DNA of 64,000 nucleotides from the NCBI GenBank assembly GCA_965240325.2, contig OZ251231.1, positions 2,232,001-2,296,000 on the forward strand, written 5' to 3'. The notes below the pieces were generated by a model, which saw only the letters and a program-made list of their open reading frames with translations, was not told the origin of the DNA and made no database searches. Both the position numbers and the translations under genes were made by a program. Shown here piece after piece: positions 1-64,000 of this stretch (positions within the stretch are counted from its first letter, which is position 1; each line of letters starts with the position of its first letter). Source of the DNA: Rebecca billardiae RCC1528. Its lineage: Eukaryota; Protista; Haptophyta.

Positions 1-1053
1 AAGCCGACGCCGGTTGGCGGCCTGCTCGGCGCGCGCACGGCCATCGGCGTCGCCGCGGGCTACTACTGCTCGCACGTCGTCAGCTCGGACGGCGAGCTCT
101 TCTCGTTCGGCGCGGGCAGCCTCGGCCGGCTCGGGCTGGGCGACGAGGCGGACCGGCATCTGCCCACGCGCGTGGAGGCGCTCGTCGAGGAGCGCGTGGT
201 AAGTGCCTCCGCTGGCGCGACCCACGGCTTTGCCACCACCCTCGACGGCAAGGCCTGGGCGTTTGGCAACGGCGCGTACGGCCGGCTCGGGCTCGGCGAC
301 GAGCAGTCGCACCTTGTGCCGACGTGCGTCAAGGCGCTGTCGGCCGAGCACGTGGTGAGCGTGTCGGCGGGGCTGGACCACTCGCTTTTCGTCACCGCCT
401 CGGGCGCGGCGTACTCGTGCGGCGGCGGCTGGTTCGGCCGGCTCGGCCACGGCGATCTCGCAGACGAGCTCACGCCGAGGCGCATCGGCGGCAGGCTGCT
501 TGGCAAGCGCGTCGTGGCGGCCGCGGCCGCGTGCCTGCACTCGCTCGTCGTCACGGCAGACGGCGAGCTGTACGCGTTCGGACGTGGCGACCACGGACGC
601 CTCGGCACGGGCAACACCTCGCTCCACCCTGCCACGCCCGAGCGCGTCCTGGGAGGCATTGAGCACGAGCGTGTCGTCGGCGCGTGCGCCGCGCTCAACT
701 CGTCCTCCGTCACGACGGCGTCGGGTGGCGTGTACACCTTCGGCTCGGGCGTGGGCGGGCTCCTGGGCCACGGCGACGGGCTGCGCCGATTGCGCCCGAC
801 GCGCATCGCCGAGCTGCGGGTTGGCGTGCACGCCGAGCAGGCCGAGGTCTGCCGGGCGCGCTCCAACACGACTGCGCCTGACCCGGCCGACGGCCGAAGC
901 AACGCACGTGCTTGCGCAGGCAACGAGTCGGGGCCGAGCGCAGGCGTGGCTGGCGGCTCCACCAACGCGCTGGACTTCATTCCACCACCCCAGCATGTCC
1001 CGTCATGCCGCCTGTCTTTTCACTCGCTCACCGATCTACATGAGTCCTGGTGA
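1..1053 (+). CDS. RCC1/BLIP-II repeat beta-propeller protein (5'-partial)
   Basis: Frame 1 is open from base 1. It carries repeated RCC1 units (VSAGLDHSLFVTASGAAYSCGGGWFGRLGHGD; ACLHSLVVTADGELYAFGRGDHGRLGTG). Stop at 1051-1053. Confidence 0.9.
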   Translation, partial: KPTPVGGLLGARTAIGVAAGYYCSHVVSSDGELFSFGAGSLGRLGLGDEADRHLPTRVEALVEERVVSASAGATHGFATTLDGKAWAFGNGAYGRLGLGDEQSHLVPTCVKALSAEHVVSVSAGLDHSLFVTASGAAYSCGGGWFGRLGHGDLADELTPRRIGGRLLGKRVVAAAAACLHSLVVTADGELYAFGRGDHGRLGTGNTSLHPATPERVLGGIEHERVVGACAALNSSSVTTASGGVYTFGSGVGGLLGHGDGLRRLRPTRIAELRVGVHAEQAEVCRARSNTTAPDPADGRSNARACAGNESGPSAGVAGGSTNALDFIPPPQHVPSCRLSFHSLTDLHESW

Positions 1054-1211
1054 CTTGGCGTCATCGCGCCCTTCGGAATGCACGCCGATCCGGATTCGGT
1101 TGCAGACTCAGCGGTCCGCGCGCGGTGGGCTGATAGCCTTACACGTACTGCTGCTGACAGTAGTCATCTAGCAGCTGACTATAGCTGATTCGAGGTTCCC
1201 TATCTGTATCA

Positions 1212-2835
1212 TCATCGCACGGTGGGTGCTGCCATTGTGACCGTGCTGCTGCTCTCCTGCTCGCGGAAGGCCGCGCAGCGCCGAAGCGCCACAGGATCTC
1301 CGCAGGGACGCTTGGACCCTGCAGTGCCGCGGAAGACCATGCTGTACGACGACTCCACGCCGCGCACCTCTGGAACAGTGTCGGTCGACACCATGCCAAA
1401 CGGGCAGCCCGGCGAGATCGCGCGAAAGAAGCGCGCGCGCCGCGTGCCGCCGCTCAGCTCGTGGTCGTCGTCGTCATCCTCATCGTCGAGTGCGTCGCCA
1501 AGGAGGCTCGCGTCGTGAGGGCTGCTAGCCACCCCCACGCCATCAGCGTTGGCGCTTGGGGAAGGCAGCGCGCCAACGCCGTGCGGCGTACAAGCCGCGT
1601 CCATCTCGTGCGCGAGCTGCCAGCCGTGCAGGTCGCTCGCAAGCCGCTCGGCCATGTCCACGCTGTCGCCGGGCGCAGTGGTCGCGCAGCTGCGCGTCTC
1701 CTCGTCCGCGCACAGCCACTCGGAGCGAAGCACGGAGTCCAGACTGGCGCGCTTGCACGGCTCGGCGACGAGCATCGAGTTGACAAGGGAAACGAGCGGC
1801 GCGGACCACGAGCACTCGCGAGAGTAGAACGAGTGGATCACGTGCACCGCCGACTTGCCGCAGCGCATCTCGTACTTGAGCCGCGCGAAGCGCCAGTCGC
1901 GCTGCGTCGCCTCGTCCAGCGGGAAGAAGCCCGCGCACATCGCGAAGAGGCAGATGCCGAGCGACCACACGTCGGCGGCGAAGCAGCCGTATCCCGCGTT
2001 GGCGCGCAGCACCTCGGGCCTGCGACGGCGTGAATGCGTGGGGGCGATCCGTGCACGCGCGCATGTGAGCACCTCGTGAGCGCGCTGCCGCGCCGTGTAT
2101 GGGGGCGCACGCAGGCGCGCAGGCAGGCCCATCGCAGGCGCGCGCGCAGCCACGCACGCTGCATAAGGGCGTGTGCCGCAAACGTCCTTCCAGCCACTGT
2201 CATCCCACGAGCCGTCATGGCACATCTTCTTCGTGTCCATCTTTGCCGCAAGGCCAAAGTCGAGCAGCTTGAGCTCCCCGTCCGGCGTGACGAGCACATT
2301 GTCGAGCTGCGCGGCGCGCGAGCCACGGCGCTGGGGGGGGGGGCAGCCGTGAGCATTCGGAGCCGCGGTGGAGGCGGGTGTGCACCGGGCAAGCGTCGTA
2401 CCGCGCGGCGCACACCTTGAGATCGCGGTGTGCGACACCCTTGCAGTGGCAATGCTTCACGGCGCGCACGAGCTCGAGGAAGAGCGGCCGCGCCTGCGAC
2501 TCGGTGAGCCGCCCCTGCGGATCGGTGTTGGTTGTCACGCGTTCGAAGAGCTCGCTGCCAGGCACGAGCTCCATGAAGACGTACGAGACGGCGCGCGCGT
2601 CGTCGTGGTGGTAGTCGAGAAGATCAACGATGTTCGGATGTCCGCGCACCGCCTCGAGCACCGAGCACTCGAGGTCAATCGCCTCGCGCGTGAACTGCGC
2701 CGTGTTGATGATCTTGCATGCGACCGCGCGGTCACCGTTCGCACGGTCGACGGCTCGCACGACGGCGCCGAACGCGCCCTCGCCGAGCAGAGCTTCCGGG
2801 TCCACTTCGAAGCGCTCCTTGATGATGATCGCCAT
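1212..2835 (-). CDS. Ser/Thr protein kinase (CAMK/SNF1-like), 3 exons: 2835-2416, 2306-2158, 2019-1212
   Basis: Motifs GEGAFG, VACK, HRDLK|LDN, DFG, YA|APE and DVWSLG. GT-AG introns 2415-2307 (109 nt) and 2157-2020 (138 nt) restore the HRDLKLDN and YAAPE motifs. Confidence 0.92.
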
Positions 2836-3144
2836 CGGCCGCTGAGAGCGCGTGCGCGTTGCAGTTGCTGGCCCGCTGCGGCGCCGGCCTTGTTGGGTCG
2901 GTCTTGATCTCGGACGCGGGCGTGCGTCCGACTACGGCCGCGCCGTAGTTTGCCTTCCCAAGTTTCAAGTTGGGTGCCCTTCAACTATCGACTCGTGGAC
3001 GGAAACTTCCGACCGGGTATTTTGGCGCGCCTTTATTCGTTCTTCAAGAAAACCTGCCGGTTCCGGGCCAAGGGTCCGGAATGCCCGGCGGACAAGCCGG
3101 AGCAATGGCGGCGGAGCCCGACCAAACGACCGACGGAGTACAAG

Positions 3145-5079
3145 ATGCGCCTGCCGAGGCTGAGGCCCGCCTCGAGGGCAGCGCCGCCGCCAGAGGTGTC
3201 GCCGCAGTGGCGGGTCGAGGTCAGCGTCGGTGGCGTGGCGACGCTCTTCCTGCTTGTCCTCATCGCACGACTTTTCGCGAGGCGCGCCCGGTCCGGGTCC
3301 ATCCGCCGTCGGTCGTCGGTCGCACAGGCATCCGTCGAGCGGCCCGCGACGAGCGGCGCCGCTGCCGTGGCGCCGCGGCTCGACCAGCGGCGCACGCCGT
3401 ACGTGTACGCCCTGCGCACCGCCTCGGCCCGCGTCCGCGCGCCCTTCTTCCTCGCGGGCCACAAGCTCGGCGCGAGGCTGCCGGCGAGCGCGCGCGCGCT
3501 GCTCGGCCGTGCCGCGCGGTACGACCTGCCTGAGCTGCCCGAGCTGGGCAACCTGCTCGCGCCGAGCGGCCCGCTCGCCGAGGCGCAGGCGCTCGCGGCC
3601 GACGCCTTTGGCGCGCGCCGCACCTGGTTCCTCGCCCACGGCTCCTCGGGCGGCGTGATGGCGGCCGTGCTCGCGTGCGTGCGGCTGAGCGGCCGGCGGC
3701 GCGTGCTGCTGCCGCGCACGGCGCACACGTCGGCGGTGCACGCGCTCGTGCACGCGGGCGCGACGCCCGTGTGGCTCACGCCCGAGCTCGACCCGTCCAC
3801 CGGCCTGCTCCTCGGCGTCGACGTGCCCACGACGCTCGCGCGCGCGCTCGAGGCGCACGGCGCGGACGCGGCGTGTGTGCTGCTGGTGAGCCCAACCCGC
3901 GAGGGCGCGCTCGGCGACATCGGCGCGGCGGCCGCGGCGTGCGAGGCGGCGGGCGTGCCGCTCGTCGTGGACGAGGCGCACGGCGCGCACCTCGGCCGCG
4001 CGCCCGGACTCCCGCCGCCCGCGCTCGCGCACGGCGCGCAGCTGGTCGTGCAGAGCACGCACACGTGCCTGGGCGCCCTCTCGCAGGCAGCCATGCTGCA
4101 CGCGGCCGAGGGCGGCGCGTGCGGCGCGCGCTGGGGCGAGGCGGCGCTCGACGCGGCGCTCTCCGAGGCGCTCGAGCTGCTCACATCCTCCCCGCCCTCC
4201 GCGCTGCTGCTCGCCTCGCTCGACGCGGCGCGCGCGCAGGTGGCCACCACCGGCCCCAATGGCGCCGGGGCGCCGGAGCTGCGCCGCGCCCTCGCCCTGG
4301 CCGCCAGCGCGCGCGAGGCCGTGCGCAGGCACCCCTCCGCATACCCTCCGCTCGTCGAGCCCGCGTGCCCCGCGCCCGGCTGCGCGGCGCTCGACCCGCT
4401 GCGCCTCACGTTCGCCGCGGCCGCGCCGCCGCTTTGCGCGCACGCCGCGCCGAGCGGGTACGACGGCGATGGCGGTTACGGCGGTTACGCCCTCGACGAG
4501 TATTTGGTCGAGCAGCACGGCGTGTACTGCGCGCTCGCCACGCGCGCACACGTGACGTTTGCGCTCGGGCCGGGCTCGACGCGCGCGCACGCGCGCCGGC
4601 TGCTGCGCGCGCTGCGTCGAGCCGTCGCCGACGCGGCGCGCCCACTCGCGGGTGGCAGCGCGGCGGCCGCCGCGGCGTCGGGTGGTGAGGCCAGCGGCGG
4701 GCCGGGCGCTGCGGCTGCTGGCGGCTTGCACGTGATGGCATGGGCCGGCGCCGTGCCCTCAGGGTCGGCCGCGTCGCCGCGCGACGCCTGCTACGCGCCC
4801 TCCGAGGCCGTGCCCGCCGCAGCGGCGGTCGGGCGCACGTGCGCCGAGCTCATCTGCGCATACCCGCCCGGAATTCCGGTGCTGGTGCCGGGCGAGCAGG
4901 TGCGCGCGGAGGCGCTCGCGCTGCTCGGGGCGGTGCTCGAGCGCGGCGGCGAGGTGACCGCGCGTGACCCGAGCCTCGAGACGCTGCGCGTCGTCGTGAC
5001 GCACACAGCCCATCGGACCGAGGCCGCGGGGCCCGGAGTGACCAGCGGTCACCGACCGGTCAGATACGGTAGTCCGTGA
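3145..5079 (+). CDS. Fold-type I PLP-dependent Orn/Lys/Arg decarboxylase homolog with an N-terminal hydrophobic segment; catalytic Lys replaced
   Basis: Motifs FFLAGHK, EAQALAADAFGARRTWFL, VDEAHGAH, QSTHTCL, LLASLD and the C-terminal YPPGIPVLVPGE. ATG at 3145. Confidence 0.85.
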   Translation: MRLPRLRPASRAAPPPEVSPQWRVEVSVGGVATLFLLVLIARLFARRARSGSIRRRSSVAQASVERPATSGAAAVAPRLDQRRTPYVYALRTASARVRAPFFLAGHKLGARLPASARALLGRAARYDLPELPELGNLLAPSGPLAEAQALAADAFGARRTWFLAHGSSGGVMAAVLACVRLSGRRRVLLPRTAHTSAVHALVHAGATPVWLTPELDPSTGLLLGVDVPTTLARALEAHGADAACVLLVSPTREGALGDIGAAAAACEAAGVPLVVDEAHGAHLGRAPGLPPPALAHGAQLVVQSTHTCLGALSQAAMLHAAEGGACGARWGEAALDAALSEALELLTSSPPSALLLASLDAARAQVATTGPNGAGAPELRRALALAASAREAVRRHPSAYPPLVEPACPAPGCAALDPLRLTFAAAAPPLCAHAAPSGYDGDGGYGGYALDEYLVEQHGVYCALATRAHVTFALGPGSTRAHARRLLRALRRAVADAARPLAGGSAAAAAASGGEASGGPGAAAAGGLHVMAWAGAVPSGSAASPRDACYAPSEAVPAAAAVGRTCAELICAYPPGIPVLVPGEQVRAEALALLGAVLERGGEVTARDPSLETLRVVVTHTAHRTEAAGPGVTSGHRPVRYGSP

Positions 5080-5520
5080 TCAGCAGCAGCAGAGTCATCA
5101 GTGTGCTCAGTGTAGCACTCAGTCAGTCAGCGTGGACGACTGTATCCGAAGACTGAAGACTACTTCGAAAGTAGCCTCATCAAGACTTCAAGTGACAAGA
5201 GTGAAAGAGCTCGGGGGAGACGACGCCGACGGCCGGCATCGTGCGGATATCGGATTATTGGAGCCCAGCGCATTTCCCATTTTCAAGCGCCATCGTGCGA
5301 GCTCGCTCGGTGCTCACTGCACTCACGAGCTCGGGCTGGCTGTGTCTCCCGCGCTGCGACACGCGCACGGCGGAAGGAGCCCACCTCGAGGCGAGGCGAG
5401 GGCTCGCGACGCGCGCGTGGCCGACGGCTTGGGTGGGCATCCTCGCATAGGCGGCGCAGACCGTCGCACGGTCCGTCGCCGGCACCCGCGCGGCTCTCGG
5501 CGCGGGCAGCCCTTGGAACG

Positions 5521-8500
5521 ATGGCGTCCGCGCAGTTTGCGTGGTCGCAGGCGGAGGTGAAGAAGGTGCGCGCGGTGCAGTTCGGCGTGCTCTCGCCGGA
5601 CGAGGTGAAGCAGATGTCGGTGGTGGAGGTCACCAACGCCGAGTGCTTCGTCAACGGCCGCCCCAAGCCCAAGGGGCTGTGCGACCTCAAGATGGGCACG
5701 CTCGACAGGCAGTGGATCTGCGAGACGTGCAACTGCGAGAACGACTGCCCCGGCCACTTCGGCCACCTGGAGCTGGCGCAGCCGGTGTACCACATCGGCT
5801 TCCTCAAGACCGTCCTGAACGTGCTCCGCGCCGTCTGCGTCAACTGCTCGCGCCTCCTCGCGCCCGAGGACGACGAGAAGCTGCTCGCGGCGCAGTTCAA
5901 GCGGCCGGAGCGGCGGATGGCGCACGTCGTGCGCGCGTGCCAGTCGCACAAGGTGTGCTCGGAGGAGTTCGGCTGCGGGCACGAGCAGCCCAGCACGATC
6001 CGCCGCGACGGGCTCCAGTTCATCTTCGAGTACAAGGAGAAGCAGGAGGTGCGCGGCGCGCGCGGCGCGCGCCCAGCCTGCCGCCGCCACGCGCCGCGCG
6101 CTCACGCGCGCCGCGGCCGGTGCGTGCGCGCCGCGCGCACGGCCCCGCTCGCGCAGGGCGGCGGCTCGGTGGTGCGCGAGAAGGTGACGGTCGAGGCCAC
6201 GCGCACCTACCAGATCTTCTCGCGCATCTCCGACGAGCACTGCGTGCTGCTCGGGCTGAACCCGCAGTACGCGCGCCCGGAGTGGCTGCTCGTGAAGGTG
6301 CTGCCCGTGCCGCCGCCGCAGGTGCGGCCGGGCGTCTTCTCGGGGTCGGGGCGGTCGGAGGACGACCTGACGCACAAGCTGGCGGACATCATCAAGGCGA
6401 ACGCCGCGCTGCGCGAGAACGAGCTCAAGGGCGCGCCCGCCATCGTGACCGCCGAGTTCCAGCGGCTGCTGCAGTACCACCACGCGACGCTGATCACCAA
6501 CACCTCTCCGCTCGTGCCGCGCCAGGCGACGAGCAAGTCGGGGCGGCCGCTCAAGGCGATCTCGGAGCGGCTGAAGGGGAAGCACGGCCGCATCCGCGGC
6601 AACCTGATGGGCAAGCGCGTCGACTTCTCCGCGCGCACCGTCATCACGCCCGACCCGAACCTCGCGATCGACCAGGTGGGCGTGCCGCGCTCGATCGCGT
6701 CCACGCTCACCTACCCCGAGATCGTCACGCCGTTCAACCTCGAGCGGCTGCAGGAGCTGGTGCACAACGGGCCGGCGGAGCTGCCCGGCGCGCTGCACAT
6801 CATCCGGCACGACGGCGTGCGCACCGACCTGCGCTACGCCACCAAGAAGGCCGACCAGCACCTGCAGGTCGGGTACCGCGTCGAGCGCCACCTGCAGGAC
6901 GGCGACGTCGTGCTCTTCAACCGGCAGCCCTCGCTGCACAAGATGAGCATCATGGCGCACCGGATCAAGATCATGCCGTACTCGACGTTCCGGCTCAACC
7001 TCTCCGTCACCTCGCCGTACAACGCCGACTTCGACGGCGACGAGATGAACCTGCACGTGCCGCAGACGATGGAGACGCGCGCCGAGGCGACTGAGATCAT
7101 GCTCGTGCCGCGCTGCATCGTCTCGCCGCAGTCGAACAAGCCGGTGATGGGCATCGTGCAGGACTCGCTGCTCGGCTCGCGCGGCTTCTCGAAGCGCGAC
7201 TGCTTCCTCGAGCGCGACCTCATGATGAACCTGTGCATGCACATCGACGCGTGGGACGGCAAGCTGCCGACGCCGGCGATCCTCAAGCCGCGGCCGCTGT
7301 GGACGGGCAAGCAGGTCGTCACGCTCTACCTGCCCAACATCAACCTCTCGGGCAAGAGCGCGACGTGGACGCGCTCGGAGCACAAGGTGCTCTCGGCGTC
7401 GGACACGGTCGTGCAGATCGTCGGCGGCGAGCTCATCTCGGGCATCCTCGACAAGAAGCTGATCGGCGCGTCCGCGGGCGGGATCGTGCACGTCTCGTTC
7501 CGCGAGCACGGCCCGTCGGCGGCGCGCGCCTTCCTCGGCCAGCACCAGAAGATCATCAACTACTGGATCATGCAGACGGGCGCGTCGATCGGCGTGGGCG
7601 ACACGGTGGCGGACGGCGAGACGATGGCCGAGATCTCGCGCATCATCTCCGCCTCGAAGGACGAGGTGAAGGCGCTCGTGCTGCAGGCGCAGCGCGCGTC
7701 GCTCGAGTGCCAGCCAGGCCGCACGATGCTCGAGTCGTTCGAGAACCGCGTGAACAAGGTGCTGAACGAGTGCCGCGACAACGCGGGGACGAAGGCGCAG
7801 AAGTCGCTGTTCGAGGTGAACAACTTCAAGAACATGGTCAACGCCGGCTCGAAGGGCTCCAACATCAACATCTCGCAGATCATCGGCTGCGTCGGCCAGC
7901 AGAACGTCGAGGGGAAGCGCATCCCGTACGGCTTCCGCAACCGCACGCTGCCGCACTTCACCAAGGACGACTTCGGGCCCGAGTCGCGCGGCTTCGTGGA
8001 GAACTCGTACCTGCGCGGGCTCACGCCGCAGGAGTTCTTCTTCCACGCGATGGGCGGCCGCGAGGGCCTCATCGACACCGCGGTCAAGACCTCCGAGACG
8101 GGGTACATCCAGCGGCGGCTCGTGAAGGCGATGGAGGACGTGATGGTCAAGTACGACGGCACCGTGCGCAACGCGCAGGGGCGCGTGCTGCAGTTCCTGT
8201 ACGGCGAGGACGGGATGGACGGCGGCACGCTGGAGAACCAGGAGTTCCGCTTCCTCGAGATGTCCGACGACGAGTTCCGCCGCGAGTACGTGTGGGACTT
8301 CACGCGGCCGGGCGCGTACGAGGGGTGGATCGAGCCAAGGCTGCTCGAGGAGTGCCGGCTGAGCGCCGACATCCGCGCCAAGCTGGAGGAGGAGTACAAG
8401 GCGCTCGAGGGCGCGCGCGAGACGCTGCGCCTGCGCGTGTTCCACGAGCAGCTCCAGCGCGCCGACCACACCACCACCTGGCCCATGGCCGTCAACCTCA

Positions 8501-11240
8501 CGCGGCTGCTGCAGAACGCGCGCCAGCTGTTCTCGCTCGACCTGCGCCGCCCGAGCAAGCTGCACCCGATGGCGGTGATCGGCATGACCGCCGAGCTGCT
8601 CGAGCGGCTGTCGGTGGTGCCCGGCGACGACCACATCTCGCAGACGGCGCAGCAGAACGCCACGACCAACTTCTTCGCGCTGCTGCGCGCCACGCTCCAC
8701 TCCAAGGTGCTGCTCAAGGAGCACCGGCTCTCCCCCGAGGCGTTTGAGTGGGTGCTGGGCGAGATTGAGAACAAGTTCAAGACGCACCTCGCGCAGCCGG
8801 GCGAGATGTGCGGCGCGCTCGCGGCGCAGTCGATCGGCGAGCCGGCGACGCAGATGACGCTCAACACCTTCCACTACGCCGGCGTCTCCTCCAAGAACGT
8901 CACGCTCGGCGTGCCGCGGCTCAAGGAGATCATCAACATCGCGAAGAAGCCCAAGACGCCCTCGCTCACCGTGTACCTCGCCGACAAGATCCGCTTCGAC
9001 TCGGACCAGGCGAAGCGGATCCAGACGCTGCTCGAGCACACGACGGTGCGCACGCTCGCGCTGTTCACCGAGGTCTGGTTCGACCCGCTCCCGCTCGACG
9101 GCAACCGCGTGATGGTCGAGTCGGACGAGGTGACCGTCGTGGAGGCGGACGCGGAGCTGGTGCGCAACTTTTACGACATCGAGCCGGACGACGTCGAGAT
9201 GGACAAGGTCTCGCCGTGGCTGCTGCGCATCGTGCTGAACAAGGAGGTGGTGAACGAGAAGAACGTGTCGATGGAGGAGATCGCGGCCAAGATCAACGAG
9301 GCCTTCGGCACCGACCTCCACGTCATCTTCACCGACATCAACGCGGACACGCTCGTGCTGCACGTGCGCACGTGCATCGACGAGCTCAACAAGCCGGGCG
9401 ACGACGGCGGCGCCGACGACTCGGCGGTCGACGACAACGTGGCGTTCCTCCGCTCGATCACCGAGACGATCCTCGACCTGACGCTGTGCGGCGTCGACGA
9501 GATCAAGCGCGTCTTCCTGCGCGAGGCCAAGGCCAACGTGCTCAACGAGAAGGGCGCGTACGAGCAGATCAACGAGTGGGTGCTGGACACGGAGGGCTCG
9601 GCGCTCATGCGCGTCATGTACGACTGCCCCGAGGTCGACCACCGCCGCACCACGTCGAACAACATCACCGAGATCTTCGAGGCGCTGGGGATCGAGGCGG
9701 TGCGCGCCGCGCTGCTCCGCGAGCTCCGCTCCGTCATCGAGTTCGACGGCTCGTACGTCAACTACCGCCACCTCGCGATCCTGTGCGACGCGATGACCAA
9801 CGCCGGCCACCTGATGGCCATCTCGCGGCACGGCATCAACCGAGGCGACGCGTCCACGATGACGCGCTGCTCGTTCGAGGAGACGGTGGACATCCTGATG
9901 GAGGCGGCGACGCTGGCGAACCGCGACGAGCTGAAGGGCGTCTCGGACAACATCATGATGGGCCGGCTCGCGCCGATCGGCACGGGCGAGTTCGACCTGT
10001 TCATCAACCAGCAGATGCTGCACGACGAGCTGCCCGACATCAGCGAGGAGACGGCCTTCTTGGACGCGGACGGCGGCGCGCTCGGGCCCGGCGGGTTCGC
10101 GGGGACGCAGACGCCGTTCAACGACGCGGGCACGCCGATGTACGCCTTCTCGCCCGCGGGCGGCGCCACGCCCGGCGGCGCGGGCGCCTTCTCGCCCTTC
10201 CCAGAGTCGCCGTTTGCGGGCGGCGGCGGCGGCGCGCAGTGGTCGCCGGTCGGCCAGGCGAGCCCGGGGGCTGGCCTCGGCGCGGGCGCGTTCAGCCCGT
10301 TCAGCCCGGCCTCGCCCGCGTACTCGCCCACCTCGCCGGCGTACTCGCCCACCTCGCCGGCGTACTCGCCCACGAGCCCAGCGTACTCGCCGACGTCGCC
10401 CGCGTACTCGCCGACGTCGCCAGCTTATTCGCCGACCTCGCCGGCCTACTCGCCCACATCACCGGCCTACTCCCCCACCTCACCCGCCTACTCGCCCACC
10501 TCACCCGCCTACTCGCCGACGTCGCCTGCCTACTCGCCCACCAGCCCGGCGTACTCACCTACGAGCCCGGCCTACTCGCCCACCAGCCCGGCCTACTCAC
10601 CCACGAGCCCGGCGTACTCGCCCACCTCTCCGGCGTACTCGCCCACGAGCCCAGCGTACTCGCCGACGTCGCCTGCCTACTCGCCCACTTCGCCGGCCTA
10701 TTCGCCGACCAGCCCGGCCTACTCGCCCACATCACCCGCCTACTCACCCACGTCACCCGCCTACTCACCCACCAGCCCAGCGTACTCACCGACGTCGCCA
10801 GCCTACTCGCCGACGTCGCCCGCGTACTCGCCCACATCGCCGGTGCGCGCTCAAGCTCCGCGCCCGTGCGCGCTCCTGCGCGCGTGCTCACTCCCCGGCT
10901 CTGCCGATGCGCCCGGCAGGCCTACTCGCCGACGTCGCCAGCCTACTCGCCGACGTCGCCCGCGTACTCGCCCACCTCGCCTGTGCGCGCACGCACGCGG
11001 CCGCGCACGCGCGGCTGTCCGGCGCCCGCCCGCGCCCACGCCGCCCGCCAACCCCGCTCACGCCGCCGCGCGCCGCGGCCGCGCCGGCAGGCGTACTCGC
11101 CAAACTCGCCGAGCTATTCGCCCACCTCGCCCAACATGGACGGGGGAGTGGCGCCGTCCGACCCAGCCGCGCCAGGCGCGAGCGGAGCGGGCGCGAGCGG
11201 ACAGACGCCGCGCGATCCGAGGTACAGCCCGACTCAATGA
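5521..11240 (+). CDS. RPB1: RNA polymerase II largest subunit; exons 5521-6048, 6157-10842, 10920-10982, 11091-11240
   Basis: Zn motif CETC..CPGHFGH, GNLMGKRVDF, catalytic NADFDGD (~7021), TQMTLNTFH and a heptad CTD. GT-AG introns 6049-6156, 10843-10919 and 10983-11090. Confidence 0.99.
10321..11135 (+). repeat. RPB1 CTD coding repeat: 28 x YSPTSPA followed by YSPNSPS and YSPTSPN
   Basis: 21-nt coding period with synonymous variation. The count is taken across the two CTD introns. Confidence 0.95.
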
Positions 11241-11913
11241 TGACGGCGCGATGTGTTGGCGTGCGCAACAAGCACAGCCGCGGATCACCGGCCCGGGCCT
11301 CCGGCCCCTTAGGCCTTAGGGCCGCCAGGCTCACTGCGCGACTCAGTCTCAGGCTACGTCGGAGACTGACGACCGGACTCAGACAGGGCTCAGACGCCAC
11401 GGCAGCCCACAGGCCCACAGCCATCACAGGTTTCTGATTCTTGCGCTTCAAGCTCGGCGCGACACTCCGTCGCGGGGGCCCTAACTCTGTGGCCCACTGG
11501 CCACTGGCAGTGGCACTGATGACGCACGGATGACGAGTCCGCTGGCAGAGGACCGGGTCAGCCCGTCAGGGCTCAGCACGTCAGGCCCTCACGGCCTCAG
11601 CCAGCCTTAGCCGGGCCTCGGGCTCGGACTCTGGCGGCGGTCGGTCGCGGCCAGTCCCATCAGTGCCGGAACTAGAGAGTCTGGTTCAATCACTCTGAAC
11701 TCTGAAGTCTCGGAGAAGTTGAGAGGCGGCCCGCGCGGGCATCAGCACCGTGCTGTCTGAAAAGTCACTATAGTCTGCTGCGTGCTGTAGTGATATGGCA
11801 GTGCATATATATTGTATATGTATGCGTCAGAGCTGGCAGCCTCGGGTCACAGGCGAGGGGGCGCACCGCGACAGCCTCCGCATGTCCAGAGTGTCTGACT
11901 CTGAACCGGGTGC

Positions 11914-12480
11914 TCAGGAGCTGCCAAGCGCCTGCGCCGTCTCGGCCTGCTTGCCAGATGCATCGACCTTCGTGTTCGAGAGCTTGCTGGCGCCCATCTT
12001 GCTCTCCCCATCGTCCTCCTGGGACGGCGGCTTGCTGCCCTGGTAGTACGAGGAGGCCGCTGCCTGCAAGCTCTCTGCCCGCGCGCGCATCTGCTCCTGG
12101 AACTCGGGCGACTCGAGCTTTTTGATGGCTTCTTCGAGCTCGTCTTCGCTCGGCACGCGCATGCCCATACGCTCCATGGTGTGCCGAGCCTCGGGCGACA
12201 TGAGCGACTCCTTCAGCTGCGAGATGAACTGCGGGTCCTTCATCTGGTTGAGCATCTGGTTCATGAACTGCGGGTCGCGCATCATCGCCTGCGCCTGCTG
12301 CAGCTCCTCGGCGCTCACGTCGCCGAGCGAGGCGAAGCCCTCGGCGCCCGCGCCCGCCGCAGCCGCCTGGCTCGGTGCCGCCTCCTTCCCAGCGGCGCCG
12401 CCGAAGAACGGAAGCGCGCCCGTGGGCGCCGCCAGCAGCAGCGCCGCCGCCGCGACGAGAGACGACCGAGACATTGTCAT
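11914..12480 (-). CDS. Signal-peptide protein with STI1/HOP DP-like repeats
   Basis: Hydrophobic leader MSRSSLVAAAALLLAAPTGA. The Met-rich segment MMRDPQFMNQMLNQMKDPQFISQL resembles STI1 motifs. Start is 12480 or 12474. Confidence 0.65.
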   Translation of the reverse strand: MTMSRSSLVAAAALLLAAPTGALPFFGGAAGKEAAPSQAAAAGAGAEGFASLGDVSAEELQQAQAMMRDPQFMNQMLNQMKDPQFISQLKESLMSPEARHTMERMGMRVPSEDELEEAIKKLESPEFQEQMRARAESLQAAASSYYQGSKPPSQEDDGESKMGASKLSNTKVDASGKQAETAQALGSS

Positions 12481-12681
12481 CAGCCTTGACCTCCGCCGCT
12501 CGAGGGTGTAATCGAAATTCTCTATGGGGGTAATGGACACGTGGCATTTTGATTTGGGCGCCATCATCCTTTTGATCTTCCGGATCGCCCGGAAAATGGG
12601 TGACACTCCTGAGCCAAAGCAGCATAAATAAAAGCGGTGTACCAGCATGGCCGGGCGGCCGGTCGCCGGGTCGGTCCCCCG

Positions 12682-13855
12682 TCACACAGGCACAACCATG
12701 ACCGAGTCGCAGCAGCGCCACCTGCTCACGTGCTGCGCGCACGAGCGCCCAAAGTTGATGCCGACCACGAGGCCGGCCTTCTTGGCGAAGAAGAGCAGCG
12801 GCTCGACCACCACGTACGTCGTTCCGATCGCCACGCCCCACGACGCGGCCGCCCATCGCGCGCGCCGGAAGGACAGCAGCCGCGTGTACACGACGACCAG
12901 GAGCGCGCACCAGACGAAGAGGGCCCACGCGACCATAAAGCCCGCGAGGAGCTGCGCCGCCGCGCGCACGCGCAGAAGCGGCGTCGGCCGCGGGTGCGCG
13001 CGCGTGCCCGTGCCTACCTGCGCGCGCCACAGCCGCGCGTGATACCACGAGCGGAATTCTGAAAACGAGACGGCGCCGTCGCCGTCGCCGTCGAGCTCTC
13101 TGCGCATCTCGTCGAGCAGCTCCCCCACCTCGTCCTCGTGCGTCGACTGCGTCACCACGTTGCGCACCATCCGGCCGAGCGCGTGCACGTCCAGCGCGCC
13201 GCCGCCCTGCGGGTCGAAGGCGTCAAACACGGCACGCAGCGCGCGCACCACCGCAGGGTCCATGCCGTGCGCCCACTCCGGGGCGTGCGCGCCGTGCGGC
13301 GGCGCGGCCTCCTCGTGCGGCGGCGCATCGGGGCGCTCCGATAGCGCGGCGGACGTGGCACGCGCCGTCGGCTTGCGCTCGGGCTCGGGCTCGGGCGCGC
13401 TGGGCGTGGGTGTGTGCGCGGGCGGCGGCGCGAGCGGAGGCGGCGGCGGCTCCGATGGCGCTGGCTCAGCCTGCGCCTCGTCCTCGTGCGCGCCCGTCGG
13501 CTCGTCGGGCTCGGAGCCAATGTCGGTCACTTGCTCCGGCGAGGCCGCCGGCTCCAGCGCCTCCGCAGCCGGCGGCTCCGGCGCCGGCTCGGGCCGCGCG
13601 CCGCGCGTCTGCTCGGCCGCTGGCTCGTGCGGCGCGCCCGGCGCGTGCAGCTCGCCCTCTGCATCCAGGCCGAGATTGTCGAGGTCGCCCTCGCCCAGCT
13701 CGAGCTGCAGCCGCGTCGGCACGCCGTTCACGCGCCTGCGGCCGAGCCAGCCGCCCCACTCGCGCTGCCTGCGGCGCAGCGCGCCCAGGGCACGCACGGG
13801 GCGCGACGCGCTGCGCGTGCGCACCGGCGCCGGCTCTGCGCTCGAGGGCTGCGGC

Positions 13856-13886
<31 letters not shown>

Positions 13887-16800
13887 GCGGCGGCGACGGC
13901 GGCGGCGACGGCGGCGCGTTCGTCCTTTCGCGCGATGAGCGCGGGCGCTGCCCGGGCGGGCTCACGATCGCGCGGCGCGAGCTCGACGACGCGTTCGAAG
14001 GCTGCGTGCCAAGCGGCGGCGCAGGCGTGCCGTGCGCGGGCGTGCCGTGCGCGGGCGTGCCGTGCGCGGGCGTGCCGTGCGCGGGCGTGCCGTGCGCGGG
14101 CGTGCCGTGCGCGGGCGTGCCGTGCGTGGGCACGCGCACGCGGAAGGCCGGCCGCACGGCGGCCTCGTCGTCGAGCGCCCGCGCGACCCGCTGCACGAGC
14201 GCGCGGTGCAGCCGGTCGAGCAGCGAGCCCGCGCGGCCGGCGCCCCAGGCGAAGACGAGGCGGAGGATGCCGTACACCGGCGTGGCGACCGCCGCGGTGA
14301 TCGCGGCGGTGGTCAGCAGCCAGACGAGGCTCACGCTGGCGCCGCCGTCGGGCTCGTCAGCCGCGGCCGCGCCGGCGGCGGCGTGCACGTCGGCGCTCGC
14401 GGGCGCGTCCGCGGCCGCGCGGCCGCCGCCGGCCGTGCTGCCGCCGGTGTACAGCGCGGCCTCGACGGCGATCTCGAGCATCACCATGCACGCGAGCAGC
14501 TGCACCGTCTCGGCGCGCCGCGTGTTGTCCGGGTCGCCCAGAGCCAGCGCGAGCACCGTCTGGTTGCGCAGCTGGCCGGCGACGCTGCGGCCGAGCGCTC
14601 GCGCGAGGTAGTGCGTGCGCGTCTCGCGGCGCCGCGCGCGCCGCCGCTCCTCCGCGCCCTTGTGCAGCGCGGCGCGCGTGGAGTTGCCGCGCGCGCGGGC
14701 CTGGATCGCGACGACCGCCGCGTCCACCGCGTCGTCGAGCCCGTCCAGCCGCCTCTCGAGCGCCGCGGCCACCTTGTCCGCGCGCGTCGTCGACTCGAGC
14801 TCGGCCGCGGCCGCGGCCGCGCGCACGCGGCCGTGCGCGCGCAGGTCGAGCGCGCCGCCGATCACGAGGCCGAGGAAGCAGAGGGCGGAGACGGTGCCGA
14901 CGAGGGCGAGCGCGTACCGGCCGTCGACCGTCTGCACGAGCCCGCGCGTGTCCGCCAGCACCGCGCCCGCCTCCTGCGCGCTGAACGTGTTGACGCGCGT
15001 GCCGGCCAGCTCCTCCACCGCCTCCGCGCCGCTCGCGGGCACGTCCAGCACTCCAAACGAGGTGAGGTGCGTGCACGCGCACGCGTACGTGGAGGGCGTC
15101 GCGGGCGGGGCGGGCGGCGGGCGCGGCGGGGCGGGCGGGGCGGGCGGCGGCGGCGGCGCAGGCGGCGGGTAGGGCGGCGGCGGCGGCAGCGGCGGCGGCG
15201 GCGGGTAGGGCGGCGGGTAGGGCGGCGGGCGCTCTGTCGTCGTCGTGCCGTCGCCGCTCGGCGGCGGCGGCGGCGCGCTCGGCGGCGGCAGCGGCGGCGG
15301 CGGCGGCGGCGGCATCGGCGGCGGGCTCGGGTCGAGCTGCAGCGCGCAGCCGCTCGAGCGCCACAGCTCCGCCGCGGTGTCCCACCAGTGGCACGCCAGC
15401 ACGCGCTCGCAGCGCGCACCCGCCCAGCCGTCGCGGCACGCGCACGCCCCGGCTGCGCACTCGCCGCGGCCGCACTCGGCGCGCGCCGCGCACGCGGCGC
15501 CGCCCGCGACGACCGAGGTCGAGCGCGGGACGTGCACGACGATTGGGTCGGCCTCGTCCACGCCCTGCACCTGCAGCGCCTCCGCGGCCGAGCCCGCGCG
15601 CACCAGCGCAAAGTCGACCACCTCCGAGTGCAGCTGGGGCGCGCCCGACCCCTCGGCCGTTCCGTTCTCCCCGGCACCCTCGGCCGCGCCCTCGGTGAGC
15701 GCGCGCCTCGCGCCGCCGCGCGCGCGCACGCGCGCCGGATAGGGCGAGGTGCTGAGCGCGACGAGCACGCCGTCGACGGCCTCGACGGCCTCACCCGACG
15801 CGTCCGACGCGTTGGCGACGAGCTCGGCCAGCAGGCCCGCCGGCAGGTCGGCGCGCGCCACGTCGGATGCGGTGCCGCCGCTGCTGCCGTTGCCGCCGCC
15901 GCCCACGCTCGCCGGCGCGGCCGAAGCGGCGCGGTCGGCGCGCAGCCGGGCGGCGCTCACGCGCAGCCCCGCGGCCACGTCCTCCACGCCGAGCTCCGCC
16001 TCGCCCGGCGTCGCGCCGACGAGCAGCCCGCTCCCCAGCTGCTCCATCGTCGCGACCGACGCGGCCAGCACGCCCTCCGCCGCGCCGGCCGCGTCCGCGT
16101 CCGCGCCGTCCGCATCGCGCTCGCCCGCGCCCACGACCGAGCCGATCGCGCGCAAAATGTTGGCGGCGGTGGGCGCGTCGACGCCCGAGGGCGCGGCGCG
16201 GAGCACGATGTCTCGCGCCTGCGCGAGGCCGGCGGCCTGCACCGCGCCGTCGAGCGCGGCGCTGTCCGCGCCCAGCGCGTCCGCCAGCGCCACCGCCTCG
16301 TGCGCGCGCAGCGTCGCGCTCGGCACCGACGCGGCGGCCGCCTCGCCGAGCACGCCCAGAAGCTGGGACACGCGCGCGGCGCTGAGCACGCCGCTGCCGC
16401 CCGACGCGGTGGCGGCGAGCGCGGAGACGGCCTGGAACGCGCCGTCCGGCCGGCCGAGGTCGAGCGCGGCCGTCGCCTCCGCCAGCGAGCTCGCCACGTC
16501 GTCGTCGCCCAGCACGTCGGGCGCGCGCGCGCTGAGCGGCGCATACGCGGAGGCCGCGCCCCCGTGCACGTCGAGCACGCGGACGCGCGCCACCCACTCG
16601 CCGCTCGGCAGCGTCGTCTCCGCGCGCGAGGCGAGGCTCACGTCGCCGAGCTGGCGCTCGGCCGCGGCCGCGCCGGCGGTGCCGCCGCCGCCGCCGCCGC
16701 TGCTCGCGCTCGCCGCCGCGTACGAGAAGCCGTAGCTGAGCGGCAGCTCGTCCGGCTCATCAGCCCAGAGGCGCGCGCGCAGCACAAATCGCGTGCGCAG

Positions 16801-19632
16801 CGCGTCGCCCGCGGCCGGGCTGGCGGCGAGCAGGCCGCCGTACGGGGGGCGGTTGGTGAGCACGCGGACGGAGGCGACGGCGGTGCCGCCCGCGCCGGAC
16901 GCGCGCGTCGCGGAGAGCTCGAAGACGTACGCCACGCCCGCGCTCAGCGCGCCGCTGCGGAACGCGAGCGTGGGCTGCGCCGCGCCGGTCGTCGTCACGA
17001 GGCTCGCGTCGGCAAGGTCGAGCGGCGCCTCCGCGCGCTCGCCTCCGCCGAGGTCGAGGTACGCGCGCCAGCGGAGGTTGACGCGCGCGCCGCCCGCGTC
17101 GACGCTCGCGCGCAGCGCGATCTTGCGCGTCGGCAGCGACCACACCGCGTTGAGCCGCGCCGCCGCGTCCGCCTGCAGCGCCACGCGCGGCGGGTTGAGG
17201 GCGGCCACGCTCACGCGCACGCTTCCACTCGCGCGCGCGCGCGGCGCGCCCGAGGTGGCGAGCGAGCTCGCGACGACGGTGGCGAGGTAGAGCCCGGGGG
17301 CGAGCGCGCCGGCGGGGACGCGCAGCACGGGCGCGTCCGCGCGCGCGCCCAGCTGCGCGAGCTCGAGCTCGCCCTCGCCGCCCGCGAGCGTCCAGTTGAA
17401 CGCGAGCGTGAGGCCACCGCCGCCGCTGCCCGCGCTCGCCGCCAGGTTTGGGTCGTAGCTGCGCGACGCGTCGACGGCCAGCGCGGCGCCCGCGGGCAGC
17501 GTGCGGTCGCCGCCGCTGATGGCGAGGTGGATGGGCTGCGCGCGCACCACGAGCTCGACGCTCGCGTTCGCCGCGGCGGCCGGCTCCTCCGCCACCCAGC
17601 AGCGCACGCCGAGCGCGTAGCTCAGCCCGGGCGACAGCGTGAAGGGCGGCAGCTCGAGCGTCGCGCGGTGCGGCGGCGGCGGCAGCGGCAGTGCCGCGGC
17701 CGAGCCGTCGGCCGGGCGGCGGCTGAGCGTCTCGACGACGCCGAGGAGGCGCCACTCAAAGGTGAGCCGGCTCGCCGCGGCGGCTGGCCAGCACGGCGCG
17801 AGCGCCGCCTGCGCGTGCAGCCGCAGCTCCGCCGCGGGCAGCGCGCCCACCTGCGGCGCGCCCGCCACCTGCACCGACGGCTCGGCGCCGCCCGTGCGCA
17901 CCACGCGCGCGAGCGTGGGCGCAGACGACGTGCCAAAGGCGTTGGTCACGACGAGGGAGACGACGAGCTCCCCGCTCAGCCCCTCCAGCTGCGTGAGCAC
18001 CAGCTCCGCCGCCGACGCCTCCGCCTCCGCCGCCTCCGCCGCGAGCGCGGCCGGCGGCGGCTCTCCGCCCACCGACTCCACCGCCCACGCGTGAGCGAGG
18101 CCGAGCACGCCGCCGCCCGTCGAGCCGCTGCCGTCGAGGAGCAGCGAGATGCCGGGGCAGGCGGAGATGGTGGAGGGCGCGCTCACGTGCGCGACGGGCG
18201 GCCCGCACGTGCTCCCCGCCGGGCAGCTCGGCGCCGAGAGGGCCACCGCCACTCCCGACACGCACCCGCCCTGCGAGCACGGCGCGCTCGCCGGCACCGT
18301 GGACGCGCGCAGCAGATACTGGTCGCGGATCGCGACCGTGTCCGTGGGCCCCAGGGTGCTGCTGTGCGAGAGCGTGGCGATGAGGAGCTCGTCGGAGTCC
18401 CAGTAGCACGCGTCGTGCGAGCCGCCGCCGCTCCCCTTCACCGCGAGCAGCGTGTTCGGCTCGAGCACGCGGCCGCAGTCCGCCACGCCCTCCATGCCCG
18501 CGCGGTCGGTCGGGCCGGAGAATCGGAACTCGACGCGCGTGCCGTCCCAGCTCATGGCCGCGCTCTGCAGCACGGGCACGACGAGGGTGGCGAGGCGGAG
18601 GCGGTTGTCGTCGCGGTCGGCGATGACCAGCTGCACGCCCGACGGCGTCCACGCCGTCGCGTACGGCCGCATGAACCGCGCGCTCGTCGCGACGCCATCC
18701 GTGTACCCCGCGCCGCCGCCGCCCGCGAGCGTCGACGCGCGGGCGGCCGAGATGGACACGCGGCGCACCGCGGCGTTGGAGCCGTCGGCGACAGTGAGCG
18801 AGCGGCCGGTGGGGCTCGCGTCGAGGTGCTGCGGCGCGGAGAAGCGCACGAGCCCGCCCGCGCCCTCCGCGTACCCCGCCGCCGTCCCGCCCGCGAGCAC
18901 CGTCGTCTCGCCGGTCGAGGTGTGCACGCGGTACACGTTGTGCCGCCCCTGGTCGGTTACGTACGCGTAACGGTCGTCGCCCGCGGGGATGGCGACGCCG
19001 CGCAGCCAGTTGAACGTGTGGCCCGGGGGCCCGCCGCTCAGCGTCGACGTGGACCAGCCGGCCGTCTCGATCCGCCGCACGTTCCGCCCCATCTGCTCGA
19101 CGAGGATGAGGAAGCTGCCGTCAGACGAGCTCGCAATGCCGCCCGGCCGGTTGAAGCGCGCGCTGTTGCCGGCGGCGTCGATGCTGGCCGGGGCGTACGG
19201 CCAGCCAACGGGGGTCGAGATGCTGTTCGACCCGCTCAGCTGCACCGCGCGCACCACGCTCGCGTGCCAGACCGTCACGTACAGCGTGCCGCCGTCGGCA
19301 GAGACCACGGCCGCCTGCGCCGTCTCCAGCTGCACTTCGCCTGTACCGCAGAGGCCGGCGATGGTGCTCACGGCACCGGTCGCCATGTTGAGCTTGCGGA
19401 CGGAGCCGCTGTCGACGATGTACGCGAAGTCCCCGGCCCGGTCCATCGTCACGTCCTCCAGCGCGTCGAAGGTGGCGAGCTCGCCTACGCCGTCCGCGCA
19501 CCCTCGCGAGCCGTTGCCCGCGAGCGTGATGACGCCATACTCGGGCTCGGCGGAGAGCGAGAGGTGCGGCGCGAGGAGCGCCGCGAGCAGCACCGCGCGC
19601 AGCGCGAGCCGCAAGCCTCGCCTCCGCGCCAT
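12682..19632 (-). CDS. Polycystin-1/REJ-like GPS membrane protein A: signal peptide, NHL repeats, PKD/REJ region, EGF-like, GAIN/GPS, 5 TM, cytoplasmic EF-hand pair
   Basis: Signal MARRRGLRLALRAVLLAALLA. NHL motifs (ARFNRPGGIA, IADRDDNRLR). REJ motif NRPPYGG...W.DEPDELPLSYGF. GPS CHWWD...WRSSGC...CACTHLTSF. EF-hand DGDGDGAVSFSEF. A possible in-frame intron lies at 13017-12952. Confidence 0.85.
14021..14125 (-). repeat. 15-nt tandem repeat x7 encoding (HGTPA)7 in the cytoplasmic loop of GPS protein A
   Basis: Seven consecutive gcgggcgtgccgtgc-type units on the + strand. Confidence 0.95.
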
Positions 19633-19895
19633 GTGCGCGGCGCGCGGCGCGCCCCCTGCCCGGTGGTGAGGCCCCGCGCCGGCAGCGAAACCCCAAGCGA
19701 CGCTCGATTTAGATAAGCTGCGGTTGGCGTGTTTACCCGCTTCATAGTCGCGCAATTCGCCAATCGGCACATCGATACTACGTTCGTGGGCAGCGTTCTC
19801 GCGTCGTTCTGATTGATGTGCAATACCATGCGGGTACATGTGTCTTTTTGACGAGACTCAGCCGAACCGCGGTCCGCGGGCAAAGGGCGGCGGGC

Positions 19896-21586
19896 ATGTC
19901 GGCCCAGGGGCGGCTCATGCAAGAGTACCAGACACTAGCGAAGCAGACGACGCCGTCCGTCTTCGCGCGCCCAGACGAGGACGACGTGATGCACTGGACC
20001 GCGCTCATCGTCGGTCCGCCCAACACGCCTTACGCGCGCGGCCTCTTCCACTTTGACATGCGCTTCCCGCGCGACTACCCGAACACGCCGCCCAAGGTGC
20101 TGATCACGACGACGTCTTCCGCGAACGTGCGCTTCAACCCGAACCTCTACAACAACGGCAAGGTGAGCGCGCGCCCACGCCGTAGCGGCGGCAGCCAGCT
20201 CGGGGCACGTGCGCGCGCGCGCGCGCGGCGGCGGTCGTGACATGGTCTGCGCGGCACCGCGCGCGTGCTGCGCAGGTCTGCCTCTCCATCCTGGGGACGT
20301 GGCGAGGTGCGCGCGCGAATGGGTGCTCTACCTGTGCCGCGCCGCCTCCGCTGCCCTCGCCGCGTCCATCACCGCGTCCTGCCGCGAGCCGCGCCGTGCG
20401 CGCGCGCATGCTCTCACACCGGCTGCACGCGCACCCCACGCGCGCGCAGCCGAGTCGTCGGGCGAGCAGTGGTCGGCGGTGCAGAACGTGCAGTCCGTGC
20501 TCCTCTCGATCCAGTCGCTCATGCACGACAAGCCGTACCACAACGAGCCCAACTTCGAGGCGGACGACGGCTCGGGCGACATCGAGCGGTACAACGACAA
20601 GATTGCACACGAGACGCTGCGCGTGGCGGTGGTCGAGGTGATGGAGGACACGCTCGACGCGCGGCCGACGCCGAACGGCGCGGTGGCGTCGTTCGCCGAC
20701 CTGCGCAAGCAGCTCTTCCTCATGCAGCACGACAACTACGTCAAGACCCTCGAGAGGTGGGCCGCCTCCGCCGCGTCGCACGTGCGCGACGGCCGTCAGT
20801 TCAAGATGATGCCGTTCGAGTGCTCAACCAATGGCATGCGAGGCTCGTTCGCGTGGCGCAACGTGGGCGAGCGGCTGCGCGCGCTGCGCAAGCGCGTGGA
20901 CGAGGAGATGGACGGGTGGCGGCAGATCGGCGTCGAGCAGGCCGCGCTCGCGCGCTCGGGCTCCGCCATCGGCCTCTCGCCCGCCGTCTCCACCGTGCGC
21001 GAGCAGCTCGCCAAGCTGCACGCCGACCCGCCCGAGCTGTGCTTCCTCGGGCCGGGCGAGGAGAACGCGCTCGTGTGGGAGGTGTCGCTGCTCGGGCCGG
21101 AGGGCACCTCGTTCGAGGGCGGCTGCTTCCAGCTCGAGATTCTCTTCCCGCCCAACTACCCCGACTCGTGCGCGCGGCGCGCGCCGTGCGCGCCCGCACC
21201 CATCCGCCGCCGGCTGCGCGTCCGGACCGCCGCCCACCCGCGGCGCCTCGCCCCCGCACGCCCGCGCTTCAACCCGCCCCCGCGCGCGCGCCGCGCGCAG
21301 CTCGCCGCGAATCCGCTTCACGACGAGCATATATCACCCGAACATCTCGCCCGAGGGCGTGCCGTACCTGCCCACGCTGCTGCTGTGGCACGCGGTCGCG
21401 CCGCGGCAGCGCAGCGCCAAACAGCTGCTCGAGGAGGTGCGCGCGCTGCTGCTGCGCAAGCCCGACCCGGAGCCGATCACGCACCTGAACGTGGACGCGG
21501 CCGCGCTGTGCTTCTCGATGGACGAGGAGTCGCGTAAGCGGTACAGACGGGAAGCGAGGCGATGCGCACAGCGAAGCAACGAGTGA
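19896..21586 (+). CDS. Tandem ubiquitin-conjugating (E2) protein: UBE2Z/UBE2O-type domain plus a second Cys-less E2 domain; exons 19896-20162, 20276-20306, 20450-21167, 21301-21586
   Basis: Spliced domain 1 reads RFNPNLYNNGK|VCLSILGTWR|A..EQWS..QSVLLSIQSLM..PYHNEP. Domain 2 reads GPEGTSFEGGCF..FPPNYP..PRIRFTTSIYHPNI. Three GT-AG introns. Confidence 0.9.
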
Positions 21587-23514
21587 CACGGGCCTGTCAG
21601 TGTGTGACTCAGTGTCCCGCGTCCGGCGCGCGTGCTCGGTGCTGTGAGTCAGTGTGAGGCTGTACTTTAAATAAGAATACGTGTGACAGTCGTCTGTGTT
21701 CTGTGCAGGCGCGCTGCTGGTCTGAGTCGTCATACGTCAAGCTCGTCAGCAGTTGGAATCGCCGCTCAAGGCCGAGGATTGCCAGATTAGTGAGGGTCCC
21801 GCTCGACTTCGAGTCACGCGCGGTCCGGCGCGGTTCGGCCCGGGGGCGTCGGTTCACGGTTGGCCGCGCCGCGGGCTCGTCCATATTATTTATTAATAAA
21901 ATGCGCGACGATTAATAGAGTATTATTTATTAATACGACGCGCTCCTACCGGTGACCGTTTTACTATAATAAATTATGCAGGTGCCGCGGCGGGACCTGC
22001 TGAAACACGTCGCTACTGACGATGAGATGGGCCATCAACGTCAATCAAGAGTCGCTCTCAGTACATAGCGCCATTAATTATATAATAGACCTTACTGGCC
22101 GCGGATGGCGACAGGATTAAGTGGTTCTGGTTGCAGCGAGCGGCGCGCTCTGCGTGTGGCCAGGGCTGGCTTGGATGTACAGCTCAACCGACTAGCGGGC
22201 ACTAGCGGTTGGCTCTGAAGGCAGGCCCTAACGGAGCCCCCGTGAGTGGCATGCATCGGCTGAAATTCGCATCTGGCACACGGCACATGGACGGTACCGC
22301 ATGGTTGCATTTGACCGTGTCGGCGGGCGGGTTGGTGTGACCACTGGTGGGCCTTCAGCGTTCGCTGCGGGTCGTGGCGCCGAGTGTACGGTCCTTGCCT
22401 GCACGGCCAGAGCCGATCGACCTTGGCTGTGCAGCACAGCAGCAGCGGCTGTGCAAGAGAGGTGTGCAACTGGTACGGGATTGCTGGACCGATCGGGCCG
22501 TACATGCTCCTGATGTAGCGCTACGCCCGGGCTCGCCCAGGGCTGTCGAGCGCAATGCGCATGTCGCATAGTCACCGACCATGCCACGTTATAATACCTG
22601 GGCGGCCTTGAGCGGGCCTCGCTGGCTACAGACATGATGCGCACGGAAGCCCGATTACGGCTTCGACCAGCCTTGTGCCGACTGTCCGAATGACCCAGAG
22701 GGGTGCTCAACGCGGGCTGCCCGGCTATGCGCGGTCGCAGATAGACCCAATGGGCTGCACACGAGCCGAGCTGGCCGCTCCTGACCCCGCGCGAGGCAGC
22801 CACAGCCGTACGCTGAGCTGCTGCCCAAAGCGTCTAGTGTAATCCGGTTGGAGACCCTGTCCCTAACGCACTATCGGCCATATACCGAAGGACCTGCTCA
22901 TAATGACTAATACGTTCAAACGTTGACCGATAGTACAGTACTTCGATGATTGATGAAGCAGATAACTACCAGAACTATGTTGTGGTGTATCTGCTGATAG
23001 ACGATACTAAGGTATTATACTACGACAATACTTCAACGGCCTCCTAGGAGCACCCACAGAAATATCAAATACAGTATGGCTGGTGGATCCTCACGAACGC
23101 TTATCATGATGGCAGCTTTTATCGACTCTCTGGGGAGCCCCTGATTCAGACTGATTCAGAGAGCTTGAAGCGAAAGCACCCCCGTTCCGATGCGCGCCCA
23201 TACTCATTCCATGATTTAACGACACTGTACATATCGGCATCGTCAATATTGATGGGCAGCAATTCGTCGTCCGGTACCCCCATATCATCGCAGTAGTAGT
23301 TCTGCGAATTGCGACCAGACTTGGGAAGGGATTTTTGTTCTCCCCGCCTGTGTCTTTAAATCATAGAATTAGTAGGCGCGCGCGCGCGGCGCGGCCGAGG
23401 CGGAACGTTGCAAAACCAGAATTGCTGAAGTCGAAAGTGAGCATGAACTTCGCGCGTCGTCACTCACTCGTCGGTCGATCGAGAAGCAGTGACTTCTGCC
23501 CTGCTCTCACGAGC

Positions 23515-26196
23515 ATGCCCGGCTCCTCGGCGGCGGCGGCGGCACTGCTCGCGCTCAGCCTGCTCGCGCGCGCGCGCCCCGGTGCCGCCGTGACCTCGCT
23601 CACTTGCGACGACCCTGACGGCTGCCTCCTGCTCAACGCCAACCTCGTCTCGACGGCCAACGCTGAAACGCTCGCCGAGCCAGCCGAGGTGAACGCGACG
23701 GCGCTCGGCGGCACGGTCGCGCTGTCGGTGGACGAGTGCACGCTCAGCATCGCCAACTTTGGCTCGCTCAACTCAATCTGCTACTGCTACGACGGCGCAT
23801 GCACCTACCCCGGCCCGACGCTAGTGTTCGCGCCTGGCACAAGCGTGTCGCTCACGCTCACCAACAACCTCGACGCATACACCTTTTCAAACTCGCACGT
23901 CATGAACACGTTCCACTCGCCGCAGACGACCAACCTGCACACGCACGGGCTGCACGTCGATCCCGCCATCGACACCGTCTTCGTGGAGCTCGAGCCGGGC
24001 GACGCGCACGTGTACGAGTACGAGATCGGCGCCGACCACCACCCAGGGTGGCACTGGTACCACTCACACCTGCACGGCGCATCGGCATACCAGGTCGCTG
24101 CGGGGCTGGTGGGCGGGCTGCGCGTCGAGCCGGCGGTCGACGGTACCCTCCCCGCCGCGCTGCGCGCCATGACGCGCGTCTCGATGGTGATGCACCACCT
24201 GCCCGTGCAGAACGATGACACGTCGACTGACCCATTTGCCGTCTTCACGCTCGAGACGCTGCACGCCGCCACAGGCGCAGACAACCAGTACGACCTGAGC
24301 CCGTCCTACGACGACGACACGGTGACCGACATCTGGACCGTCAACGGCCAGTACCAGCCCAAGCACTCCCTCGCGCCTGGCGAGTGGCAGATCTTTGACA
24401 TTGTCAACGCGGCTGGCGACCGCATTCTCGAGCTCGAGGTCACCGACTCGCTCGTGACTGGCGACGTCGGAAATCCGACGAGCGTGACGAGCGCATGCGA
24501 CGTGCGGCTGCTCGCGCTCGACGGCGTCTACCTCGACACCGCGCGCTCGGGCGACTACGTCGACCATCTCGTCGTCTGGCAGGCCGCGCGCGCGACGATA
24601 GCCGTCATGTGCAGCGCGGCTAACACGTACTACCTGCAGAGCGCGTACTCGTCCTCCATCCAGAACTACGAGGTGGCGACGGTGCAGAACCTGGTGACGC
24701 TCGTGGTCTCGGGCTCGGCTGTCTCCATGGACGCGCCGCCGACCGACCTCACCTCCATCACCAAGCCCTGGTACCTGCAGGACCTCTCGGGCGAGCCGGT
24801 TGCCGCCTCTTGGTCAGTCTCAGTCGAGCAAACCGGCTGCTGCGGCGACGACGCGTCAGCCACCTATTGGCTCGGCACGGGCTCGGACTGCACGATGGTC
24901 ATCTTCGGGCGCGCGGAGGGCGAGGCGATCTGCGCGGCTGACGGCTACTGCTCGACCGACACGTGTGACGGCTCCGACGCCTATGGTACGTGCGACGGTA
25001 CGGACTGGGCGGGCGTGAGCTCTTACCCTGAGTGCACATACGTCTCGATGGACAGCGAGCAGGGTGCAGAGGGCACGCACGCACACCGCGGCCAGCTGGG
25101 CACGGTGGAGGAGCTCAAGATCTGGGGGCGAGGCAAGGCGCCGCACCCCGTCCACATCCACGTGAACCACTACCAGCTCGTCTCGTACACCAACGACAAG
25201 GACGTGACCACCTTGAGCGGCTACTGGGGCGCGGCGGGGGACTTCCGCGACACGGCTCCGGCGATGCCGGGCGTGCTGAACACACTCGTTGCGTATGCAG
25301 ACTACCCGGGCGAGATCGTGTGGCACTGCCACTTCCTCAAGCACGAGGACCTCGGCATGATGGACACCTTCTACGTCGATGCGCCGCGGCCGCCGCCCGC
25401 CCCGCCGCCGAGCCCGCCACCGCCAAGCCCGCAGCCCAGCCTGCCGCCACCCAGCCCGCCGCCCTCGCCGCCGCCCCCCCCGCCGCCGCCGCCCCCGCCG
25501 CCGCCGCCGCCCAGCCCGCCGCCACCGCCGCCCAGCCCGCCGCCGAGCCCGCCGCTGCCGCCGCCGAGCCTGCCGCCGCCGAGCCCGCCGCTGCTGCCGC
25601 CGAGCTCGCCGCCGCCGGGGCCCTCGCCGCCCTCACCACCCGGCGAGTCGCTCAGCTTCGAACTCCAGCTGAGTGACTATGCAGAGGTGGCCGACTTTAC
25701 GGAGGCCGAGCAAGTGAACTTCACCGCCAAACTCGCCGCCTACCTCAACGTGAGCGAGACGTGGGTCGAGATCACGGAGGTGCGCGCGGGCAGCGTGATC
25801 GTCGAGACGGCCATATATGCGCCCGATTCGAGCGCAGCCAACCTGCGCGCCGCGCTTACCGAGGCGCCAGCTGCACTCGGCACTGCGCTTGGAATGACGG
25901 TGGTGGGTGCGAGCGAGGTGGACGATTCCGCCGCCTCATCGTCCGGCAGCAGCAGCAGCAGCGACGATGACGAAGACGATGACGATGATGATGACGATGA
26001 CGACGACGACGACGACAGCAGCGCCGCAGACGTCACGAGCTCGTCGCTCTCGACAGGTGAGCTCGCCGCAGCGATCGTCGTGCCCGTCGTGGTCATACTC
26101 TGCTGCTGCGGCGCTGCAGCAGCCTACTTCGCGCGGCGCAAGTCTGCGCGCGATGGCCCCAGTCCCGTGCTGCTTGGCGCCTCCGCGACCGCGTAG
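23515..26196 (+). CDS. Type I membrane multicopper oxidase: signal, three cupredoxin domains, Pro-rich linker, SEA-like module, poly-Asp, TM
   Basis: All four copper motifs are present: NLHTHG, WYHSHLHG, HPVHIH and HCHFLKHEDLGM. C-terminal TM is AAAIVVPVVVILCCCGAAAAYF followed by ARRK. Confidence 0.92.
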   Translation: MPGSSAAAAALLALSLLARARPGAAVTSLTCDDPDGCLLLNANLVSTANAETLAEPAEVNATALGGTVALSVDECTLSIANFGSLNSICYCYDGACTYPGPTLVFAPGTSVSLTLTNNLDAYTFSNSHVMNTFHSPQTTNLHTHGLHVDPAIDTVFVELEPGDAHVYEYEIGADHHPGWHWYHSHLHGASAYQVAAGLVGGLRVEPAVDGTLPAALRAMTRVSMVMHHLPVQNDDTSTDPFAVFTLETLHAATGADNQYDLSPSYDDDTVTDIWTVNGQYQPKHSLAPGEWQIFDIVNAAGDRILELEVTDSLVTGDVGNPTSVTSACDVRLLALDGVYLDTARSGDYVDHLVVWQAARATIAVMCSAANTYYLQSAYSSSIQNYEVATVQNLVTLVVSGSAVSMDAPPTDLTSITKPWYLQDLSGEPVAASWSVSVEQTGCCGDDASATYWLGTGSDCTMVIFGRAEGEAICAADGYCSTDTCDGSDAYGTCDGTDWAGVSSYPECTYVSMDSEQGAEGTHAHRGQLGTVEELKIWGRGKAPHPVHIHVNHYQLVSYTNDKDVTTLSGYWGAAGDFRDTAPAMPGVLNTLVAYADYPGEIVWHCHFLKHEDLGMMDTFYVDAPRPPPAPPPSPPPPSPQPSLPPPSPPPSPPPPPPPPPPPPPPPSPPPPPPSPPPSPPLPPPSLPPPSPPLLPPSSPPPGPSPPSPPGESLSFELQLSDYAEVADFTEAEQVNFTAKLAAYLNVSETWVEITEVRAGSVIVETAIYAPDSSAANLRAALTEAPAALGTALGMTVVGASEVDDSAASSSGSSSSSDDDEDDDDDDDDDDDDDDSSAADVTSSSLSTGELAAAIVVPVVVILCCCGAAAAYFARRKSARDGPSPVLLGASATA

Positions 26197-26293
26197 TCGG
26201 GCCACTCGGGCGGGGACTATCAGACCACCCTCGCCCGTGGGCCGGGCGGGTTCACAGTCTCACGCCCTGGCCCATCCCGTACAGTCTGAGTGC

Positions 26294-26595
26294 ACGCACG
26301 GGCTGTGCGCGCTCTGCCTCTGCCTGCACACGAGCGTGCCGCACGGCGACGACAGCGCCGGCGTGCTCGGCGCGCTCTACTCCGACCCGGCGTACTCACT
26401 CAGGCACGGCGACCATCACAATGCGCGCCGCGCTGCCCGTCGCACTCGACCGGTACGTGCGGCTCGTGCGCTGGCTGCGCCCCGCCGAGTCTCTCGTGAT
26501 GCAGCATCAGCTCGAGCGGCTGGGCAAGCTCGACACGGCCGCGCCAATGCGTGACGTGCGCGTGGACGGCTGGGAGCAGCTACGACGTGGAGCCT
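26294..26595 (+). pseudogene. Decayed copy of the last ~100 codons of the P4-ATPase gene (source 50580-50890, minus strand)
   Basis: Hand alignment of THGLCALCL...VPHGDDSAGVLGALY.DPAY...LERLGKLDT.APMRDVRVDG.EQL shows a 21-nt deletion, a +1 frameshift and several 3-nt insertions. Similarity ends at the parent's stop codon. Confidence 0.93.
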
Positions 26596-26609
26596 GTCAT
26601 AGTAGTGAC

Positions 26610-26931
26610 TGTCAGGGAACGCGTCTCGAGGCTTGACGGTCGCGAGGTCGGTCGACGGCTTCGGCTCTTGTTTGCGGTGGTGAGCTCAGCGTGTTTTGTG
26701 TGATCGGCTCATGTTTCGTTCATTTCTAAGAAGCATCTGGAATGCTTCGAGATGTCGCCGCCAGGTCGCCGCCAGCCATGCTGTCCTGCTGTATTTTAGG
26801 ATGAGGTTCAGGTCGATTTTGGAGGATTTTGTGCGAGCGCCGCCGCAGCGGTCGCGCCGCCACTGTGTGACTGCGAGTAAAATGTTGGATTGGAAATTGG
26901 AAATCACTGTAGATTGGCGATTCCTTTGACA
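26610..26931 (-). repeat. 3' LTR (322 bp)
   Basis: Identical by eye to 29773-30093 except for one extra T in a T run (gtattttagg vs gtatttagg). Confidence 0.97.
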
Positions 26932-26944
26932 CCCCCCCTCAATC
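26932..26944 (-). promoter_or_regulatory. Polypurine tract of the LTR element
   Basis: The minus strand reads GATTGAGGGGGGG immediately before the TG of the 3' LTR, a copia-style PPT. Confidence 0.85.
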
Positions 26945-27199
26945 CAATATGCGCTCGTCTGTGAGGACTAAGCTTGGATTATGAGTGATTTTGGGCTTGG
27001 TATTGTTTGTGCATCTGTGTGCATGAGTGAATTGGAGTCAGTAATGCTGGTTGCCAATGCCAGGATACGGGTCATGTGCTGGGACTTCCGTGTGACGGTT
27101 TTGGGTAACCCGAGTCAGTCCTGGGCTTATTTGCACCATATGTTCACTCTTTGGCCTTGATTTTGGACCTTGTTATTGGGTCATGCCCTGCCTTGATAG

Positions 27200-29773
27200 T
27201 TAATCATAGGCATCCGGAGCAGGAATATCCAGGAAATGGATACGCTCCTTGGGAAATTTGTTGGCTCCCTTGTTTTTGCCTTTGTTGTAATTGTTGGCCT
27301 TGGGGCGTAGCTCTGGGTGGAGCTTCCAACACTGCTGGGCAGTATGGTTCTTGAGACCACAGTGAGTGCACCGTTTGCCGGTGTCCGAGTTATTCGGCCC
27401 GCTCTCGCCATTGGCTGGAGCCTTTTGGGCCTGAGCGGCGAAGACTTCGGCGCCCTCAAAGTCACCGCGTCGCCGCGTGCCTTGCTGATAATCAGCATTT
27501 TGGCGTATCTTGGAATAATTTTCGGTCTCTCTCCCCTTGGTATTGTTCTGATGGAGTAGCTTCATTGAGCCGTGCCGTTTGTAGGCATCTTCCATCTGGG
27601 CCATTATCTGGTCAGTGTTATCCACACATTGCTCGGGCGTGAGCGCTCCGAAGTGCGAGATAACTGACTCGTAGACTTGGGGATGGTCGTGCATGCTGTT
27701 ATACAGCTTGAAGACCAACATCGTAGCATCGTCCAGATTCCCATATCGAGATGAGCGGACTTGCTCGACGGATTTCTTGATAATGTCCGATGCGCCAATG
27801 GGCGACACCTTTGTCGGGTATAACTTCAGGAATTCATCCCTGAGTTCGGACATAGTTGTGATCTTGAGCTCGCGCTCAAATATCTGTAGCAGCAGCGCCA
27901 GATCCAAGTAGTTCTTGGTCGGATCGCTGATGTGCAGCTTCGATTCCAGATAGGCGAATAACTGAGGCTCAATAGAGTCCTTCAGCTGCTTGAATATCGC
28001 TGCCGCAGATCGATCGTAGACCGATCCGATCTTGTTGGCGTCAGCGTTGTCAGCCTTGTATGGATCGATTTTGGCTGCGTCTTTCACCCATTTGTCTTTG
28101 GCAATGAGTTGAAAGCCGGATAGCTTGCTATTCTTGGGCTCCATTATGGCAGGTGTGACATCTGAGGATTTGCCCTTGTAGTAGGTGCTCACTTCTGCGA
28201 GTGCATCCCGTATCGCGCTGTGTACCGCGCGCTTGGATTTCAGAGCTGACTGTGTCAGCTTGTGTGTGGCGGGTGTATCCACTCCTGCCGAGGATTCGCG
28301 TGCCATGAACACACGTTCCTTCTTGGTTGGATTAGAGTCTGTGACTCCTCCTTCGATGACTATCCAGTCACGTTTCTTCGACTCAAGTGCATTGGTCGAT
28401 GTGTCGCGCGCGCTCTGTGGCGATTCGCGCTCTACCTTCGAGCGAGGAGTGACCCTCGTCGAGGCTGTGGTGCCTTCTTTGGGCTTCTTCACGCTCGTTC
28501 TGTCCAGCGGTGATGCATGTGCATCCGCGGCAGCTTCGGCGGAATACTCTTCCTTGCAAGAGTGTGGCGTTGTGATGGCTGACGCAGCTGATGCATGCGC
28601 ACGCGCGTCGCGCTCGCCAACTTGGTTTTGCTGCGGCTTTGCCGTCAAGCAGGTGTATGATGCCCCCCCTGCATCGCATGCGCTTCCTACGTTCGACGCG
28701 AGTCGATACGTGCCAGACGAGGACTCTGCCGTCTCTGCGGCGGTCATCTCGCGGCTGCTTGTGTCGCTCGTGGCGAGCAGCTCGGCTTCGGAAGCCATCG
28801 TGAGGCTGGTAATTTTGGGGTAAACGTATTTGTTTGGGTCAGGCGCATCAATAATAAATGCGGCCGCTGACTTGATGCTTGAGCTCGCTGTGACAGAGTC
28901 ACGTGTCGTAGCATCTTGGAGCATAGTTTGCTCTGCCAGACCATACAGGTCGTTTGCGTCGCACTCATCGGTGCTAATGTCCTCGTTCGATCGGTCAGAC
29001 TCAGACACAGTGTCATGCGCGCGAGGCTGCAGACTGACTGCGGCGGTGGCACGACCTGCGCTGTCACAGGCGGCGGCCAGATGGCCAGCACGCGGAGCAG
29101 CGTCGGCAGGCTCGAGGGCCTCGACGGTCGGAGCGGCATCAGCGGCAGCAGCGTCGAGCGCTACATCTGCCCCGGAACGCTCGGTGACCTCGTTCGATGA
29201 CTCGGAGGCCGCAAGGCACTCCTTGAGCTGCGGGCTCTCAGCCGCGCGCTCTTGAACCGCGCTCGCGGGCGCAGAGTCCCGGGCGGTAGTTGTTGAGATC
29301 CCCTGCGCAACGACGTGCGTGCGGATGGAGTGGCGCGATGGCGGGGGATGCGAGCGGCAACGCTCCTCCTCACCGCGCTGTGCGCGAACCTCCTCCTCAA
29401 GGTGATCCTTGATGTCGGCTCGAGGCCTTGCGTGCGATGCAGCATTGCGCGCATACGACACGATGCTGCCTGAGTTCAGGTCAGCGATGTTGCCAGGCCC
29501 GGAGGCGCTGGAGATGGGCTTGCGGAGAAGCGTGAGCTTCTCGCCTTGCCGGTTCTTCTCAGCCTGCATGCCCCTCAGGGCAGCCGCGAGGTAGTCTGGC
29601 GTGCGCTTGCGCGCAACCGCCGATGAGCCGCGCGGCATTGCCGCGCGCTCGGCCACGCCTGGCTTCAACCCAATGAGGGGAGCAACTGGGGCGGGCTGAT
29701 GGCCGTTCACGTCCTTGCCGCTGTTCTCGTCGTCTCCATCCTTGCCCAAGTTCTCCCAGCACCGTGCTAGCAT
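27200..29773 (-). CDS. gag: Gag-like protein, 857 aa, with a long low-complexity N-terminus
   Basis: C-terminal CTHCGLKNHTAQQCWKLHPELRP is a CX2CX4HX4C zinc knuckle in copia-type context. The ORF nearly fills the inter-LTR region. Confidence 0.85.
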   Translation of the reverse strand: MLARCWENLGKDGDDENSGKDVNGHQPAPVAPLIGLKPGVAERAAMPRGSSAVARKRTPDYLAAALRGMQAEKNRQGEKLTLLRKPISSASGPGNIADLNSGSIVSYARNAASHARPRADIKDHLEEEVRAQRGEEERCRSHPPPSRHSIRTHVVAQGISTTTARDSAPASAVQERAAESPQLKECLAASESSNEVTERSGADVALDAAAADAAPTVEALEPADAAPRAGHLAAACDSAGRATAAVSLQPRAHDTVSESDRSNEDISTDECDANDLYGLAEQTMLQDATTRDSVTASSSIKSAAAFIIDAPDPNKYVYPKITSLTMASEAELLATSDTSSREMTAAETAESSSGTYRLASNVGSACDAGGASYTCLTAKPQQNQVGERDARAHASAASAITTPHSCKEEYSAEAAADAHASPLDRTSVKKPKEGTTASTRVTPRSKVERESPQSARDTSTNALESKKRDWIVIEGGVTDSNPTKKERVFMARESSAGVDTPATHKLTQSALKSKRAVHSAIRDALAEVSTYYKGKSSDVTPAIMEPKNSKLSGFQLIAKDKWVKDAAKIDPYKADNADANKIGSVYDRSAAAIFKQLKDSIEPQLFAYLESKLHISDPTKNYLDLALLLQIFERELKITTMSELRDEFLKLYPTKVSPIGASDIIKKSVEQVRSSRYGNLDDATMLVFKLYNSMHDHPQVYESVISHFGALTPEQCVDNTDQIMAQMEDAYKRHGSMKLLHQNNTKGRETENYSKIRQNADYQQGTRRRGDFEGAEVFAAQAQKAPANGESGPNNSDTGKRCTHCGLKNHTAQQCWKLHPELRPKANNYNKGKNKGANKFPKERIHFLDIPAPDAYD

Positions 29774-30093
29774 GTCAGGGAACGCGTCTCGAGGCTTGAC
29801 GGTCGCGAGGTCGGTCGACGGCTTCGGCTCTTGTTTGCGGTGGTGAGCTCAGCGTGTTTTGTGTGATCGGCTCATGTTTCGTTCATTTCTAAGAAGCATC
29901 TGGAATGCTTCGAGATGTCGCCGCCAGGTCGCCGCCAGCCATGCTGTCCTGCTGTATTTAGGATGAGGTTCAGGTCGATTTTGGAGGATTTTGTGCGAGC
30001 GCCGCCGCAGCGGTCGCGCCGCCACTGTGTGACTGCGAGTAAAATGTTGGATTGGAAATTGGAAATCACTGTAGATTGGCGATTCCTTTGACA
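29773..30093 (-). repeat. 5' LTR (321 bp)
   Basis: Direct repeat of 26610-26931. On the minus strand it is followed by the PBS-like sequence TGCTAGCACGG. Confidence 0.97.
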
Positions 30094-30524
30094 GTGACTA
30101 TAGATCTACTGTGCCGAATCGATCGGAATCAGCCATATCAGATCGTGACTGACGACATTGATTGATTCGCTGTCACTTAAATTAGTAGCAGCAGTATTGT
30201 CAGCAGCGCAGGCGGCGGCGGCGGCTTCTAGCATTTGACTTAACGAGTGATGAACGAGTGCCAACTGACTTCATTACTCACACTCCTTCAGACTCTCCTC
30301 GTACCGTATCCGGCGCTTGATGCTGAGTCTGTTATATATATATAGCAGTGCCGGGTCGTCTTGACGCGTCAGATTAAATAATGAATAAACTCACTCAGTC
30401 AGACTCACTCGCAGTACTGAGTTAGACTTATAGTACTAGCATCAGTGTCATATCACACGCGCCGGTTGCCATCGGGCGGGGCACTCTGGCGGTGGCGGCC
30501 CACCACAACGCCAGCCCGCCGCGC

Positions 30525-31124
30525 CTAGCTCGTCTTGTTGCGCATGCCTGGTGGCCTGTTGATGGCGCGCGCCTTCTCTCGGTTGGACATGCGCTTCGGC
30601 TTGATCGTCTGCATGAACTTGCGGAACTCGATGAACGAGATCTCCTGCTCCGCCTCCGCGCCCTCGCCGACCTCGGACTTTGGGAAGAACTCCTTTGTCT
30701 TCTCCAGAAGCTTGTCCTTGCCGAACCTCGAGAAGAGGATCTCCATCAGCTCGTCCTGGCTGATGGTGCCGCCATTGTCCACGTCGTGCATCATGAACTC
30801 GACGACCTGGAAGAGCTTCCGCGGCTCCAGGCCGGTCTCGTCGCGCTTACACCTGTTGAACATGCCCATGAACTCGTCCCAGCTGACGTGGCGATCGCAA
30901 TCCTCGTCCACCTCCCAGATCATGTCGGCGATCTCGTCCTTTGCCGGCTTGTACCCGATGCGCACGAGGCCGGCGTGCAGCTCGGCCTCGCTGATCACCC
31001 CGTCCTTGTTCACGTCAAGCGTGGTGAAGACGCGTTTGAGCGCGGTCATCTCCTTCTGGCGATTCCACTCCTCGCGCACGGTCGAGCCCTCGCCACCCCG
31101 CGCGTGATGCGCGGGTGGCGCCAT
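30525..31124 (-). CDS. Calmodulin/centrin-like EF-hand protein
   Basis: EF loops DVNKDGVISEAE, DEDCDRHVSWDE and DVDNGGTISQDE. ATG at 31124. Confidence 0.9.
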   Translation of the reverse strand: MAPPAHHARGGEGSTVREEWNRQKEMTALKRVFTTLDVNKDGVISEAELHAGLVRIGYKPAKDEIADMIWEVDEDCDRHVSWDEFMGMFNRCKRDETGLEPRKLFQVVEFMMHDVDNGGTISQDELMEILFSRFGKDKLLEKTKEFFPKSEVGEGAEAEQEISFIEFRKFMQTIKPKRMSNREKARAINRPPGMRNKTS

Positions 31125-31323
31125 GCCCCGCGCCCCCGCCGCAAGGTCGAGTTGCGTCCAGACAGGCAAATCAGCGATGGCGGGCGTCCCCGCCGCGTGT
31201 CGAGTAGTAACGAGATTCTCGCGCCTCGCGGACGTGAGGCAAACGGCAGACGTAACTGTCAACGACTGATTTCATGGCGTCGGGAGTGAGGCTGCAGTGT
31301 GCGAGACGGGCAGCACGCCGTCG

Positions 31324-34300
31324 TCAGTGGATGGCGCACGCGCCGAGGACCGACCCACCCGGCGTCACCACGCACTCGCTGATGAAGCGCTGCGCGCGCG
31401 GAGGCAGGCACGCCAGCGCGTGCCTCGCGAGCGGCGAGATGAACGCGACGGCCGGCTCCAAGATGAGCAGCTTGAGCACCTGCGCGCGCACGAGCGCCGC
31501 GAGCAGCGGCCCCGTCCACGTGCGCACGTCGTGCAGCAGCGGCGTGCGCAGCGAGAGGAAGAGGATGGTCAGGCACATGCCCAGCCCGAGGAGGGCGTGC
31601 ACGCTCCACGCCAGCAGCACCTTCCACCGGCGCGGCAGGGACCACCACAGCTGCGCGATCCTGAGCGACGTCTCGTCGATGCGCGCGTACGCCTCCACCT
31701 CGTTCGCCTCCGTCGCGCGCGCGGCGCGCCGCCAGCGCGAGGGCGAGGCGGCGGCGGAGGGCGCGAGCGCGCGCGCCGAGCTGCCGCGCTCTACCCAAAT
31801 GTCGGAGCCGTCCGCGCCCCGGTCCGCCGCGTCGCGCTGCGCGGCCTCGGCGCGCGCGCGCTGCCGCTCGTACGCGCCGAGCAGCTGCGCGCGCGCCACG
31901 TCCGGCTCGCAGAACAGATCTGCCGTGGTGATGCGCCGGCCGTGCGCAAACGGCGCCTCGATCGGGAGGACGTGCACCATCGGCGTGGACTTGGAGGCGA
32001 GGCGCGCGGCCGCCTTTGGCTTGAGGCGGTAGTAGCGCGTGGCCACCTGCTCGGCGGGCGCGTCCGCCGCCTTGTACACGAGCTGCGCCTGCACGAAGCG
32101 CAGGTCCGGCACGTGCGCCGGACGGCGCTCCGCGGCCGCGCTGCGCCCGAGCTCGGCCGCGTCCGCGACCGCGTCGGCCGCGGAGCCGCGCCGCGCGCGC
32201 GGCGTGGGCACCACTGATCCCACCACCCGCTCGACGACGCTGCTGCGCCTCCGCGCCGCAGCCGCTTCGCGCTGCGCGAGGAAGCGCTGCCGCGCGAACT
32301 CCGTCGCGTCCGCCACGCCCACGCGCACGAAGAAGCCGACCATCTCGCCGCGGCGCGTCTGCACCGCCATCAGCGCCTTGGCCGGCATGCGGATGGACTC
32401 GCATGCGCCACCCAGCTCGTCGACTTGCGCGTTTGGGGCGCGCCGCGGGGCGAGGCCGACCTTGTGCGGGCAGACGTAGAGCAGCGTGTGCGCGCGAGAG
32501 AGCACGGCGAGCGGCACGCTGCTGCCGTCGCCGCTCAGCGCGATCGACACCTTGCGCGCGCTGCTGCTCGGCCGCGCGTCGCCGCCGTCCGCGCCGCCCG
32601 AGCCATTCGCGCGCGGCGGGGTGCTGTCGGGCGGCGGCGTGTTGAGCGCGTCCTGCCACTCCGCCGGCACCGCGCCCAGGTTGGACACGCTCCGTGCGCG
32701 CGCCTGGCTGAGCACGGACACCTCGATGCTGCGCTCGGCCGCCTCGGCGTCCGCGCTGGGTGGGTAGCGCGAGCTCGCGTCGGGCTCCGCCCGCTGAGAG
32801 CGCCCTCGCACGAGCCACGCAGGGCCCCACCGCGCGTCCGGCGCGCGCGAGGGCTGCGGCGGGCTCGGCGGTGGCGACGCCTCGGGCGCGGCCGGCGGCG
32901 CGACCGCCTGCAGCTGAGCGTCGCCGTCCCGACGCGCCACCGGCCGGCGCGGCAAGCGAGCACGCGCAGACGCAGACCGCTGCTTGAGCTCGCGGTCGTA
33001 CTTTTGGATCAGCCGCGCCTTGAGCTCGTGCAGCGGCGTCCGGCGCGTGGCCCATTTGAAGAGGAAGTAGTACACGCCAAACTCGAAGGGCACGGCCAGC
33101 CCGACCGTGAGCAGCGCGAGGCCGAGCGCGCCGCGCACGGGCGCGGACGATGGCTGTCCAACGCACGCGACGACGACGAGCAGCTGCGCGAGCAGCGTGT
33201 TGTACAGCACCGTCACGCGCTGCCGCGAGGTGACGAGCTCGCCCGGCAGCCGCGCGAGCCACCACGAGACGGACGAGTGCGCGATCAGCGCGGCGCACAG
33301 CGCGTGGCACAGGCCGGCGTCCTCCTTGCGCTTCCACAGCGGCACGGCCGGCATGCGCTCGACGGACACGTCCCGCCGGTGCGCGCACGCGAACAGCGAG
33401 CCGTACAGCAGCAGCAGCACGAAGAGGATCAGCAGCGCCGTGTACCGGAAGTCCGGCAGCTCCAGAGACGCCGCGCTCACGCCGGGGGCCGGGTCGTCGG
33501 CCGTGGGATCGAGCAGGCCTGGGCCGGGCAGTGGCTCGGCAGCGGGGCGCGAGACAGCGGCGAAGTCGGTGAGATGGGTACACTCACACGTGCGCGAGGA
33601 GCTTGACGGGTCACCCACGTCCGTGCATCCCGCGCTGTCCCACGCCGTGCCCGACCAGAAGCGGCAGCTGAAGCCGTCCTCGTCATCGGCCTGCAGCCTG
33701 CCCACGTCCACGGGCAGGGCGATGCTCACGACGGGCGCGGCCTCGCCCGGCCGGGTGAGCCGAGTGAGGTCGAGCTCGAGCGGCGCGCCGTCGGCCCACA
33801 CGCTCACGTCGACGAGCGTGTCGCTCAGCGCGTACCCGCGCAGCCCGGCGAACGCGCGGTAGTTGTTCTTCCACAGCGCCAGCGCGACGTGCACCTCGGA
33901 GGCGAGCCCTGAGCCGGCGGTGCAGTTGAGCAGCCCGCGCTCGGCCATGAACTGGAGGGTGGCGGCGGGGAGAGTGAAGGAGGCTGCAGCCGGGACGCCG
34001 CCGACGGCCACCTGCGGCGAGGAGACGACGATGTCCTCGAGCCCAAGCCTCGCCGGCTCGACCTCGAGCAGCGCGATGGCCACCGGGCCAAAGTCGGTCT
34101 CCACCGTCGTGCGCAGCGTGTCACCCAGTGCGACCGAGTGGAGCCGGCGCTTCACAAAGTCCTCGACCGCGGCGTTCACGCCGTCCGCGCGCGTGAGCGC
34201 CTCCGCGAGGGTCGGGTCGTCACTGTCCGCGGTGGGGAGGAATGGCGGCGTGGCGCTGGGCGTGGCCTCCCTCTCGGGCAGCACGCCCAGCGCGAGGAGC

Positions 34301-37129
34301 GACTCGATCGCGCGCGCAATCCAGTCGCCCGGAGGCGACGGCGGTGCCGAGGGGGGCGGCCTTGGTCGCGGGTCCGGACCAGCAGCTGGAGGCGGTGGCG
34401 CCGGCGCCGGGGAGGGCGCGGAGAGCGGCGACGGCAACGCAGGCGGCGATGACGGCGCTGGAGTTGGGGGCGATGCCGGCGGAGGGCTGCGCTGTGAGTC
34501 GAGAGGGGCCAGAGGCGGCGAAGGTGGCGGCAAAGGCGGCGTGGGCCTCGCTTGCCGTGGGCTCGGCGGCGAAAGGCTCGTGGGCGGGCTCGGCGGGGGC
34601 GCAGGTGGCGGCGAGCTCCGTGCCGGTGGCGCGGGCTGCGTGCTCGGCGGGGCAAATGGTGGCGGCGGGGCAAATGGTGGCGGTAGTGGCGGCGAGCTCC
34701 GCGGCGGTGGAGCGGGTGGTGTGCTCGGCGGCGGCGAGAGCGGCGGCGGCGGTGAATCGAACGGCGGTGGGCTCGCCAGCCGGGAGGGAGGCTGTGGTGG
34801 TGGCAGGCCTGGCGGCGGCACTGGCGGTAGAGGAGGCGGCGCGGGTGCCGGTGGAGGAGGCGGCGCGGGTGCCGGCGGAGGTGGCGGCGCGGGTGCCGGT
34901 GGAGGAGGCGGCGCGGGTGCCGGTGGAGGAGGCGGCGCAGGTGCCGGCGGAGGTGGCGGCGCGGGTGCCGGTGGAGGAGGCGGCGCGGGTGCCGGTGGAG
35001 GAGGCGGCGCGGGTGCCGGCGGAGGTGGCGGCGCGGGTGCCGGTGGAGGAGGCGGCGCGGGTGCCGGTGGAGGAGGCGGCGCGGGTGCCGGTGGAGGAGG
35101 CGGCGCGGGTGCCGGCGGAGGTGGCGGCGCGGGTGCCGGTGGAGGAGGCGGCGCGGGTGCCGGTGGAGGAGGCGGCGCGGGTGCCGGTGGAGGTGGCGGC
35201 GCGGGTGCCGGTGGAGGAGGCGGCGCGGGTGCCGGTGGAGGATGCGGCGCTGGTGCCGGTGGAGGAGGCGGCGCGGGTGGCGAGCTGGGCGGCGGGCCCG
35301 GAGTCGGGCTTGGCGGGGGCTTTGGCGGGCCCGGCGGTGTGAAAGGAGTGCCGCGCGGCGGGGGCGCCAGCTTTAGCGGTGGTGGTGGCGGGGGCGCAGG
35401 TGGTGGCATCGGCGGTGGCATCGGCGGCGGTGCAGGCGGCGATGGGCTGGGCGGCGCCGCGGGCGGTGGCGCTGGCGGCAGGCTCGGCGATGGGCTTGGC
35501 GGTGGCGATGGCGGCGGTGGCTTCGGTGAGCTCGGCGGTGGTTGGCTTGGTCGAGGGCTTGGAGGCGACTGCAGCGGTTGGCTGGGCGGCGAGGAAGGTG
35601 GCGGTACCGGCGGCAGTGAGGGCGGCGGCCTGGGCGGCTCGCCTGGCGGCGGGCCCGGAGATCGGCTTGGCGGCGGGGCCGGCGGGCTCGGCGGTCGGAA
35701 CGGCTCCGCATGCGGCGGGGGCGGCGGAAGTGGCGAAGCGGCGGGCGGAGGGGCAGGCGATGGCGCTGGTGGCGGGACCGGCGGGGTATTTGGCGGCGGC
35801 GAGCGCGGTGGCATGCTTGGCGGCACGCCCGGTGGCAGAGATGGCAGCGGCGGCGAGAGTGGGCTTGGAAGCGGTAGGCTAAGCGGCGCACTCAGCGGCG
35901 GCGGGCTTGGCGACGTGCTCGGTCGAGGCGGTGGCGGCATGCGTGTGCCGGGGGGCGAAGGCGGACGGCTCGGCGGCTGGAACGGCGCAGGCGATGGCAG
36001 GCTTGCGCCGGGTGGCGATGGCGAGGGCGGAGACTGCACTGTGCTCGGAGGCGGAGAGGGCGTCGGCCGCGGCGCAGGCGTGCACCCGCCGCACGCGCCA
36101 GCCGCCTGCTCATCAGAGCACAGCGCGCTCGGGCTGGTGCTGGTGCGTCCAGCCAAGCAGAGCACACTCGGGCTGTCCGCCGTGGCCACCGCCTCGCACG
36201 CGCCGGCGCCGAGCGCGGAGTTGTTCTCGAAGCGCAGACAGCCGTCAAGCTCCAGCGCCGCCGGCCCTCGCAGCAACATCGCGCCGCCCTCACGCCCTGC
36301 GCTGTTGGCACGCAGCGTGCTGTTCGTGAGCGCGACGCGCGCACCGCTGCCAGTGGCGAAGAGTGCGCCGCCGTCCCTGCTCGCCGTGCACTCGGACAGC
36401 TCGGTGTCGAGCAGCCGCAGCTCGCCCCAGTGCGCGTACACGCACCCGCCGTCCTCGCTGGCGGCGCAGCCCGCGAAGCGGCACCCTTCGCAGCTGCTCC
36501 CATCGTCCTGGGTCGAGTACCACGCTCCGCCCAGCGGCGCGTCGCAGCCCTCAAACGCGCAGTCCGTCAAGCTGAGCGCGCTCTGGTCGGAGAAGAGGCA
36601 GCCGCCGGAGGACGCGGCCGAGAGCCGGCTGAAGCGGCAGCGGGTGAGCGTGATGCTCGACGCGTACGCGTACACGCCCGCGCCCTGGCTGCTCGCCGTG
36701 CCGTTGCGGAACTCGCACTCAGTCAGCCGGACCTCCTCAGCCTCGTGCGCGAAGAGCGCAGCCCCCTGCGCGCCCGCGTTGCCCTCGAAGGCGCAGCCAC
36801 GCAGCTCGACGCGCCGCGCGTGGTGCAGCGCCACGGCGCCGTGCGCCGCACTCGCAAACGTGAGGTTGTGCACGAGCAAATCGTGCGGTCTGCGGCCCTT
36901 CTCGTTCGACACGACGAGGAGCGGCCGGCTGCCGAGGCTGGGCGTCGGGCTGAGCACGCACGCGCCGGATGGACACGTGACCGCGACCTCCCTCGTCTTG
37001 CCCACGCTCAGCGGCTCGGAGACACGGTATGCGCCGGCGCCGAGCTCGAGCGTGTCGCAGTGCCGCAGGCGCTCAAATGCGTCGGCGAGGCCCTCGCTCG
37101 AGTCCACCGCGATCGTGCGGCAGTTGCCA

Positions 37130-37180
<51 letters not shown>

Positions 37181-39120
37181 TCGCCAGGAGCCCTTGAAGC
37201 TCCGAGCGGCGGCGGCGAGGGTGGCGGCGAGGGCGAGGGCGGCGGCGCGAGTGTCAGCATGCCCTCGAGGTTGTCAAAGTGGCTGCCGTCGTCGCCCGTG
37301 CCGCACGCGCCCTGGATCTCGTCGTACTCCGACGCGCGGTCCTCGAGCGCCGCGCGCATGACGACCGGCGCCGCGCAGCCCTGCCCCGCGTCGAACGCGT
37401 GCCTGAACGCGCCGGTGTTGAGAGAGTCCAGCCGAAGCTCGGCAGGCAAGTAGACATGCGCCCAGATCTGCTCGTACGCGCCGCCACCGATCGAAGCGAA
37501 GAACTTCATGCTGATACCCTTCAGCTCGGCGGAGCCGCCGTGCGACGTCGGCCAGAAGCCGAACGAGACGGCCACCTCATTCGCCACGGCCGTGCTCGCA
37601 AGCTGCACGTACTCGAAATGGTCGGTCGGGTGCAGCTCGCGCTCGCACTCGGAGCCGTTGCGCAGCGAGGTGAACGTGGCCGGGTCGGTAGGCTCGAGTA
37701 CGACGTTGCAAATCGGCGGCGACGGCGGCGACGGCGGCGGCGGCGGCGACGGTGGTGGTAGGGGCGGCGGCGGGGGCGACGGGCTGGGCGGCGGCGGCGG
37801 AGGTGACGGCGGTGGGCTCGGCGGCGACGGTGGAGGCGCCGGCTCACCGGTGGATGGCGCGAGCAGGAGCACGCCCTCGAGGTTGTCGAAGTGAGACGTC
37901 TGGTTGTTTGTGCCGCACACGCCCTGGATCTCGTCGTAGACGTGCGCGCGATCCTCAAGCGACGCGCGGATGACGGCCTGCTCGCCACAGGCCTCGCCAG
38001 GCGGGAACACGTGCGTGAACGCGCCTCGGTTGAGCTCGTCCAGCTGCATCTGCCCCGGCAAGTAGATGCGCGACCAGATCTGCTCGTACGCGCCGCCGCC
38101 GATCGAAGCAAAGAACTTCATGCTGATGCCCGTGCTTTCGGTGAACGAGCCGTGCGACGTCGGCCAGAAGCCGAACGAGACGGCCACCTCATTCGCCACG
38201 GCCGTGCTCGCAAGCTGCACGTACTCGAAATGGTCGGTCGGGTGCAGCTCGCGCTCGCACTCGGAGCCGTTGCGCAGCGAGGTGAACGTGGCCGGGTCGG
38301 CGGGCTCGAGCACGACGTTGCAAATTGGCGGCGACGGCGGCGACGGCGGCGGCGGCGGCGACGGTGGTGGTAGGGGCGGCGGCGGGGGCGACGGGCTGGG
38401 CGGCGGCGGCGGTGGGAACAGCGGCGGCGACGGTGGCGGTGGCGACCATGGCGGCGGTGACGGCGGTGGGGTAGGCGGCGGTGAGGCCGGCGGCGGTGGC
38501 GGAGAGGGCGGCGGCGACGGCGGCGACGGTGGCACAGCCTCGCCCGAGGTGGGAATCAGCCGCGCCGTGCCCTCCACGTTGTCAAAGCCGCTGCCGCTGG
38601 CGTTGGTGGCGCACTCGGCTGCAATCTTGTCATCCGAGTGCGCGCGGTCCTGCAGCGCACCGCGGATGACGACATCGGCGTCGCAGGGCCATCCGGGGGG
38701 GAAGGCGTAGGTGAAGGAGCGGTAGTTTGTCTGGTCGTAGCATAGCTTGTCCTCGCCCGTGCCTTGCAGGTAGATCTGCGCCCAGATCTCGTCGAATGGG
38801 CCGCCCGCGACCGACGCAAAGAACTTGATGCTGACGCCGTTGCTCTGGCTGACGTTGCCGTGGGACGTCGGGCGGAAGGCGAAGGACACGGCCACTTCGT
38901 TCATGGCCCTCGCCGTCGCCAGCGCGATGTACTCGAAATGGTCGGTCGGGTGGAGCTGGCGCTCGCACTCGGAGCCGTTGAGCAGCGCGTTGAAGAGCTG
39001 CGGGTTGGCGGGCTCCACGACGACTCGACACGCGCCGGATGTGCCGGAGGCGTCTGAGGACGCGCTCAGCGCCGAAGCGAGTAGTGGTAGCATCTGGAGC
39101 AGAAGCGACGCGTGCGCCAT
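31324..39120 (-). CDS. Polycystin-1-like GPS membrane protein B: signal, 3x unknown domain, poly-Asp, Pmp-like beta-helix repeats, very long Pro-rich stalk, GAIN/GPS, 5 TM
   Basis: Signal MAHASLLLQMLPLLASALSA. FxxN/GGA repeats (FEGNAGAQGAAL, NSAGREGGAM). GPS CRFWSGTAWDSAGC..CECTHLTDFAAV. PKD1-like TM motifs TSRQRVTVL and LILEPAV. Confidence 0.85.
34831..35280 (-). repeat. 24-nt tandem repeat (~18 copies) encoding PPPPPAPA
   Basis: The + strand unit gcgggtgccggtggaggaggcggc is repeated with minor variants. Confidence 0.93.
37246..39030 (-). repeat. Three copies of a ~155-aa Cys-containing extracellular domain (39030-38540, 38322-37845, 37710-37246) separated by Pro linkers
   Basis: Each copy contains C.VV.EP..P..F..L.NGSECER.LHPTDHFEY..LA.....NEVAVSF.F.PTSHG...KFFAS..GG...QIW...FDN.EG. 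Confidence 0.93.
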
Positions 39121-39602
39121 GCTGCGGTGTCGGGAGCTCGCGACGCCGTCGGAAGCGTCGGCAGGTCGAGCGTGCGCGAGAAGCAAGTCCGAGCTCGAGA
39201 CGGGCGTTGGACGGCCGGGCTGGCGATTCGCAAATTCTCTCGCAGGTGCTGGTATCCAACGGAGGCTGAATACGAGTACTAATTCGTGCAAGCCCGGGAA
39301 GTGGCGGAAGGCTTGATGACTATCGTCGGAATCGGCAGGACAAGCCAATAGAAGGCCGATTTGTATCAGGCCTAAAGCGACTTTTATCACTTCGAAGCTC
39401 GAGAGGAAAAGCCCTGCAAGCCATCTGGCCAATCAGCGACACTTGTCTCGGCGTCCGCACGAACCGATTTATCCCAAACGTTCTGCTGAGAGCCGGCCGG
39501 GGGAAGAGCTGTCGAAGAGCGATGACGCGCGCCTCCGCGCAACCACACTCAGCCAATCGCCCGACGACGCGCTCGAGGGCCCTCGGCAGCATCCAATGCG
39601 CG

Positions 39603-42518
39603 TCATAGAAGCTGCTTCTCCGCCGCCGCGGCCTTGGCGCGCAGCGCGTCCTCGCCCGCATCTGGCGCGAGCGCCCCTGTGCAGCACCACCGGTGGCGGC
39701 CGGGCGCGGCGCATCGGGCGCAGGGACCATGGCTCGGATGAAAGGCGCTCCGCGCGCGCGCGCGCGGCTGCCGAGGCGCGCGCATGGCACGTGCCCGCGC
39801 GCGCACGCGCCCGCGCGCACCATCCTCCGGGAAGAAGTAGTCGTTGGCCATCCGGCCGCGGCGCACGTGCACGCCCACCTCGCAAGCGCGCACGCCGCCG
39901 CACAGCTCGCGCTCGAGCGCCTCCGCCTCCGCGACGAGCTCGGCCGACGGCACGAACAGCCAGCGCATGAGCGCGCGCAGCCCTGCGCCCGAGAGCCCGA
40001 CGTGCTCGCGGTACCACGCGCGCATCTGCGGGTTGGCCGCGACGTGCAGCGTGTGCGGCGCCCCCTCAAAGGCCGGGACGCACACCGCAGCGTCGCCCGC
40101 GCACTCGGCGCTGATCAGCTCGCTGCAGTAGCCGGGCTCGGTCTCGATCCAGTGCGCGCGCCGGCGCGAGTGCGCGCTGCCCAGCCGCGCGCGCACGGCC
40201 GCCCCGAGGTGCTCGGGCAGCGCGTGCACGTCGAGGCCGAGCGGGAAGTCGAAGCCGGGCAGCCACGACGGGTCGATGACGAGCGCGCGGCCGGTGGCCA
40301 TGCCCAGCAGCACGTACGCGAGGAGGTTGAACGCGCGGTTGCCGATGTTGTTGCAGTACGTCACGCCCATCAGCAGCCGCGCGCCGGCAGCGCCGCACCC
40401 GCCGCCCGCGCCGCCCGCGCAGCCGTCAGCCGCGCTTGGCCCGGCGCCGAGCGCGCGCGCGTGCAGCTGCGTGTAGTTGGCAATCAGCGCGGCCACGCGC
40501 GCCGCGTCGTCCGCCTGCGCGCGCGCGAGCCGCGCGCGCGCGTCGGCCTGCTCCTCGTCGGCCTCGTCCGCGGCGCCCGCGAGCTCGCCGACGAAGCGCA
40601 GCGCGCCGCCTGTGTGCGGCCCAAAGGAGCCGGACACCGCGTTGAGCGCCTCGCCCAGCTCGTCGGTGCGGCAGCTGAGCGCGCCGAGGTCGCCGCTGAG
40701 GAAGGCCTCGCGCTGCCGCTCGCCCGCCGCGCCGGTCTCCGCGTCGCCCAGCCCCGGCGTGTGCGTGTGCGAGGCGAGCGGCGAGGAGGCGTACGCGCAG
40801 CGCGAGAGCACCGCCGGGTGCGCGACGGCGTGCAGCGCCGCGCCGTGCATGCCCGCCGCCAGCATCGAGTAGGTGGAGCGGTGCGTGACGAGCAGCGCGC
40901 GGGATCGGGCGAGGAGCACGAGGTCGAGCATCGCGTCGCGCGTCTGCTGCGCGTGGCTCAGCCGCTCGTCGAAGCCCTCCATCCGCGTGCCGATGCGCTC
41001 GTTCATGCGCGCGGACGCGCCGAGGCGCGCGAGCAGATACCGCCCGACCGGCGTGTTGTCCGTCGCGAGGAAGATGGGCGCGGCCGACGCGTCGCCGGCG
41101 GGGGCTGGCGCGTCGGCCGCGGCGGCGTCCGCGCCCGCGGGCGCGCGCGCGTCGAGCACGAGGGCGCGCGCGCACTCGGCGAAGAGGCGCAGCTCCGGCC
41201 GGATGGCGCGCGCCGCGTTGACGAGCAGGTTGCGGTCGCGCCACTTCGCCGCGGCTGGATGCGACAGCGCCGCTGCCTCCAGCTCGGGCAGCACGCGCTC
41301 CAGCCCGGGCCGCAGCCGCGGCGGCGCGAGCTCGATCGCCGTGCGCAGGAACGTCGCGCTCGTGTCCGCCACGTGCCGGACGTGCACGAGCATGGCGACG
41401 AGCACGAGGTGCTGCCGGTACTCCTGCGGCTCGACGGCGCCGCCGTGCTCGCGCGTCTCCTCCGAGCACAGCTCCTTGAGCGTGCTCCACGCGACGGCGC
41501 GCACGTCCTGCGGCACCTCGATCACCGGGTGATACAGGCAGAGGCCGATCAACTCGGCGCCCGCCTCGAGCCGGCCGTGCGTGATCAGGCGCACGCCGCG
41601 GGCGAGGGCGAGGCGGACGCGCGCCTCGTCGGAGGGCGCGGCGCGCGGCTCCCCGCCCTCCTCGCCGAGCGCGAGCAGCGCCTGCAGCCGCTCCGCCGGC
41701 GCCATTCGCAGCCGAGCCATCCGGTGCGCGTGGTCGGCCAGGGCGCGCGGCTCGTCCGGCGGCTGCGCGCTGCACTCGCGCACAAAGGGTGACTGCGCGG
41801 CGACGAGGAGGGCGAAGAGGCGCTGGTCGACGAAGAGGCCCTCCTTCTCCGCCGCGAGCACGCCCTGCGACCTGTCTGCCGCGAGCGCCTCGCCCGACTC
41901 GCCGCGCGCGAGCGCGAGCAGCTGCGCGTGCAGCGCGCCGCTCAGCGCCAGCATCGTCTCCGCACCCTCGCCGAGCGACGGGCCGGCGGCGGGCGTGGGG
42001 AGCCACGGGAGGATGGCGCCGAGGAGCTCGGGGCTCGGCGGCGGCGCGTGGGCGCAGCACCCGCCGAACGACGCGCCGAGCAGGCCCGCGTCCACGAGCC
42101 GCCCCAGCGTGTACGCGCGGACCTCTGCGCCACACGAGCCGCCGTGATCAGTTGGCCCGCTGCTAATGCAGTTGCGCACGACGGTGTGTACCAGGCTCCC
42201 GACCGACGCCGCGTTCACCAGATCGGCGTCGATCCTCATGCGGCCTGCAGCGAACAGACAGCGCTCGACGTGCTGGATGGCCAGCCCCATCAGGCGCACC
42301 TGCGCGATCGGGTCGACGGCGATGCGCGTCTCAGCGCTCGCAGGCTGCTCGGGCGCGGCAGCCGCGCCGCACGAGCCGTCGGCGGCGCACGAGGCGAGCG
42401 TGTGCGCCTGAATGTCCTCGGTGCCGACGGCCTCCGCGGCACGCACGCACGCAAGCCGCGTGGCGAAGGCGACGGCAAGCCACAGGGCGCGGCGTCTGCT
42501 CAGCGTGGCTGCCGCCAT
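39603..42518 (-). CDS. Secretory-pathway fucosyltransferase-superfamily (GT11/23/37-like, GT-B) protein with permuted motif order; exons 42518-39821 and 39676-39603
   Basis: Signal MAAATLSRRRALWLAVAFA. Motifs IFLATD, DLVLLARS..STYS, NIGNR....TGRALVID and VGVHVRRG. In-frame GT-AG intron 39820-39677. Confidence 0.8.
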   Translation of the reverse strand: MAAATLSRRRALWLAVAFATRLACVRAAEAVGTEDIQAHTLASCAADGSCGAAAAPEQPASAETRIAVDPIAQVRLMGLAIQHVERCLFAAGRMRIDADLVNAASVGSLVHTVVRNCISSGPTDHGGSCGAEVRAYTLGRLVDAGLLGASFGGCCAHAPPPSPELLGAILPWLPTPAAGPSLGEGAETMLALSGALHAQLLALARGESGEALAADRSQGVLAAEKEGLFVDQRLFALLVAAQSPFVRECSAQPPDEPRALADHAHRMARLRMAPAERLQALLALGEEGGEPRAAPSDEARVRLALARGVRLITHGRLEAGAELIGLCLYHPVIEVPQDVRAVAWSTLKELCSEETREHGGAVEPQEYRQHLVLVAMLVHVRHVADTSATFLRTAIELAPPRLRPGLERVLPELEAAALSHPAAAKWRDRNLLVNAARAIRPELRLFAECARALVLDARAPAGADAAAADAPAPAGDASAAPIFLATDNTPVGRYLLARLGASARMNERIGTRMEGFDERLSHAQQTRDAMLDLVLLARSRALLVTHRSTYSMLAAGMHGAALHAVAHPAVLSRCAYASSPLASHTHTPGLGDAETGAAGERQREAFLSGDLGALSCRTDELGEALNAVSGSFGPHTGGALRFVGELAGAADEADEEQADARARLARAQADDAARVAALIANYTQLHARALGAGPSAADGCAGGAGGGCGAAGARLLMGVTYCNNIGNRAFNLLAYVLLGMATGRALVIDPSWLPGFDFPLGLDVHALPEHLGAAVRARLGSAHSRRRAHWIETEPGYCSELISAECAGDAAVCVPAFEGAPHTLHVAANPQMRAWYREHVGLSGAGLRALMRWLFVPSAELVAEAEALERELCGGVRACEVGVHVRRGRMANDYFFPEDGARGRVRARARAMRAPRQPRARARSAFHPSHGPCARCAAPGRHRWCCTGALAPDAGEDALRAKAAAAEKQLL

Positions 42519-42668
42519 CGCGACTGAGCAGATCAGCACGGGTCCCGGATTAGAAATCATCGGAAATCCTGCATGGAGTCTTGGCAGTGGCCAGGTCCGC
42601 GACCGAGACTCCGCACGTGAATCCTCCGACGGCGGTGAGGGCGCTCGGCGAGGACGCCTACAGCAGCA

Positions 42669-43667
42669 ATGGCACTGGCGTCGGCGCTCGCTCGCGCACC
42701 CGGGGCTGGGTCAGCTCCCTGGGTAGCAGCACGCTCGCGGCTCTCCCAACGCAAACTTTCGGTACTCGCGCACCGGTGGGTGGGTGAGGAGCCCTCGGCA
42801 AGCTCCTCGCCGCGCCGTGTCGCCATCTTCATGCACGGGATCCTCGGCAGCAAGGCGAACTGGGCGACACCAGCAAAGAAGGTCGTGGAGAGGCACCCGG
42901 GCTGGTCGGTGCTGCTGCTCGACCACCGCGCGCACGGGCAGTCCCCGGCTGGCACGGGCGAGCACACCGTCGAGGCGTGCGCGGCCGATGTGTTTGAGAC
43001 GCTCGACGCGCTTGGAGTGCGGCCGGACGGGCGGCAGGTCGTGTGCGGCCACTCGTTCGGCGGCAAGGTGAGCCTGGCGTACGCGCAGCTGTGCATGCAG
43101 CGCGGCCTGCCCCCGCCGGCGACGACATGGATCTTCGACTCGGTCCCAGGCAACCCGGCACATGCACCCGCCGCACCCACCGAGGACGCGTGGGATGCCC
43201 TCGCCGACTCGGGCCGCGCCGAGCAGTCGGTGCCGTTTGTGCTGCGCGCCGTGACGCGCGCAGCGGCGCGCGGGTACGAGAGCCGCAAAGCGCTTGTCAC
43301 CAGCCTGCAGGAGGAGCACGGGCTCGTGCCCGCCGTGGCGCAGTGGATCGCGCAGTCCACGCGCCCGGCGGAGCCGTCCGGCGTCGAGCTGTGCTACGAC
43401 ATGGCTGCGGTCAAGGCCATGTACGACAGCTATGCGCGCAGCTGCTACTGGCACGTGCTCGAGGGCTCGGACGCCACGGTGGGCGCGGTGGTGGCCGGGC
43501 GCAACGAGGGCGCGTGGGGCTCCGAGCAGCTCGCGCGGCTCCGCGCCGCCGCGGCTGAGTCGGGCGGGCGCGTGTGCACGCACACGCTCGACGCGGGGCA
43601 CAATGTGCACGTGGATGCGCTCGGCGCGCTGCTCGACACGATAGCGCCCACGTTTGAAGATGAATAA
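42669..43667 (+). CDS. Alpha/beta hydrolase (ABHD11-like), probably organelle-targeted
   Basis: HGILGSKANW, LDHRAHGQS, nucleophile elbow GHSFGG and the C-terminal AGHNVH. Ala/Arg/Ser-rich leader. Confidence 0.9.
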   Translation: MALASALARAPGAGSAPWVAARSRLSQRKLSVLAHRWVGEEPSASSSPRRVAIFMHGILGSKANWATPAKKVVERHPGWSVLLLDHRAHGQSPAGTGEHTVEACAADVFETLDALGVRPDGRQVVCGHSFGGKVSLAYAQLCMQRGLPPPATTWIFDSVPGNPAHAPAAPTEDAWDALADSGRAEQSVPFVLRAVTRAAARGYESRKALVTSLQEEHGLVPAVAQWIAQSTRPAEPSGVELCYDMAAVKAMYDSYARSCYWHVLEGSDATVGAVVAGRNEGAWGSEQLARLRAAAAESGGRVCTHTLDAGHNVHVDALGALLDTIAPTFEDE

Positions 43668-44146
43668 TAATGAAGCGCGACGACGACGCGACGACGACTA
43701 CTACACCGCGCCGCAGATAATTACGCTATCTCTCTCTCTCTCTCGTATAGCAGAGCAGGCTTTACATCACGGTCGGCCCGGCCTGTCCGCGTTACGCGTA
43801 ATCAGTGGCCCGCTCATCATATGATCATCCGAATATATAATATGCTGCTACTATAATTATTGTTACATATATATTATAAATTCATTTAATATGTATAGCT
43901 AAAGTCGTAATACTAATAATACACGACGTAGCCGCAGTGCTATCGCGCCCAACCTCGATCAGTTTTAGACGATCACCATCACCGTGGGATAGGAACTATT
44001 ATATAAATTATAATGAGTATATATAAGTGGTGGCTCACTGCGAATGAGCGCAGCTCGCGCCGACGATCAGCGCCATCACTCTTCACTACTTGTCAACCTT
44101 GAATGACCCCAGTGGGCGGAAATGGCCATATCTCCCGGAGATTGCG

Positions 44147-44168
44147 TTTACTGACGTACGTCAGTAAA
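44147..44168. repeat. Perfect 22-bp palindrome TTTACTGACGTACGTCAGTAAA
   Basis: The sequence equals its own reverse complement. Confidence 0.9.
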
Positions 44169-46706
44169 GTTTCGTCGGGATTTTCAGCAATTTCATTGGA
44201 GGAGGGTGCCTCACTCTATTGTCCAAACTTGCATTTTCGGGATGTGAAGCTGTAAGTGTTTCGCCTTGCGGAGTAGCGCAGCCGCCAATCCGTCCAATGG
44301 GAAGCCAGCTCGGGCTTCGCTCAATGAAAAATGATCACATCGGCTCCCGCGAGCCCCGATAGGAAATAGAGCTCGCTCCGTTCCACTTCGTCGGTATCTC
44401 GCCGTCTCGTGGTGGGCGAGGGGCGGAGCTGAGTGGTTGGGTCTGCGGCGCGGACTGCGATGCTGGGCTGCTGACGTTCTCCGCGCGGGATATCTGAGGG
44501 GCACGCGAGCTGTATGTAGGGCACGCCTTGCAAACAATCTCCCCGCTGTACGTGCAGGTCATGCTAGCGTCCTCCGCGCCAAAAAAACCTGCTTGTTCTT
44601 GCGCGAGGCCCGAGTCCGCGGCACTCGGTCGCTGCTCGCCGCAAGCTGGCACGCGTCAGCGTCTACACATTCACGATTCGGTGGTCATCGTGCGCCTGAG
44701 GACGGGGGCGATCTACTGAGTGCGCTGCTAGATGAGCAGGCCCGCGTAAGGTTAGATCACCCTGCTCCTCACGCCTTGCGCGCACCTTGGGTTGCTTCCG
44801 TCACGCTTGAGGCGCTTCACGTCGCACGGGTCGGCGTAAGCTGTGTGTGTGATGCAAGCAGACGTCTTCCAAGCCTGGCTTGTACCCGATGGGAGAGCAT
44901 ACTTCTATCGCCTTCAGCCACCACCTTCTCCGGCGTTCGACGCCCACACTACATGCGACCACAGCCATACGCAGCTCGTCGGGACTCGTCTCCGTTAGCT
45001 TATCGATGTGCAAACGCCAAGGCCTGTGACACGCAGGGAAGACTGATTCGCCATGGCATTTGTGCACTGCGTGAAGTATTGACACCAGCGCACGTTCGCC
45101 AGGTAGATTTGCGGGAGCAGAGCGTGCTTTTCTGCAAGGATTCGCACACGTATCACAGAAGTTCAGCAGTCGCGGGCTCGGACTGAAGATCTCTGCACCG
45201 TCGCTTGGCCGTGAGTGACAGGAACAGGCGAGGAGCTCCCACGGTGCTGGCGCACAACATGCCGTGACAGCGGGGGGCACACACATGGCGCGTGCGCTGA
45301 CACAACCGCGCGGACGACCGGGCTAGGCGCCACTGATCGGCCGCCCTCGGGCAAGGCACCGGCGGACTTCGCGGCCGGAACGCCATCGGGACAGCCGTCC
45401 CTCGTTTCGGCCGCCAGATAGTCTTTCGCCTTCTTCAAAACTCTAAACATTGACTGGCCAAGTAACTCTGAGATTCGCAATCGTGCGGCCAAAAACGGGG
45501 CTGGGGGGCAGTCAAGGTAGTATCGTAACCACGACATATCGATATGTATACATGGCATCGGCGGTAATAAACGGCATGGCGGGCGGCCCATCATGGCGGC
45601 TGCAAGTTCAAGTTGCATGCTAGCTACGCTCGCGTTGAGTGCGTTGACGTCATGGCGGGTGTCCGAAGGCAATGCGCGGCGCGGGCGCCGAGGGGCGGAA
45701 GGGCGCGCGCTCCTGCGCCTGACAGCTGACTGCTCGAACGCGCGCGCGCTGACTGAGCCGTGAGCGCAGCGCATGCGAAACGGCTGCTAACCTGCTTGGC
45801 ACACGGCTCGACACGCCTCGGCGGCGGTCACGGTCGGGACGGAGGCTCTACCGTCTACGGGCGATGTGCAACTCATTCCCTCGGTGCGACTGCGAGGGCA
45901 CTTATCGTTGTACGGCCACGCCGCATCGGCGCATGCGGCCTGGCGCATTGCAGGCGACACTAAGCAAGCGGTCAGCCCGAGCGGTCAGGTTGACCGCTTG
46001 GGCGCTCGGACGGCCAATGTGCAATGCGTGTCTTGGCGGCGCCGAGCGCCCGAGCGGTCAGCCCGACGGATGCTGTGCGGGGCAGACCGGGGCTCGGCTG
46101 CGCCACATGCGTTGCTCGTGATCAGGAGGCTCGGCACCGGCGTCGCACCAGCCCGACGGCTGACGCTCTATCGAATTGCCAACTTGGAAATTATAATTAC
46201 GTTCCGGCTTCCCGACTGAAGGCGTCTCCCGAGTCCCGACCGCCCGGCCACCGGACGAATTAGTCCTCTTCCCGCAAGGAAATGAAGCGGTTTTATATCG
46301 GCGACCATCTTTCAGGCTGTTCACGGCTCGTCAAGAACTATGTCACGAGGCTCATCATCAGTGTCTCTTATTCTTAGTAAACTGTAGTCCTCTTTCCAGC
46401 TGTGACCCTCTTTCAAGAGGCTATCTACCCCCATAGTGATCTTCCGACGGCGCTGCCACCGGCGACGGCTTCATGGGCGGCGTCAGTTCGGCGGGCGTCG
46501 ATCTCGCCTACCTAAGCTGTGTGCGTCTCTTATTATAATAATTGTAGCCGCCGTAAACTCTTGATCACTAACAACTTGCGCCCGCGCCCGCGCCCAAAAT
46601 TTGCGCGCGACAGGCGCGACCGCGCGAGCCGCGAAGAGGCGAGTAAGGAGCCGTACGCGCACGAGGAAAGGCCCCTTCGAGCAAGGAGCGCGCACGACGC
46701 TGCACG

Positions 46707-48188
46707 ATGTTCGCTCTGGCGGTGACGACCGCCCTGGTCGCGTACGGCCAGGTCTCGACGGTGATCCCGAACACGCCCAACCGGATCTACCGCTACGAAC
46801 ACTACCCCGATGTGTGCGACCTGAGCTCCCTGCAGCTGCTGGACATCTACGTGGGAGATGATTCAGCGTGCGTTGCGTTCCAGCAGACGGGACAGTCCTT
46901 CACGTTCGGCGGCTGCCCGGCGGCCACCCCAGCGACGACTCTGTTTGGTGACCAGACGTGCTCGGCTCTGGTCGGAGGGCCCTTCCCGCTCCCGGAGAAC
47001 TCGTGCATGACGACCTCGCAGGCGAACCCGGCGACCCCGCTCAAGCAGCAGTGGCACTGCGCGTCCCGCGTGGCGGCGGACGCCCTCGTGGACCCGCACT
47101 CGAGCTCCGGCGCGTTCACGTTCGACTCGGCGTTCGTCTACTACAACCAGCCCGGATGCGCTGGCTCGCCGTCCGCGTTCCGCCTCGTCATCGCCGATCG
47201 CTGCGTGAGTGCGCCGAACGAGCTCGCGCCGAGCACTGGTTCTTCGTGGAAGCTCGGCGCGGGCGGCGCGTACGAGACTTGGAGCACTGTGGCCTGCTCC
47301 GGTGGCGCGGACTCTACGGCGCTCTACACCAACAACCAGTGCGTCAGCCTCGGCGTGGGGTCGTTCCAAGTCTACCTGCCCTGGGCATGCCCTGCCGGCT
47401 GCGAACTCACTGCTACCCTGCCGTCGATGGGCCGCCGCCAGCGGCAGCAGCGGCGGCTGCTCTTTGGCCACTTTGGCCAGGTGGAGCCGCTCACGCCGTC
47501 GCCGCCGCCGCCGCCGCCGCCGCCGGTGGTCGTCTCGATGTCCTTCGGCGGCGACGTCTCCGAGTGGACTGAGGAGAAGTCGGAGTCGCTCGTCTCGTTC
47601 GTCGCCCAGCAGCTGAGCACGGCGTGCGGCTGCGACTTTGACGAGTCGCGCATTCGCGTCGTGTCGGTGAGCGCCGGCTCCATCGCTGTCGTGATCGAGA
47701 TCACCACTCCTCCGGCTAATGACCCCAGCGCTGGCGGCGGCGGCGGCAGTGGCGGCGGTGGCGGTGGCGGCGGCGGTGGCGGAGGCTCGGTGGCCCTGCC
47801 TGACACATTGCTCGACCCGCAAGCCATCGCTGACGTGATTGCCGAGACGAACACGGAGGAGCTCACTGCGACAGTGGGCTTGCCGGTCGAGGCGCTCGAG
47901 GTGGCGATCCCGTCGCCCACGCCGGTTCCGGTGGGGACGCCCGCGCCCACGCCGGTGCCCACGCCCGCGCCCACGCCGGTGCCCACGCCCGCGCCCACGC
48001 CGGTGCCCACGCCCGCGCCCACGCCGCTCCCATCGCCGACGCCGACGCCGCTCCCTTCGCCGACGCCGACGCCGGTCCCATCGCCGACGCCGACGCCGGT
48101 CCCATCGCCGACGCCGACGCCGGTCCCATCGCCGACGCCGACGCCGACGCCGGGCTCGTGCCCAGTCGGCTGTCAGCCGACTGAGTGA
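46707..48188 (+). CDS. Secreted Cys-rich protein with a polybasic RRLLF motif, an SEA-like module and PT-rich mucin-like repeats
   Basis: Hydrophobic leader, host-like GC3 codon use, CPAGC...[24 protein letters not shown], (PTPVPTPA)n/(PSPTPTPV)n, and a terminal CPVGC. Confidence 0.8.
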
Positions 48189-48510
48189 AGACGAAGATGC
48201 AGGAGGGCTGTAGTCTTGGACGGCACCACGGCGACGCCGTCACGCCGTGCCGCCGTCGATCGTGAATATGCAGGTTAGGCCACCGCGTGCCCTGCGGCCT
48301 GCGGGCGGGCCAGCCTGAGCCTGGCCCTTTGCCGTGAATGTGCAGGCCATCACTCAATCAGTGGACATCACGGCCCACGGGTCGGCCCTGAATAAAAGCA
48401 GTGGTATATTACATACTTTATTCCGTAACTCTATACGTATACCGCAGTACGCGTATATATATATATATGACCGCGTTCCGCGGTCCTCTTCCGTCAGAAC
48501 CAACGTAGTT

Positions 48511-49811
48511 GGGGGCCCGCGGCGCAGCTGTGCTGTCACCCACGTTGAGCACACAATATACGCGCAGTATCCCAAGGCTCGCAGTCGTCGGGTGAGGTGG
48601 CCGCGCGGCGCGCGCGGCCGGCTGGCCGCGTGGTGGGTGGTGCGAGCATTCAGGTGGGGGCAGCAGAGCTTCGCAGGATGCTGATCCGCAGCTGCCAGAG
48701 TGTGCGCACGGCGTCTACCCGGCAACTTGGCGGCCGCTCGCGTCTGAGCGCACAGCGCGCTCCAGCCGCAGGCGCAGAGCACCGTGACTGCCATCGGGTG
48801 CCACGGTTGAACGCGTGGTCGGGCCACAGGCTACTGGTGGGCGCGCAAGCGGTGCCTAGCTGGCCCGCGGCCTCGGTGGCGTCGCGCACCACGCCTCCCG
48901 GCCCGCACCATCCTTCGGTGCTCGCACCAGACTGGCTCGACAGGGGCACCCGGGTGCGCACATGGGCCCCGGCGAGCCCGCGGCGAGGATCCGCGTTCGC
49001 GGGCGCTTGCGAGGGAATTTCGGGGGTCGGAACCGCTCGGGCGGGACAGTGCCACCTGCCCCGCGAGGCGCGCACCCGCAAATCGCGACACGACACCCCG
49101 ACTGGCCGCCGCGTGGCGGCGGCGGGCTAGGCCGTACGGTTTTGCCTCCGCGCCAAAGCAGGCAGGCGGATGCCCGAGCAGGGCGGTCGGCCGCAGGAGC
49201 CGGGCCGCCTGCGAGCTGAAGGACGAGTTGGCTCCACCTCGGCTTCACGCCGGTGGCCAGCTCGCGCTCGTGCGCCCAGCAGCCCGCCCCCGGGCGGCGG
49301 GGGTCGGCTCGGCGAGGGGCGCGAAAGGGTCGCCTTCGCGACGCCTCGTCTCCCGGATGTACAAAACGCGGGGATGACACGCGCCGCGCGCGCCCCCTCC
49401 GCTCCGACTATACGGATAGCTGCGGCGGGTATTTTTCAATGTCTCGCACTATTGGAGTTGATGGTTGGACGATTATGTCAACGGTCGTTCTTGGCATCTT
49501 GCGGCGGCGAGGCCATATTATTTTACTATGGTCACACTACATTAACGAGAGTCTACCCACAATTACCCTGCCTCGCACACTTGGGCGTGGGTTTCGTTGA
49601 TTCCTCTGTTCACTATTCAAGACGGCGGACGCGCCCTTTTTCGACGCTAATCCATGCGTAAGGAGGTCTCAAAAAATCGAAACTCGGTCTCCTCCACTCT
49701 GGAAAACACCGCCCAGTCCCTTTTTTCTTTGATCAAAGATCTTTTTGAAACGTGGTTAGGGCCCACGGAGCGGGCTCCACGCTGCGCGTTCCGCCCTGCA
49801 CCGCGGGCCAT
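48511..49811. mobile_element. Putative non-autonomous DNA element (~1.3 kb)
   Basis: TAGTT flanks both sides (48506-48510 and 49812-49816). The ends are imperfectly inverted, GGCCCGCGG(C/T)GCAG. The right ~190 bp recur inverted at 63815-64000 with the same boundary. Confidence 0.55.
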
Positions 49812-50312
49812 TAGTTCGACGTCGTATCTGACTATATACGACGTATTAGCTCGTCAGGACACTCAGACAGACTGCGCTATGTCTGCTATAGTGCTTCTGG
49901 CATACTACTCCCGGTCTCCGCCGCCCGGCATATATTGCATACACGGGGCCGCAGGCCGCTGCTGGCTGAGTGCTGCCGGGACCGCACTCCCGACTCCGCC
50001 GTGCCGAGCTGCGACGGCCACGGCGCCAGTTGCACCGCGACGCCGACTCAGGCCGCCGAGACGCCGAGTCGCCGTCCGAGTCGGACGTGCCGGCTGACGA
50101 CACCAGAGTCGCGGTCGTCGTCGCATGCAGTCTCGGTGACGGTCACGGATTCACGGTCACGGACGTACGGCCCCGCAAGGGCCGAACCGTACTCTGGGTT
50201 CAGTAACAGTCAGTGGCTTACGCTCACTCACGGCTCGAGGCCGAGTCAGAGGCCGCAGTGACGGCGATTTAAAAACCGGGGGTGATCAGACTATCCCATC
50301 CTTGGCTGTGCA

Positions 50313-50427
<115 letters not shown>

Positions 50428-50578
50428 CCGCATCCGCCATCATCGAATATAGTGATCGATCACCGAGTTCACCGACAAGTTAGTTAGTTAGCTAGACAAG
50501 TGACAAGTGACAAGAGTCATCGAGCGTGACAATAAGTGACTGAGCGTCCGAACGAATGCCGTCGTCACGATTCAGCAT

Positions 50579-53500
50579 CTAGGCTCCGCGTAGCTGCTCC
50601 GAGCCGTCGACGCGCACGTCACGCATCGGCGCGCCCGTGTCGAGCTTGCCCAGCCGCTCGAGCTGCTGCACGACCTCGGCGGGGCGCGGCCAGCGCACGA
50701 GCCGCACGTACCGGCCGAGGGCGACGGGCAGCGCGGCGCCCATCGCGATGGTCGCCGTGCCGAGCCAGTACGCCGGGTCGGCGTAGAGCGCGCCGAGCAC
50801 GCCGGCGCTGTCGTCGCCGTGCGGCACGCTCGTGTACAGCCAGAAGCCGAGGTGGAAGAGGCCGAGGCAGAGCGCGCACAGCCCGTGCGTCCAGCTGGCG
50901 GCGAACGAGGCGTGCTGCGCGTACACTGTGAGCACCTGCAGCTGCAGCGCCGCGGTGTACGCGGCGTACCCCGCGCCCTGCAGCTCGGCGCAGCTGCCCG
51001 AGGCGGGCGAGATGTACCCGACGTCGCCGAACGCGTGCAGCGCCGCGCCAAACACAAAGCACGCCTGCAGCAGCGCGCGCGCCCACCACGCGCCGATCGC
51101 GCGCGCGTGCAGCTCGCCGCCCGCCTGCGTGTGCGCGTACAGCTGCGGGCAGCGCAGCAGCGCACCCGCCGAGAGCTCGCGGTCGAAGAGCAGCGAGAAG
51201 CCCGTGAGCATGGTGAACGGCGCGTTCCACACCGTCACCGCCGCGCTCGGGAAGAGCGACGCGCCCGAGAAGCCGGTGCGCAGGTTGAAGAGCAGCTGGA
51301 TGCTCGCGAAGAAGATCGACTTGTAGAAGGTGTACAGGCAGATGGCGGCGGTGCGCTGGTGCGCGCGCGCGCCGTGCACGAGCAGCAGCCGCTGCAGGAA
51401 GCGGAAGCGGCCGAGCGTGTAGTCCGCGGCGCGCGCGGCCTGCAGCCCCTCCTTCCCCGCGATGCCCACGCCGATGTGCGCCTCCTGGATCATCGAGACG
51501 TCGTTGCCGCCGTCGCCGACCGCGAGCACGCGCATGCCGTCCTCGCCCGTGAGCTCCTTGAGCAGCCCGACCACGCGCGCCTTCTGCGAGGGCGTGGCGC
51601 GCGCGCAGATCACCGCGCTCGCGCCCAGGGCGAGCGAGCGGAAGTCGGCGCTGTTCGGCTCGCCCATCGCCAGCGAGAGCGCCGCGCCCTCCACGATCAG
51701 CGCGTACGCCGGCCCGGCGCCGTCGCTCGCGTCCGAGCGCGAGTGGCCGCCGTTGCCGTCCGCGGCCGCGGCGGCGCCGAGCCGCGCCCACGCGGTGCCG
51801 GGCGCGCGCGCGCCGTACCGGCCGGCGGCGAGGTGCCCGGCGTGCGTGCGGATCGCGCGGAGCACCTGCGTGGGCGTCTCGCCGCGCACGACGAGCACCG
51901 GCATCGGCTCGGCGAGCGTGCCCGACTCGAGCGAGGTCGCGCGCGTCGCGCCGCCCGGCGGCGGCGCGCCCGCGCGCGGCGCGGAGGGCGGCGCGGCGCC
52001 CCACGACGCGCCGCGCGACACTGCCGGCGGGGCGGGCGGCTGCGAGCCGGAGCTGGCGTGCGCGGGCGCGAAGGAGGGCGGCGCGGCGGCGCTGCTGCTC
52101 GCGCCGCCCGAGCCGCCCTTCGACAGCGCCGGCGGCGACGACGCCTGCGCGGACAGCAGCGAGGCGGACGAGGCGGCCGCTGCAGCGTACAGCCGCGCCG
52201 TGCTGAGCGCCGCGCGCTGCTGCGGCGGCGGCGGCGAGTCGAGGTCGCCGTCGACGAGCGAGGCGGTGCCGGTGGGCGAGCTGGGCTCGCGCTCGAAGGG
52301 GTCGGCGAGGTACGCGCCCTCGCTCACCAGGCTGCACGCGCGCGACACCTCCACCGCCGTCTCGCGCTTGTCCCCCGTGAGCATCCACACGCGCACGCCC
52401 GCCATCCGCAGCGCGGCGATGGTCTGCGGCACCTCGGGCTGCAGCCGGTCCTCGATCGCGGAGGCGCCCAGCAGCTCGAGCCGGCGCTCGATGGTCTCGA
52501 AGACCTCGGCGAGCTCGCCGCCGCGGTCGACGGTGGACACGCTCGCCTCGTGCAGCCGCGCCGCCCACGCCTGGTACTCGGCCTCGCCCAGCGGGCGCAT
52601 CGCCACCAGCAGCGTGCGCAGCCCCTGCCGCGCGAACCTGCGCGTGTGCCGCGCGGTGCGCGCCGCGCGCTCGTCGCGCGAGCCGTCCGCGACCGAGGCG
52701 AGGCGCGGGAGGATGACCTCGTCCGCGCCCTTGGCGAAGAGCACGAGCTGCCCCGTGCCCTCGTTCCGCGCGACGATCGCCATGCGCTTCCGCTCCGACG
52801 AGAACGGCAGCTCGTGCAGCACCGCCCAGTGCTCGAGCGAGCCGGCGCCGCCGCTCACGCACGAGAGCAGTGAGGAGCCTCGCGCGGACGTGGACGCGCG
52901 CGCGCGCGCCTTGCGCATGGCGAGCGCGGCGCGGCCGTCGGGGCGGCGCGAGACGAGCGCGACGCCGAAGTGCTGCGACGCGTCGCACAGCGCCTCCTCG
53001 TCCGGCGAGACCGACGAGTACGCGAACTCCGCCTCCGCCTCGAGCTCGGTCAGCTGCTCGGCAGACGCGGCCGACGAGCCGTCGCCGCGCTCCGTGCGGA
53101 GCGGCGTCGACGTGTTGCACAGCGCGAGGCAGCGCCAGAAGTTGAGCACGTCGAGCTGGCCCTGCTGCGTCCGCGCCGCCAGCGCCGCGTCCGCGTACAC
53201 CCCCTGCGCGCCGCACGTCGCCTCGTTCCCGTACTCCACCCCCCCAATACTCGCCCGACGAAACACCATCTCGTTCTCGGTGAGCGTGCCGGTCTTGTCG
53301 GTGAGCAGGAAGCCGATCTGGCCGAGGTCCTCGGGCACCGCGGTCGAGTTGGAGACGGCGCGCGTGTCGGTCGACTCGTCGTACATGTGCACGTCGTCCG
53401 AGATCCAGCGCGCGTACCTGCGCGCCGGCGGCGGCGAGCCAGCGCGCGCGCGCGGCGCGGCGAGCGAGCGCGCGCGTGAGGCGCGGCGAGCGAGCGCGCG

Positions 53501-54624
53501 CGTGTGGTGCGGCGAGCGAGCGCGCACGTCCAGCGCAGGATGTCCAGCGTGACGGCGAGGGAGATGGGTATCATGATGGACATGAGCAGCAGGAAGCGCA
53601 GCCCGTACACCATCCAGCGCAGCCGCGAGTCCTCCGGGCCGACGTCGAACATCAAGTAGGAGGCGCGCTCGCCCGCCGTCTCGCGCCACCGCACGCCGAG
53701 CACGCCAAACAGCAGCGTGAGCGCGAGCTGGAAGCAGAAGATGGCGACGGAGATGCGGTTGACGACGCGCTCGGCGGTGGGGTACTTGAACGGCGGCTCC
53801 TGCTTGTTGCACCCCAGCTTCGTCTGGCTGCCCGTGTACACCGCCACGCCCACCACCCACTCGCACTTGCGCACGTGCGTCGACTGCGGCAGGAACTGCT
53901 CCGAGCTCAGCCCGAGCCGCTGCACGTGCTCGGCGGTCGGGCCGGACTCGATGTTGAGCGTGGAGTCGAAGACGTAGATGTCCGCGTTCGGCGGCGCGCA
54001 CTCGACCACGCCGCGCAGCCCGCCCAGCCCGCCCAGCCCGAGTGCGTGCGTCTGCGGCAGCGCGCGCCGCAGCTTGAGGTCCGCCTCGCCGTCAATGTTG
54101 GTCGTCTGCACGTAGCACGTGCCGCGGCGCTGGCCCTCCTCGGAGGTGGCGAGGAGGACGAGGTCGCACGGCACCTCCTCGTTGCGCAGCACCCTCACCA
54201 GCTCGCCCACGCGGATGTCCGCCGAGCGCACGGTGCGCAGCTCGCCGGCCGGCGTGAAGACGTGGAACTCGCGCGCGTTGGCCGCGCGGTCACTCTCGGC
54301 GCGCTTGCGGTCGTCGAGGTGCTCCTTGAGCATGGAGACGACGGTGACGAGGATGAGCGGCCCCCACGTGCTCGCCGGGTTCACCGGCGTCAGGCTCGAG
54401 TCGAGCTGCAGGATCGCGATCAGCAGGAAGTAGCGGTTCATCGGCTTGGAGAACTGCTGCCACAGCGTCTTGATCAGGAAGTTCCATCGCGTGTACTTGG
54501 TGTTGGACACCTTGTTGTCCGGCAGCTCGAGGTCGGGCACGTTGACGCGCACGCGCCGGATCGTCTCCTGGCGCCGCGCGCCCGAGAGCCGCGGCCCCGA
54601 GAGCCTGGGAGCGCTTTGCGTCAT
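50579..54624 (-). CDS. P4-type ATPase (phospholipid flippase, ALA2-like); exons 54624-53528 and 53417-50579
   Basis: NKVSNTKY, TNIDGEAD, IPISL, EDLGQ..LTDKTGTLT, FSSERKRM, LTGDK and GDGGND. GT-AG intron 53527-53418. Confidence 0.95.
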
Positions 54625-56362
54625 CACCGCCGATCGAGGACCGCCATCGTGAGTTCGGCTGGAGAGTCAGCAGACTAGCAGAGACGCTGCGCGCTGCTGC
54701 TCGAGTGACTGAGGACTGCTTTCCTGCTTTATTCCTTTTGTCGTGGCTGCCACTGCCCAGTGCGGCGGCACGTCCGTGCATCTGGACGGGCATCGACCCT
54801 TGGCGAGGTAGCCAAATCGCGTGACTTAGTCCCGGCGAAGGCTGCTAGCAGCCGTGATCAGCTCGCACGCCATGTCCGTCGATGATCGCCCAGCTATTGA
54901 CAGGCGCCCACACGTATGTATCGGACGCGGTGACGCGGCCGCACGACTACCGCACATGAGCCAACCTCGTCCATCAGACTCACGACGTGTAGGCCAGACA
55001 GAACACCGGCGGGTCTGCACCCTGGCTGGCTGGCACGGCATGCCCAAGAGGTCACCATGGCCGTCAGGAGGGTGATCCTGGCCCCTACTACTACTTGCCC
55101 ATCCTTCCCACTCGGCAGTCGGCACAACAGCCTTATTCTGCGTCGGTTGCACTAGGACGGGGACGCGTCGGGCGTGAGGGTGGTGGAATAGGTCGAAGTG
55201 ATGCTGTCGCGCATGCTCTCGCGCACGTACGCCAGAACGGATCTGCCTGCGTCACGCCCCAATGACCCGTCAGCGGCGCTGGGCATTTGGATCGCGGTGG
55301 GACCGGCGGGCATTCACGCCCGTCATGTCTCCCACCTTCAAAAGTGGCAAATTGCAACTGGACCGCCCTGCAGGCGAGCCACCGTCGTTACCGCACGCCC
55401 CCCGGGGGGGCGCCGGCCCCCGAGGCATGCCACTTATTGCCACCTGTGTCGGGCCGCGCGCGCCAGCATCTGACGAACTCACAACGAACATTTCCGAACC
55501 GCTCGAGGCAAAACCCCATATGTTGCAGGAGAATGGCCTAGGCGGCGCGCGATCATACGCGACACAACTCCTTGCTGGGACCATGCCGTAGGTGTCTCCG
55601 TCTGTGCAGTGCTCACGCGCGGTTGACACCGGGCATTGTCTCGGGGGTACTGTTGCCGCATCGGCGGCGGCGGCACCTCGGCGATGCTCGACCTTGTTGA
55701 GGAGTTGTCGATGCCTGAGAATCAGTTCAGCGAATACCTCAATACCTGAATACCATGTCGTCACCGCGGCACTCGGTGTATCGGTCAGTGGTTTGAGGTT
55801 GGGTGAGGGTGGTGGTTGGTTGGGGGCTGGCCAGGGTAGGGCTGGAGGCTTCGGCCGCCAGTCTGATCACCCGGAGCCCGTTATAAAGGGGAATTTATAA
55901 ACACGGCATATATTTAAGTGACCGGGCCCAAAATAGTACGCATCTAGATACTGCTCAAATAGTCAAATACCCGGTCAGGCGGTCACTCGGTCCCGGCAAT
56001 CCCGCCGCGACTGTAAAACAGTCGCCATATTCAATCATTTGAAGAACCTAACGTCTTTACTATGACTTGCCGAGCACTGCTGTATTCATCACGAATTCAC
56101 ATTCTGGCGGTTCAACTCATTCAACTATTCAAGTATGCGCTAATAAATCAATGATTACAACGGTACGACTGGTAGCGCTGTTTTGATTGGTCAATTGCTT
56201 CCGATCTCGACCAAATCTGCACTTCCAAAAACTCCGAAGAAGAAGTTATCGTTGTCGTCTTGAATAGTTGGAATCCCCCCCCTGTCGGCGCACAGTGCGC
56301 AAGGGGAGCTCCGTGGTCGCGCGCGAGCCCGCCCCCCGGGGGCCCGCCGGGACCCCATTGGC

Positions 56363-59300
56363 ATGCCGCTTCGCCATCCGCGTCGGGCCACGCGCGCGCC
56401 GGCGTTGCTGCTGCTGCTCGCGCGCATCGCGTGCGCCGCCGCCGATACCCCCTGCCCGGGCGTGCCGCGGCCCTTTGTCCGCGAGCTGCCGTATGCGGCG
56501 GCCTCGGCCGCGGCCGCTGCGGCGGTGGACGCTCGCGGGTGCGTGCTGCGCTCGAACGTGTCGATCGCCTTCGTGCACCACGGCTCGGCGGCGAACTCCA
56601 TCTTCTGGCGGACGGTCGAAGACGGCGCCCGCCGCGCCGCCCTCGACCTGGGCGTCAATCTCGTGCTGCGCACGACGCCCTCGTTTGACCTCGCGGGCAT
56701 GTCGGCGCTGATCGACGAGGCGGTGGCCGCGCGGCCCGACGGGCTGGTGGTGAGCCTGCCGAACGTGGCGGCGCTCGCGCCCGCGGTGCGGCGCGCGGTC
56801 GCGAGCGGCGTCGTGGTCATCGCCATCAACTCGGGCGTGCACGACTTTGAGGCGCTCGGCGCCGTGCACTTTGTGGGGCAGGCGGAGCACGCCGCCGGGT
56901 ACGAGGCGTGCGGCCGGCTGCTGGCGGCGGGCGCGAGGCGCGTGCTCACGCTGGACCACCGCGCGGGGCTGGCGGCGGGTGTGAACGAGCGGCACGACGG
57001 CTGCGCGGCGCGCGCGCTCGAGCTCGGCGGCAGCGCGCACAAGGTGCACACCACCACCACGGAGGAGGTCGCGCTCGCGGACGTGCGCGCCGCGCTCGAC
57101 GCCGACCCGGCGCTGGACGCGGTGCTCGCGCTCTCGTCGGCGACGGTGGTGCCGGCGGCGCGCGCGGTCGCCGAGCTGCCGCCGACGCGCCCCGTGCTGC
57201 TCGGCAGCTTCGACTTCTCCGCCGAGATGAGCGCGATGCTCGAGTCGGGCGAGCTCCTCTTCGCGGTTGACCAGCAGCAGTACCTGCAGGGCACGCTGCC
57301 GCTGCACCTGCTCGCGGCGCGCGCGTCGAGCGCGCACCTGCCGCTACCGCCGCGCGAGGCGGACGGCGGCGCGGGGCCGATCGTGACGGGGCCGAGCTTC
57401 GTCACGGCGGGCGCGCACGCCGAGCGCAAGGCGTGCGAGGCGCAGGGCGTCTTCTACTGCGCCGAGCCCTCCACCTCACTCGCGGCCGCGCCCGCGCCCG
57501 GCTGTCCGTGCATCGAGCGCGGGGCCGTGCGGCTCGCGCTCGTCCTGCACGTCGAGTCGGCGCTGCGCGACGCGAGCAGCCTGTGGTCGCGGCTGGTGAA
57601 CGGCGCGGAGCTCGCGGCGGCGGACCGCGGCGTCTCCCTCGACGTGCTCTCGCCCGCGCGCACCGACAGCGCGGCGATGGCCGAGCTGCTGCTCGCGGCC
57701 GCGCGAGACGCGCAGCCGCCCTACGACGGAATCGTGAGCACCGCGCCCGGCGCCGCGCTGCTCGCGCCCGCCTTCGACGCGGCGCGCGCGCGCGGCACGC
57801 GCGTGGTCACGCTCTTCTCGCGCGACGGGTTCGAGGCGCGCGACCCCGCGCTGCGCGAGGCGCAGCTGCTGCACGTCGGGCAGGACGACGAGGCCGCCGG
57901 CTTCGAGGGCGCGCGCGCGGCGCTCGCGCTCGGCGACGCGGACGGCAACGGGACGAGCGCCGCGCCGGGCTGCGGCGGCGGCGGCGCGGCGGCGCTGCTG
58001 GTGATCGACCACGGCCTGGGCACGAGCCCGGAGCTGAACGCGCGCGTCGCGGGCGTGCGCCGCTACGCCAACACCTCGAGCGCCGTGCCCCCCGTCCGCG
58101 TCGAGCTCGTGCCGCTCGACGCGCAGAACGCGGCGCGCGCGAGCCAACAGCTCGACGCGGCGCTCGACGCGCTGGGCGGCGCGCCGTGCGTGCGCGCGGT
58201 GCTGGCGCTGGGCGAGCCGGGCACGCACGCGCTGCTCGGCGCGGGGCGGCTCGCCGGCGTGCCCGCCGGCGCGTTCGACCCGGACGCCGAGGCGCTCGCC
58301 GCGCTCGCCGACGGCCGCCTCGCCTTCGCCCTCGACCAGCAGCCGTGGCTGCAGGGGCACGCGGCGGTCGCGGTCGCGGCGGAGGCGGCACTCTCCGGTA
58401 ACGCGCCGGTCGGGCCGCGCGTGCTGCCCGCCGGGCCGCGCGTGCTGTGGGCGGGCGGCGAGGCGGCGATGGCGGCGGTGGCGGCGGCGAGCGCCAACGA
58501 CAGCGCGGTCGTCGAGTGGCGCGCCGCCCCCGAGCTCTCCGCACGACTCGCGTGCGAGGCGCGGCGCTTCGACGACGGCAGCGCGTCCAGCGCAGTCGTC
58601 GGCTGGGAGTGGTGCCCTGCGCCCGCCGCCGACGCGGACGGCGGCGAGGGCGAGGGCGGTGGGGGCGGCGGGGGCGAGGGCGCGGCGGCGTCCGGCGCGG
58701 CGGCGCCCGCCGCGGTCGAGAGCGCGGGCCCCGAGATCCTGATCGTCGCCGTGTTCGCACTCGCGGGCATTGCTGGCGTCGCGGTGGGTGGGCTGCTGCT
58801 GCTGGGCGCGGCGAGGCTGTACTCGCTCGCGCGCCAGGCGCTGGGCGCGCGGCGGGCGCAGGAGTCGCAGCTGCGCGCGCGCGTGGAGGGCGCGATGCAC
58901 GGCGTGCTCGACGTGCTGTACCCCGTCGCGCTCGTGCCGCTCCCCACGCTGCGCACGTGGGCGACCCTGCTCGAGCACGAGCGCGCGCTCGACAGCGGCT
59001 GCCTCGTGCTGCTGCACACGTACGAGCAGGCCAAGCGCTTCGTCACGCGCAGGCCGACCGTCTTCCTCTCGCACCGTGCGCGCGGCGCGCACGGCGCCGC
59101 GCGCCGCGGCCGCGCGCGCGCTCCCTGCCCCCTGACCCCGCCCGACCCCGCCCTGCGCTGTGCGCGCGCGCCGTGCGTGCGCGCCCGTGCCCGCGCGCGC
59201 GACGCGCGCCCCCTTTGTGCGCGTGCAGAGTGGCTTGCGTGGGGCGCGCCCGACCCCGAGGGGGAGCACCTGCGGCACATGGTGGCGGCCGTGCTCGCGC

Positions 59301-60817
59301 TGTGCGAGGCGGAGGAGCTGGTCGAGGAGGACGTGTACTGCTGGATCGACATCGTCTCGATCCCGCAGCACAACAAGGCGACACAGGCCCTCGCCGTGCG
59401 CGCGCTCGGCGTGTATGCGTCGATGATGCGCTACTTCATCGCCGTCTGCCCGCCGTGCACGCACGCCGAGACGCGGATGCCGTGCGACCTGCGCTCGTAC
59501 GGCACGCGCGGCTGGTGCCGGCTGGAGCAGTGGGCGCACCTCGCGGTGGCGGGCGTGGCCAACCTGTACGTCTCGGACGCGTTTGGCACGCTGCGCTCGG
59601 TGGACGAGGACTGGGTGCGCGAGTCCATCCTCGTCTTCGAAGGCACGTTCACTCTCGAGCGCGACCGCTTCAAGCTGGTGGACGTGGTGCTCGGGCTGTG
59701 GGCGCTCACGCTCGTCGCGAGGCGCGCCGGGTACGGCGGCGCGGAGGAGATGGCGGAGACGGTGGACGACCTGCGCGCGCGCGTCTTCCCGAGCGCGCTC
59801 TTTGGGCAGCTGGTCGAGCGGCTCGAGGCGGAGGTGCGCGTGCGCTTCGACGAGTGGGCGGCCGCGCACGCGCCGCACCTCGCGCCCGACGGCCGCGCGC
59901 GCGCCAGCAGCAGCGCGCGCGCCAGCGGGCGCGCGCGCTCCACCGCCGCCGGGCACGCCGCTCGCTTCTCGGTCCGCGTGACTCGCTTCTCGGTCGGGGG
60001 CGCGGCGCTCGGCGTGGGCGGCGGCAGGGGCCGCAGCCGGCGCCTCCGCTCGATGCCCGTGCACGCGGCCGAGGGCCTCGCCGGCTCGGAGCCGGGCTCG
60101 TTCTCGGGCGACATGCGCGCGTCGGAGCCCGAGCCCTCGCACACGCGGCTCTCGGCCGGCAGCGAGCGCGGCAACACGCCACCGGCGCTCACGACGCAGA
60201 TGTCGGGCGCGCTGCGCCCGCTGAGCGACGAGGAGCTCGCGGACGCGCGCGACGCGTTCCGTCTGATGGACACGGGCGCGCGCGGCGAGCTCAGCTGGGA
60301 CGGCTTCGAGCGCACGCTGCGGATGCTCGGGCTGGGCGCGCTGCCGCAGCAGGACGCGCGCGCCATCTTCGAGCAGCGCGCGCCCGGCGGCACCGTCGAC
60401 TTCGACGCGTTCACCGAGCTGGTGCTGTGCGCGCGGCGCAAGGTGCTCAGCATGCCGCAGGACGAGGGCGACGACTTGTTGGCCTCCGAGCTGCACGGCC
60501 GCAGCATCATCCACCAGCTGCTCGAGACGGTGCGCGTCACCTCGACCGAGCAGTTCCGACGCACCTCTTCGCACTACTCCGCGTCCACGCGCAAGTCGGG
60601 GCGGCGCGGCCTGAGCGGCGGGAGCTCGAGCTCGCATCGGCCGCCGTGCAGGGGCTCGGCCGCGCTGTCGGCGGTGTCGAGCGAGTACTCGGCGGACTGG
60701 GGTGGCGTCGTCCACGCCGCCGGGCTCACCGGGGACGACGGCGCGCCGCTCGAGCGCGGGCAGCACGGCGGCGTCGTCCGACTCGAGGCCGTGGCGGCGT
60801 CGCCGTCTGGCGCCGAG

Positions 60818-60853
<36 letters not shown>

Positions 60854-60919
60854 TTGGCCGGCGTCGACATCGTGCGCGAGATTGCCACGCCCACCGCTGC
60901 CGCCGCGGACGGCTTGTAG
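56363..60919 (+). CDS. Single-pass receptor-like protein: signal, two type-I periplasmic sugar-binding domains, TM, HET/TIR-like domain, EF-hand-like pair; intron 59076-59228
   Basis: PBP motifs (FWRTVEDGARRAALDLGV, PDGLVVS, FVGQAEHAAGY, FAVDQQQYLQG, with a second copy ending FALDQQPWLQG). TM at 58735-58812. Spliced FLSHQW..PDP, WIDIVSIPQ, RGWCRLE. EF-like DTGARGELSWDGF and GTVDFDAF. Confidence 0.85.
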
Positions 60920-61237
60920 CAGACTGCTCGAGTCGTCTGTCCGTCACTCTGTTGACGATCTACTGTGTCGGAATCGGAGAATCTCTTACGAAACGCAGCA
61001 CGCGACGATGTTGACGTTGTAACGGTGGACCGTTCATAAGCTACCCGAGCTGCAGCATGTCGATCGATGGAGTCAGTCTGTCAGAGCGCAGGGATTGTAG
61101 GTAGCACATGCTGTTACATCCTCAAGGCAAGAGCGCGCGAATCGGCAGTAAGAAGTGCAAGCAGCCCACCCACCCGAGCGGCCGAGCCCGAGGCGAGAGC
61201 GCCTCCGACATCAGCACGACGACTTCACCTGCGCTCG

Positions 61238-62749
61238 ATGGACGTCGCTCTTCCCCTCCGGCCGCACGTGCGCCCGTGCGTGGCCACGGCGCTGACGCTG
61301 AGCAGCCTGCCGGCCGAGGTCATCGAGCGCATCGTGACGCTCCTCGAGTGCACGCACGACATCGCCAGCGCCAACGCCACCGCGCGCCTCTTCCGCGGAG
61401 CGCCTGGGGCAGGCTCTCCTGTCGAGCATGCGCTGCGCGCGCGCGCCAGCATGCGCGGCCACGCGCTGCCGACGGCGCTGCTGGGCGACGTGCGCACGTG
61501 GACGGCCGAGCTGTTTCTCCGTGAGCGCGTGTGGGACGCCGCGCGCAGGCACGCCCTCGTCGTCGCCGCAGGCGGCGTGTATGCGATGGCGTTCAGCGCG
61601 TTTGTGGACGCGGACGGCGGGCTGCACACGTGCGGCGAGGTGGTGCAGAATGGCGCGCTGGTCACGCCGGCGCCGTGCGGGCATGGCGATGGGGCGCGGC
61701 GGCGGCGCGAGCCCCCCCTCGTGCCCACGCGTGTCGCCTCGCTCGGCGCCGTGCGCGTGCGTGCCGTCGCGGCAGGCTGGTCGCACCTTCTCGCGCTCAG
61801 CGGTGCGGGCGCCGTGTACGCGTGCGGCGAGGGCGGCCGCGGGCAGCTTGGGCTCGGCCGGCGGCGCGGCGCGGAGCGCGTGTCGACGTTCGCGCGCATC
61901 GACGCGCTCCGAGCCGTGCACGCCGTCGGCGTGGCCGCCGCGCACGCCCACAGCCTCGTGCTCGGCGCGTGCGGGCGCGTGCTCAGCTGGGGCAGCAACG
62001 AGTGGGGCGCGCTGTGCCAGGGCGAGCGCGCGCGCCAGGGCGCGTGCTGGGAGCCACGGGGCGCGGCGGCGCCGGCGGGCGTGCGCTTCGCGGCGGTGGC
62101 GGCCGGGCTGAACCACACGCTGCTTCTGTGCGCGGCAGGCGCCGTCTACTCCGCCGGCTGCGGCTTCGAGGGCCGGCTCGGCCACGGCGACGAGGAGCAC
62201 AAGGCCGTGCCGACGCGCGTCGAGGCGCTCGCGGGCGTGCGCGCCGTGCACGTGAGCGCGGGCGCGCTGCACAGCCTGGTGGTCGGCGCGTCGGGGCGCG
62301 TGCACGCGTTCGGCGACGGCGGGCACGCCGGGTGGCCCGACGAGCACACGGACGGCTGGCACTCGGTGCCGAGGCCGATCGCGGCGCTGGGCGCCGTCTC
62401 CGCCGTGCGCGCGAGCGCGGGCGCGCGGTACAGCGTTGTGATGGACGCAGACGGCGCCGTGCACGTGTGCGGCGACGGCGCGCTGCGGCTGCTCTGGCTG
62501 GCGCACGGCCGGTTCCGGGCGCTGGCGGCGCACCGCGCCGTGAGCTGCGCCCTCGGCGACCACGCGCTCTTCGTCACCGCCGATGGCAGCGTGCACTCGT
62601 GCGGCATGACCTCAGGCGCGCTCGGGCGCGGCCAGAGCATGGCCGAGGCGGGCGAGGACGCGCCCACGTGGCAACGCCACCTCGCCACGCGCTCGCTCGC
62701 GCGCATCGAGCGGCTGCCGCCTGTGCTCAGTCTCGGCGGCGGCCTGTGA
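61238..62749 (+). CDS. RCC1-repeat protein with an N-terminal F-box-like motif
   Basis: LSSLPAEVIERIV followed by RCC1 units (VAAGWSHLLAL..GAVYACGEGGRGQLGLG; AAGLNHTLLL..GRLGHGD). Confidence 0.85.
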   Translation: MDVALPLRPHVRPCVATALTLSSLPAEVIERIVTLLECTHDIASANATARLFRGAPGAGSPVEHALRARASMRGHALPTALLGDVRTWTAELFLRERVWDAARRHALVVAAGGVYAMAFSAFVDADGGLHTCGEVVQNGALVTPAPCGHGDGARRRREPPLVPTRVASLGAVRVRAVAAGWSHLLALSGAGAVYACGEGGRGQLGLGRRRGAERVSTFARIDALRAVHAVGVAAAHAHSLVLGACGRVLSWGSNEWGALCQGERARQGACWEPRGAAAPAGVRFAAVAAGLNHTLLLCAAGAVYSAGCGFEGRLGHGDEEHKAVPTRVEALAGVRAVHVSAGALHSLVVGASGRVHAFGDGGHAGWPDEHTDGWHSVPRPIAALGAVSAVRASAGARYSVVMDADGAVHVCGDGALRLLWLAHGRFRALAAHRAVSCALGDHALFVTADGSVHSCGMTSGALGRGQSMAEAGEDAPTWQRHLATRSLARIERLPPVLSLGGGL

Positions 62750-62965
62750 GGCGGATGCAGCCGTTGATCGACGTCGACTACCGCTGTTGCGCGAGCCTTC
62801 GTCGGAGTGTGAATGAGTACACAGCAGTGATGACTCGCCGTCAGTCTCGTTCACAAGTCTCGCGCAGTAAGTAGTAATGTATCATCATGTAAAAGCGTCC
62901 TGCGTCCGCCCGGTCCGGGCGCGCAAGCGGTCGTTTTGTGAGTAGCTTGGCCAAACCGCCCGAGG

Positions 62966-63442
62966 ATGGCGGACGACAGCAAGGCTGCAGTAGGCGATGG
63001 GACCACATCCGTGGAGGACCTGCTGGTCTCGAGCGGCGAGCGGGACCGGTATGCGCGCTCGCAGACCGCACTCGTGGCACGTCATCGGCGATGCTGGTAG
63101 CTGAGAACGCGCGCCGCTCGCGCCGTGCCCGCAGGTTGAAAGAGCTGCTGCGCACGAAGCTGATCGAGTGCGGCTGGCGGGACGAGCTGAAGGAGCACTG
63201 CAAGGAGGTGCTCAAGTCGAAAGGGAAGGAGAAGGTGACGATCGAGGATCTCGCCGCGGAGATCGCGCCGCACGGCCGAGGTGCGGGCTGCACCCCGCGC
63301 GCGAGCCGCGCGTGAGCGCGTACAGCTGACTGCGTTGCGCTGCGCTGCGCGTCTGCCGATTCCAGCCACGATCCCGCAGGAGGTCAAGCAGGAGCTGCTG
63401 CGGAAAATCTCCAAGTTCTTGGAAGAGAACAGCCACACCTAG
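62966..63442 (+). CDS. ENY2: Transcription/mRNA export factor ENY2/Sus1; exons 62966-63048, 63135-63280, 63366-63442
   Basis: Spliced product reads LVSSGERDR|[24 protein letters not shown]...VTIEDL..EIAPHGR|[19 protein letters not shown] introns of 86 and 85 nt. Confidence 0.95.
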
Positions 63443-63814
63443 TTCTCCTGCCCGCCGCGTGCTGTACCGTCGTGAGCACAGGTCCTGAGGAGGTCTGCCG
63501 TGTGTTTGCGCAAAGCCCATTGATCATGCTGACGCGGCCCACGGGCACGGCCCCGACGGAACGGTCCCGCGCCGGGAGAGGCAGCCCGTCTGTCACCGGA
63601 ACGCATGCGCTGCTGCATGACGAATGTCGGCGTACGCAGTTATTGATGACATCAGCAAGCAGCGCTCCGCATCATCACTGCTTCTTCGATCGTCGCATAA
63701 AATATATATATAACGACTTGATCTGATATGTCTATAGTAGTGTCTAAATCTAATAAGCTACGAGTTGTCTCGTATAACTATAATGAGCGCGCCGACTGCA
63801 TGACGATATGATTG

Positions 63815-64000
63815 ATGGCCCGCGGTGCAGGGCGGAGCGCGCAGCGTGGAGCCCGCACCAGCGGGCCCGAACAACGTTTCAAAAAGATCTTTGATCAAGA
63901 AAAAAGGGACGGGGGACGATTTTCATGGCTGGAGGAGGCCGAGTTTCGAATTTTGAGACCCTCTCTAACATGCATCACGGCCGAAAAAGGTCGCGCCCAC
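63815..64000. repeat. Second, inverted copy of the end of the 48511-49811 element (runs off the window)
   Basis: atggcccgcggtgcagggcgga...gtttcaaaaagatctttgatcaa...[17 protein letters not shown] the reverse complement of ~49625-49811 with scattered differences. Confidence 0.9.

Follow-up and report, generated by a model that had tools for sequence, protein, structure and literature searches.

The DNA window analysed here, a stretch of 64,000 nt from Rebecca billardiae RCC1528 (GCA_965240325.2, contig OZ251231.1, positions 2,232,001-2,296,000, forward), holds an ORF, P0001, which probably (we put the probability at roughly 0.8) encodes a single secreted or Golgi-lumenal protein with a circularly permuted, fucosyltransferase-type GT-B domain. 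On the strength of its motifs and profile matches, this domain very likely belongs to the GDP-fucose-type GT-B fucosyltransferase superfamily, of the GT11, GT23, GT37, GT65 and GT68 kind. The canonical order in these enzymes is N-domain (GxGNR), motif I strand (HxRRG), helix, motif II (ATD) and motif III (DL..L..ST[FY]S). The sequence-only reading had placed four motifs in the window, and they indeed lie at those positions, in one frame of the ORF 42560..39603 (-). Their order, however, is II, III, N-domain, I, which departs from the canonical linear order (Table 1).

Table 1. Parts of the permuted gene and of its 3' end, in window positions, with the evidence for each.
Feature	Positions	Strand	Evidence
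Whole ORF P0001, permuted fucosyltransferase-like protein (985 codons + stop)	39603..42560	-	ORF list, GC3, colinear orthologue P0002
Signal-peptide-like hydrophobic start, from second Met (M15): MAAATLSRRRALWLAVAFATRLACVRAAEA	42429..42518	-	read off translation
N-terminal extension, aa 1-445, predicted all-helical	41226..42560	-	alignment A7; AF2 model
C-half, putative donor-binding Rossmann domain minus first strand, aa 452-600	40761..41207	-	Pfam O-FucT profile 246-321/326; model matches
Motif II, IFLATD	41058..41075	-	A and D invariant in 8/8 permuted proteins
Motif III, AMLDLVLLARSRALLVTHRSTYSMLAAG (AMLDLVLLARS..STYSMLAAG)	40851..40934	-	aligns with AtFUT4 and AtFUT1 motif
Junction/linker, aa 601-724	40389..40760	-	relatives' tail and lead; model helix; GC3 0.94-1.0
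N-half, putative acceptor-side Rossmann domain, aa 725-894	39879..40388	-	relatives' N-halves, GT37 alignment
Motif I, VGVHVRRG, last conserved strand of protein	39855..39878	-	invariance, model, FUT8 alignment
Conserved post-motif-I segment RMANDYFFPED	39822..39854	-	alignments of relatives
Candidate in-frame GT..AG intron, 144 nt; alternatively translated non-conserved tail	39677..39820	-	sequence, periodicity loss, L013 comparison
Candidate short terminal exon, 24 codons + stop; alternatively end of unspliced ORF	39603..39676	-	sequence

In the proposed arrangement, the chain would begin with the helix that normally follows motif I, run through motifs II and III, cross a former C-terminal tail joined to a former N-terminal lead, continue via the N-domain and finish on the motif I strand. 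Given this swapped chain order, the donor-binding Rossmann domain would combine the first segment with the strand at the extreme C-terminus, and the acceptor domain would be encoded between them. The C-half opens with the helix AIRPELRLFAECARAL and holds motifs II and III, the latter with eight residues (L, R, T, S, T, L, A, A) invariant across the eight permuted proteins. The N-half carries YCNNIGNRAFNLLAYVLLGMATGRALVID (NIGNR..RALVID, 40272-40349), and its G-x-G-N-[RQ] loop, hydrophobic helix and ..R.L..D are present as NIGNRAFNLLAYVLLGMATGRALVID, in which N, R and A are invariant among the same eight. This segment aligns with GLGNRLLTLASVFLYALLTDRIILVD of AtFUT4, GLGNR..LLVD being the counterpart in both AtFUT4 and AtFUT1. 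Motif I reads H898-V-R900-R901-G902; the H, the first R and the G do not vary among the eight permuted proteins and are present in the normal-order relatives too. The motif reads HVRYG, not HVRRG, in P0009.

Evidence for a single coding frame comes from codon usage. GC3 in the P0001 frame is 0.86-1.0 from ~42500 to ~39801, so that both halves and the linker share one coding frame, and codon periodicity disappears below ~39800. Together with ORF continuity, conservation and eight colinear homologues, this codon bias suggests that one transcript and one polypeptide carry both halves. At 70-77% GC, nonetheless, all six frames hold long ORFs, and in stop-poor GC-rich sequence an ORF could merge exons of adjacent tandem normal-order genes, or a misjoined contig could give the same picture; an intron at the exact break in one normal-order relative (L013) would suit such a gene-calling or assembly artefact. 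We regard this explanation as hardly credible. First, in six-frame HMM scans each half came up just once in the 64-kb window, and the contigs of seven relatives likewise contained neither a further N-half upstream nor a further C-half downstream. Second, the next gene begins ~500 nt downstream of the ORF, a convergent gene follows in L001, and GC3 stays at 0.94-1.0 across a conserved linker, for which the model gives a helix at high confidence. Third, eight proteins share this architecture, and they come from separate, independent assemblies and metagenomes with a GC of 53 to 70%. The same scans and the close neighbouring genes also exclude that an exon further downstream restores the C-half behind motif I, and an in-frame intron was rejected as the source of the Ala-rich insert (aa 469-493), where the sole GT..AG pair spans 55 nt, not a multiple of 3.

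Relatives in both orders, whose existence the sequence-only reading had made a point to check, were both recovered by an exhaustive HMMER search. With local domain mapping, the permuted order was assigned to seven proteins besides P0001 (P0002-5, P0007, P0008 and P0009), the eight being 30-50% identical to one another. P0002, an orthologue from an independent assembly, has the colinear order and ends 35 aa past HVRRG, with a convergent gene 120 nt beyond it. The normal order, with both halves matched, was found in P0010 (N-half 1.7e-38, C-half 3e-26), P0011 (1.2e-34 and 5.9e-24), P0014, P0024 and others, and the N-half of P0001 matches those of P0010, P0011 and P0012 at 1e-34 to 1e-45. Identity to the window protein is 26-37% over ~290-350 aligned columns for P0010, P0011, P0014, P0020, P0022 and P0024. 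The uncharacterised normal-order relatives from marine metagenomes (P0010, P0011, P0012+P0016, P0014, P0020, P0024) have the motifs, the conserved Cys and the C-tail and N-lead in common with P0001, but differ in their canonical N-to-C order and in their other accessory parts, for instance a multi-pass membrane N-terminus in P0010 and a C-terminal CPW_WPC domain in P0011. An N-C-N-C tandem intermediate was not found among these relatives. A single origin of the permutation was not rejected by AU tests on an unresolved tree (p=0.45 and 0.33).

Comparison with solved structures led to the same arrangement. The family profile (A8) matches AtFUT4 at 1.2e-8 and AtFUT1 at ~6e-8, both times in two stretches of exchanged order, and after GT37 come POFUT2, POFUT1, NodZ and FUT8; motifs II and III align with their counterparts in AtFUT4, AtFUT1 and the POFUTs. 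The expectation that HMM matches would split into two out-of-order segments is thus borne out by both the normal-order relatives and the solved GT37 fucosyltransferases, with a resemblance much too strong to be due to chance. This required the deeper A8 profile, as two-sequence half profiles gave only chance matches in the PDB (phosphofructokinase, a deaminase). Atlas feature matches of the N-half were to FUT8_N_cat, NodZ and GT11 fragments, at 0.93-0.96. Pfam, in contrast to these profile comparisons, stays below threshold: O-FucT scores 12.3-15.8 bits for the window protein and 21-23 bits for the orthologue against a gathering cut-off of 31.5, the orthologue's first half matching the C-terminal part of O-FucT alone (profile 214-321/326, E=5e-5). 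XG_FTase does not match the window protein; only the distant, normal-order P0027 passes it (39.8 vs a cut-off of 23.4).

The AlphaFold model of the domain is a confident single body (pLDDT 84.8, pTM 0.89). The model matches the C-domains of NodZ (191-317), POFUT2 (302-413) and POFUT1 (242-380) in its N-terminal part and the FUT8 N-part through motif I in its C-terminal part, the FUT8 alignment reaching chain residue 381. The linker forms a long helix at model residues 233-270 (pLDDT >90 over residues 241-270), and the motif I strand lies at 460-464 in a block of pLDDT 96-98. A linker of ~125 aa with a 38-residue helix, followed by a terminal catalytic strand, would also permit a domain-swapped dimer, where each donor domain is completed by the partner chain, through either its motif I strand or its entire N-half, and the helical region at the N-terminus might serve to bring the chains together. 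We consider this very improbable, since the confident monomer, with a pTM of 0.89 and a pLDDT of 96-98 in the blocks of the C-terminal strand, predicts intramolecular assembly. The proposal of a natural circular permutation is therefore supported by this single-body model together with the swapped homology to normal-order relatives and to GT37.

The linker joins what look like the former termini. It consists of an old C-terminal tail (..SC..ALNAVSGSFGP) followed by an old N-terminal lead helix (VAALIANYTQLHARAL), and the permuted proteins have in common the junction pattern of a ..SC..ALQA.GG.[FY][ND]P tail and then a ..LI..Y..LH.R.. lead. In the normal-order P0011, P0012 and P0016, these elements occur as C-tail and N-lead; in P0011, the tail element ends the catalytic domain, with the CPW_WPC domain placed after it. 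At the other end, conservation among all relatives stops at RMANDYFFPED, which places the permutation breakpoint there and upholds the earlier proposal of a break just after motif I. All eight permuted proteins terminate 3-35 aa past ..FFP. The stop itself had been expected ~35 aa past VGVHVRRG; this does not hold for the unspliced ORF, which continues for 83 codons, and holds only if the candidate intron (39820-39677) is removed. The segment beyond that intron, 39603..39676, is not conserved in relatives. The normal-order locus L013 has what looks like a genuine phase-1 GT..AG intron exactly at the breakpoint, and the G|GT of the window gene (39821|39820) falls at the same codon position and in the same phase as its donor. 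P0010, P0011, P0026 and P0029, also in normal order, are continuous at the breakpoint, so the coincidence with an intron rests on one relative.

Upstream of the domain, the region of ~450 aa described as helical and unrecognised proved to be ~445 aa long, without a Pfam match and predicted to be all-helical at low confidence (AF2, pLDDT 48, helices and no strands). It is poorly conserved, with a few invariant Cys (C101, C168, C169 and C263 in alignment A7), and short hydrophobic leaders also open the orthologues of P0001; the orthologue P0007 is devoid of the long extension. By hhalign, the region resembles neither the FucT domain nor the extension of P0010. The possibility that this region is a relic of a lost first-copy N-half found no support, as BLASTP of aa 1-450 against 600-916 was empty and hhalign of A7 gave 0.1% probability against the normal-order alignment, and the same against P0010:1-400. 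Atlas feature matches to XG_FTase, FUT8_N and O-FucT (0.88-0.89) are under the lead threshold. In P0009, HVPLHPDHP..FDP precedes the C-half and looked like a motif I relic when set against HIRRGHPPHPHPDFYFP of P0012, a reading that was dropped (BLASTP E=0.72). The helical region is probably an unrelated addition, which may act as a stem or as a module for acceptor binding or oligomerisation.

As for function, the motif I Arg of the GT-B fucosyltransferase superfamily is essential and binds the GDP-fucose phosphates. We infer that P0001 would be an active inverting fucosyltransferase using GDP-fucose. Alternatively, it could be a permuted pseudo-enzyme that keeps fold and motifs and binds a nucleotide-sugar or a glycan, in a lectin-like or scaffolding role, with no fucose transfer. 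The shift of the catalytic motif I strand to the extreme C-terminus, next to a variable tail, would be compatible with this, as would the sub-threshold Pfam scores, the large non-catalytic N-terminal region and the substituted motif I of P0009. Yet the H, first Arg and Gly of motif I, the ATD, the ST[FY]S helix and the GNR are invariant in eight proteins only 30-50% identical, a pattern produced by purifying selection on a working active site, and the confidence of the model stays high up to and including the C-terminal strand. We thus deem a pseudo-enzyme unlikely.

Regarding the origin of the permuted architecture, a normal-order gene may have been duplicated in tandem, after which the outer halves were lost, and the break may have used an intron position. 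The tail-to-head junction expected from duplication and trimming, as put forward in the sequence-only reading, is preserved in the linker; the route itself is unproven because the tandem intermediate was not found. In an exon-level version, the ancestral normal-order gene would have had a phase-1 intron where the breakpoint now lies, the present gene would unite exon 2 from copy 1 with exon 1 from copy 2, and the G|GT at 39821|39820, at the new 3' end, would be what is left of the former splice donor. It is tempting to speculate that this is the first natural, catalytically active GT-B permutant, with an exon-level origin and a later split into two or more paralogous lineages among GC-rich, haptophyte-like algae, although we regard this full version as doubtful.

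Among known systems, the nearest solved relatives are the plant GT37 alpha-1,2-fucosyltransferases (AtFUT1, 5KOP/5KOE/5KOR; AtFUT4, 9NQH; PF03254 XG_FTase), from which P0001 differs in its swapped domain order, its N-terminal region, its motif I (IQ[VI]R in GT37, HVRRG in the P0001 family) and its source, an alga rather than a land plant. With NodZ and FUT8 (GT23) and POFUT1 and POFUT2 (GT65 and GT68; PF10250 O-FucT), P0001 aligns just one half at a time, owing to its swapped order, and its scores stay under the Pfam thresholds; it is without the FUT8 SH3 domain and without EGF- or TSR-acceptor features. Classical natural circular permutations include those of the GH70 glucansucrases with respect to GH13, the permuted DNA methyltransferases and saposin/swaposin. 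As in these cases, P0001 shows swapped homologous halves and a junction of former termini, as expected by the duplication-deletion model, but the fold is another one and the chain is broken within the second Rossmann domain of a GT-B enzyme, immediately past the catalytic Arg motif. A full-text literature search found no earlier description of a permuted GT-B glycosyltransferase.

The GT-B glycosyltransferases rank with the largest enzyme superfamilies, and P0001 would be a clear case of natural circular permutation in their fucosyltransferase fold, with close relatives in normal order. Both orders occur among relatives 26-37% identical to the window protein, with the junction of the old termini kept, and the intron at the break offers a plausible, testable genomic mechanism. 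According to the model, the donor-binding Rossmann domain would tolerate that its first strand, with the catalytic Arg motif, is supplied from the far C-terminus, which may be of use for protein-engineering rules for GT-B enzymes and for folding-order studies. Linear profile HMMs cover half of the domain and score sub-threshold, so that permuted enzymes are overlooked in algal genomes. The permuted family would add to the large and little-understood fucosyltransferase-like gene repertoire of algae that secrete fucose-rich polymers.

Translation placed the four fucosyltransferase motifs of P0001 in a single reading frame, at the positions proposed by the sequence-only reading. Since the window has a GC content of 57-81% (2-kb steps), each of the six frames contains long ORFs, and the coding one among these is the 985-codon ORF of P0001. 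In this frame, GC3 is 0.86-1.0 in each 150-nt step from ~42500 to ~39801, with second positions at 0.45-0.71, and codon periodicity is lost below ~39800. Conservation and codon bias end after ..DYFFPED-G, whose Gly codon has a G|GT, which is rare for a gene with GC3 near 0.95. A candidate intron would run from this G|GT to an AG 144 nt on, followed by 24 further codons. A stop ~35 aa past motif I, as initially proposed, holds for the form spliced at this candidate intron, but not for the unspliced ORF, where 83 codons separate motif I from the stop. An Ala/Pro/Asp-rich insert of ~25 aa (residues 470-494) separates the first helix from the ATD strand; no relative has it, and it probably stems from a GC-driven low-complexity expansion.

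Coordinates of the features (window positions, unless a locus is named)
Feature	Position	Strand	Remark
P0001 ORF	42560..39603	-	985 codons
Ala/Pro/Asp-rich insert	41078-41152	-	aa 470-494
IFLATD	41075-41058	-	P0001 frame
AMLDLVLLARS..STYSMLAAG	40934-40851	-	P0001 frame
NIGNR..RALVID	40349-40272	-	P0001 frame
VGVHVRRG	39878-39855	-	motif I, P0001 frame
Secreted giant, Pro-rich	31324-39120	-	2,598 aa; beta-helix + GPS motif
Divergent upstream ORF	42669-43667	+	alpha/beta-hydrolase (Abhydrolase_1, 3.9e-12)
Phase-1 GT..AG intron	L013:1590-1721	+	132 nt; normal-order relative (P0012 + P0016)
P0010	L014:29-2365		normal order
P0011	L007:925-2745		normal order
ORF directly upstream of permuted P0003	L006:2157-4694	+	845 aa, unannotated
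ORF directly upstream of permuted P0005	L011:525-3548	+	1,007 aa, unannotated

A word search returned one orthologue, P0002, from an independent Logan assembly, which shares 49% identity over the catalytic part, is colinear with P0001 and ends 35 aa past HVRRG, with a convergent gene ~120 nt later. Pfam O-FucT matched the first part of the protein with only its C-terminal third and at sub-threshold scores (E of 0.011-0.12 for the window protein and 5e-5 for P0002); therefore, an exhaustive HMMER search was done with A2, a two-sequence alignment of the catalytic part, which returned 29 proteins. Local domain mapping of these revealed relatives in both forms. First, P0001-P0005, P0007, P0008 and P0009 are colinear with the query, namely, permuted. 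Second, P0010, P0011, P0014, P0020, P0023, P0024 and P0027 are canonical, and their matches split into segments swapped relative to the query, the out-of-order pattern that had been predicted. In P0010, profile positions 302-488 (N-half) match residues 408-591 at 1.7e-38, and positions 53-164 (C-half) match residues 626-737 at 3e-26; the corresponding values for P0011 are 1.2e-34 and 5.9e-24. All eight permuted proteins end 3-35 residues past ..FFP, with unrelated tails, and their contigs, from several samples, have 53-70% GC. As P0003 and P0008 share the source SRR30664515, one organism seems to hold at least two coexisting paralogous permuted lineages.

Several of these loci have further features. 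P0010 carries, fused before its fucosyltransferase domain, a ~330-aa region of multi-pass hydrophobic look, nucleotide-sugar-transporter-like by eye and with no Pfam match; its cluster includes one member from a source labelled 'merc' (ERR1719353_511328). P0011 ends in a CPW_WPC domain (PF09717, 28.4 bits against a cut-off of 23), named after Plasmodium surface proteins. P0021 (588 aa) has the C-half first (residues 1-215), then ~370 aa with no detectable N-half; this may reflect either a third architecture or an artefact of gene calling. The ORFs upstream of P0003 and P0005 gave no match to the fucosyltransferase HMM, and no Pfam match is on record for either.

P0001 leaves no room for a missing C-half, since the next gene starts ~500 nt downstream (ATG near 39120). 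A six-frame scan of the 64-kb window with the family HMM found no second N-half or C-half. This neighbour, the secreted giant, contains three ~200-aa repeats whose Cys are conserved. Its further features are long runs of SPPPP/extensin-like type, a poly-Asp stretch, the 8-aa unit APAPPPPP in tandem array, a right-handed beta-helix (PF13229, 3e-9) and a GPS motif (PF01825, 3e-6) followed by hydrophobic segments. A Hyp-rich glycoprotein adjoining a GT37-like fucosyltransferase is suggestive, given the action of AtFUT4 and AtFUT6 on arabinogalactan proteins; the pairing is not kept at the P0002 locus, L001.

In the alignment of relatives, the normal-order domain starts with a lead, ..LL..Y..LH.R.MDP..P.KRFYVA, and finishes with a tail, ..FS...SC.....LQA.GG.FNP, and in the permuted proteins tail and lead are directly joined, in this order, within the linker. 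This is the arrangement expected if, as had been suggested, the permutation arose through tandem duplication with loss of the outer halves. Conservation in the permuted domain starts with RPEL.LF..CA.A, which is the helix after ..DLYFP.. of normal-order proteins. The break, in agreement with the original placement just after motif I, separates motif I plus FFPE[DE] from the next helix; it lies within the donor-binding Rossmann domain, not at the boundary of the two domains.

At the locus of the normal-order P0012, an N-half ORF is followed, after a 132-nt GT..AG interval, by a C-half ORF. With this interval excised, ..DFYFPED continues in frame into EKRELIKFAAC.., which yields a complete canonical protein, whose second exon equals P0016 over their overlap, except for two substitutions; the ORF-based gene caller had split the gene into two proteins. 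This phase-1 intron lies at the exact permutation breakpoint, and the window gene has its G|GT at the same codon position. However, P0010, P0011, P0026 and P0029, also of normal order, are continuous there, so that the coincidence is a single suggestive data point rather than a demonstration. A tree from the de-permuted alignment unites the six long permuted proteins in one clade (96-98% support) and groups P0007 with P0009 weakly (81/75); the normal-order P0010, P0011 and P0012 are placed among the permuted proteins without resolution. One origin of the permutation was neither rejected nor shown (AU p 0.45 and 0.33).

A search of all PDB sequences with a profile of the 36-row family alignment A8 matched AtFUT4 (9NQH, 1.2e-8) and AtFUT1 (5KOE/5KOP, about 6e-8) in two stretches of swapped order, and POFUT2 (5.9e-6), POFUT1 (2.6e-5), NodZ (1.3e-3) and FUT8 (1.8e-3) with the C-half only. 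AtFUT4 residues 108-348, which include GLGNR..LVD and the motif I strand, align to profile positions 130-328, and residues 382-491 to positions 39-142. Language-model features for residues 725-916 gave FUT8_N_cat, NodZ and GT11 fragments at 0.93-0.96. AlphaFold2 modelled residues 436-920 with A8 at pLDDT 84.8 and pTM 0.89; VGVHV (460-464), the C-terminal strand, lies in blocks of pLDDT 96-98, a long confident linker helix spans model residues 233-270, and the Ala/Pro/Asp-rich insert has low confidence (54-70). Fold searches fitted only one half at a time because the aligners are sequential. The best 12 Foldseek matches were all AtFUT1 (E about 0.2-1.2, TM about 0.27, ~235 columns), the top five of VIA-align against 48,161 chains were fucosyltransferases, and the XG_FTase and NodZ clusters headed the Atlas shape search.

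The N-terminal 445 residues start in a signal-peptide-like manner and are then weakly conserved, except for four Cys (alignment A7). They had been described as an unrecognised helical region, which agrees with the lack of a Pfam match and with a model of helices only (pLDDT 48). Profile comparison found them similar neither to the FucT domain nor to the P0010 extension, and they are no detectable relic of the lost N-half. P0007 lacks this extension (stop-to-stop ORF of at most 533 aa).

Circular permutation itself is a well-known phenomenon. A full-text literature search for reports of circular permutation in a GT-B glycosyltransferase or fucosyltransferase returned none, and we know of none; what appears new here is the permutation of a GT-B fucosyltransferase-type enzyme. 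In permuted members with only 30-50% identity, the motif residues are invariant, namely, H, the first R and G of motif I, A and D of ATD, the R..T..ST..LAA helix, and N, R and A of GNRA. This invariance, read with knowledge of the family, suggests that the permuted protein would be an active inverting GDP-fucose-type transferase of the secretory pathway.

What the first reader, a model, noticed from the sequence alone, without database searches (positions are those of the whole stretch)
56363..60919. Toll-like architecture built from bacterial-type sugar sensors: 2x PBP - TM - HET/TIR-like - EF-hand
Seen: one ORF has a signal peptide, two tandem domains with type-I periplasmic sugar-binding protein motifs (~56557-57410 and ~57526-58450), and a single TM. 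After removing intron 59076-59228 it reads FLSHQW...PDP...WIDIVSIPQ...Y.TRGWCRLE, then an EF-hand-like pair (~60220-60430). Established: RbsB-like PBPs are soluble parts of prokaryotic ABC transporters. The motifs LSxxW / WIDxxxIxQ / RxWxxxE define HET domains, which are TIR-related, and the WCxxE glutamate is the catalytic residue of TIR NADases. Inference: a surface receptor that converts binding of a sugar or small molecule into NAD+ cleavage or nucleotide-messenger signalling, with Ca2+ feedback. It could serve nutrient, prey or pathogen sensing. I do not recognise this as a characterised receptor class.
Basis: partly seen in the sequence, partly recalled or inferred. Interest (0 to 1): 0.85.

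Follow-up and report, generated by a model that had tools for sequence, protein, structure and literature searches.

The report
Algal sugar-sensor receptor with HET-like output
This is a real two-exon gene of a very GC-rich, probably haptophyte alga for a cell-surface receptor that joins two bacterial-type sugar/inositol-binding domains outside the cell to a HET-type (TIR-related) domain inside, one member of a large, apparently undescribed family of modular receptors whose biochemistry is untested.

Summary
ORF 56363-60919 (+) encodes a plausible signal peptide, two Peripla_BP_4 domains (Pfam E 1.9e-52 and 2.6e-24), one TM helix, a conserved ~250-aa cytoplasmic domain and an EF-hand pair.

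Alignment of 58 homologues places the gap exactly at intron 59076-59228. Splicing there restores the family's constant 42/55-residue motif spacing.

The domain has over 1,200 representative relatives, mostly haptophyte. They follow many different sensor domains (PBPs, ANF_receptor, Cache, REC), so it acts as a modular signal-output domain.

NADase chemistry is inferred, not shown. Ca2+ feedback is weakened: both EF loops lack key ligands. The nearest bacterial PBPs lie in inositol-catabolism operons, so a cyclitol ligand is more likely than ribose.

This scan already found two sister architectures on other DNA of the same genome (s1-332042, s1-341024). I found no paper describing this receptor class.

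The parts
56363..59075 (+). Exon 1 of the receptor gene (start codon to splice donor)
   Evidence: The ORF starts at the ATG at 56363. GT at 59076. GC dips to 0.58 upstream, at 55500-56499.
56363..56443 (+). Probable signal peptide (aa 1-27)
   Evidence: Arg-rich N-terminus, a Leu/Ala-rich hydrophobic stretch, then AAA|D. This is a sequence reading only; no predictor was run.
56588..57322 (+). PBP domain 1 (Peripla_BP_4, CUT2-type, inositol/rhizopine-like)
   Evidence: Pfam E 1.9e-52. NCBIfam rhizopine SBP 1.4e-61, below its cutoff. PDB 4ru1 E 4e-30. It is 36-42% identical to bacterial binding proteins, which sit in iol operons in the two loci examined, L001 and L007.
57581..58390 (+). PBP domain 2 (Peripla_BP_4, more divergent, with a Gly-rich insertion near 57935-57985)
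   Evidence: Pfam E 2.6e-24. It shares 33% identity with domain 1. PDB 4ru1 E 1.6e-9.
58733..58816 (+). Single transmembrane helix (aa 791-818)
   Evidence: It is the only 19-residue windows with Kyte-Doolittle mean above 1.8. The upstream side is acidic and the downstream side is Arg-rich, which puts the C-terminus in the cytoplasm.
58919..59836 (+). HET-like cytoplasmic domain (aa 853-1107 of the spliced protein, interrupted by the intron)
   Evidence: 1297 representative relatives. All invariant residues are present in the window's copy. AF2 pLDDT is above 90 outside the intron-coded loop. Pfam HET is hit by 20 of 59 members. TM 0.65-0.76 to fungal HET clusters.
59076..59228 (+). Intron: 153 nt, GT..AG, in frame and free of stop codons
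   Evidence: Sequence. The alignment gap falls exactly here. Its translation is modelled as disordered at pLDDT below 50. Splicing restores the family's 42-residue spacing.
59229..60919 (+). Exon 2 (splice acceptor to stop codon)
   Evidence: AG at 59227-59228. ORF end.
59525..59527 (+). Codon of the invariant Glu of RGWCRLE, the candidate catalytic residue
   Evidence: This Glu is invariant in alignments A1-A4. It lies in the helix that follows the third core strand.
60218..60433 (+). EF-hand pair (one lobe) with degenerate loops
   Evidence: phmmer against PDB finds centrin, troponin C and calmodulin at E 1e-8 to 1e-5. Pfam EF-hand_6 and EF-hand_7 hits are below threshold. Loop 1 has G at position 12. 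Loop 2 lacks position 1 and has A at position 12 (alignment).
60434..60916 (+). Ser/Gly/Ala-rich C-terminal tail, probably disordered
   Evidence: Sequence composition. No family hit.

Best explanation
The gene encodes a type I single-pass membrane receptor of 1467 aa after splicing.

Outside the cell sit two tandem bacterial-type class I binding domains. Homology and the gene context of their bacterial relatives suggest they bind an inositol-type cyclitol or a monosaccharide.

Inside the cell sits a HET-superfamily domain, a TIR-like Rossmannoid fold extended by N-terminal strands and a C-terminal helical bundle. A degenerate EF-hand pair and a disordered tail follow.

Shown: the architecture, the intron, HET-superfamily membership by fold and weak sequence signal, and the modular reuse of this domain behind many sensors.

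Inferred: ligand-induced closure or re-packing of the binding domains changes the oligomeric state of the cytoplasmic domains. This assembles an active site from the three invariant motif loops (SHQW after strand A, WxDxxSIPQ after strand B, RGWCRLE in helix C). The invariant Glu then drives cleavage of a nucleotide substrate of the NAD+ type. The result is a small-molecule signal or local nucleotide depletion.
For: - Domains and topology.
- Intron.
- Family size: 1297 clusters at E<=1e-3 and 78 at E<=1e-30.
- Modularity: the same domain lies C-terminal to Peripla_BP_6, ANF_receptor, dCache/sCache, Phosphonate-bd, SBP_bac_1, OpuAC, FG-GAP, beta-helix, LamG and a Response_reg receiver. Structural neighbours include fusions with HNOB, LRR, Ank and MORN. 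This is the pattern expected of a signal-output domain.
- Active-site signature: eleven invariant and sixteen near-invariant positions, mostly polar or aromatic. They cluster after strands A and B and in helix C, the C-terminal edge of the sheet where Rossmannoid active sites lie.
- HET membership: 20 of 59 members hit PF06985, best E 1.3e-5, and no other family is hit more than twice. The hit covers the WxDxxSIPQ block. TM is 0.65-0.76 to Ascomycota HET clusters and one TPR cluster.
- Expression of the family: a relative over 90% identical to P0003, the closest homologue of the window's domain (50% identity), is a complete MMETSP transcript.
- Ligand class.
Against: - No enzymatic activity is known for any HET domain. 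It is listed as 'ND' in a 2025 review (PMC12881547).
- I could not superpose coordinates, so the Glu equivalence is not demonstrated.
- The window's own sequence does not reach any Pfam HET or TIR threshold.
- No RNA run was listed for this locus, so a single transcript is not directly shown.
- No orthologue with the same 2xPeripla_BP_4 architecture was found.
Confidence: 0.45

Rival explanations
1. Same receptor architecture, but the HET-like domain is a non-enzymatic adaptor. Ligand binding drives homotypic HET-HET assembly that recruits soluble HET-like, Ank or TPR proteins, as animal TLR TIR domains recruit MyD88.
For: Many family members are short or are fused only to Ank, TPR, MORN or LRR repeats, so they could serve as adaptors. 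Dyrka et al. 2014 proposed adaptor function for HET (PMC4986451). MyD88, MAL and IL-1R-type TIRs are among the structural neighbours.
Against: An adaptor surface rarely keeps this many invariant polar residues (E, S, H, Q, D, D, S, Q, Y, R, C, R, E) across more than 50 sequences at 30-45% identity. Many of the short hits are probably fragments from short contigs.
Confidence: 0.22
2. The domain is an enzyme with a chemistry other than TIR-type NAD+ cleavage. Candidates are a nucleoside or nucleotide N-glycosidase/transferase (NDT/MilB-like), or a nucleotide-sugar-binding domain like the C-terminal half of GT-B fucosyltransferases.
Confidence: 0.2
3. The HET-like domain is a cell-death executor, as in fungal heterokaryon incompatibility. 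The receptor would trigger programmed cell death, for example on sensing a pathogen or a population cue, rather than routine signalling.
For: Fungal HET domains suffice to induce cell death (Paoletti & Clave 2007, cited in PMC10197012 and PMC12881547). TM-TIR genes of G. huxleyi are induced early in virus infection (PMC12489294).
Against: The family's inputs include nutrient-type sensors (amino-acid, phosphonate, glycine-betaine and sugar binding proteins), receivers and NO sensors. These suit routine environmental signalling better than suicide. This rival is also compatible with either biochemical mechanism above.
Confidence: 0.1
4. Gene-model artefact: the long ORF fuses two neighbouring genes, or is a pseudogene kept open only by the high GC content.
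For: Stop-free frames are common at 75-81% GC, for example the antisense ORF of 1115 aa. No RNA evidence is available.
Against: Signal peptide, two PBPs, TM, positive-inside stretch, HET-like domain and EF-hand pair all lie in one frame and in a logical order. Every invariant residue of the family is intact. The same ectodomain-TM-HET-like order recurs in independent proteins from other organisms.
Confidence: 0.03

Closest known systems
Fungal HET domain (Pfam PF06985; HET-E, TOL, PIN-C and others)
   Same: Three motif blocks appear in the same order: an aromatic/Ser/Trp block after strand A, WxDxxCIxQ-like, and RxWxxxE. Pfam hits recur across the family. The predicted fold matches at TM 0.65-0.76.
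   Different: The algal family has its own signature (FxSHQW, PDP, SIPQ, RGWCRLE), plus an N-terminal two-strand extension and a C-terminal helical bundle. It sits C-terminal to sensor domains and TM helices, not N-terminal to NACHT/WD40. The window's sequence itself does not reach the Pfam threshold.
TIR domains with NADase activity (SARM1, plant TNL TIRs, bacterial ThsB/AbTir/SpbK) and Toll-like receptors
   Same: Ectodomain-TM-cytoplasmic Rossmannoid domain topology. A WCxxE motif lies in the helix after the third strand. TIRs are prominent, though not predominant, among the solved-structure neighbours.
Transmembrane TIR receptor-like proteins of Gephyrocapsa huxleyi (New Phytol 2025, PMC12489294)
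   Same: A haptophyte protein with a ligand-binding-type (leucine-binding/EGF-like) ectodomain, one TM helix and an intracellular TIR-type domain with a conserved Glu. It was proposed to generate signalling molecules.
   Different: Those proteins were defined by Pfam TIR families through HHsuite. Whether any belongs to the HET-like family here could not be checked, because no supplement is held.
Eukaryotic receptors built on class I binding-protein folds (natriuretic-peptide receptor guanylyl cyclases, class C GPCRs) and bacterial BvgS-type sensors with tandem Venus-flytrap domains
   Same: The logic is the same: a periplasmic-binding-protein fold outside, a membrane span, and an enzymatic or signalling output inside. 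ANF_receptor and Peripla_BP_6 members of the same HET-like family exist.
   Different: The output here is a HET-like domain, not a cyclase, kinase or 7TM core. The binding domains are the Peripla_BP_4 (CUT2 sugar/inositol) subtype.
Bacterial CUT2 inositol/rhizopine ABC-transporter binding proteins (NCBIfam NF052284; PDB 4ru1)
   Same: 36-42% identity over the whole domain. Same Pfam family.
   Different: Here the domain is duplicated in tandem, tethered by its own TM helix, and has no ABC permease or ATPase partner. The score is below the equivalog cutoff (208 vs 420 bits), so the ligand may differ.

Membership tests
HET domain (PF06985) | Three conserved blocks in order with comparable spacing, including the R-x-W-x-x-x-E block | tested here: met
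   FLSHQW, WIDIVSIPQ and RGWCRLE lie at spacings of 42 and 55 residues, invariant across homologues. The comparison with the fungal consensus is from my memory of the Pfam logo.
HET domain (PF06985) | Match to the Pfam HMM at or above the gathering score | tested here: not met
   The window's domain gives no HET hit even at E<=10. Among family members, 20 of 59 hit weakly, best E 1.3e-5, and most are below 22.5 bits.
HET domain (PF06985) | Same three-dimensional fold as fungal HET domains | tested here: met
   The core model (pLDDT 95) matches Ascomycota clusters that are 99-100% PF06985 at TM 0.65-0.67 with 152-155 aligned residues. It matches an Ascomycota TPR cluster at TM 0.76 with rmsd 2.2. 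Both sides of each comparison are predicted models.
HET domain (PF06985) | Induces cell death when expressed | not testable with these tools
   This needs an experiment.
TIR domain (NADase type) | Sequence-profile match to a TIR family | tested here: not met
   No Pfam TIR family was hit at E<=10 in any of the 59 members. No TIR model in PADLOC was hit. No PDB sequence hit was found.
TIR domain (NADase type) | Flavodoxin-like alpha/beta fold closest to solved TIRs | tested here: inconclusive
TIR domain (NADase type) | Catalytic Glu in helix C positioned at the NAD+ pocket | tested here: inconclusive
   An invariant Glu lies five residues into the helix after the third strand, within W-C-x-x-E. 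No coordinate superposition was possible.
TIR domain (NADase type) | NAD+ cleavage activity | not testable with these tools
   This needs a biochemical assay.
Peripla_BP_4 / CUT2 sugar-binding proteins | Pfam HMM match above the gathering score | tested here: met
   The whole-ORF score is 178.8 bits (both stretches together), and the second domain scanned on its own scores 86.6 bits, against a cutoff of 35.1.
Peripla_BP_4 / CUT2 sugar-binding proteins | Works with an ABC permease/ATPase as a soluble or lipid-anchored subunit | tested here: not met
   The domains are part of a 1467-aa TM protein. The neighbouring genes are a P4-ATPase and an RCC1-like protein, not ABC components.
Canonical Ca2+-binding EF-hand | Helix-loop-helix pair homologous to the calmodulin/troponin C lobe | tested here: met
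   phmmer against PDB gives E 1e-8 to 1e-5 over residues 3-84 of the 90-aa segment.
Canonical Ca2+-binding EF-hand | 12-residue loop with acidic ligands at positions 1, 3, 5 and 12 | tested here: not met
   Loop 1 reads D-T-G-A-R-G-E-L-S-W-D-G. Loop 2 has a two-residue deletion that removes position 1, and it ends in A (alignment).
Toll-like receptors | Leucine-rich-repeat ectodomain | tested here: not met
   The ectodomain consists of two Peripla_BP_4 domains with no LRR hit.

The most novel reading that the evidence does not exclude
The HET-like domain is a ligand-regulated enzyme that makes or destroys a nucleotide-derived second messenger. In haptophytes and other protists it would serve as a general signal-output module, comparable in role to cyclase, GGDEF or kinase domains, behind hundreds of different sensors. 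This receptor would couple extracellular cyclitol or sugar sensing to that messenger. The family would also give the first biochemical handle on the long-unexplained fungal HET death domain.
Probability: 0.35. Interest if true: 0.85.

Novelty: new variant of a known kind. Interest (0 to 1): 0.66.

Why it matters
Haptophytes are major marine primary producers, yet how they sense dissolved molecules is almost unknown. Here a single uncharacterised cytoplasmic domain is wired to a wide range of sensors: sugar/inositol, amino-acid, phosphonate and betaine binding proteins, Cache domains, receivers, and (from structural neighbours) NO sensors. That points to a whole signalling system absent from textbook eukaryotes.

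The domain belongs structurally to the fungal HET family. HET domains kill cells by an unknown mechanism, and the suspected link to TIR NADases has never been tested. The algal receptors are soluble-domain targets with invariant candidate catalytic residues and predictable ligands, which makes that question testable.

This gene also shows a bacterial-type CUT2 binding protein duplicated and recruited as a eukaryotic receptor ectodomain.

Tried and rejected
- Pfam and NCBIfam on the window's cytoplasmic domain gave only chance hits such as DUF3618 and T2SSK.
- A profile search of PDB sequences with the family alignment gave nothing below E 0.5.
- Foldseek with the full-length domain model, which includes the intron-coded loop, gave nothing below E 0.7. 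Trimming to the core improved this.
- PADLOC defence models gave one stray Avs2 hit among 58 members.
- ESM Atlas feature search restricted to named clusters was uninformative: MORN at 0.76.
- The word-indexed protein search was crippled by low-complexity words. It gave 2 hits for the cytoplasmic region, 5 for the profile and none for the tandem PBP region, so these blanks mean little.
- The RNA-run search listed no run, so read laying was not used and transcript structure is unverified.
- The metagenome scan for orthologues with the same architecture returned only single bacterial binding proteins.
- I tried to check whether G. huxleyi 'cogent1101_i1' (PMC12489294) belongs to this family. No supplement is held, and no fetched homologue has its Glu at position 836.
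- No second copy of either domain lies elsewhere in the window.
- A plastid-targeting reading was rejected. There is no Phe after the predicted signal-peptide cleavage site. This rests on sequence reading and on my own knowledge of the ASAFAP rule.
Full report
**1. What is in the sequence**

The window around the finding is extremely GC-rich: 0.75-0.81 inside the ORF, falling to 0.58 just upstream and 0.67 just downstream. One frame is open from the ATG at 56363 to the stop at 60919. Stop-free frames are cheap at this GC content, and an antisense ORF of 1115 aa overlaps the gene. The frame must therefore be judged by its content, not its length.

Pfam finds Peripla_BP_4 twice:
- aa 76-320, E 1.9e-52, far above the gathering score.
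- A second, more divergent copy at 57581-58390, E 2.6e-24.

The two copies are 33% identical to each other.

The only strongly hydrophobic 19-residue segment is aa 791-818 (58733-58816). An acidic, Gly-rich linker precedes it and an Arg-rich stretch follows it. By the positive-inside rule this puts the C-terminal part in the cytoplasm.

The N-terminus has Arg-rich, Leu/Ala-rich and AAA|D segments and reads as a signal peptide. This is my sequence reading only.

**2. The intron**

Positions 59076-59228 begin GT, end AG, span 153 nt and are in frame without stops. Three results show that this is a real intron.
- In an alignment of the unspliced translation with 58 homologues, the gap falls exactly between H65 and Q117, which are the intron boundaries.
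- Of 86 homologues carrying all three motifs, about 80 have distances of 42 and 55 residues between them and the rest differ by a few residues. The spliced product has exactly those distances.
- AlphaFold models the intron-coded 51 residues as disordered (pLDDT below 50), while the rest of the domain is above 90.

The spliced protein is 1467 aa.

**3. The cytoplasmic domain is a large, unannotated family**

phmmer of exon-2 residues against 1.84 billion cluster representatives gave 1297 proteins at E<=1e-3 and 78 at E<=1e-30.

Named members come from Prymnesium parvum and P. polylepis, where they are annotated only as hypothetical proteins. One member is a complete MMETSP transcript, so the family is expressed. 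Atlas clusters are mostly Haptophyta.

The conserved unit is about 280 residues:
- An N-terminal extension carrying an invariant Glu (the HE..R motif).
- FxSHQW, then PDP.
- WxDYxSIPQ.
- Y..RGWCRLE.
- VFxGDFT.
- A helical bundle ending in VFP..F..L...LE.

The window's copy keeps every invariant residue.

**4. It behaves as a modular output domain**

Seventy-nine longer homologues were scanned with Pfam. In them the domain lies C-terminal to Peripla_BP_6, ANF_receptor, dCache_1/2, sCache_2, Phosphonate-bd, SBP_bac_1, OpuAC, FG-GAP, beta-helix, laminin-G, Ig-like and EGF modules, and a Response_reg receiver. It also occurs with ankyrin repeats.

Two full sequences show different N-terminal halves ahead of the same module: a large ectodomain with a multi-pass membrane region in one, and a repeat-rich ectodomain with a single hydrophobic span in the other. 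One of them is followed by a canonical EF-hand.

Structural neighbours add fusions with HNOB (NO sensor), LRR, MORN and TPR.

The closest relative of the window's domain (50% identity) is a receiver-domain fusion. This pattern of inputs is typical of signal-output enzymes in prokaryotic signalling. In eukaryotes the comparable case is the guanylyl cyclase behind ANF receptors. That comparison is my inference from established knowledge.

**5. What fold and family**

The window's own sequence hits no Pfam family in this region. Scanning all 59 aligned members gives HET (PF06985) in 20 of them, best E 1.3e-5. No other family appears more than twice. Where inspected, the hit covers the WxDxxSIPQ block against profile positions 45-73.

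A model of the core was built from the closest homologue with a 58-sequence alignment. It has pLDDT 95 and pTM 0.90. Comparisons with it gave:

| Compared with | Result |
|---|---|
| Ascomycota clusters that are 99-100% PF06985 | TM 0.65-0.67, 152-155 aligned residues |
| An Ascomycota TPR-protein cluster | TM 0.76, rmsd 2.2 Å |
| Solved structures, Foldseek | Mostly TIR (RPS4/RRS1, TIR-STING, SARM1, SPARTA, RUN1, AbTir), SEFIR and nucleoside deoxyribosyltransferases; E 0.01-0.1, TM 0.35-0.43 |

My conclusions are as follows.
- The domain is a divergent member of the HET superfamily. This is well supported.
- It has a TIR/NDT-class Rossmannoid fold. This is supported.
- Specific TIR membership is not shown.

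Dyrka et al. 2014 had already reported remote HET-TIR similarity. They also reported HET homologues in Haptophyceae, including an Emiliania sequence (PMC4986451).

**6. Mechanism**

The invariant residues lie in the loop after strand A (S-H-Q-W, PDP), in the loop after strand B (D..S.PQ), and in the helix after strand C (R.WCR.E). These positions form the C-terminal edge of the parallel sheet, where Rossmannoid enzymes, TIR NADases included, bind their nucleotide. That last statement is established knowledge.

The W-C-x-x-E spacing equals that of the plant TIR helix-C motif that carries the catalytic Glu. This is from my knowledge. I could not superpose coordinates, so the equivalence is an inference.

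This degree of polar invariance argues for catalysis rather than mere scaffolding. However, no HET domain has a known activity or solved structure. Both are listed as 'ND' in a 2025 review (PMC12881547; see also PMC10197012).

I therefore rate the possibilities as follows:
- Receptor with an enzymatic, Glu-dependent, NAD+-type nucleotide-cleaving output: 0.45.
- Adaptor-type signalling: 0.22.
- A different nucleotide or nucleotide-sugar chemistry: 0.20.
- Death-executor role: 0.10.
- Gene-model artefact: 0.03.

**7. The ligand side**

PBP1's best NCBIfam match is the rhizopine (inosamine) catabolism binding protein, E 1.4e-61, 208 bits, below the 420-bit equivalog cutoff. Its match to RbsB is negligible. 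Its best solved relative is the CUT2 protein 4ru1, E 4e-30.

In one genome per bacterial species, the closest relatives are 36-42% identical binding proteins of Actinomycetota, Chloroflexota and Gemmatimonadota. In the two loci examined, the gene order is iolE-like dehydratase, binding protein, permease and ATPase. In the Nocardia locus, iolC (5-dehydro-2-deoxygluconokinase, above its cutoff) follows.

The likeliest ligand class is therefore an inositol-type cyclitol, with monosaccharides second. This is an inference from about 40% identity plus gene context.

From memory and unchecked: pavlovophyte haptophytes accumulate cyclitols as osmolytes, which would make such a sensor biologically sensible.

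No protein with the same tandem Peripla_BP_4-TM-HET-like architecture was found. Both of those searches have limited reach.

**8. The EF-hand pair**

Residues encoded by 60218-60433 match the N-lobes of centrin, troponin C and calmodulin at E 1e-8 to 1e-5, so the pair is real. In the printed alignment:
- Loop 1 has Gly at positions 3 and 12 and Arg at position 5.
- Loop 2 has lost position 1 through a two-residue deletion and has Ala at positions 3 and 12.

Canonical Ca2+ binding is therefore unlikely, and the 'Ca2+ feedback' idea is weakened. A canonical EF-hand does follow the domain in at least one homologue, so the association may be ancestral.

**9. Context and prior art**

The neighbouring genes are a P4-type phospholipid flippase on the minus strand (50579-54627, in at least two ORF pieces) and an RCC1-like repeat protein that starts only about 150 bp downstream. 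This is an ordinary nuclear context.

Literature searches found no description of receptors with a HET-like output. The nearest published concept is the TM-TIR receptor-like genes of G. huxleyi, which are induced on virus infection (PMC12489294).

Within this scan, two follow-ups on other DNA of the same genome reached the same reading for sister architectures: s1-332042 (BMP ectodomain-TM-HET/TIR-like) and s1-341024 (PA-7TM-TIR/HET-like). I re-derived the family properties independently here. These notes agree with my reading but are not independent evidence.

**10. Verdict**

- Architecture, intron, HET assignment and receptor logic hold.
- TIR-type NADase chemistry is plausible but untested.
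- Ca2+ feedback is unlikely.
- The ligand is more likely a cyclitol than ribose.

Novelty: a new variant of a known kind. A HET-superfamily domain is used as the output of binding-protein-type surface receptors, within a large undescribed protist family.

Noticed in passing
window 50579-54627 (-): A P4-type phospholipid-translocating ATPase (flippase) gene split over at least two ORFs. Hits are PhoLip_ATPase_N and E1-E2_ATPase in one ORF, and Cation_ATPase, Hydrolase and PhoLip_ATPase_C in the other. The split implies one or more introns.
   Followed up: partly
window 61067-62749 (+): An RCC1-like repeat protein (WD40_RLD E 9.6e-50, RCC1 repeats) starts only about 150 bp after the receptor's stop codon, so the intergenic spacing is very compact.
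   Followed up: partly
window 57476-60823 (-) and other frames: Very long antisense and off-frame ORFs (up to 1115 aa) overlap the gene. They are Arg/Ala-rich by-products of 75-81% GC, not genes, and they warn against using ORF length as evidence in this genome.
   Followed up: partly
window ~57935-57985 (+): The second binding domain has an insertion of about 17-25 residues, Gly/Ala-rich, relative to the first domain and to the Pfam profile. It could be a loop or a small in-frame intron.
   Followed up: no
P0003 / P0156 (homologues; MMETSP transcript): The closest relative of the window's HET-like domain (50% identity) is fused to a Response_reg receiver domain. This suggests that some members are controlled by phosphorelay.
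   Followed up: partly
L007:1914-6640 and L001:1948-5955 (bacterial loci): The bacterial binding proteins closest to PBP1 sit in an operon of iolE-like dehydratase, binding protein, permease and ATPase. In the Nocardia locus (L007), iolC follows. This points to inositol-type ligands.
   Followed up: yes
ESM Atlas clusters: Haptophyte clusters in which the same fold is joined to a heme NO-binding (HNOB) domain, LRR_6, MORN or ankyrin repeats. An Ascomycota TPR cluster has an unannotated domain that matches at TM 0.76.
   Followed up: no
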